Positions 1 through 30,130 of a stretch of 30,130 bases of DNA are shown here, in pieces. Within the stretch, counting starts at the first letter, position 1. Every line of letters begins with the position of its first letter. The position numbers and the translations under genes were made by a program. The notes under the pieces were generated by a model. The model ran no database searches. It worked only from the letters and a program-made list of their open reading frames with translations, and was not told the DNA's origin. Location: positions 1 through 30,130 of IMG/VR virus record IMGVR_UViG_3300026453_000026. One strand, 5' to 3'. The DNA comes from a virus (lineage: Duplodnaviria > Caudoviricetes).

Positions 1-169
1 TATCTTTTGCTTTCATTGAACGTACAACCTCAACAGGCACTTTACAAAATATCTCAATCATCTTAGATTGCACCTCTGCTTCCTTTGTTAAATCTAATTT
101 GTCAAACTCTTGGTATTGCCCTAGAGTGATTTCATTTAACGTTGTTGGTATGCTTAACTTAACTTTCAT
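1..169 (-). CDS. 5' part of the tail assembly chaperone gene (second copy of 28589..29233, cut by window edge)
   Basis: ATG at 169-167 reads MKVKLSIPTTLNEITLGQYQ, same as the ORF starting at 29233. Confidence 0.9.
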   Translation of the reverse strand, partial: MKVKLSIPTTLNEITLGQYQEFDKLDLTKEAEVQSKMIEIFCKVPVEVVRSMKAKD

Positions 170-173
170 ATTA

Positions 174-200
174 ATATATAAACTTTTTAATTTTATTTTA
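174..200 (-). promoter_or_regulatory. Putative late promoter TAAAATA-N12-TTATATAT, 4 nt before ATG 169
   Basis: Same motif and spacing at 1706, 17435, 19716, 21746, 29238. Confidence 0.7.
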
Positions 201-204
201 GTAA

Positions 205-1413
205 CTAAGATACAGTATATTTGCCCCTGTTTGGGTTTTGTAGTTGAAAGCCTACTGCATAACGAACCGCATCTATTAAATGGTTGTATTTGTCTATTGG
301 TGTATTTGACTTGCGTTCTAACCAACGATAGTTATTTAATTCCTTAATTAAGTTAGTGCTATCTGGACTTACTATAATATCATAATCTTGTAATAAGCTA
401 ATGCCATAAGTAACGCTTCCTTGTCCCTTTATACTTGGACGTACATTACAACCCTTTGCTTTTATTTCGCTTAACAGTCTAGGCTCTGCACTATCTCCAA
501 CAATTAAACCCTCTCTAGCGTGTTTTAAATTAAGTTGTGCTATTTGTGACGTGGTTAGTCTTTGTAAGTAGAAACATTCCTTTAAATATATTCGTTTGTT
601 AGAACTATCTATATTAACTTCAACCAATGTACTTGGGTCAGCAGCGAAACCATAATCTTGACCCCATACGCTTACACTTGTTTTTTTAAATTCGCCTACG
701 CTCCAATTATTAAATATAACTCCCTCCGCTTTGTTTAGCCAAGCTCCTAACATTTGCTGTTTATACTTTTCTGGACGTCTTATCTTCATTTGCTCTATTT
801 GCTCTATATAGCTTTTAGATAAGTTGTCTATATTGTCTTGGTACGTTGTATGTATATAAGTTGTATTTTCTTTAACTGTATTGCTCCCCTCTTGAACCCC
901 TCTATCTTCAAAGAAACGTCTATATATAAAATGCTCTTTTGTAGTTGGGTTTAGTATTAATATAATTCTGTTTGGTTTGCCTTGCTGCCTTACTGACAAA
1001 TCAATAGTGTCAAACTTTTGTTCGTCCACTAGCTCTTCTGCTTCATCTACAACCCACGTTGTAATGCCTTGTAAAGATTTAAGGTTTGCTGTCTGGTCAC
1101 CGCTTGATGTTTTAATCCCTCTGAATATTATTTTACTACCTGTCTTTTTGTTTAGTATCTCGTCTTTGGTAATGTGAAAGTCTGCTATTGAGCCGAACTG
1201 CTCTAGCTTGTCTATAAATTCTGGAATGATTGATATGTAAGCTGAGGTTAGCGTGTAACGTGTAAACAGTATCGTGTGACCTTGTTCATATGTTAGCATC
1301 ACTAAAAGGGCGTTTACTGAAAAAGACTTCCCAGAACCACGCCCACCACTTACTATAAAATACCTACTGTAACTATCAACAATAGGCATATATTTCTTTT
1401 TTACTTTAATCAA
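205..1413 (-). CDS. terL: Terminase large subunit (PBSX/SPP1-like)
   Basis: Walker A GGRGSGKS, Walker B VVDEAEEL, coupling motif LNP, nuclease domain GQDYG ... NHLIDAVRY. Confidence 0.95.
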   Translation of the reverse strand: MIKVKKKYMPIVDSYSRYFIVSGGRGSGKSFSVNALLVMLTYEQGHTILFTRYTLTSAYISIIPEFIDKLEQFGSIADFHITKDEILNKKTGSKIIFRGIKTSSGDQTANLKSLQGITTWVVDEAEELVDEQKFDTIDLSVRQQGKPNRIILILNPTTKEHFIYRRFFEDRGVQEGSNTVKENTTYIHTTYQDNIDNLSKSYIEQIEQMKIRRPEKYKQQMLGAWLNKAEGVIFNNWSVGEFKKTSVSVWGQDYGFAADPSTLVEVNIDSSNKRIYLKECFYLQRLTTSQIAQLNLKHAREGLIVGDSAEPRLLSEIKAKGCNVRPSIKGQGSVTYGISLLQDYDIIVSPDSTNLIKELNNYRWLERKSNTPIDKYNHLIDAVRYAVGFQLQNPNRGKYTVS

Positions 1414-1675
1414 CGAACTTTATTAAATCTCTAAAATTGATGTTTAAACCCTCACTAGAGTTGATGTCAACACTTTCTTTAGGTTTACCATAACGATAGC
1501 TTAAATACAGTTGTACGGCTCTCATATCGCCTTTAGCTACTAACTCCCCTAGTTTACTTATTGCTTCGTCTTTGTCTATTATAGCATCTAAGCGTTCAAT
1601 TAGTTTTTGTTCTATTGCCTTTGGTTTACGTCCAGCACCTTGTCTAGCACCACCATTATTTTTTCTGTTATCCAT
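1406..1675 (-). CDS. Putative terminase small subunit
   Basis: N-terminal GGARQGAGRK motif, YGKP motif, overlaps terL start. Confidence 0.65.
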   Translation of the reverse strand: MDNRKNNGGARQGAGRKPKAIEQKLIERLDAIIDKDEAISKLGELVAKGDMRAVQLYLSYRYGKPKESVDINSSEGLNINFRDLIKFVD

Positions 1676-1705
1676 TTGAAATAAATTGTTTAATCAATCC
1701 TATTA

Positions 1706-1732
1706 ATATATAAACAGAATTATTTTATTTTA
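1706..1732 (-). promoter_or_regulatory. Putative late promoter upstream of terS
   Basis: TAAAATA-N12-TTATATAT-TAAT-AGG; AGG occupies the position where the other copies have ATG. Confidence 0.65.
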
Positions 1733-2242
1733 GCATAATACAGGGTTTTTAACTTTCTTGTTTAGTGTAGCACCTTTTATTTCTGGTATTGTCTTACGCT
1801 TTACTCTAGTCTTTATTAATGCGTTAAATGGGTCTAGTCGTGTTTTTTTAAATTCTTCTACTGTTTCTATGTCCCAGCCTGTTAAGATGTCTATAACGTC
1901 TTGTATTTCTTTTATTGTTTTGTTTGTTTTTATTTCTTTTTTTATCTTGTCTTGTTCTGAATTAAAGAACGGTTTAGATAATACTAGTCCTAGTTCCCTT
2001 ATTATTTGGTCGTGTTTCTTTTTATCTTCAAGACCTATTACGTTTATGCTATTAACGTGGTGCAATATGTTACAGTGGCTTTTTTTAATTACATCGCCCA
2101 CCTCTCTAAATGTAGCTCCACTTTCGTAAGCTAGTTTACTAAATACCTTTTTAGCATAAGAGTAATTTCTTTGTCTTGTATCTAATGATATATCTAAATT
2201 GAACTTTTTATTTACTGCTTCTTTTATTGTTTCTAATTTCAT
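1730..2242 (-). CDS. Protein with DnaA domain IV-like helix-turn-helix
   Basis: TRQRNYSYAKKVFSKLA...TFREVGDVIKKSHCNILH resembles the DnaA C-terminal HTH pattern. Confidence 0.55.
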   Translation of the reverse strand: MKLETIKEAVNKKFNLDISLDTRQRNYSYAKKVFSKLAYESGATFREVGDVIKKSHCNILHHVNSINVIGLEDKKKHDQIIRELGLVLSKPFFNSEQDKIKKEIKTNKTIKEIQDVIDILTGWDIETVEEFKKTRLDPFNALIKTRVKRKTIPEIKGATLNKKVKNPVLC

Positions 2243-2250
2243 AATTGTTT

Positions 2251-2394
2251 TTAATTAAATTCTGCGTGTTCTAAACACTCACTACATAAATCTGTTTCTA
2301 GCCATTGAGAAGCACCGCAGCAATTAGAGCCTATGTATTCTTCTGTATGTGGATTGTCTATTGCGTATTGTATTATTTGTTTTGGTGTTTTCAT
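2251..2394 (-). CDS. 47 aa Cys-rich (zinc-binding) small protein, not in ORF track
   Basis: MKTPKQIIQYAIDNPHTEEYIGSNCCGASQWLETDLCSECLEHAEFN; fills the gap between neighbours. Confidence 0.75.
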   Translation of the reverse strand: MKTPKQIIQYAIDNPHTEEYIGSNCCGASQWLETDLCSECLEHAEFN

Positions 2395-2399
2395 TTTGT

Positions 2400-2534
2400 C
2401 TATATTTTATTGTCTATAACTTCTATTAAGTGTCTAAGGTCTGAGCGTTCCCATTCCCCTAGCTTAACTCCGTTTATGTTGAATTTAAAGTAATCTTTTC
2501 TATCTGTTTTTTCTATTTCTATATTTATATACAT
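2400..2534 (-). CDS. 44 aa hypothetical protein, not in ORF track
   Basis: MYINIEIEKTDRKDYFKFNINGVKLGEWERSDLRHLIEVIDNKI; tightly packed with neighbours. Confidence 0.7.
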   Translation of the reverse strand: MYINIEIEKTDRKDYFKFNINGVKLGEWERSDLRHLIEVIDNKI

Positions 2535-2536
2535 AA

Positions 2537-2995
2537 TTAATCTATTTTAGTGAATTCTGCTATTTGGTTTTTATTATGTTCTTCTTTGTTTTGAAAGTAA
2601 TTATCTACTAGTGCATCAATCATTACTAGCTCATCAATACTAGCTGTTTTTATTTTGTGCATTAAGCTGTCTATTTTGTTTAGTACGTTGGTACACATCT
2701 CTGGGTTGTTATGATATACAGTATTAAATCCCTCTTGATATATTCTCTCTAGTATCTTTGATGTTTTATTGACTTGTAGTTTTACGTTTTGTTTAAATGC
2801 TTTACTGCCTTTTAAATCATCGTTTGCTTCTAGTAGTAATTGACTTATTAATACACATTTTAAATAAGCTAAATGTCTGTCGTTTATTGGCTCATCATAA
2901 ACCCCTCTTACTTGTTCCTGGTGTTCTAGTTCTTTTTGTTCTATTCTTTCGTAGTATTCTTTTTGTTCTTTTCTCATTTGTTTTTTTCTATCCAT
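2537..2995 (-). CDS. Hypothetical helical protein
   Basis: 152 aa ORF packed in the operon. Confidence 0.75.
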   Translation of the reverse strand: MDRKKQMRKEQKEYYERIEQKELEHQEQVRGVYDEPINDRHLAYLKCVLISQLLLEANDDLKGSKAFKQNVKLQVNKTSKILERIYQEGFNTVYHNNPEMCTNVLNKIDSLMHKIKTASIDELVMIDALVDNYFQNKEEHNKNQIAEFTKID

Positions 2996-3204
2996 TGTTG
3001 TTGTTGCTCTCTTAGGTATTCTATCTCACGTCTTAAATAATCTGCTGCTTTTTCTAAGTCTTTTAATTCATCGTCTTTCTTTCCACTTCTGCAAATATAC
3101 TTAATTATATTCCCTCTGTTAAAGTTTAGCTCATAATCTTTTATAAAGTCTATAACGTCATAGCCTTTACCGTTTTCGTAATGTAAATAAGTTGCTCGTT
3201 TCAT
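2974..3204 (-). CDS. DUF3310 family protein (T7 gp1.7 nucleotide kinase-like)
   Basis: HY...DVIDFI...FNRGNIIKYICRSGKK...DLEKAADYLRREI pattern. Confidence 0.85.
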   Translation of the reverse strand: MKRATYLHYENGKGYDVIDFIKDYELNFNRGNIIKYICRSGKKDDELKDLEKAADYLRREIEYLREQQQQWIEKNK

Positions 3205-3210
3205 AATTTT

Positions 3211-3423
3211 TTATCTTTTACTACCATTGATTTTTCTTTTTTTTGCTGGTGGGTTACCTCTTGTAGGTGATATCTTTGACCTTATATTTGTTCTGCTATA
3301 ATAGTTTGTTTGTTTCTGTTCGTCACAAGGTATAAATTTAACTTTATCTTTTTCATTGCTTAACTGTGTTAAATTAACCCACTTACCTTTTATTTTTCTC
3401 CATATATCTTTTTTGTCTTTCAT
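3211..3423 (-). CDS. Basic hypothetical protein
   Basis: 70 aa ORF, ATGA overlap with the HNH gene. Confidence 0.6.
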   Translation of the reverse strand: MKDKKDIWRKIKGKWVNLTQLSNEKDKVKFIPCDEQKQTNYYSRTNIRSKISPTRGNPPAKKRKINGSKR

Positions 3424-3953
3424 AATTTTATTTTATTTAATTCGTTTTGATATGCTTGTGCTGCTTCTTTTTCATCTGTAAATAATCCTAGATATTTTAA
3501 TTTACCATTTATATAAATGTGTGATTGCCATTTTTCAATTTTCTTATTCCAACAAACGCCAACATACTTACTTGAACTCTTAATATGTTTTAAATTAGAA
3601 TTTTCCCTTTGAGTTATAATTTCCAGGTTGTATAAATTATTATTTTCACGATTTATGTCAATATGGTTTACTACTAATTTATGTCCACAAGGTTTGTGGT
3701 CAAGAAACGCAGAAGCCACTAATGAATGTACTGTAATTGTTTTCTTTTTATTATCTTTAGATAAATTCACTCCAAAATATTTTGGGCTTGTTATAGTGTT
3801 TTTTAAAACCGTTCCTTTTATTTTTCGACCCCTAATATCAATCCTATCTAAGCTCCTAACGTTCCCTAAATTACTAACTTGATACAAGCCTTCATATTCT
3901 GGTATGTCCTTCCATACTTCTATCCCTAATCTACTTAATGTTTTTGCTATCAT
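3420..3953 (-). CDS. NUMOD4-HNH homing endonuclease with C-terminal AP2-like domain
   Basis: EVWKDIPEYEGLYQVSNLGNVRS (NUMOD4); VHSLVASAF...VNHIDINRENNNLYNLE (HNH); SSKYVGV...YLGLFTDEKEAAQAY (AP2). Confidence 0.92.
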   Translation of the reverse strand: MIAKTLSRLGIEVWKDIPEYEGLYQVSNLGNVRSLDRIDIRGRKIKGTVLKNTITSPKYFGVNLSKDNKKKTITVHSLVASAFLDHKPCGHKLVVNHIDINRENNNLYNLEIITQRENSNLKHIKSSSKYVGVCWNKKIEKWQSHIYINGKLKYLGLFTDEKEAAQAYQNELNKIKL

Positions 3954-3963
3954 TGTTTTTGTT

Positions 3964-4086
3964 TTATAGTAATGCTAATATTCTTAAATCTTCTTGTATG
4001 TCTTTAATCATTTTTAAAGCGTCTTTATAGTCTTGGTTTTCCATAGCTTCAATAACTATGTCTAGGTCATATACAAATCTAATCAT
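3964..4086 (-). CDS. 40 aa helical hypothetical protein, not in ORF track
   Basis: MIRFVYDLDIVIEAMENQDYKDALKMIKDIQEDLRILALL; starts 1 nt after the MTase stop. Confidence 0.65.
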   Translation of the reverse strand: MIRFVYDLDIVIEAMENQDYKDALKMIKDIQEDLRILALL

Positions 4087-4087
4087 T

Positions 4088-4729
4088 TTAAAATAATTCT
4101 GTTTGGTTTACGTTTTGTTTTTTTATTACCCCTATTGCAGTTTCTAGTATTGTTTTTCCAGCTTCATAGTCCACAAGGTTTCTCGCTATTTTGTTCATAC
4201 GTTGCTCTCCTTTGTATTTTCTAAAATCGTAATCGTGAAATTCTGAAAACGCTTTAACCTCATTTTTAATACGACCTAAGGATGGGTTTTTACGCTTACT
4301 CACAATGTTTGGCAAATTAAAATTAGTCCAGTATAAATGTCTATTTCTTTCTAGTGCTGGAATTAATGGGGTATAAAATGGGATAACATTTTCAACCACA
4401 AACTTACCTTTGAAATAGTGTTTTAAAAAAATAACTTCTTCATAAAGTTTCATATCTGGGTATTTCATTTCTCGCTTAGTTTTCATTGAAACATTAATCC
4501 TACTATGTGTTGGGCAAGGTGGACTACTCCAGATAAAATCAAACTCTTGGTAATGGTCTAATAAGTATTGGTGTGCATCTGCAACTATTACTTTATCGTT
4601 TGGGAAGCGTTCTTGGTATAATCTTGCAAGTTCTTCATCCCATTCAACAGCAGTAACCTCAACGTCTGTAACCTCGTCCCACTTGTAACGGTTACCACCT
4701 AAACAAGCATATAAATTTAATATTTTCAT
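4088..4729 (-). CDS. DNA cytosine-C5 methyltransferase-like protein
   Basis: SAM motif ILNLYACLGG, catalytic SPPC, VVENV motif VI. Confidence 0.85.
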   Translation of the reverse strand: MKILNLYACLGGNRYKWDEVTDVEVTAVEWDEELARLYQERFPNDKVIVADAHQYLLDHYQEFDFIWSSPPCPTHSRINVSMKTKREMKYPDMKLYEEVIFLKHYFKGKFVVENVIPFYTPLIPALERNRHLYWTNFNLPNIVSKRKNPSLGRIKNEVKAFSEFHDYDFRKYKGEQRMNKIARNLVDYEAGKTILETAIGVIKKQNVNQTELF

Positions 4730-5439
4730 TCTGTTCTAAGTTTTAATAAGTGATAACACTCTGTAAATTTTTGACGTGCCTTACCTTTATATTCTTGTTT
4801 AAATAATTCGTACATTTTTTTTGTGTATTGATACTTTGTGTCGCAATCAGCTAAGTATTTTTCTGCAAACTTTTTACCTTTACCTTTAAAGTAGTTTACG
4901 TTATCAGCTGTATCTCCAATTATCATTTGCTCGTAAAAGTTATATAAGGCTTCATCTTCACTTATATCTAAGACCTCTTTATGTTTATAGTGATAGTTAT
5001 AAATTTTGGCTGGAAATTGTCGGTAGTCTTTATCGATTGAAACTATCATAACATTGTCACGCCCTAGTTCATTTGAAAGCTCGTACCAGTATCTAGCAAC
5101 CATATCATCAGTTTCAATTCCATAACCCCAAACGCTGTCGTATTGGTCTTTAACGTATTGATGCATCTCATATAATAAAGGTGGTAACTCTTGCTTTTTT
5201 CTATTGGCTTTGTAGTCGCTTGTGATTAGCTTTCTAAAGTTTCCCTTACTACCGCTAAACGTTAGTACTTTTTCTATCGGATACATATCTTCTAGCTTAT
5301 TGACTATGCTCATAAATTGCTCATCAAACTTCGCTTGAGCTTCTTCTATATCTCGATAGTATTTGTCATCTTCTGGCTTTTCCCGTTTCTTATAACAAGC
5401 AGCAAAGATTAAACTATCTGCATCTACTAGTAGTATCAT
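4726..5439 (-). CDS. 5'-3' exonuclease / RNase H (T7 gp6/flap family)
   Basis: VDADSL, YKANR, ETDD, SIDKD, GDTADN...GKGKKFA motifs. Confidence 0.9.
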   Translation of the reverse strand: MILLVDADSLIFAACYKKREKPEDDKYYRDIEEAQAKFDEQFMSIVNKLEDMYPIEKVLTFSGSKGNFRKLITSDYKANRKKQELPPLLYEMHQYVKDQYDSVWGYGIETDDMVARYWYELSNELGRDNVMIVSIDKDYRQFPAKIYNYHYKHKEVLDISEDEALYNFYEQMIIGDTADNVNYFKGKGKKFAEKYLADCDTKYQYTKKMYELFKQEYKGKARQKFTECYHLLKLRTE

Positions 5440-5558
5440 TTTACATCTAAATTAAAGCATTCAACTGAACAATAATAATCTCCGTTTGTTTCAGAACCAC
5501 AACAAGCACATTCTGTCTTTGTATCTGGTTCGTCTATATAACTATCTAACCAACTCAT
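5436..5558 (-). CDS. 40 aa zinc-finger small protein, not in ORF track
   Basis: MSWLDSYIDEPDTKTECACCGSETNGDYYCSVECFNLDVK; ATGA overlaps at both ends. Confidence 0.75.
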   Translation of the reverse strand: MSWLDSYIDEPDTKTECACCGSETNGDYYCSVECFNLDVK

Positions 5559-5830
5559 ATTTCGTATTGTTTTAAATCGTTTTGTAATTTTTCTATTTGT
5601 TCTTTAAGCTGTACTAACTGATTGTTTTTTTCTTCTCGTATTAAACTTATACGTCTTGACAATACTGTATTCTCAACGTTTAAACCGTTTACATATTGAC
5701 CTATTTCTGTCATTCCTTGCACTATGTTTTTTAAGTCTGTGTTTGCTGGTTTCTCTTTACTCCATTGCATAATTAAATTAGCTATGTGATTGAACCATAA
5801 ATTATAAGACTGTTTTTGTAGCGGTGTCAT
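5555..5830 (-). CDS. Hypothetical coiled-coil protein
   Basis: 91 aa ORF with heptad-like C-terminus. Confidence 0.7.
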   Translation of the reverse strand: MTPLQKQSYNLWFNHIANLIMQWSKEKPANTDLKNIVQGMTEIGQYVNGLNVENTVLSRRISLIREEKNNQLVQLKEQIEKLQNDLKQYEI

Positions 5831-6018
5831 TATATACTAGAACCCATTATTAAACCCAGTGTGAACAATAACAAACCTAAAATCAAAATACTTCCTGTTA
5901 TTATAAGATTTCTATATTCTTGTTGTTTACGTTCTTTTTCTTGTAACTCTTTTTTAGTATAAACCTCTATACGGTTTTTTCTAGTTTCAATGTGTAGTCC
6001 TGTTTTTGTCTTTTTCAT
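5830..6018 (-). CDS. Small protein with C-terminal transmembrane helix (likely start 6018 rather than 6045)
   Basis: LIITGSILILGLLLFTLGLIMG; A-rich region before ATG 6018; a promoter-like box overlaps 6045. Confidence 0.7.
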   Translation of the reverse strand: MKKTKTGLHIETRKNRIEVYTKKELQEKERKQQEYRNLIITGSILILGLLLFTLGLIMGSSI

Positions 6019-6041
6019 AATGTTTGTTTTATTAATATACC

Positions 6042-6082
6042 GCAATATACAACTTTATTTTAGTTATAAACAATTAATTAAC
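6042..6082 (-). promoter_or_regulatory. Host-type -7 promoter variant TATATTGC with upstream GTTAATTAATTGTTT element
   Basis: Near match to Bacteroidota TAnnTTTG; upstream 15-mer shared 14/15 with 29633-29647. Confidence 0.5.
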
Positions 6083-6548
6083 TATTTTTTTTATTTATTT
6101 TTTCTTTTATCTGAAAATAGCTATCCCATATACCAATTTCTAGTTCTTCATTTAAGTTAATTATTGCAGCATCTTTTTCTTTTAACAAGTAACAAGGCTT
6201 TAATATTTTCTTTTTAGTCCATAGCGTAGTGTCGGGACAGTATATGTCTTTTGTTTGTAAGTCTTTTAAATTATTTAGCCAGAACATATAATTGCCTTTA
6301 GGGTCGTTTACTAAATACAAAGCTACCTTACCAGTTTCAATTAGTTTGTCGTACTTAAATTTTTCTATTATTTTGGTGTCATAGTATTTATTTCTAAACT
6401 TCATTTCGATAACACATTCTTGACCTTTGGGCGTTGTACCTATTGCGTCCCAGCTTTCCATTCCGTCCCCTGTATGTTTTAAGTTCCAACCGTCAAGGTT
6501 TAAAAGTGTTACTACTGCTTTTTCCCAGTTATGTATTTTATTTATCAT
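6078..6548 (-). CDS. PD-(D/E)XK nuclease-like protein
   Basis: WDAIG...VIEMKFR catalytic pattern. Confidence 0.65.
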   Translation of the reverse strand: MINKIHNWEKAVVTLLNLDGWNLKHTGDGMESWDAIGTTPKGQECVIEMKFRNKYYDTKIIEKFKYDKLIETGKVALYLVNDPKGNYMFWLNNLKDLQTKDIYCPDTTLWTKKKILKPCYLLKEKDAAIINLNEELEIGIWDSYFQIKEKINKKNS

Positions 6549-6744
6549 TTAATTTGTTATATATATTATCAATATCTTTTATCCACATCACTAATGTTTT
6601 TGGTTTACAGCTACAAGGTTCGTGATACCTATGATTTAAATAACGAGCGTGTAACGTGCATAAAAGCCTGTATTGGTCTTTTGTTAGCTTAGTGGTTACA
6701 TTTGCTTTAAAATCAACCCACGCTTCTTGGTCATCTATTCTCAT
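6538..6744 (-). CDS. 68 aa hypothetical protein with CSC motif (true start probably 6744)
   Basis: MRIDDQEAW start overlaps the upstream stop as ATGA. Confidence 0.65.
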   Translation of the reverse strand: MRIDDQEAWVDFKANVTTKLTKDQYRLLCTLHARYLNHRYHEPCSCKPKTLVMWIKDIDNIYNKLNDK

Positions 6745-6884
6745 AGCTCTATATTTATGTCGTTCCAATCGTTTCTTCTTTTGTCGCAACCGCAATCTTT
6801 ACCTAGTGCTTTGCTAATTTTTTTTACTAGCCAATGAATGCCAGTGTAATAAGTAATGTAATAAACTAAATCTCCTAATCTCAT
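6741..6884 (-). CDS. 47 aa LGD...TGI...DCGC small protein, not in ORF track
   Basis: MRLGDLVYYITYYTGIHWLVKKISKALGKDCGCDKRRNDWNDINIEL; ATGA overlaps at both ends. Confidence 0.75.
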   Translation of the reverse strand: MRLGDLVYYITYYTGIHWLVKKISKALGKDCGCDKRRNDWNDINIEL

Positions 6885-7306
6885 AATTCTTTGTATTTAT
6901 ATAAAAGTTCTTTTTTAATTAAATATGCTTTTTTACTTTTAGTATCTCCTTTACCTATAAATTCTGCATACATTAAATTATTGTCTTTTATGCAGTCTTT
7001 TATTTTATCTGTTAAAAACCAATTATAACTATACCCATCATAAATAACCCAAAACTTAGCCTTAGTTGTCATTAATGCTGATGGTTTATTATTAAATTCT
7101 ATTTCTATAACTATATTGTTAGTGTATTTACTTTTTTCATCTGACTTGACTTCAACCCCAAAATTAACCTCTGGGATAAAAATATCGTATTCTTTATAAT
7201 AACCATCTTTAATATAAGCGTTTTTATATTTAGCTTTAATATAATTTAAAACAACGTTCTCGTGGTGTTTACCTCTTTTTAAATCTCTTTTAAAAGTTTG
7301 TATCAT
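6881..7306 (-). CDS. PD-(D/E)XK restriction-endonuclease-like protein
   Basis: GKHHE...YDIFI...VEVKSD...NIVIE pattern. Confidence 0.65.
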   Translation of the reverse strand: MIQTFKRDLKRGKHHENVVLNYIKAKYKNAYIKDGYYKEYDIFIPEVNFGVEVKSDEKSKYTNNIVIEIEFNNKPSALMTTKAKFWVIYDGYSYNWFLTDKIKDCIKDNNLMYAEFIGKGDTKSKKAYLIKKELLYKYKEL

Positions 7307-7794
7307 AACTTGTTTTTTATATGTTTCTTTGCGTTTGTATATGTATTGTAAAGTGAGTAATAACTTATTTTAGTGTTTCTGCTTAACTCTGCAACGCTTA
7401 CGCCCTTAGCGACTATCTCAAATATTTTTTTATCGTACCAATACATTTCGTTTAATATGCTGTCTATATGGTCACGCTGCTTTGCCCATTCAACCTCATC
7501 TATACCGCTTTCTTGTATTTCTTTAAGCTCGTTAATGTCGTTTAAATAAACCTTTTTCTGTCTTAAGCTTGTCTTGTATAAATTTGTATAAATACCTCTT
7601 AGAACTTTGTAGCAATAGTAATGATTTATCTGGTCTTTATAGTAAAGGTCTAAACCTTTTTTTACATCAGCATCAAGCTGAATATACATTTCCATTACAA
7701 CGTCCTCACTCATTGAGGGGTTGCAACCAAAACTTTTTACTATGTTATTCCAGTCGCTATGCTTTTTATAAGCTAGTTCTAAAATTGGTGTCAT
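7303..7794 (-). CDS. Phage-encoded ECF-like RNA polymerase sigma factor
   Basis: Region 2-like SEDVVMEMYIQL; region 4 HTH-like DKKIFEIVAKGVSVAELSRNTKISYYSLYNTYTNAKKHIK; 163 aa. Confidence 0.75.
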   Translation of the reverse strand: MTPILELAYKKHSDWNNIVKSFGCNPSMSEDVVMEMYIQLDADVKKGLDLYYKDQINHYYCYKVLRGIYTNLYKTSLRQKKVYLNDINELKEIQESGIDEVEWAKQRDHIDSILNEMYWYDKKIFEIVAKGVSVAELSRNTKISYYSLYNTYTNAKKHIKNKL

Positions 7795-7798
7795 TTAT

Positions 7799-8698
7799 TT
7801 AATTATTAAAATTTGCCCTAACTTGTTCGTTTGGTTTATTTGGTGTTAGTGTTCTAGGTACAAAGTATTCTAATGGGTCGTATATTTCGCCAACTACAAA
7901 AGGCAAACCAAACTCATTGATACTAAAGCTAAACGTTTCAAAGGCGTAACCCCTAGAACGTTTGCAACTTACTGTTATCCATTCTTTATTTACTGTATTA
8001 ACTTCTAGTTGTATTTGTGTTTCTGTCTTTTTTTCTAAGAAACTACCTAAGTGTCCTGTTGGCTTGTCGCTTCCGTAATTACTATGTATTACCGTTACTA
8101 TATGACAATCATATTTTGCTGATAGTTGCATTATTTTTTGAACACATAAATTGCTCTCTTCTAAATTATTAACGTCTGAAACTAAATCAGCAATCCCGTC
8201 TATAACAACTAAACCGTTTTTACCTTTGTTTTGTTCTAAGCAGTGTTCTATAAATTGTATTCGTTCTTTATACCCTACTGTTCTTAGTGCGTATGTGTGA
8301 TAGCAACCTACTTCTTTAGTATTACTCATATCTTGAACACGCTTAAAAACTCGTTGAGCGTGCCAATGTCCTTGTTCTGTATCAAAGTGCATTAAACAAC
8401 GTCCGTCACGATGTCCTTTAATTTTACCTCCAAAGTTATTGCCACCACTTAAATAAACCGAAGCTAGTAATGAAACAAAGAAGGTTTTTTTTGATTTTGG
8501 GGGAGCTTGTACAAAGCTAAAATTACCATAAGTTCCAATTGGAATTGGCATTGTTATTTCCCCACCTTTTGCTTGTATAGTTTTTTCCCCTAAACTTAAT
8601 GCGGTTGGTGGGTATTCCATAACTGCTGCTGTGTCGATAGTACATTCTTCTGCTATCAACTCCATTAACATATTATGTGTAGTTTGTTCTTCTGTCAT
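7799..8698 (-). CDS. AAA/RecA-fold replicative helicase-like protein (AAA_25/RepA-like)
   Basis: Variant Walker A APPKSKKT, FDTEQG, Walker B VVIDG, VIH...GHLGS. Confidence 0.75.
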   Translation of the reverse strand: MTEEQTTHNMLMELIAEECTIDTAAVMEYPPTALSLGEKTIQAKGGEITMPIPIGTYGNFSFVQAPPKSKKTFFVSLLASVYLSGGNNFGGKIKGHRDGRCLMHFDTEQGHWHAQRVFKRVQDMSNTKEVGCYHTYALRTVGYKERIQFIEHCLEQNKGKNGLVVIDGIADLVSDVNNLEESNLCVQKIMQLSAKYDCHIVTVIHSNYGSDKPTGHLGSFLEKKTETQIQLEVNTVNKEWITVSCKRSRGYAFETFSFSINEFGLPFVVGEIYDPLEYFVPRTLTPNKPNEQVRANFNN

Positions 8699-8699
8699 A

Positions 8700-9079
8700 T
8701 TATTGTATTGTTTTATGTTATTTTCTTATGTTGTATGTTATATTTAGGGTTTAAATTTCTTATTAAGTTTCTTTCTAATATATCTATGATTTTATGATGT
8801 TTTGACCGTTTATCAGTATCTTCATACACTTTAAAATTATTAATTCTTGAAATATAAACTTTATCAATATCTTTAGTTAGTCTATGTGACATTAATCTAT
8901 CTCTAACATAAATTGTTTGACCTACATATATTACTTTATTATTGTTAAATAAAACATATACTGTTTTAATATTATCTCTGCCAAAACAAAAATAAGGTTT
9001 ATTATTTTTTAAATCATATTTAATAAAATCTATTCCGAAATAATTAATAGTATTATTCATTCTGTTATTGTATTGTTTT
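8700..9079. repeat. 15 bp direct repeat TTATTGTATTGTTTT (8700-8714, 9065-9079) flanking the GIY-YIG gene
   Basis: Exact match read directly. Confidence 0.85.
8713..9060 (-). CDS. GIY-YIG endonuclease
   Basis: VYVLF...IYVGQT, RLMSH, LERNLIRNLNPKYN; very AT-rich. Confidence 0.8.
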   Translation of the reverse strand: MNNTINYFGIDFIKYDLKNNKPYFCFGRDNIKTVYVLFNNNKVIYVGQTIYVRDRLMSHRLTKDIDKVYISRINNFKVYEDTDKRSKHHKIIDILERNLIRNLNPKYNIQHKKIT

Positions 9080-9090
9080 GTAAAGGTAAT

Positions 9091-9115
9091 AAAAAAGGCG
9101 GTTATTAAACCGCCC
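9091..9115 (-). terminator. Intrinsic terminator after ssb
   Basis: GGCGGTT-TAAT-AACCGCC then T6 on the minus strand; followed by promoter-like TACCTTTA at 9088-9081. Confidence 0.85.
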
Positions 9116-9122
9116 TAGTTAG

Positions 9123-9422
9123 TTAAAATGGTAAGTCGCTTGTTTCAGCTTCTTGTACCACCTCTTTAGCTTCTTCACGTTGAGCCTTTAAAATTTTACC
9201 GTCAGTCCAAACTACTTGACCGTTGCCAATGTAAGTTCTTGGTTTCTTAGCCTCACGTTCTTCTTGTGTTTGACTAATCATAATCGATGCGTTATTTCCG
9301 TAACGTGTTTCGTCATTTACTGACATTGTAAGGTTTACATAAACCGCTCCGTCTTTTCCAGCAATAAATTTTTCCTTTGGTAATTTATCCACTCGTAGTG
9401 AATAGTTGATAATTGCACTCAT
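9123..9422 (-). CDS. Single-stranded DNA-binding protein-like
   Basis: Small beta-rich protein with acidic DLPF C-terminus, next to the helicase. Confidence 0.65.
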   Translation of the reverse strand: MSAIINYSLRVDKLPKEKFIAGKDGAVYVNLTMSVNDETRYGNNASIMISQTQEEREAKKPRTYIGNGQVVWTDGKILKAQREEAKEVVQEAETSDLPF

Positions 9423-9446
9423 AATTTTACTTGTTTTTAATTGTTA

Positions 9447-9839
9447 TTATTTATTATTATTTTTAAAACTTTCGCTTTCATCTTCGCCAAAAACCCCTTG
9501 TTCGTAAAAGCCTGTTAATTTAAGCACTGCCCTAGACATTGCTCGTTTCTCAGCCATTTCTGCAACGTACCAGCTATTGGTTGAAGAGTCTTTATAGTTT
9601 TCGCCTTTTAAGGCACTACCAAAGGTTTCTATTGTTGCAGCACCCTTATGTGCTATCGCTTTAAATACTGCAAAATTTGGCGCACATTGTACTACTTGAT
9701 ATTGTATTTGTATTTTAGCAACCGCCTGTATTTTATCAATACCACTTCTAGTGATTATTAAATAATGTTGATGTTTAAATACATCGTCTTTTGTTAAGTT
9801 ATATTCTTTGTATAACTCTGTTAATTTTTCTTTGTTCAT
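9447..9839 (-). CDS. Putative single-strand annealing (Rad52/Sak-like) protein
   Basis: EMAEKRAMSRAVL motif; adjacent to ssb. Confidence 0.45.
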   Translation of the reverse strand: MNKEKLTELYKEYNLTKDDVFKHQHYLIITRSGIDKIQAVAKIQIQYQVVQCAPNFAVFKAIAHKGAATIETFGSALKGENYKDSSTNSWYVAEMAEKRAMSRAVLKLTGFYEQGVFGEDESESFKNNNK

Positions 9840-9840
9840 A

Positions 9841-9969
9841 TTAATTTGTTTTGATTTCTATTTGTGCTTCTAAAAATTCTACTCTTTTTTCTAATGCTTC
9901 AATTCTAGCATTTAAGTAGTCTATTGTGTCTGGGCTTGATGCTCTTTTAACGTCCTCTTTATAAGTCAT
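9841..9969 (-). CDS. 42 aa coiled-coil small protein, not in ORF track
   Basis: MTYKEDVKRASSPDTIDYLNARIEALEKRVEFLEAQIEIKTN. Confidence 0.7.
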   Translation of the reverse strand: MTYKEDVKRASSPDTIDYLNARIEALEKRVEFLEAQIEIKTN

Positions 9970-9970
9970 A

Positions 9971-10171
9971 TTAAATTTCTTTAAATAATTGATAAGGACT
10001 ATCTACGTCTAATAAAAATTTTAAATCTAAAACTAAACTATAAGGAATATCTCCTACATATTCATAGTTTTCTAATCTGTCAATAGTAAACCCAACCAAA
10101 TCAGGGTGTTTAATGTTTTCTAAATCAAGGTTTTCACTGTACTCTGGTTTTAATCTTTGTAATAAATTCAT
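9971..10171 (-). CDS. Hypothetical early protein
   Basis: First gene after the promoter at 10199-10206. Confidence 0.7.
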   Translation of the reverse strand: MNLLQRLKPEYSENLDLENIKHPDLVGFTIDRLENYEYVGDIPYSLVLDLKFLLDVDSPYQLFKEI

Positions 10172-10198
10172 AATGTATTGTTTTAATTAATATTAAGG

Positions 10199-10206
10199 CA
10201 AATATA
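10199..10206 (-). promoter_or_regulatory. Bacteroidota -7 promoter TATATTTG (early operon)
   Basis: Exact TAnnTTTG in intergenic DNA downstream of a terminator. Confidence 0.7.
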
Positions 10207-10247
10207 AAACAAATAATTCAATAAAAAAAATATAAACACATTATAAA

Positions 10248-10276
10248 CAAAAAAACCACCCTTTTACAGGTGGCTT
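10248..10276 (-). terminator. Intrinsic terminator
   Basis: GCCACC-TGTAAAAG-GGTGGT followed by a T run. Confidence 0.85.
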
Positions 10277-10316
10277 AATTTGGCTGGTTAGCCTATTTTA
10301 AAACAAAAACAATACA
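10248..10316 (-). ncRNA. Candidate small RNA: U-rich 5' seed, small hairpin, terminator
   Basis: TATATTTG at 10327-10320, then TGTATTGTTTTTGTTTTA, hairpin GGCT-AACC-AGCC, terminator; no ORF. Confidence 0.5.
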
Positions 10317-10329
10317 GTACAAATATACA

Positions 10330-10725
10330 TTAAGTATCTAGTTTTTTAATTAACAATTCATATTTTTCTATTAACATTTCTAAATCTGTATTATCTAGCT
10401 TTACAGTTTTATTAGCTTCAATATGTAGTTCTTCTGCCAAACCGTCATAATAAGTGTTGTCTAAGTTCTTAGAAAATTTATATTGTTCGCCATACCTAAA
10501 CACATTGCAACCAGCACACTGCACCTGGCAATTTTTTTCGTGCCACCTAGTAGAATAATGTTTACGACTTTGAAAATGTCCGTTTTGTAGTTTCTTCCAG
10601 TGGTCTTTTTTTCCACAAGTAAAACATTCAGCCACATCATTAACAGCATATCTACGTCTTATATATATACTAAAAACCTTATCTAACTTATCTACTAATT
10701 TTTTGCGTTTTGTTTTTTTTGCCAT
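10330..10725 (-). CDS. NinG/Rap-like junction endonuclease
   Basis: CFTCG, GHFQSR..STRW..N...QCAGCN zinc/HNH-like pattern. Confidence 0.85.
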   Translation of the reverse strand: MAKKTKRKKLVDKLDKVFSIYIRRRYAVNDVAECFTCGKKDHWKKLQNGHFQSRKHYSTRWHEKNCQVQCAGCNVFRYGEQYKFSKNLDNTYYDGLAEELHIEANKTVKLDNTDLEMLIEKYELLIKKLDT

Positions 10726-10849
10726 TTGATTAGTTCTCCTAAGTCTTATATTTTATTTAACTTTTTATATCTATTTATTTTGTATTTGTTTTTTATGCCT
10801 TTAAGGGCAACAAAACATTTAACTAAATGTCTAGTTTTAATAAAAAATT

Positions 10850-10857
10850 CAAAGTTA
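10850..10857 (-). promoter_or_regulatory. Bacteroidota -7 promoter TAACTTTG
   Basis: Exact TAnnTTTG at the late/early boundary. Confidence 0.55.
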
Positions 10858-10888
10858 TATATTTTATTTTAGAAAAAAAAGAAAAAAA

Positions 10889-11368
10889 CTATTTATTTTT
10901 CCAATGCTTAGTAATTTTCTCTGCTGAACGCATTCCAAAATAACCACCGTAAACCAAGAGTAATAAAGAAGAAAGTAAATCAATCCAGTTAGGGTCTATT
11001 TTAAAGCCCTCTAATGAACTATCTAATATAATATAAATAAACAGTGTAGCGGTTAAAAAAGCAAGTGTTAAAGGTCTTATATTGCGTGTTAAGTAACTTT
11101 CTGTATTGTTATCTGAAACCCACCGCTTTGTGGTTTCTTGCATCTCTATTTTATCAAAGTTTAGTTCTTCTAATAAAAGTTGCTTATCTGCTTCGCTTAA
11201 TTTATCGTCTGTACTAATTTTACTAGCTAAAACCTCTAATGCTTCAATCCCTGTAACGTTACCAGCTATTTTTAAAAGTTCTGGTGCTACTTCTTTGCCT
11301 TGCTTTAATAACCAACGTAAAGCATCGCCTACCCTTGTAGTTCCGTTTTCTTTTTTATACTTACCCAT
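10889..11368 (-). CDS. Holin-like membrane protein (3TM-holin-like)
   Basis: RW..D...RNIRP followed by two hydrophobic helices, YFG.RS.EK; next to the endolysin. Confidence 0.7.
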   Translation of the reverse strand: MGKYKKENGTTRVGDALRWLLKQGKEVAPELLKIAGNVTGIEALEVLASKISTDDKLSEADKQLLLEELNFDKIEMQETTKRWVSDNNTESYLTRNIRPLTLAFLTATLFIYIILDSSLEGFKIDPNWIDLLSSLLLLVYGGYFGMRSAEKITKHWKNK

Positions 11369-11735
11369 TCCAACGTGCTTTTGTTTTTCTTATATCATAA
11401 TGTGTAAAAGTCTGGTACATTCCTAAACCGCCTTGTAATATTTCGCCAGATAGCATAAGGTCATTTAAATAGTCGTAAGTATCTAAAACAGGGTCAAGCC
11501 CTTGAATAACAACATCAGCAGCTTTGCCTAGTAAGTGTTGAGAGTTTACAGAACCACCGACCGCTTTATTATGAGCTTCACATCTATAAGCACTATTAAT
11601 TGTTATAGGCATAGCCACACAATCTCTAACATACTGTAATTGGTTTGCTAGTTTAGTTATATTTACTAAAACATCGTTTGGCATTTCGCAACCGCATTTA
11701 CAATCAAACTCGCTTTTTTTGAAGTTTTTAGTCAT
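11361..11735 (-). CDS. Endolysin, peptidase M15A family
   Basis: NF..SEFDCKCG, SAYRC..HN..VGG..NSQHLLGKAAD, FTHYD. Confidence 0.9.
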   Translation of the reverse strand: MTKNFKKSEFDCKCGCEMPNDVLVNITKLANQLQYVRDCVAMPITINSAYRCEAHNKAVGGSVNSQHLLGKAADVVIQGLDPVLDTYDYLNDLMLSGEILQGGLGMYQTFTHYDIRKTKARWNG

Positions 11736-11886
11736 TCTTTTTTTTGTGCGTTTCGTAAATCTTTTGTGCTGTATATCCTATCGATAAAAGCAATAATATA
11801 ATTTTTAAACTATTTTCTATATGTGTAAAGCTTACCCCTAAAGTAAAAGCATTTAATATTCCTATTTTCAAATCTTGTGGTGTCAT
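11728..11886 (-). CDS. 52 aa holin-like peptide, not in ORF track
   Basis: MTPQDLKIGILNAFTLGVSFTHIENSLKIILLLLSIGYTAQKIYETHKKKND: hydrophobic core, basic tail, directly upstream of the endolysin. Confidence 0.7.
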   Translation of the reverse strand: MTPQDLKIGILNAFTLGVSFTHIENSLKIILLLLSIGYTAQKIYETHKKKND

Positions 11887-12221
11887 TACATTTTATTATT
11901 TTGATAGTCTACACCATAAAAAGAATGGACACCGTTACCGTCAGCAACCGCAACCGCATATGACTTCCAACCGTATGGGTGACTTTCTAAATCTTTCCAA
12001 GCAACATCTAAGTGGTATTTTTCGCTTAATACTGCATCTTTTATTTTATTATCTTCGTCATCGTATTGACTTTGCTCTAAAATTATGTTACCAAGTCTTA
12101 CAACGCAATGCGAGTGTGCTGCATACTCGTTTCCATCATCGTCAATTTCAACCCCTAAAGACTTAATTTTAGCATCAGCGGTTTCTTTATCTATAAAATT
12201 ATATTTCCCTATCTTAATCAT
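11886..12221 (-). CDS. Hypothetical protein (possible fibre-associated)
   Basis: 111 aa ORF after the fibre gene. Confidence 0.7.
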   Translation of the reverse strand: MIKIGKYNFIDKETADAKIKSLGVEIDDDGNEYAAHSHCVVRLGNIILEQSQYDDEDNKIKDAVLSEKYHLDVAWKDLESHPYGWKSYAVAVADGNGVHSFYGVDYQNNKM

Positions 12222-12231
12222 TTTATTTTTT

Positions 12232-13341
12232 TTATGCTTTTAACAATTCTATTTCAGCTTTTAACTCTTGTATTGCTTTGACTAAAATTGGAACTAATTT
12301 CCCGTAACTCATTTCAAGTTTATCTTCGTTTTCAGAATAAACAAGTCTTAAAATATCGTTGTCTACCTCCTTAACCTCTTGTGCTATAAAACCAAAGTCT
12401 TTTTTACCTTTGTTTGCTGAATAAAATTCTACATTTTCAGTAATAACCTCGCCATTTTCATCAATTTTAACATCTCCGTTTTCATCAAAAACTGGCTGGG
12501 TTTTTGTTTCAGCTCTATTGTCCCAGGTAAACTCTCTCGGTTGTAAGCTATCAATAAAATCTAAACCGTATTCTAAATCTTTTATATCTGATTTATCTCT
12601 CTCGTCAGATAAAGAGGTTATTGTTGTTACAGCACATCTTAATGTTGAAACACTTGAATCTCCTAAAGTTATTTCGTTACTAACAGTGTTAACACTAGGC
12701 GAACTGTTTGAGCCAATTAAAGTGTTATTAGTTCCAGATGATAAATTTTTTCCAGCTTCATAGCCAACACCAACATTATAATTTCCAGTAGTTTGTTTTA
12801 AACTATCAGCACCTACACCAGCATTATAATTACCGTTATTAGCGTTTTGTCCACTTTGGTTGCCAATAAACACACTAAAAGTGGATGAAAACATTGAAGC
12901 TGAACTACCAATTCTAACATTGTTTCCACCGCTAGACGTATATCTTCCAGAGTTGTTACCTATAGTAATATCAGAACTTCTTGACTTTGCTATATTTCCA
13001 ATAGATACTGAATTCAAACCACTTGCAAACGCTGAAGTTCCAATAGCAATAGCATCTTGACTGTTTGCCTCGCATTGAGCGTTTGTGCCACCAAAAGGAG
13101 AATCTCCTCCTAAAGCTATTGACCTAACTCCAGAAGCTATTGCAGGATTTCCAGAAGGAGTTAAACTCGCATCAGAAGCCATTGAATCAGAACCTGTTCC
13201 AGATACTAATCCAGCTCCGCCACCGCCACCTAAATTAGCTGGGTCAATACGAACGTTATCCGTTCCGTCATAACCGACCAGAAAATCAACGTTTGCTGGG
13301 TCAGTTTTTAAAGTAAATTCACTAAATTTTTTGTTTGCCAT
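12232..13341 (-). CDS. Fibre protein with YadA-like beta-roll repeats and C-terminal intramolecular chaperone (peptidase S74)
   Basis: AIAIG/SVSIG/NxxxG repeats; SDERDK, GFIAQEV, YGKLVPILVKAIQEL. Confidence 0.85.
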   Translation of the reverse strand: MANKKFSEFTLKTDPANVDFLVGYDGTDNVRIDPANLGGGGGAGLVSGTGSDSMASDASLTPSGNPAIASGVRSIALGGDSPFGGTNAQCEANSQDAIAIGTSAFASGLNSVSIGNIAKSRSSDITIGNNSGRYTSSGGNNVRIGSSASMFSSTFSVFIGNQSGQNANNGNYNAGVGADSLKQTTGNYNVGVGYEAGKNLSSGTNNTLIGSNSSPSVNTVSNEITLGDSSVSTLRCAVTTITSLSDERDKSDIKDLEYGLDFIDSLQPREFTWDNRAETKTQPVFDENGDVKIDENGEVITENVEFYSANKGKKDFGFIAQEVKEVDNDILRLVYSENEDKLEMSYGKLVPILVKAIQELKAEIELLKA

Positions 13342-13351
13342 AATTTTTTAT

Positions 13352-13525
13352 TTATTCTATTATTATATTTTCGTTTTGTTGTGTAAGTAAGTAATCACCA
13401 TTTTCAGCTAAAACCTCATCGAAAGGTGTGGGGCTTGGGTTTGCGTAAGGATAATAAATGTTTCCCCAACCATTTTCTGTTGGTAATCCCCACCAGCTTG
13501 TGTTATATATTTCTCCGTATCCCAT
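13352..13525 (-). CDS. 57 aa small structural protein, not in ORF track
   Basis: MGYGEIYNTSWWGLPTENGWGNIYYPYANPSPTPFDEVLAENGDYLLTQQNENIIIE; start overlaps the upstream stop. Confidence 0.75.
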   Translation of the reverse strand: MGYGEIYNTSWWGLPTENGWGNIYYPYANPSPTPFDEVLAENGDYLLTQQNENIIIE

Positions 13526-14688
13526 TATGTTGTTAATTTAATTGCTTCTGCTTCTGTTAATACTCTGTCGTAATATCTTACGTCATTTATTTCTCCATAA
13601 AAATCTGTGTTGCCTAAATTGTTTTCGTTAAATGCAAATTTAGAAAGCCCAATAGGTATATCTTCGTTTGGCGTTTGAGTAGATGCTAAAACACCGTTTA
13701 CATAAAACTTAAATTCTCCAAACTTAAAAGTAATAGCTAATTTATTTTGAACGTCAAAATCTAAAAACGGATAATACTGTGCTATAACATTTCCACTGTT
13801 TACCCTATTTATAAACATTCTAAATTGTGTGTTATTACTTTGCTTACCAATTACAACTCTATCTGTATTACTTCCGTCAGATATTGATATCCTACCAAAA
13901 CTACCATCTTTAAAAGTTTTTTGTATATCAACAAACATAGTCCCCTCATTGCTGCTAAATAAATCAGCATTCCCAGCATCTCCGCAAACATCTTCGTTTC
14001 TTGTTACAGGAGTTCCTAATGTTTCAATATAGCTTGTTGGACAGTTTCCTTGTTCTAATTGACCCCCCCAGACTGAAATGTCAATTATTTCGTCAGAACC
14101 ATTACTAGGGAAAGAACCAATAAATAAAAATAAATTTTGCCCAGTTGTTCCGCTTCCCTGTAAATCTATTCTTTTCCATTCATTCCCTATTTCATAAGAA
14201 TTAACAGCAGTATTTCTACCATAAACAATAATGTTTTGAGTATTTTGAGTATTGCTTTTTAAATAAACAGAGCCAGTGTAATTGCCAGTGATAGAGGTAG
14301 TAGATAATTGAATTAAAGAATAATCACTTCCTGTTGCCTTTGCTTTAAGTCTAGTTGCATTGTTCTCTCCAGTTGGTGAAACAGAAAAGTTTTGTGTCTT
14401 TGTAATTGGCTGACTTCCACTAACGTTACCCCATAAACTAGCATCACTGCTATTTATAGCGTAATTTGTTCTTGTAGGTTCTAATAATAAACTCGGACAG
14501 TTGCTATTTAGCCAATCTAATCTTGGCACATCGCTATTTACCGTTTCAATTAACCCATCTTTGCGAACTCTTGTAGCATTTGAACCCCTACTTAAATCAA
14601 AATCTCCGTCACCATTTACAGGCAAAACCGAATAAACTTTGCTTGTCTTATATGCACTAGGCACTAATGCTAATACTGGTTTTTTCAT
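13525..14688 (-). CDS. Spike/fibre protein with carbohydrate-binding and LamG/concanavalin-like domains
   Basis: PSLLLEPTRTN, WGGQLEQG..PTSYI.T, KFYVNG, GEINDVRYYDRVLT. Confidence 0.7.
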   Translation of the reverse strand: MKKPVLALVPSAYKTSKVYSVLPVNGDGDFDLSRGSNATRVRKDGLIETVNSDVPRLDWLNSNCPSLLLEPTRTNYAINSSDASLWGNVSGSQPITKTQNFSVSPTGENNATRLKAKATGSDYSLIQLSTTSITGNYTGSVYLKSNTQNTQNIIVYGRNTAVNSYEIGNEWKRIDLQGSGTTGQNLFLFIGSFPSNGSDEIIDISVWGGQLEQGNCPTSYIETLGTPVTRNEDVCGDAGNADLFSSNEGTMFVDIQKTFKDGSFGRISISDGSNTDRVVIGKQSNNTQFRMFINRVNSGNVIAQYYPFLDFDVQNKLAITFKFGEFKFYVNGVLASTQTPNEDIPIGLSKFAFNENNLGNTDFYGEINDVRYYDRVLTEAEAIKLTT

Positions 14689-14771
14689 TTACCTTTCTTT
14701 AAAGATTTGTTTTGTTTCTTTAAATAAGCAACTAACTTATTTAAGTTTTTTTTCTTTACTTTATACTTCAT
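14685..14771 (-). CDS. 28 aa basic peptide, not in ORF track
   Basis: MKYKVKKKNLNKLVAYLKKQNKSLKKGK; ATGA overlaps at both ends. Confidence 0.55.
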   Translation of the reverse strand: MKYKVKKKNLNKLVAYLKKQNKSLKKGK

Positions 14772-15268
14772 AAAACCCAACCGTTAAAAACAGTATCTGT
14801 ATCTGGGCTTATATCGTCATTTGTGTTACTTGTGTATTCTGGGAATTTAGATTGATTAAAACATAAATGGTCAACTAACCTTGTACTGTAATAATTAGCG
14901 TATTCTCTAGCTTTACCTACTAAATAATCAACTTCGTTTTTATTTACGTTTTCGGCTGTTTCGCTAGAATGTTTAAATACGCCACCGTTCTTAATTTGAT
15001 AAGCAGCAAATGGAATATAATTAACTTGAGCAAACCATATTAAGGTTGGTTGTATATAGTCGCTTACAAGTGCTAAATAATCCCCTGTTAAAGTACTGTT
15101 TTCAATATCTGTACTTATTCGATTATATAAGTCCGTTCCTAGTAGGTTTTGTATGTCAATTTCTTGACCTAGTTTAATAAACTGAATAAATTTATCTGTA
15201 TCAACATTTCCGTCTAATATAGAATTTCTTACTAAGTCAGTTCTTGATATAAATAATGCTGTTGCCAT
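14768..15268 (-). CDS. Putative head-tail adaptor
   Basis: Helical 166 aa protein directly after the portal. Confidence 0.5.
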   Translation of the reverse strand: MATALFISRTDLVRNSILDGNVDTDKFIQFIKLGQEIDIQNLLGTDLYNRISTDIENSTLTGDYLALVSDYIQPTLIWFAQVNYIPFAAYQIKNGGVFKHSSETAENVNKNEVDYLVGKAREYANYYSTRLVDHLCFNQSKFPEYTSNTNDDISPDTDTVFNGWVL

Positions 15269-17077
15269 TTAGTTTTTGAATTTCATTTTGTTCCAATATT
15301 CAGCAGTATAACCTTTATACTTCATATCCTTTGGTGCTACTGGTACTTTTTGAGCGTTCTTAGGGAATTTAAAACCTTTACTTTTAGCTTGACCACTTGT
15401 TATTTCTGTTTGCTTACCGTTTTTAACCTGATAAGTCTTTCGAAACCACTTATGTTGGCATCGAGCTCCGCCTTTCCAAAGCCAGACCGAATAGCTGTCT
15501 GAGCCACCCTTACCAAAGCCAGGATTTACAGATTTTTTGCCCATTGCTATAATATCTTCTTTGCGATATACTTTATCGGCATCAATCATTTTTTTACAGA
15601 AATCTCTTGAATTGCTACTGTATTTTTTAGGTGCGTATGTATAACGTACTAAAAACTGAACCCCTTTTTGGCTTTCTTGTTTTGATTTTCCGTCTTGTTT
15701 ACTTTTTGACTTTGGTCTAGCAATTCCTGTACTAACAAAATTCCATATCTTAGATAATGTAGTTTCGTCTGGCTCGGTGTTTAAGTCTGTTATAACCTCG
15801 TCTAGTTCATCATTTAATTCATAATCAACCTCGCTCTCATCTACTAAATCATATTCAGCTAGTAGTTCGCTTTCATCTTGACCTAAGTCAATTAAGGCAT
15901 CAGCTATTTTGCTACCTACTTCGTTTGGTAATTCCTTAGCTAATTTAACCCCTGTTTCTTCCTCTCTTGTTTCTGCGTCCTCAACGTTTTCTAAGTCTGT
16001 AAACTCTAACGGTTGAAGCGTTTTAAAGTACAATTTAAGGCTCATTTGGTTGTAAGCTAGTATGCAATCAAAAGCATCTATTAAAAGCGTCTGAAACGGT
16101 CTTATAACGGTGTTATCCATTAAAGTAGAAGCTGTCTTTAATTCGTCTGCATTATTACCTAGTCCACTACTATCTTTAATGCCTAAAAGCATAGGACTAA
16201 CAACTCTATGCCCTACCATTATTTTTTTAGTACATTCATCACTCACATATTGGTACGTATTATGTGCTTCACTTATTTGCAACGTTTCAACAGTTGCTGC
16301 ACTTTCTGAATTATCATTGAAAGCTAAAATGTATTTAGAACCAGAAGTCCCAGTAAATTTATCAGTTATACGGTTTTCTATTGCTTGACGTTCTTCAGCA
16401 TTTGGTGTTCCGTTATTAAACTGGATTAAAGTATTAGGACTGAAAGAATTAACGGTATTGTTGAGATGATATATTGACACCTGTTGTTCTGTTTCACACC
16501 AATTTAAAATACCTTGATAATCTGGACTTGAATAGTATTTATATCCAGCTCTGTAAGGTTTTACATATATAATCTCAATATTTTCTGTACTACAACCAAA
16601 AGACGGTATTCTAGTTGTGTGACCTACGTTTTTAACCTTAGACCAATCATCTGCATAGTAATACGCTTCTATTTCGCCTTTTTCGTTACATTTTTCAGCT
16701 CTTAAATTTTCAACAGGAATATGCTCAACTTGTGCAATAGTTTTGCGGTCTTTACTGTAAATAACTTGCATAGCACATTGACCCATAAGTTTAAGGTCAT
16801 AGCATAATTTACGAACCATATCTTTATGGAACAAAGAAATCATTTTAGCGTACTGCTCTGGCTTTTTATTTGAATTTAAAGCATCTAGTCCACGCCCGTA
16901 AATCATCTCACTAATTCCGTTAATAATAGCGTTATTTGTTGGGCTACCATTGTAACGGTCAATTAAATACTTAAAATAGTTATTGTCAGAGCCATAAGAA
17001 ACCCATTCTTTATTGGATTTCTCAACGATATCTGGCGTTGTGTAAGTACTTAAATTTACTATTCTTAAATCGTTCAT
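15269..17077 (-). CDS. Portal protein with C-terminal extension
   Basis: Portal-like N-terminal ~380 aa (SPTNNAII, KIMVGHRV.SP.LLGI, IRPFQ); Cys/His-containing C-terminal domain. Confidence 0.75.
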   Translation of the reverse strand: MNDLRIVNLSTYTTPDIVEKSNKEWVSYGSDNNYFKYLIDRYNGSPTNNAIINGISEMIYGRGLDALNSNKKPEQYAKMISLFHKDMVRKLCYDLKLMGQCAMQVIYSKDRKTIAQVEHIPVENLRAEKCNEKGEIEAYYYADDWSKVKNVGHTTRIPSFGCSTENIEIIYVKPYRAGYKYYSSPDYQGILNWCETEQQVSIYHLNNTVNSFSPNTLIQFNNGTPNAEERQAIENRITDKFTGTSGSKYILAFNDNSESAATVETLQISEAHNTYQYVSDECTKKIMVGHRVVSPMLLGIKDSSGLGNNADELKTASTLMDNTVIRPFQTLLIDAFDCILAYNQMSLKLYFKTLQPLEFTDLENVEDAETREEETGVKLAKELPNEVGSKIADALIDLGQDESELLAEYDLVDESEVDYELNDELDEVITDLNTEPDETTLSKIWNFVSTGIARPKSKSKQDGKSKQESQKGVQFLVRYTYAPKKYSSNSRDFCKKMIDADKVYRKEDIIAMGKKSVNPGFGKGGSDSYSVWLWKGGARCQHKWFRKTYQVKNGKQTEITSGQAKSKGFKFPKNAQKVPVAPKDMKYKGYTAEYWNKMKFKN

Positions 17078-17079
17078 AT

Positions 17080-17430
17080 TTATATTATTATAAATTCGTT
17101 ATCCGAACTTTCTTCACTTATATACTTGTCTTTATTAACGCTGTAATATTCATCATTACTTTGATTAATTGCTTGGTCTGTGCAAAAAATCTTATCTTTA
17201 TAAATTATATTGTTTAAATAACTAACATCTAATATATAAAAATCGCTTTCAGTTAAAGCACCAAAAACAGCATCAAAAGAAATATAATTACCGTCAATTA
17301 CTGATGTAGCATCAACCGTTATAGAAACGTTTGTACTTTCGCTAGTCAATTTTAAGTTCAAAGTACCTACCGTAAATTCTCTAGGAATTATTTTAAAGGT
17401 TTTGTTTCCGCTTGTGTTAATTAACTTCAT
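17080..17430 (-). CDS. Hypothetical structural protein
   Basis: Beta-rich 116 aa ORF heading the portal operon. Confidence 0.7.
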   Translation of the reverse strand: MKLINTSGNKTFKIIPREFTVGTLNLKLTSESTNVSITVDATSVIDGNYISFDAVFGALTESDFYILDVSYLNNIIYKDKIFCTDQAINQSNDEYYSVNKDKYISEESSDNEFIII

Positions 17431-17434
17431 ATTA

Positions 17435-17461
17435 ATATATAAATAAAAAACAAATATTTTG
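17435..17461 (-). promoter_or_regulatory. Putative late promoter CAAAATA-N12-TTATATAT-TAAT-ATG
   Basis: Shared motif and spacing; lies just downstream of a terminator. Confidence 0.7.
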
Positions 17462-17475
17462 TATTGTGTAGGTAT

Positions 17476-17505
17476 AAAAAAAGGGCTATCCGTTAAGATA
17501 ACCCC
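17476..17505 (-). terminator. Intrinsic terminator after the tail tube gene
   Basis: GGGTTATC-TTAACG-GATAGCCC then T7. Confidence 0.85.
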
Positions 17506-17527
17506 ATTTTACAAGTAAAAGTATTAA

Positions 17528-18061
17528 TTATGGTGCTGGAGGTGTTGGATTGATTGGTGACGTACTGTCATCATCTGGCAAACCATCTAAGAAGAAAGGT
17601 GGCTCATTTTCTTGAGCTACTAATGTAAGTGTGAAACCACTTAAATCTCCCATTGCAGCACCGGTCACAATTGTACCACCGTTTACTTCTGCACCGTTAT
17701 TTTTACCGATTAGAAACGCATTACCGTTGTAATCCTCTATTACTATTTGTGGGCGTCCTCTAGAAAGCAATTTAATTTGTTCTTGAGTTGCTATATCTAA
17801 AAAAGTAAATGTAGCATTTAAAGTTGTTTCAAAGAATGTCGTTCCGTTCTCTCTGCTGCTAGTTATAGCAGTTTCAAGGCTTGAATTACCTTTGACCTCA
17901 TATTTATAAAATTCTTCAGATGCATTTAATGTAATCAATCCAGTTCCGTCTGGTTGTAATGCTGCTGTTACATCGCTATAAGGAGCGAAAAAAATGTTAC
18001 GTATCCCGCCTACTGACGATTTACACGGAATTTTCCTTCCGTTTGTTACTGAACAAGCCAT
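17528..18061 (-). CDS. Putative major tail tube protein
   Basis: 177 aa beta-rich protein after the capsid gene with its own terminator; C..SVGGI...SRENGT.FFE...GFTLTL pattern. Confidence 0.55.
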   Translation of the reverse strand: MACSVTNGRKIPCKSSVGGIRNIFFAPYSDVTAALQPDGTGLITLNASEEFYKYEVKGNSSLETAITSSRENGTTFFETTLNATFTFLDIATQEQIKLLSRGRPQIVIEDYNGNAFLIGKNNGAEVNGGTIVTGAAMGDLSGFTLTLVAQENEPPFFLDGLPDDDSTSPINPTPPAP

Positions 18062-18081
18062 ATTTTAAAAGTTTTTTTAAT

Positions 18082-18113
18082 AAAAAAGGGTAGGCAATTT
18101 TACCCACCCTTTT
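18082..18113 (-). terminator. Intrinsic terminator after the capsid gene
   Basis: GGGTGGGT-AAAATT-GCCTACCC then T6. Confidence 0.85.
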
Positions 18114-18132
18114 AAATTTGATTAGTTAATTA

Positions 18133-19068
18133 TTATGCAGTTTTTCTGAAAACGATGTCAGATACTTGTGCGTAAGCCACGCCACTAGTAAATCTCATTA
18201 CTACACGAACATTCTGTGAGCCGTCATTCTCTGCCATATCAATAACTCGTACTTCGTTCAAGTCATTTAAAAGACCTGTTCCAAAGAATAAGTTTGATTT
18301 TTCAGCTGCGATAATAGTACCGTCAGCAGCACCTCTTGCAGCTACAACTGGAATTCCGTCAAAGAATAAAGAACCTAAAGACTGGTTGTTTCCTTTGTTT
18401 TCGTAACCGTTTGCACCCTCGCCACCAGATTGGAAGCCACCTAAAGCACGTGTGTAAGCTCTAATTACATCAGAAGCAGCATAGATAAGTAAATCTTCAG
18501 AACCATATACAGCTGTAGGAATAGCGTCTGCAACAGCACCTAGTTCAGAAATTACATTTGCCGATGTAATAGCAGCACCTGTTAAATCTTGACCAGCTGG
18601 TAAATCTCCGTCTGCATCTAATAAAGTTCCGAAACCGTTAAACTGTCCGCTAGTTCCTGTATCTCCTGACCAGATATTTTTTTCTGTTCTGTCAGCTACT
18701 TTTGCAGCAACGTGAGCCAATACGAAATCAGCAAAGTTTGGTGCTAAGTTGTCAAAAGCACTGTAACCCATTTGCTCAGCTTCCCAAGAAGAATGTAATG
18801 TTTTCTTACAAATGTCAAGGTTTACTTGAAATTCTTCTGGTTGTAGAATAGCTTCTGTTAAAGTTAGCGTTCCTTGGTCTGTTTGAAAGTCGCAAGTTGC
18901 ATCTTTTACGATGTCGTCAGTTGATGCTTTCTGAATTACAGATTTAAATTTTACGTTTGGCATTACGGTAATTAACCCTTTATCCAAAGTGTCAGCAGAT
19001 AGTAAAGCAGCAGCGATATACTTGCCACTAAATTCTCCAGCATAAGTTGTTGTTAATGATACACTCAT
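18133..19068 (-). CDS. Major capsid protein
   Basis: 311 aa, follows the scaffold, followed by a terminator; IWSGD...FNGF pattern typical of HK97-fold capsids. Confidence 0.8.
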   Translation of the reverse strand: MSVSLTTTYAGEFSGKYIAAALLSADTLDKGLITVMPNVKFKSVIQKASTDDIVKDATCDFQTDQGTLTLTEAILQPEEFQVNLDICKKTLHSSWEAEQMGYSAFDNLAPNFADFVLAHVAAKVADRTEKNIWSGDTGTSGQFNGFGTLLDADGDLPAGQDLTGAAITSANVISELGAVADAIPTAVYGSEDLLIYAASDVIRAYTRALGGFQSGGEGANGYENKGNNQSLGSLFFDGIPVVAARGAADGTIIAAEKSNLFFGTGLLNDLNEVRVIDMAENDGSQNVRVVMRFTSGVAYAQVSDIVFRKTA

Positions 19069-19090
19069 TTTATTTAGTTTTTAGTTGTTA

Positions 19091-19711
19091 TTAATTGTTT
19101 AGTCTTGACATTACTCGGTCAATAGTAGTGCTTTTTCTGTTTTTAGAAACACTAAATTTCGAGATTGTTTTATGTACTTCTGGGTTTGATACGATAGGCT
19201 CTGCGCTTGGCTCGTTTAATTCAGCTTGTACTTCAACAGGAATTTCGTTTAGTTCCACTTTTTCGTGTTTAGCTAATTCCTCTGTTAAAAGATTTCCTAA
19301 GTCATCAGCACTTAAATCTTCTTTTGGTTCTAGCATTGCTTTGATTTCTTCAATCATATCTTTAACCTCTGCTAGTTCTTCTTTAGTAGCATAACCCATT
19401 TCTTCTTTTTCTTCTTCTTTTGCTTCAACCTCTTCAACCTCTTCTTCGGTTTCTTCTTCAGCTTCAGCGTCTTTGATTTCAGAAATAAGACCCTCTTCGG
19501 CAACTACTAATATTTTACCGTCCTCCAATGCATACTCGCCAATAGGCAAAGCAACTTTCTCATCTTCTGTAACGATAAAAACTTCTTTTCCACTTTCAAA
19601 CGCATCAGCCTCAATGACTGTACCGTTGTCTAGTTTAGCCTGTTCTAACTTAACTTCTTCGTTTAAGTTTAGAACGTCTTTGATTTTTTCTATCACGTTG
19701 TTTGATTTCAT
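19091..19711 (-). CDS. Scaffolding protein-like
   Basis: Very acidic, helical, immediately upstream of the capsid gene. Confidence 0.65.
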   Translation of the reverse strand: MKSNNVIEKIKDVLNLNEEVKLEQAKLDNGTVIEADAFESGKEVFIVTEDEKVALPIGEYALEDGKILVVAEEGLISEIKDAEAEEETEEEVEEVEAKEEEKEEMGYATKEELAEVKDMIEEIKAMLEPKEDLSADDLGNLLTEELAKHEKVELNEIPVEVQAELNEPSAEPIVSNPEVHKTISKFSVSKNRKSTTIDRVMSRLNN

Positions 19712-19715
19712 ACTT

Positions 19716-19742
19716 ATATATAATTTAGATTAATTTAATTTG
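19716..19742 (-). promoter_or_regulatory. Putative late promoter CAAATTA-N12-TTATATAT-AAGT-ATG
   Basis: Shared motif and spacing. Confidence 0.7.
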
Positions 19743-19750
19743 TATTTTCG

Positions 19751-20200
19751 TTATGCTTTTTTCTGAATTATGAACCACTGCTCCCCATCACTCCATACTT
19801 GTATGCCCTCATACGCTTTGTTAATTACATAAGCACTTGAAGAACCGTCCAAAGTATCTCCACCAATAGGGGTTAGATTAGTTCTTGTAGCAGTCGCATA
19901 TCCACCGTTTGAAATAAACCTTATAATTCTATTTTGACTACTAGCAGCACTAGGCAAATTAAGTGTCATATCTCCGTTCGCACCCTCCCAAGTTAAACGA
20001 ACTAAAATAGTGTTTTGATATTCTGCATCGCTTAAATTCACAGTAGTATCTTTAACAACTGTTAAGCTAGTAGGTATAATGTAATTATGTAAGTCGTTTA
20101 ATGTGGTTTGTTTAGTATCTCCGTTTTGAACTATTGCAAACAATTCGCCACCCTGTAATTCAGTTGCTATTGGTAATGCACTTATTTTTGAGTTTGCCAT
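19751..20200 (-). CDS. Putative head fibre/decoration protein
   Basis: N-terminal KISALP motif; LNLPSA...DTLDG...SDGEQWFI fibre-like domain; in the head module. Confidence 0.55.
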   Translation of the reverse strand: MANSKISALPIATELQGGELFAIVQNGDTKQTTLNDLHNYIIPTSLTVVKDTTVNLSDAEYQNTILVRLTWEGANGDMTLNLPSAASSQNRIIRFISNGGYATATRTNLTPIGGDTLDGSSSAYVINKAYEGIQVWSDGEQWFIIQKKA

Positions 20201-20418
20201 TATCTATTTAATTTATAATTATTTTCTTGTAATAAAAAATTACCGTTTTCTAAAAGTATAAAGTTTTCATTTTTAGACATTTCCCCTATACCTTGTGCTA
20301 TTATATCTCCATTACAGCATTCAATAGAATAAGCGTCCCTATCTCTACATAAGCAACCTCTACGACCGTTTCTAGGACTTGTTTTGCTTGGTGTAAATAG
20401 TTTTTTAAATAAAGTCAT
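20200..20418 (-). CDS. Small Cys-rich structural protein
   Basis: RRGCLC...YSIECCNG..AQGIG; C-terminal LLENGNFLLQE motif. Confidence 0.7.
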   Translation of the reverse strand: MTLFKKLFTPSKTSPRNGRRGCLCRDRDAYSIECCNGDIIAQGIGEMSKNENFILLENGNFLLQENNYKLNR

Positions 20419-20438
20419 TGTGTTGCTACCGCATTTAA

Positions 20439-20795
20439 TTATATATATCTTTTAGCTTTATTTATTTGTTTTTCAGCATAACCCAAAGACTGTTTGGCTT
20501 CTTTATAATTTGGTACTTGACTAACATTAACGCCTAAATCCTTTGCCATTCTTTCTGCAAGTTCTAAACCTTTATTTACTCTGTTTAAATCACTTTTTAA
20601 ATCTTCACTATCTACTTTTAAAGACCTTAAAGATTTTTCTATTAAATCTAAACTAATATCAATATTTTTTCCAAAGTTTTTTATTCCTTTTGCATAGGAT
20701 AAAAGTCTTTGTATATCATCTGCTAATTCAACTTTTTTAGGCTCTTGCTTTGCTAAATACTCGTTAATTAATTTCAATGCTTTTTCTTTACTCAT
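20439..20795 (-). CDS. Helical protein, candidate capsid-internal cargo
   Basis: N-terminal segment ending in KKVELA; follows the protease. Confidence 0.6.
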   Translation of the reverse strand: MSKEKALKLINEYLAKQEPKKVELADDIQRLLSYAKGIKNFGKNIDISLDLIEKSLRSLKVDSEDLKSDLNRVNKGLELAERMAKDLGVNVSQVPNYKEAKQSLGYAEKQINKAKRYI

Positions 20796-20796
20796 T

Positions 20797-21741
20797 TTAT
20801 TTATTATTTAGTTCGTTTAATTTACTTTCTGCCCACGTTTTAGCCGATTTACCACCCCATAATAAAAAAGAGATAGTTCCACAAGCTTTTGTATCTTCTG
20901 GCTTGTAATACGCTTCTGCTCTTGACAAATAAGAGTACATTCTTTTTATTGTTTCTTTGCTGATTGGTTTACCTTGTGCTAATTGTTGAGCCCTTACCTT
21001 GCCAACTTGTGTAGCACATTTATTATTAACTTCTTCATTAAGTTTTAAACCTCTTTTAGCGTTGTTACTTACTGAATTAGGATAGTCTGAATAGCTCTCT
21101 AAAACCATTTTTTTGCCACCCTTAACACGCTTATCGTTTTTAATAATAGCTTTTATTTCGCCTAGTAAGTATTCTGCTTCTTCTTCTTCTATTTGTGCAA
21201 GTTCGTCTTTTATTGTTTGGTCGTTTGGACGTTCCATTTTATCAGCGAAATATCCCTCTATACTAAAACCTTTTACTTTGCCAGTCTTAACAAACTCGTT
21301 CCATATTTGGTCATTGTTTACTTTAACACTACCAACCCACGACCCCAGAGGTAAATCCATTCCGTACTTTACGCTTTTATCGTGTACTTTATCTTCTACA
21401 ATCCAACTTTCAACTAAACTTAAACCCTCTAATTCGTGTTGATGCTCAAGTGTTGAGTTGTTCTGTTTGCTATTCATTAAATACATTTGACTAGCTTTTA
21501 AGACAGTATCTTTTGAAAAATATATATAATACTCATCTTCGCCATTACGTCTGTAAATAGGCTTGTTAGGTATTAATAAAGCACCCATTAATATTCTACG
21601 CTCTCCGTCTATTTCAGCAAGTTTAAACTCTTGGCTTTTTAAAGCGACAAAATCTTCTTCAATAGCTGGGTTTTCAACTACGCTTATAGCTTCAATTCCT
21701 AGTTCGCTTTCTTCGTCTAATATTAATTCGACTATTCTCAT
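20797..21741 (-). CDS. Prohead protease (XkdF/S78-like) with extra C-terminal domain
   Basis: AISVVENPAIE, STLEH, VESWIV, VKGFSIEG. Confidence 0.8.
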   Translation of the reverse strand: MRIVELILDEESELGIEAISVVENPAIEEDFVALKSQEFKLAEIDGERRILMGALLIPNKPIYRRNGEDEYYIYFSKDTVLKASQMYLMNSKQNNSTLEHQHELEGLSLVESWIVEDKVHDKSVKYGMDLPLGSWVGSVKVNNDQIWNEFVKTGKVKGFSIEGYFADKMERPNDQTIKDELAQIEEEEAEYLLGEIKAIIKNDKRVKGGKKMVLESYSDYPNSVSNNAKRGLKLNEEVNNKCATQVGKVRAQQLAQGKPISKETIKRMYSYLSRAEAYYKPEDTKACGTISFLLWGGKSAKTWAESKLNELNNK

Positions 21742-21745
21742 AATA

Positions 21746-21772
21746 ATATATAATTAAATTTATTTATTTTTG
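21746..21772 (-). promoter_or_regulatory. Putative late promoter CAAAAAT-N12-TTATATAT-TATT-ATG
   Basis: Shared motif and spacing. Confidence 0.65.
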
Positions 21773-21776
21773 TTTT

Positions 21777-23609
21777 TTATATTGTCGCTCCTTCAACTAT
21801 ATTGTTTTCTAAACTTTGTGCTGTTGTTACATCGTTTGAAACTACATAAGCCTGTACTGGTTCTTGTGTTTGTTCTGCAACTGTGTCAGCTAAAACGCTT
21901 GTTTCACTTGAACCTACAACGTTAAAACTTGGGGGAGCTGGAGCAGCACCGCCACTAGGAACAGAACCACCACCACCGCCACTTCCACCGCTAGTCTTAG
22001 GAACTTTAACGCTTACTATTTTTTGAACATTTTTAAGTCCATTACCTAAAATTGCAGCAGCATTTACAAACTTTAAAGCGGTTTCAAAAGGCGTAACTGT
22101 CTTAGCTGCTAAGGCATCAGAAACTCCTCTATAAGTGTTTATAGTTGCACTAGCAATGGCTAAACCTTTTCCGGCTGCTGTTTGTTCTCCAGCTAAAGCA
22201 CCTAAAGAATTTAAAGCGTTTTCTGTATTGGCTAAGTTTTTGCTTTTTGCTTCTGCCTCTGCCTTTGAAATACCCACCTTTGCATCAGAAATTTGTTTAT
22301 CTCTTTCTAAATTAGTTTGTCTTGACTGTTCGTTAAATTCGTCAAGAGCAATTTGAGCATCTACTTTGGCTTGTGTTTCTGCATTTGCGTTATCAACAAT
22401 AGCCTGTAGTCTTAACCCCTCTTGTTCGGCTTCTAGTAAATCAATTTCTTTTAAGGCTTCTAAACGTGCTAATTCATCTTCTATTTGTTCAGCATTAAAT
22501 CGTTTACGTTCTATTGATAAATTACTTTCGCTTTCTGTTTTTGAGTTTGTGAGTTCTATTTGCTCTCTGTCAAGTGCTAAATCGTTTGCTTTTTGTTCTG
22601 AACGAAAACCCTCTATTTGTGCTAAAACCCCTAACCTATTTGCTAATGCTTCTGTGACCGCTACTTGGTTTTCAATAGAATTATTTTTAGCTGCTTCTGC
22701 TTGTGCAGATTTGAGTTGAGCATCTGCGGTTGCTAACATTGCTTTTTCTTGCTGTTCTAAAACAAGTAAAAGTTCGTCATTTGCTTTTTTACGTTCGCTT
22801 ATACTGTTACGTTCTTCGTCACGTATTTGTCTTAGTTGCTCTGCTTGTCTATCGTATTTTTCAACTAAAAGACTTTGTTGTGCTGCTGCAATTTCGGCTG
22901 CATTTGCTAGTTTAACATTTTCTTGTGCTGCTTTTATTGTATTCTTGCCATATTCAACAACAGAATTACCTAAATCTTTTAATTTTTCAACTGTACCGTC
23001 AAAACTATTATCAACACCTGTGAAAACATCAACAGTTTGCTTACCAGCCTCTTTAATTGTTTCAAACGCTCCTTTAAAGTCACCTTTTATTAGTTTCATA
23101 AAGGAGTTACCTATTAGACCTGTAACTTGAACTAACTCATTAAATCTTACAATTATTCCATCATAAATACTTTTTCCAAAATCTTTTATAGCTTGTACGG
23201 GGTCATTAAATATAGCTTTAAATGTATCAACTACACCCCCAGCATTATCAAATATAAAATTAAAAAAATCATTAAATGCAATACTTAAAAATTCAAAAGT
23301 TGTATTAAATAGGTCTAATACTTTTTGATTTTTTTCTCCTACACTTTTAAAGAATTCAAATGCTTTACTTAGTAAAAAGAAAACACCAGCACCAGAACCG
23401 ATTGATTTTAATGTTTTACCAACTTTATTAACTCCTTTGGATGCTTTTTCAGAGCCTTCTTTAACTCCCTCAAAACCATCTTCTGTTGTTTTTTGAAATT
23501 TATTAAAGGTTTGATTTAATTCTTTTATAGCATCTGCAAGTTTATCAAAACCTTTTTCTGCACCTTTGCTATCAACATTAATATCGACTGTTTTTTCTAT
23601 TCTTGCCAT
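21777..23609 (-). CDS. Tape measure protein
   Basis: 610 aa, Ala/Gly-rich amphipathic and coiled-coil segments. Confidence 0.75.
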   Translation of the reverse strand: MARIEKTVDINVDSKGAEKGFDKLADAIKELNQTFNKFQKTTEDGFEGVKEGSEKASKGVNKVGKTLKSIGSGAGVFFLLSKAFEFFKSVGEKNQKVLDLFNTTFEFLSIAFNDFFNFIFDNAGGVVDTFKAIFNDPVQAIKDFGKSIYDGIIVRFNELVQVTGLIGNSFMKLIKGDFKGAFETIKEAGKQTVDVFTGVDNSFDGTVEKLKDLGNSVVEYGKNTIKAAQENVKLANAAEIAAAQQSLLVEKYDRQAEQLRQIRDEERNSISERKKANDELLLVLEQQEKAMLATADAQLKSAQAEAAKNNSIENQVAVTEALANRLGVLAQIEGFRSEQKANDLALDREQIELTNSKTESESNLSIERKRFNAEQIEDELARLEALKEIDLLEAEQEGLRLQAIVDNANAETQAKVDAQIALDEFNEQSRQTNLERDKQISDAKVGISKAEAEAKSKNLANTENALNSLGALAGEQTAAGKGLAIASATINTYRGVSDALAAKTVTPFETALKFVNAAAILGNGLKNVQKIVSVKVPKTSGGSGGGGGSVPSGGAAPAPPSFNVVGSSETSVLADTVAEQTQEPVQAYVVSNDVTTAQSLENNIVEGATI

Positions 23610-23740
23610 TTTAATTCTTGTTTTAACGCTTTGTAACCCTCTTTAATTGTTGTAGGTAGTTTGTATTTACCTTGTGCTATTCGCAAATTTTCGGTTTCTC
23701 CGTTTGCGTACTTTAAACTTTCTATTATTAATTTTATCAT
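23597..23740 (-). CDS. 47 aa small protein, not in ORF track
   Basis: MIKLIIESLKYANGETENLRIAQGKYKLPTTIKEGYKALKQELKWQE; overlaps both neighbours. Confidence 0.7.
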   Translation of the reverse strand: MIKLIIESLKYANGETENLRIAQGKYKLPTTIKEGYKALKQELKWQE

Positions 23741-26397
23741 TCTAATATTATTGTTTCAGATAATTCAGTTATTAAAGTATCTCCGTTTTCAGCTATTGCC
23801 ATAGGTTCTTTTTCTGTTGTTTCAAATAAATCTGTGTCAAATGCTCCGTTTTCTCCACCTTTATAATCATAAATAGCTCTTACAGATATTTTGTAAGTTG
23901 TATCGCTTTCTAAAGCTGATACGGTAGAACCAAAAGAGCCAGGGTTAGTAAATCCTGTATAAACATCATCTACATAAATCTCGTACCTTAAAAGGTTTGT
24001 GTCTGTAATAGAATTATATGTAAAATCTATTGTACTACTTGTTTTGCTTGTTGTCTGTAAATTCTCAACCCTTTGTAACTCTTGCCTTTGACCATTCAAA
24101 CTCTGCGATGAGTTTGTCTGTAAGTTAAATAATTCTAAGTCACTTTTATTTGTTAGTAGATTTGTCTTTATAGAGTTTATTCTGTATTCCGTTGTACCTA
24201 TAATAAATATATCATTTAGTCTATAATTTAAAATTACATTTAAAGGTAGGTAAGCAGATACATTTGTTTTTCTTGAATTTCGAGCAAATAGATTAGCTAC
24301 ATAATTTCTGTAATACTTAGTATATAAATCATTTGACGGTGTTTGTGTTACTTGTGTGTACTCGTCTGATTCAATACCAAAATTTATTGTTTGTGTTGGA
24401 ATACCAGCAATATTAACTATTGCGTTTGAAGGTCTGTAATATCTAATCAAATCGCTAAATGTACCGTCTAAATTATCAAACTTTATAACATCACTTGTTT
24501 CAGTCCATATTGGATAAAACAATAAAGGGTCGCCTATTGTTGGTTCAAACTTTTTGTCTAACATAGCACCCTGTTGAACATCTGTTAAAGTGTTTGGTAA
24601 ACTTTCGTTATTTAATCTCTCGTACATCATTTTTTCAAAACCAACCTCAACCTTGTAGTCGCTTCCGTCATACTGCTCTGATGTAAAACTTTCTTCTGCA
24701 AATTTATTGCCTTGCAATTCGTCTGAATACTGTACTAAATACGATTTTTTGCTTTTAAACTTAAATATCATATTTTTAAATTGTAGTAACTTAGATACAG
24801 TTTTTTTGCTAGTATCTACATACTCCGTAATATCGTAAACCTTGCCAGCGTTGTAATAATCGTCTAAAGGTAGTACCGTTATAACTCCGTCCTCTTTATA
24901 TGCAGTTAAATTAAACATAGTAAATAGATTTTTTAGAAAATCAAATATTTTCATTTTAGGCATTTGCCTACTTATATCTACTATATTTTCAGCAGTTGGT
25001 GCTGCGGCTTCATAAAACCCTGTTGCTTCTGTTGTTTGACCTCCACTTCTGTTATCTCTAACCTTTTTAACTCTTAATTCTTGCGATATGCCTAGAGTGT
25101 TTTCAGCAGTTATAATAATTTTTACAGCTATAGCTCCTTCTCCCCAATCGTCTGGATTAAAAATAACAGTGTCTAGGGTTTGAGTACTAGTCCCCTGTCT
25201 TTCAGCAAAAAGACTGTTATCCGACATTCTCCTAAATTCAACAGTATAACTTTGACCGCCAGGAGCATTAACAGTTAAGTCAAATTGATATTCTATCCAA
25301 TCTCCAGAAAAAATTAAAAACTCTGGATTAGCTGGTCTTAATTCTGTTCCACTGTCATAATCATATTCTAAACCAGCAGCAGCTGGAATATCTGTAAACC
25401 AAGTTCTAACTATACTAGTAACTTCTCCACCCTCTTCTGCATTACTCATAAACCCTTCTTCCCTGTGAAGCCATAGGTATAACTTTTTAAAATTAAAACT
25501 GTTAAAAAAAGTGTTACTAAATTTTATCTGTGGGTAGTTACTTTCTATTGCATCAATTATGACCTTAGCTCTTAATGCTGGTTTTATATCAGCATAGTTT
25601 AAAAACGTATTTGTTATAGCGTCTTTATACCCAGCGTTACCGTCATATCCGTATCTCATATTCTTAGTGTGAGTAATTAACGGAAATAGTAAATCTGGTG
25701 GTGTTGGTGTTATTGCTGCTGTTAAGCCTAAACGGCTTCTTACAAAACTGCTTGTATATTCAAAATTCAAACTTTCTGGAAATTGCAAAGAACTTAATTC
25801 ATTTTCTGCTAGTATTTTTTTAAACTCGACTGTTTCTCCTGTAAAGACTAATTTATAAGAATACGCTACATTGTTTTTTAAATCAACAGACGTCAGCCTA
25901 AAACTACCTTTTTTGTAATTAGTTCCGTTTAACTGAATAAGCGCATCGCCTTGAAATCTAGCATCGTAACTGTTTGTTACTTCGCTATTGTAATAATGCT
26001 TAAAAAATTTATTATTATGCTTAGATGCTGGTACGCTAAACTGTTGGCTAAACGGTGCAAATATCTTAGCTGGGTCTTTTACATTTTGGATAGTATCTGT
26101 AATTGATACGCTCTCGTCTTTAAATAATTCTAACCTTGTAAAGTCGTTGTATATTTGATACCTTTGTCCTGTACCAGAAAAAACTCCCCCGTCAATATCT
26201 AGTGTGTCAGTTCCACTCGGTGCTATTGCAGTAATAACCCCCTCAACTCCACTATCAAGGTCTTTAATTATTTGCCCTACTTTGAACCTTCCGTCTGTGA
26301 AATCTGTTGATTGGTCTATAAGTCTAGTTTCAATAGGAAAAGAACCAACGCTATTATATTTAAAAGCATCTCTTATATATAAGTCTATTATCTGCAT
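23737..26397 (-). CDS. Tail tip/hub protein with C-terminal fibronectin type III domain
   Basis: 886 aa; VENLQTTSKTSSTIDFTY...LESDTTYKISVRA (FnIII). Confidence 0.7.
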   Translation of the reverse strand: MQIIDLYIRDAFKYNSVGSFPIETRLIDQSTDFTDGRFKVGQIIKDLDSGVEGVITAIAPSGTDTLDIDGGVFSGTGQRYQIYNDFTRLELFKDESVSITDTIQNVKDPAKIFAPFSQQFSVPASKHNNKFFKHYYNSEVTNSYDARFQGDALIQLNGTNYKKGSFRLTSVDLKNNVAYSYKLVFTGETVEFKKILAENELSSLQFPESLNFEYTSSFVRSRLGLTAAITPTPPDLLFPLITHTKNMRYGYDGNAGYKDAITNTFLNYADIKPALRAKVIIDAIESNYPQIKFSNTFFNSFNFKKLYLWLHREEGFMSNAEEGGEVTSIVRTWFTDIPAAAGLEYDYDSGTELRPANPEFLIFSGDWIEYQFDLTVNAPGGQSYTVEFRRMSDNSLFAERQGTSTQTLDTVIFNPDDWGEGAIAVKIIITAENTLGISQELRVKKVRDNRSGGQTTEATGFYEAAAPTAENIVDISRQMPKMKIFDFLKNLFTMFNLTAYKEDGVITVLPLDDYYNAGKVYDITEYVDTSKKTVSKLLQFKNMIFKFKSKKSYLVQYSDELQGNKFAEESFTSEQYDGSDYKVEVGFEKMMYERLNNESLPNTLTDVQQGAMLDKKFEPTIGDPLLFYPIWTETSDVIKFDNLDGTFSDLIRYYRPSNAIVNIAGIPTQTINFGIESDEYTQVTQTPSNDLYTKYYRNYVANLFARNSRKTNVSAYLPLNVILNYRLNDIFIIGTTEYRINSIKTNLLTNKSDLELFNLQTNSSQSLNGQRQELQRVENLQTTSKTSSTIDFTYNSITDTNLLRYEIYVDDVYTGFTNPGSFGSTVSALESDTTYKISVRAIYDYKGGENGAFDTDLFETTEKEPMAIAENGDTLITELSETIILE

Positions 26398-27510
26398 TTA
26401 TCTAATGTTGTTTATAGTATCAAAAGCAAAGTCTATTTTTATAGTGTAATTAATTAGCTTGTCATTTAAACTTGTCTTATAACTAAAGCTACTGTCCGTT
26501 ACATTAACAGGCAAAACAACGTTATCTATTTCAATCCAGCAGTCCTCGCTTAATTGCATTTCTTTAAATACTTCGTTATACTCTTCTGGATAAAACCCTG
26601 TATTCAAGTCCATTTTTTCGTTACCCATTTTATATAGGTTTTTCTTTTGGTGCTTATCAACTGCATAGCTATTCGCTGAAAGTGTATTCCTTTTGAAGTC
26701 CTCTGTTTTAGTAGATAGTTGTTTATTGCTTCTCTTAAAAAACCAAAGATTTTGCAACGCTCCAAACTTGTTTATAAAACTTAATTTATAAGGGTCATAT
26801 TTACACTCGCTAATATTTTCTACTTTAACAACTGAAACTCCCTCTGTTGAATTTATATAAATAGTATCAACAGGGAACGTCACATTGCTATCTAAAAATT
26901 GATGCAAACATATACTATCCTCAAAAGTTCCATCATCTCTATAAACCCTGTCCGCAAATTCGTCTGTTCCGTTTACAGTATTTGAAACATATTTTATCTG
27001 TTCACTTGACAAACTACTAGACGTAAAATTCTCTTCGTACACTTCTTGGTTTTCTGAATAGTACTCAACACTTGTTACTTTGTTAGTGTCAATAGGTAAA
27101 ATAACAGGCGCATCGTCTAGTTTAACCACTGTTAAGTTTGACTGTAATAGTCCGCTATCGTTTTGAGGATTAACCCCCTCTTGGAAATATCCGTAACCAT
27201 AAAAACCTTTTAACTCAACAAAAGGCATTATAATACCGTTTCCATTAACTATTTTAGCGATACGATAATCAACCCATACAACCTCTGTTTCGTAATCATC
27301 AGCATTGTAAGTCATATAATCCCTAACAAGTTCTGCTATCTCAAAATTGATAGTACTGTTTACTGCTCTTGCTCTTAGTGCGTAAGTTGGACTTGCTGGT
27401 CTTGACGTTGTTTGCGTTCCTGTATATATGTAAAGACTTAAAGTTGCATCTGTTAATTTACTTTCGTTTAAATATACATAGTATGGACTTCTTACATTAA
27501 TTTTTGCCAT
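26398..27510 (-). CDS. Distal tail/baseplate-like protein
   Basis: 370 aa beta-rich, directly upstream of the tail tip gene. Confidence 0.5.
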   Translation of the reverse strand: MAKINVRSPYYVYLNESKLTDATLSLYIYTGTQTTSRPASPTYALRARAVNSTINFEIAELVRDYMTYNADDYETEVVWVDYRIAKIVNGNGIIMPFVELKGFYGYGYFQEGVNPQNDSGLLQSNLTVVKLDDAPVILPIDTNKVTSVEYYSENQEVYEENFTSSSLSSEQIKYVSNTVNGTDEFADRVYRDDGTFEDSICLHQFLDSNVTFPVDTIYINSTEGVSVVKVENISECKYDPYKLSFINKFGALQNLWFFKRSNKQLSTKTEDFKRNTLSANSYAVDKHQKKNLYKMGNEKMDLNTGFYPEEYNEVFKEMQLSEDCWIEIDNVVLPVNVTDSSFSYKTSLNDKLINYTIKIDFAFDTINNIR

Positions 27511-27511
27511 T

Positions 27512-28042
27512 TTATCGTTTTGTTAGTTTTATTAAATCTTTTTCTAGTCCTATTGAATACGCTTCAATCAAATCATCTGGCAGTCTTTTAAACGCTGCTA
27601 CAAATGGCTTAGTAAAAAATAAACTAGGCTTAATTCCTTTTTGATATATACTTCTAGCAATTAAAAACGCTGTACTTTGATAGCTTAAAAATCGCCCTGT
27701 TTTCCTATCCCTAAATTGTATTCTACGCCTTTTAACATAGCTTTGCATTGCTTCGGTTAAACCACCTTTACGTCCTGTGCCACTGCCAAACCTAAACGGA
27801 CTATTTGGTGCTTTACTGCTTGATGACTTACCCCTAACCCCTTTGTCTTGAAACTCTCCGTATTGCTCCATACTGAAACCTAGTTCAGCTCCTTTAGTTG
27901 TTAGCTCTATATCATACCCTAAACTATTATAAAGTGCCTTAGTATCGTTCTTATCGCTTTTAGACAGGTTGCTTCGGCTCTGTTGTATAACGTACTTAGC
28001 GAACTTATTTAATTCTTCTTTTAAGGCTTTGTCTGCTAACAT
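27512..28042 (-). CDS. Tail completion/neck protein (HK97 gp10-like)
   Basis: DTKALYNSL, YGEFQDKG, GIKPSLFFTKPF; basic. Confidence 0.55.
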   Translation of the reverse strand: MLADKALKEELNKFAKYVIQQSRSNLSKSDKNDTKALYNSLGYDIELTTKGAELGFSMEQYGEFQDKGVRGKSSSSKAPNSPFRFGSGTGRKGGLTEAMQSYVKRRRIQFRDRKTGRFLSYQSTAFLIARSIYQKGIKPSLFFTKPFVAAFKRLPDDLIEAYSIGLEKDLIKLTKR

Positions 28043-28506
28043 ATTTCAATATCATTGTTTACGAATACGTCAAACGTTGCAGTCCAACCAGCCACTTTAT
28101 TTTCAAACCTATCTACAAAAGGTTCAAGACTTGCGTCACCATCAAGCTGGTATTTGTCACTATATAAATCGCCACGTCTTAAAACTTGCACTAACTTATT
28201 TAATACAGCTAGTTGTGTATTTAAAACGTCTTGTTCGTTATTGTTTCCTATAAATATATCCGTTGTAGGCTCTTTACTTTCATCTACAATATCCATTGCT
28301 AGTATAGATATGTTAAATCTTAAAACGCTTTCTTGTGCTGTAACGCTATTAATGATTAAATGTGACAAAGGGAATATAGACTGCTTAGACAAATCAACAT
28401 CAAATAAATCTCCCTCTGTGACTGTGTTTACATTTATATCGCCTAGTAAAGCGTCTTTAATAGTTTGCGTTAATAAATAATAACCTCTTATTCCTGTGTA
28501 ACTCAT
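28036..28506 (-). CDS. Putative tail terminator/completion protein
   Basis: Acidic 156 aa protein in the tail module. Confidence 0.45.
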   Translation of the reverse strand: MSYTGIRGYYLLTQTIKDALLGDINVNTVTEGDLFDVDLSKQSIFPLSHLIINSVTAQESVLRFNISILAMDIVDESKEPTTDIFIGNNNEQDVLNTQLAVLNKLVQVLRRGDLYSDKYQLDGDASLEPFVDRFENKVAGWTATFDVFVNNDIEIC

Positions 28507-29233
28507 TTGAATTTATTTTTTATTTGTCTTGCTTCTATTTCGTTTTTTTCTTTTGTATATGTTAAATACGTCAAGCATTCGTGTACGTTTAATTTAGTGA
28601 TATCTTCAAATCTCGTAATATCTCCGTCAGCGATTGCATAGATTGAATTGTACCAGCCCCATTTGGTTGTGAAGCCAGAAATTGCGCTAAGCTCTCCTCG
28701 TTCTGTTTGCTCGAAGAGTTCAGAATAACTGTCGATAAGTCTTTGCCTAAATTGTAAAAAAAAACAATAGCACCGAACACAGCATCTAAAGGATAGTTCT
28801 TGGCATCTTCGTTTGTATCTGGGTTGTATTCCTTAAGCGTGTATCTTTGCCCTTGCTTTAAATCAATTGGTCTGTATAAAACATTCATAGCTCTATGCAA
28901 ATTATCGTTATCGCCTATAAACGTATCTAAATCCACATACTCCCCAAAACTCATATTTTCTAAGTCTGGTATAAAACCATAATCAATACCATTCATTTGA
29001 AACCTATTTATAAGCTGGTGTTCTGTGTCAAACATATTATTTATAATAACACAAATATCTGTTATATCTTTTGCTTTCATTGAACGTACAACCTCAACAG
29101 GCACTTTACAAAATATCTCAATCATCTTAGATTGCACCTCTGCTTCCTTTGTTAAATCTAATTTGTCAAACTCTTGGTATTGCCCTAGAGTTATTTCATT
29201 TAACGTTGTTGGTATGCTTAACTTAACTTTCAT
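28503..29233 (-). CDS. Tail assembly chaperone, -1 frameshifted long form (~243 aa)
   Basis: -1 frame after T_TTT_TTT (28763-28757) is open for 84 codons, lacks an ATG, and its TGA overlaps the next ATG. Confidence 0.75.
28589..29233 (-). CDS. Tail assembly chaperone, short (0-frame) form, 214 aa
   Basis: Contains the slippery run GTT TTT TTT TAC at codons 157-160. Confidence 0.65.
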   Translation of the reverse strand: MKVKLSIPTTLNEITLGQYQEFDKLDLTKEAEVQSKMIEIFCKVPVEVVRSMKAKDITDICVIINNMFDTEHQLINRFQMNGIDYGFIPDLENMSFGEYVDLDTFIGDNDNLHRAMNVLYRPIDLKQGQRYTLKEYNPDTNEDAKNYPLDAVFGAIVFFYNLGKDLSTVILNSSSKQNEESLAQFLASQPNGAGTIQSMQSLTEILRDLKISLN

Positions 29234-29237
29234 ATTA

Positions 29238-29264
29238 ATATATAAACTTTTTTAATTTATTTTA
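29238..29264 (-). promoter_or_regulatory. Putative late promoter TAAAATA-N12-TTATATAT-TAAT-ATG
   Basis: Shared motif; spacer differs from the copy at 174-200 but boxes and length are kept. Confidence 0.7.
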
Positions 29265-29279
29265 GTAACTATAAGATAC

Positions 29280-29309
29280 AAAAAAACCCCTACATTTCTG
29301 CAAGGGTTA
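29280..29309 (-). terminator. Terminator of the cassette
   Basis: ACCCTTGCA-GAAA-TGTAGGGGT then a T run. Confidence 0.85.
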
Positions 29310-29329
29310 ATTTATTTATTTATTTTTTT

Positions 29330-29581
29330 TTATGCACCTGTATATGTGTAGTTATTATTTTCTTTTAGTTCTTGACCCTTCCACGTTTGATAAAGGTAGT
29401 TTGTTTTTTTAACTCTAAAACTATCTCCTATTATTTTAGTTGGGTTTGGCGTTACTCCATTATTATAATCATATTTGTCAATCTGAACTAATGTGTAAAA
29501 AGATTTAGTTTCTTTGACTAACTCGTAAAATTTAACTGTTGTTCTGTTGTATCCTGTTTCTGTATAAAAAATCTTTGACAT
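29330..29581 (-). CDS. 83 aa accessory protein of unknown function
   Basis: ORF with A-rich start region, own promoter and terminator; GYxxTxxxFYxxV pattern. Confidence 0.8.
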   Translation of the reverse strand: MSKIFYTETGYNRTTVKFYELVKETKSFYTLVQIDKYDYNNGVTPNPTKIIGDSFRVKKTNYLYQTWKGQELKENNNYTYTGA

Positions 29582-29605
29582 AATTGTTATTGTTTTTGTT
29601 CCCTA

Positions 29606-29647
29606 CAAAGATACACCTTTTTTTGAAATAACAAACATTTAATTAAC
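29606..29647 (-). promoter_or_regulatory. Bacteroidota promoter TTTG-N18-TATCTTTG of the cassette
   Basis: -7 box 29613-29606, TTTG at 29635-29632. Confidence 0.75.
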
Positions 29648-29675
29648 TTTTTTTTTATTTTTTTTATTCAACAGG

Positions 29676-30130
29676 TTAAGACACCGTATATTTACCCCTG
29701 TTTGGGTTTTGTAGTTGAAAGCCTACTGCGTAACGAACCGCATCTATTAAATGGTTGTATTTATCTATTGGTGTATTTGACTTGCGTTCTAGCCAACGAT
29801 AGTTATTTAATTCCTTAATTAAGTTTGTACTATCTGGGCTTACTATAATATCATAGTCTTGTAATAAGCTAATGCCATAAGTAACGCTTCCTTGCCCTTT
29901 TATACTTGGACGTACATTACAACCCTTTGCTTTTATTTCGCTTAGTAGTCTAGGCTCTGCACTATCCCCAACAATTAAACCCTCTCTAGCGTGTTTTAAA
30001 TTAAGCTGTGCTATTTGTGAAGTGGTTAGTCTTTGTAAGTAGAAACATTCCTTTAAATAAATACGTTTGTTAGAACTATCTATATTGACCTCAACCAATG
30101 TACTTGGGTCAGCAGCGAAACCATAATCTT
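29676..30130 (-). CDS. terL: 3' part of terminase large subunit, second haplotype (cut by window edge)
   Basis: Protein identical to the C-terminus of 205..1413. Confidence 0.92.
   Translation of the reverse strand, partial: DYGFAADPSTLVEVNIDSSNKRIYLKECFYLQRLTTSQIAQLNLKHAREGLIVGDSAEPRLLSEIKAKGCNVRPSIKGQGSVTYGISLLQDYDIIVSPDSTNLIKELNNYRWLERKSNTPIDKYNHLIDAVRYAVGFQLQNPNRGKYTVS

Follow-up and report, generated by a model that had tools for sequence, protein, structure and literature searches.

Among the closest described systems to the locus considered here is the c4 RNA of the phages P1 and P7, whose target is icd-ant. This RNA (RF01695) is phage-encoded, trans-acting and antisense to genes of its own phage, its antisense nature being drawn from the title of a reference in PMC2864571, and small differences in the immI sequence give rise to P1/P7 heteroimmunity (excerpt of PMC6906374). 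In P4, it is the CI RNA, and not a protein, that shuts off the replication genes of the element by pairing (PMC4825925, in part); this RNA is processed from the transcript that it controls, with premature termination at seqA/seqC. In Bacteroidota, 5'-seed pairing at start regions is used for repression by GibS of Bacteroides thetaiotaomicron, an RNA with a single-stranded 5' seed, small hairpins and an intrinsic terminator (excerpt of PMC7366714). Finally, P22 sar, lambda OOP and aQ, and BTP1 STnc6030 serve phage gene repression or superinfection exclusion (PMC12197685, in part) and are cis-encoded and fully complementary, with one target each.

The DNA analysed, called the window throughout, is one virus record of 30,130 bases. 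Behind the stop codon of its ninG gene lies a cassette composed of a promoter box, a U-rich seed and a terminator, which is conserved among relatives and complementary to sequences at start codons (tags); this complementarity is restricted to early genes and covaries with the seed. Judging from the sequences compared, the unit very probably encodes an antisense RNA with many targets. It would share with c4 and P4 CI the use of a phage-borne RNA against the element's own genes, and it shares with GibS the seed-hairpin-terminator layout. It differs from c4 in that no meaningful Rfam match, to RF01695 or otherwise, was obtained (cut-offs of E 5 for the window and E 1 for 8 diverse loci), in that no icd-antirepressor operon or repressor circuit was found in the scanned window proteins and 196 representatives, and in that the tags stand on many separate early units, in Bacteroidota and not Proteobacteria. 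Unlike P4 CI, it has a stand-alone promoter and terminator, its sites track dispersed start codons, and no integrase was found. GibS, with which no homology is claimed, serves host metabolism, is 145 nt long and has a conserved seed that acts at the start regions of two targets, whereas the seed of the phage unit is hypervariable and co-evolves with the tag set in the same genome.

With a promoter, an intrinsic terminator, no ORF, and a covarying seed complementary to several distant mRNAs, the unit has these features in common with trans-encoded base-pairing sRNAs. No earlier description of such an element was found in the literature covered, which extends neither to subscription journals nor to supplements, and a 2025 review of phage sRNAs contains no mention of "Bacteroid" or "early genes". 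The element could sit unnamed among the 10,006 candidate viral RNAs of PMC10690425 (excerpt). This case contributes a phage family that is apparently non-temperate, replicated covariation of a hypervariable seed, and a test system available in culture.

The unit behind ninG and its conservation

Every gene of the window lies on the minus strand, in the order structural genes, endolysin and holin, ninG, early block and terminase. The early block holds SSB-like, GIY-YIG, AAA_25 helicase-like, sigma-like, exonuclease, methylase, HNH and DnaA-C-like genes, the labels "early" and "late" being assigned by gene content and promoter type. Two genes recur below:

10330..10725, minus strand: ninG/Rap nuclease gene (PHROG 5034, E 6e-27; Pfam NinG)
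7303..7794, minus strand: sigma-70-like gene (Atlas matches of 0.97-1.00 to sigma-70-family clusters)

The sigma-70-like gene, for which no Pfam support was found, is the likely late activator. By capsid and holin, the only cultured relatives are the Nonlabens phages P12024S and P12024L (Inhavirus; capsid identity 32%), so that the host of the window is likely a marine flavobacterium. Other relatives were gathered by five ninG scans of viral contigs, as the best 80 of 264-545 relatives per scan, and their genes were called by a simple ORF rule; searching viral contigs with a degenerate pattern yielded 6 stretches, which were left out of the analysis. Conservation was counted over 150 distinct loci with sequence 3' of the ninG stop. 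In the window, the unit comprises:

10347-10349, minus strand: -33 position of the predicted RNA's promoter, inside the ninG 3' end (from the promoter logo)
10320..10327, minus strand: sigma-A type -7 box TATATTTG of the predicted small RNA gene (from the sequence)
10248..10315, minus strand: predicted 68-nt small RNA (start at G10315 placed from the position of the box)
10297..10315, minus strand: U-rich 5' seed region, lineage-specific
10282..10293, minus strand: small internal hairpin of 4 pairs with a UAACC-type loop (families A, B and C only)
10248..10276, minus strand: intrinsic terminator including the U-tail (hairpin at 10276-10253)

The Flavobacterium sigma-A box spans -12 to -5 (PMC9723704, in part) and, therefore, the predicted start falls on G10315, where conservation among close relatives also begins, and the predicted length is 68 nt. 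No ORF of 40 aa lies inside the unit. A preliminary description of this DNA had listed, after the ninG stop, a promoter box, a small hairpin and a terminator forming a candidate RNA of about 65-70 nt without an ORF, and the box, the hairpin and the terminator are all present. Its term "unstructured" suits the tract only in part, since bases 5-10 in the folding prediction pair weakly with AAAAUA behind the tract (an AU helix), a pairing that is not kept among relatives. Seeds are 55% U and only partly free in folding predictions, with a median unpaired probability of 0.67.

A strict TAnnTTTG box, varying only at its two n positions, occurs within 30 nt of the ninG stop in 112 of the 150 loci and on the other strand in 3, for which reason a plus-strand decoy RNA was rejected. 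A terminator-like hairpin is present in 146/150 loci, and the predicted RNA has a median length of 63 nt. The promoter logo of 90 loci contains TTG at -34 to -32 (T 83%, T 69%, G 54%), although this logo lies inside the ninG 3' end and could partly reflect coding constraint. The earlier remark that there is no clear -33 box thus applies to the window, which has TTA, and not to the family consensus. In the small hairpin, three of the four pairs change on both sides and 95% of cells are paired (28 sequences), while in the terminator 100% are paired (28 sequences, three closest families); the controls for this covariation lean in favour of the structure because it was drawn from the same 28 sequences. 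Altogether, the unit is a conserved promoter-seed-terminator cassette predicted to yield an RNA of about 65 nt. The RNA data (23 runs listed, all with a low share; 8 RNA runs examined) consist of assembled contigs, which are uninformative on transcript ends; one assembled contig of 5.7 kb covers the unit and may be DNA.

The preliminary description had itself allowed that the RNA might be the ninG 3' UTR. The tract could serve as the 3' UTR of the ninG mRNA, or of a lysis-ninG mRNA, whole or processed, with no separate transcript. Two lineages fit this caveat: in 19 of the 55 loci of the held-out set, belonging to families M and N, no box stands beside the ninG stop and the tract follows directly behind it, and in family N a hairpin spans the stop. 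In these box-less families the tract would be a 3' UTR or would need a promoter inside ninG. Moreover, the minus strand from 9120 to 12000 yielded a single terminator, that of the unit, and none between the lysis genes and the unit. For the majority of loci, however, the strict box behind the stop and the TTG consensus argue for a separate transcript, as does the same layout after a holin stop in the P12024 phages, whose annotation lists no ninG. As a general account, the 3' UTR is therefore improbable, and such an origin would alter the biogenesis of the RNA and not its pairing.

In both P12024L and P12024S, the holin stop is immediately followed by a box, a U-rich tract and a terminator (from position 10186 onward in NC_018271). 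Matches to this tract, of 12 and 9 nt, stand before gp24 and before gp07, a gene on the opposite strand, but only 1 of 13 ten-mer matches in P12024S falls in a leader. This likeness is one of layout, not of demonstrated homology, and a reading by eye of 9 loci among the holin relatives of P12024 (L185-L194) revealed no such unit behind the holin. A similar unit in cultured phages of a cultured host (Nonlabens sp. IMCC12024) makes the proposal directly testable.

Two further observations concern the neighbourhood of the unit and its distribution. In the window's family, the holin-ninG gap (10726-10880) has a box of its own, TAACTTTG, together with a long hairpin; in other families the gap is highly AT-rich or repetitive (L157, L160). 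It is a possible replication origin. Furthermore, the full unit is present in a relative (L180:2530-2790) whose 13-kb contig belongs to a metagenome bin assigned to Wocania (Flavobacteriaceae) and may be misbinned.

Tags at the start codons of the window

The seed is complementary to the following sequences, listed with the first early promoter:

10199..10206, minus strand: TATATTTG box of the first early promoter
10174..10184, minus strand: 11-nt tag before the first early gene (9971-10171)
9069..9079, minus strand: 11-nt tag before the GIY-YIG gene (8713-9060), behind a TACCTTTA box
8704..8714, minus strand: 11-nt tag before the AAA_25 helicase-like gene (7799-8698)
6023..6031, minus strand: 9-nt tag before the promoter-led 62-aa gene (5830-6018)
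3952..3966, minus strand: 15-nt tag that extends over the AUG of the HNH gene (3420-3953)
2244..2252, minus strand: weak 9-nt tag before the DnaA-C-like gene (1730-2242)
29588..29600, minus strand: 13-nt tag preceding an 83-aa gene (29330-29581), which lies in an inserted cassette that has a TATCTTTG box and a terminator of its own

Exact matches of at least 11 nt on the mRNA strand number seven, of which five lie at starts; they mark 5 of 27 early starts and none of 25 late ones (Fisher p 0.03). Shuffled seeds give a mean of 0.30 early-start matches of this length and reach five in 5 of 5000 trials. At 9 nt, 8/27 early and 2/25 late starts are matched (p 0.05; 25/5000 shuffles). The duplexes predicted for the five strong targets range from -11 to -16 kcal/mol. 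The core of the preliminary description, one RNA antisense to many early starts with the late ones spared, is supported by these counts, the silencing itself being a predicted consequence. Its seven matches, including a bulged one at 10781-10793 in the ninG leader, were all found again in place, whereas the match before the 62-aa gene was missing from it. The ninG leader did not hold as a target and is not counted, because its match lies 56-68 nt before the ATG within a predicted hairpin and is confined to the seed family of the window. A 10-nt match at 5564-5573 was likewise dropped, as a coincidence at a coding end that is common to other families.

Among orthologues, the tag of the first early gene changes with the seed, and 11 of 19 distinct starts of the 62-aa gene are tagged, as are 3 of 48 starts of the DnaA-C-like gene. 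The AAA_25 helicase-like gene heads a coupled block containing the sigma-like gene, which begins 4 nt after the tagged helicase and is itself untagged, as are all its orthologues (0/97 starts).

The ends of the window (1-657 and 29065-30130) repeat each other with 94-98% identity, and only the right-end copy contains a cassette of about 430 nt (promoter, tag, 83-aa ORF and terminator), between the terminase and a 214-aa gene. These ends may represent two variants in one record, the gained cassette being already tagged. Additionally, in 8713-9095 the GIY-YIG gene stands behind the TACCTTTA box and the tag that precede the helicase in L001, L007 and L010; it is probably an insertion with duplication of the start region, the helicase holding the second copy of the tag. 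Relatives also swap DNA-modification modules in the early region (L233:17335-18240, L127:8408-9310, L048:7267-8469, L010:9061-9756 and L233:18243-18962), which encode Tet/JBP oxygenase, TET-associated glycosyltransferase, alpha-glucosyltransferase, Mom and amino acid:DNA transferase.

Covariation of seeds and start regions across lineages

Both the seeds and the start regions of the first early gene differ between lineages. The pairs of seed and start region are GUAUUGUUUU with AAAACAATAC, UCUUUGUUU with AAACAAAGA, GUCUUUUAA with TTAAAAGAC, GUUCUGUUU with AAACAGAAC, GUAAGUUUU with AAAACTTAC, and GUUAUCAUU with AATGATAAC. Covariation was analysed in a first set of 69 non-redundant loci, each followed by 4.5 kb or more of downstream sequence, in 12 seed families grouped by eye after the sequences had been seen, and in a second, held-out set made up of 55 new loci, whose 10 families include 4 that are kin of earlier ones (start span -25 to +15, seed of 36 nt). 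A raw matrix of 24 automatic clusters is only modestly diagonal (own 0.124, foreign 0.051; own seed best in 5/24) because of promiscuous seeds and split kin, and it was replaced by row- and column-centred tests, in which the main effects of seed and genome are removed.

For the 69 loci, the own-family term gives p 0.0006 (8-mers) and 0.0003 (10-mers) at early starts without the adjacent gene, and p 0.0002 and 0.0003 at the adjacent gene, with no signal at late starts (p 0.82 and 0.84) or internal ATGs (p 0.43 and 0.56). With kin merged into 8 groups, exact p values are 0.011, 0.00035 and 0.007 for 8-, 9- and 10-mers (late 0.94-0.96), and in the 55 held-out loci p is 0.00007, 0.00004 and 0.00002 (late 0.66-0.98). 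Seed-target covariation in relatives, which the preliminary description had proposed as a check, is thus present in both sets.

A blind search for family-specific start motifs, in which each gene family is counted once, returned the seed complement AAAACAG as the top motif of the largest family (30 of 135 gene families against 4 of 340 elsewhere) and the seed complement AAAACAA in the second best-sampled one (24/55 against 64/420). The blind top motif matched the own RNA in these two best-sampled families only, failing in the other nine of 11. Signal is weak beyond the first gene in families E, H, I and J, and absent by exact 9-mers in family M, whose seed pairs across the AUG and first codons and beats every foreign seed in 10/10 loci, one of them narrowly. 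The box-less loci L219-L229, L249, L255 and L264 show this pairing with the AUG and first codons, and not the leader.

It is scarcely credible that all this arises by chance, from U-rich tracts beside terminators meeting the A-rich start regions of Bacteroidota. The high U content of the seeds, the frequent matches of the window's seed type at foreign starts and the coding-end coincidence at 5564-5573 do speak for such encounters. Yet the interaction between own and foreign seeds recurs in two data sets and is absent at late starts and internal ATGs, and diagnostic motifs bearing C or G are family-specific, ACAGAAC occurring at 27/486 starts of F/F2 and at 0/779 others.

The preliminary description had proposed looking for enrichment at early starts, and own 10-mers do reach 3.28 per kb in early start regions against 0.27 in the rest of the early region and 0.03-0.04 on its opposite strand, with a peak 9-20 nt before the ATG; the 1.25 per kb at late start regions is attributed to general A-richness. 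Own 9-mers mark about half of the promoter-led heads (73/156), fewer of the unpromoted gaps (54/366), 6% of the coupled starts (47/801) and one of 22 leaderless starts. At promoter-led heads of both data sets, the own seed matches in 140/293 cases, against 481/5571 (9%) for foreign seeds.

Since the tags cluster just behind sigma-A promoters and the window encodes a DnaA-C-like HTH protein, tags and tract could instead be DNA sites to which a phage protein binds (operators or iterons), with the tract as one inverted copy behind a promoter. In line with this, a G-U wobble test gave no RNA signature (18.5 wobble to 63.5 other mismatches against 50.5 to 188.5, p 0.88). DNA sites are, however, quite unlikely. 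The tags are one-stranded, and their distance from the promoter follows leader length (rho 0.60), whereas that from the ATG barely does (rho -0.16); in family M they shift into the first codons. Moreover, the inverted copy belongs to a unit with covarying hairpins, and tags are missing from leaderless versions of the same helicase genes. The behaviour of the distances and the AUG pairing of family M thus favour action on the mRNA at initiation over a DNA operator.

An orthologous 305-aa gene illustrates both aspects, its tag switching with the seed across families D, O, Q, T and R and being absent wherever a promoter box or U-run immediately precedes the gene; the helicase behaves alike. In relatives, helicase-type genes are either leadered and tagged, or lie 2-4 nt behind a sigma-A box and are untagged, and in some lineages replication may thus have escaped control by the predicted RNA. 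Behind ninG in L233 and L234 the predicted RNA has two seed stretches, the 5' one matching several internal early genes (ATTAACAAATC) and the 3' one the first early gene.

Proposed action, timing and meaning

On the strength of these patterns, it is probable that the predicted RNA pairs in trans and represses the translation of the phage's own early genes. Initiation in F. johnsoniae is promoted by A at -3, -6, -12 and -13 together with low structure (excerpt of PMC6847099). The RNA would cover about -20 to -4, and sometimes the AUG, that is, the A-rich stretch that Flavobacterium ribosomes would need instead of a Shine-Dalgarno sequence, and masking it would block ribosome loading. As the tagged genes mostly head promoter-led, translationally coupled blocks, six or seven such sites would suffice to lower expression across the whole early region. 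Late genes, which would be under the phage sigma-like factor, carry no tag.

The heads of structural blocks in the window carry TATATA a few bases before the ATG (29244, 21752, 20445, 17441 and 180, minus strand), where P12024 has a CGTTA-type motif. This TATATA is a candidate late promoter for the sigma-like gene (7303-7794), and its position is consistent with leaderless late mRNAs.

Pairing with the opposite effect, in which the RNA would guide or free ribosome loading on tagged early mRNAs as a stand-in for the anti-Shine-Dalgarno, is most unlikely. It would suit hosts that lack Shine-Dalgarno pairing (PMC6847099, in part) and the placement of the tags at a Shine-Dalgarno-like distance, 9-20 nt before the ATG, on genes that need de novo initiation. 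Against it, the duplexes cover the AUG in HNH and family M and mask A-rich determinants, and no conserved second domain for ribosome binding is present, the UAACC hairpin being limited to a few families.

Regarding the timing of repression, the unit and the early genes share one promoter type, so that the RNA would accumulate from the start, made by the host sigma-A polymerase from infection onward. As no terminator was found to separate the lysis genes from the unit, transcription of the lysis/ninG region would read through and add RNA late in infection, a route on which the box-less families M and N would rely. If the RNA represses early translation, its most likely use, slightly favoured within this reading, is a delayed brake on early expression in lytic growth; lineage-specific action on superinfecting kin is the main alternative or additional use, and the diversity of seeds fits it. 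The early-to-late switch of the preliminary description, the interpretation of which is partly supported as a whole, is one of two readings of the timing, which the data do not separate.

An immunity carried by RNA alone could also be the main job of the unit, either as a carrier or pseudolysogenic hold or by silencing superinfecting phages of the same seed, with seeds diversifying to escape relatives, in the manner of c4 in P1/P7 and CI in P4. This appears rather doubtful, although it is not exclusive of the early brake. Many seed types with matching tags occur in one phage family, partly interleaved on a quick version of the sigma-gene tree; a host-type promoter permits constant expression; and, with no repressor protein found, the RNA could be the sole repressor. 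However, families M and N, without a box of their own, would draw the RNA from the ninG/late transcript, and among 185,579 bacterial genomes the unit was found in 3 loci only, all on short contigs. Furthermore, no integrase or repressor family was found in the scanned window proteins or among 196 representatives (199 were picked out of 453 families and three of great length dropped), which argues against classical lysogeny; two families do have ParB-N matches, without ParA, and small unannotated proteins could hide integrase or plasmid functions.

A broader reading, somewhat less likely than not, is that of a self-addressed RNA code, in which one tiny RNA would be the sole repressor of the early programme in widespread, apparently lytic marine flavobacterial phages. 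This code, with a hypervariable seed and matching tags on the head of every early unit and on newly gained cassettes, would exploit the lack of Shine-Dalgarno pairing in Bacteroidota and would act both as a developmental timer and as a barcode for the silencing of kin.

Natural pairs of seed and tag offer candidates for orthogonal translation switches in Bacteroidota, a phylum with few tools of this kind. Early shut-off without a repressor and the exclusion of kin are little understood in phages beyond enterobacterial models, and in this abundant marine group one short predicted RNA would address a whole regulon through a co-evolving tag.
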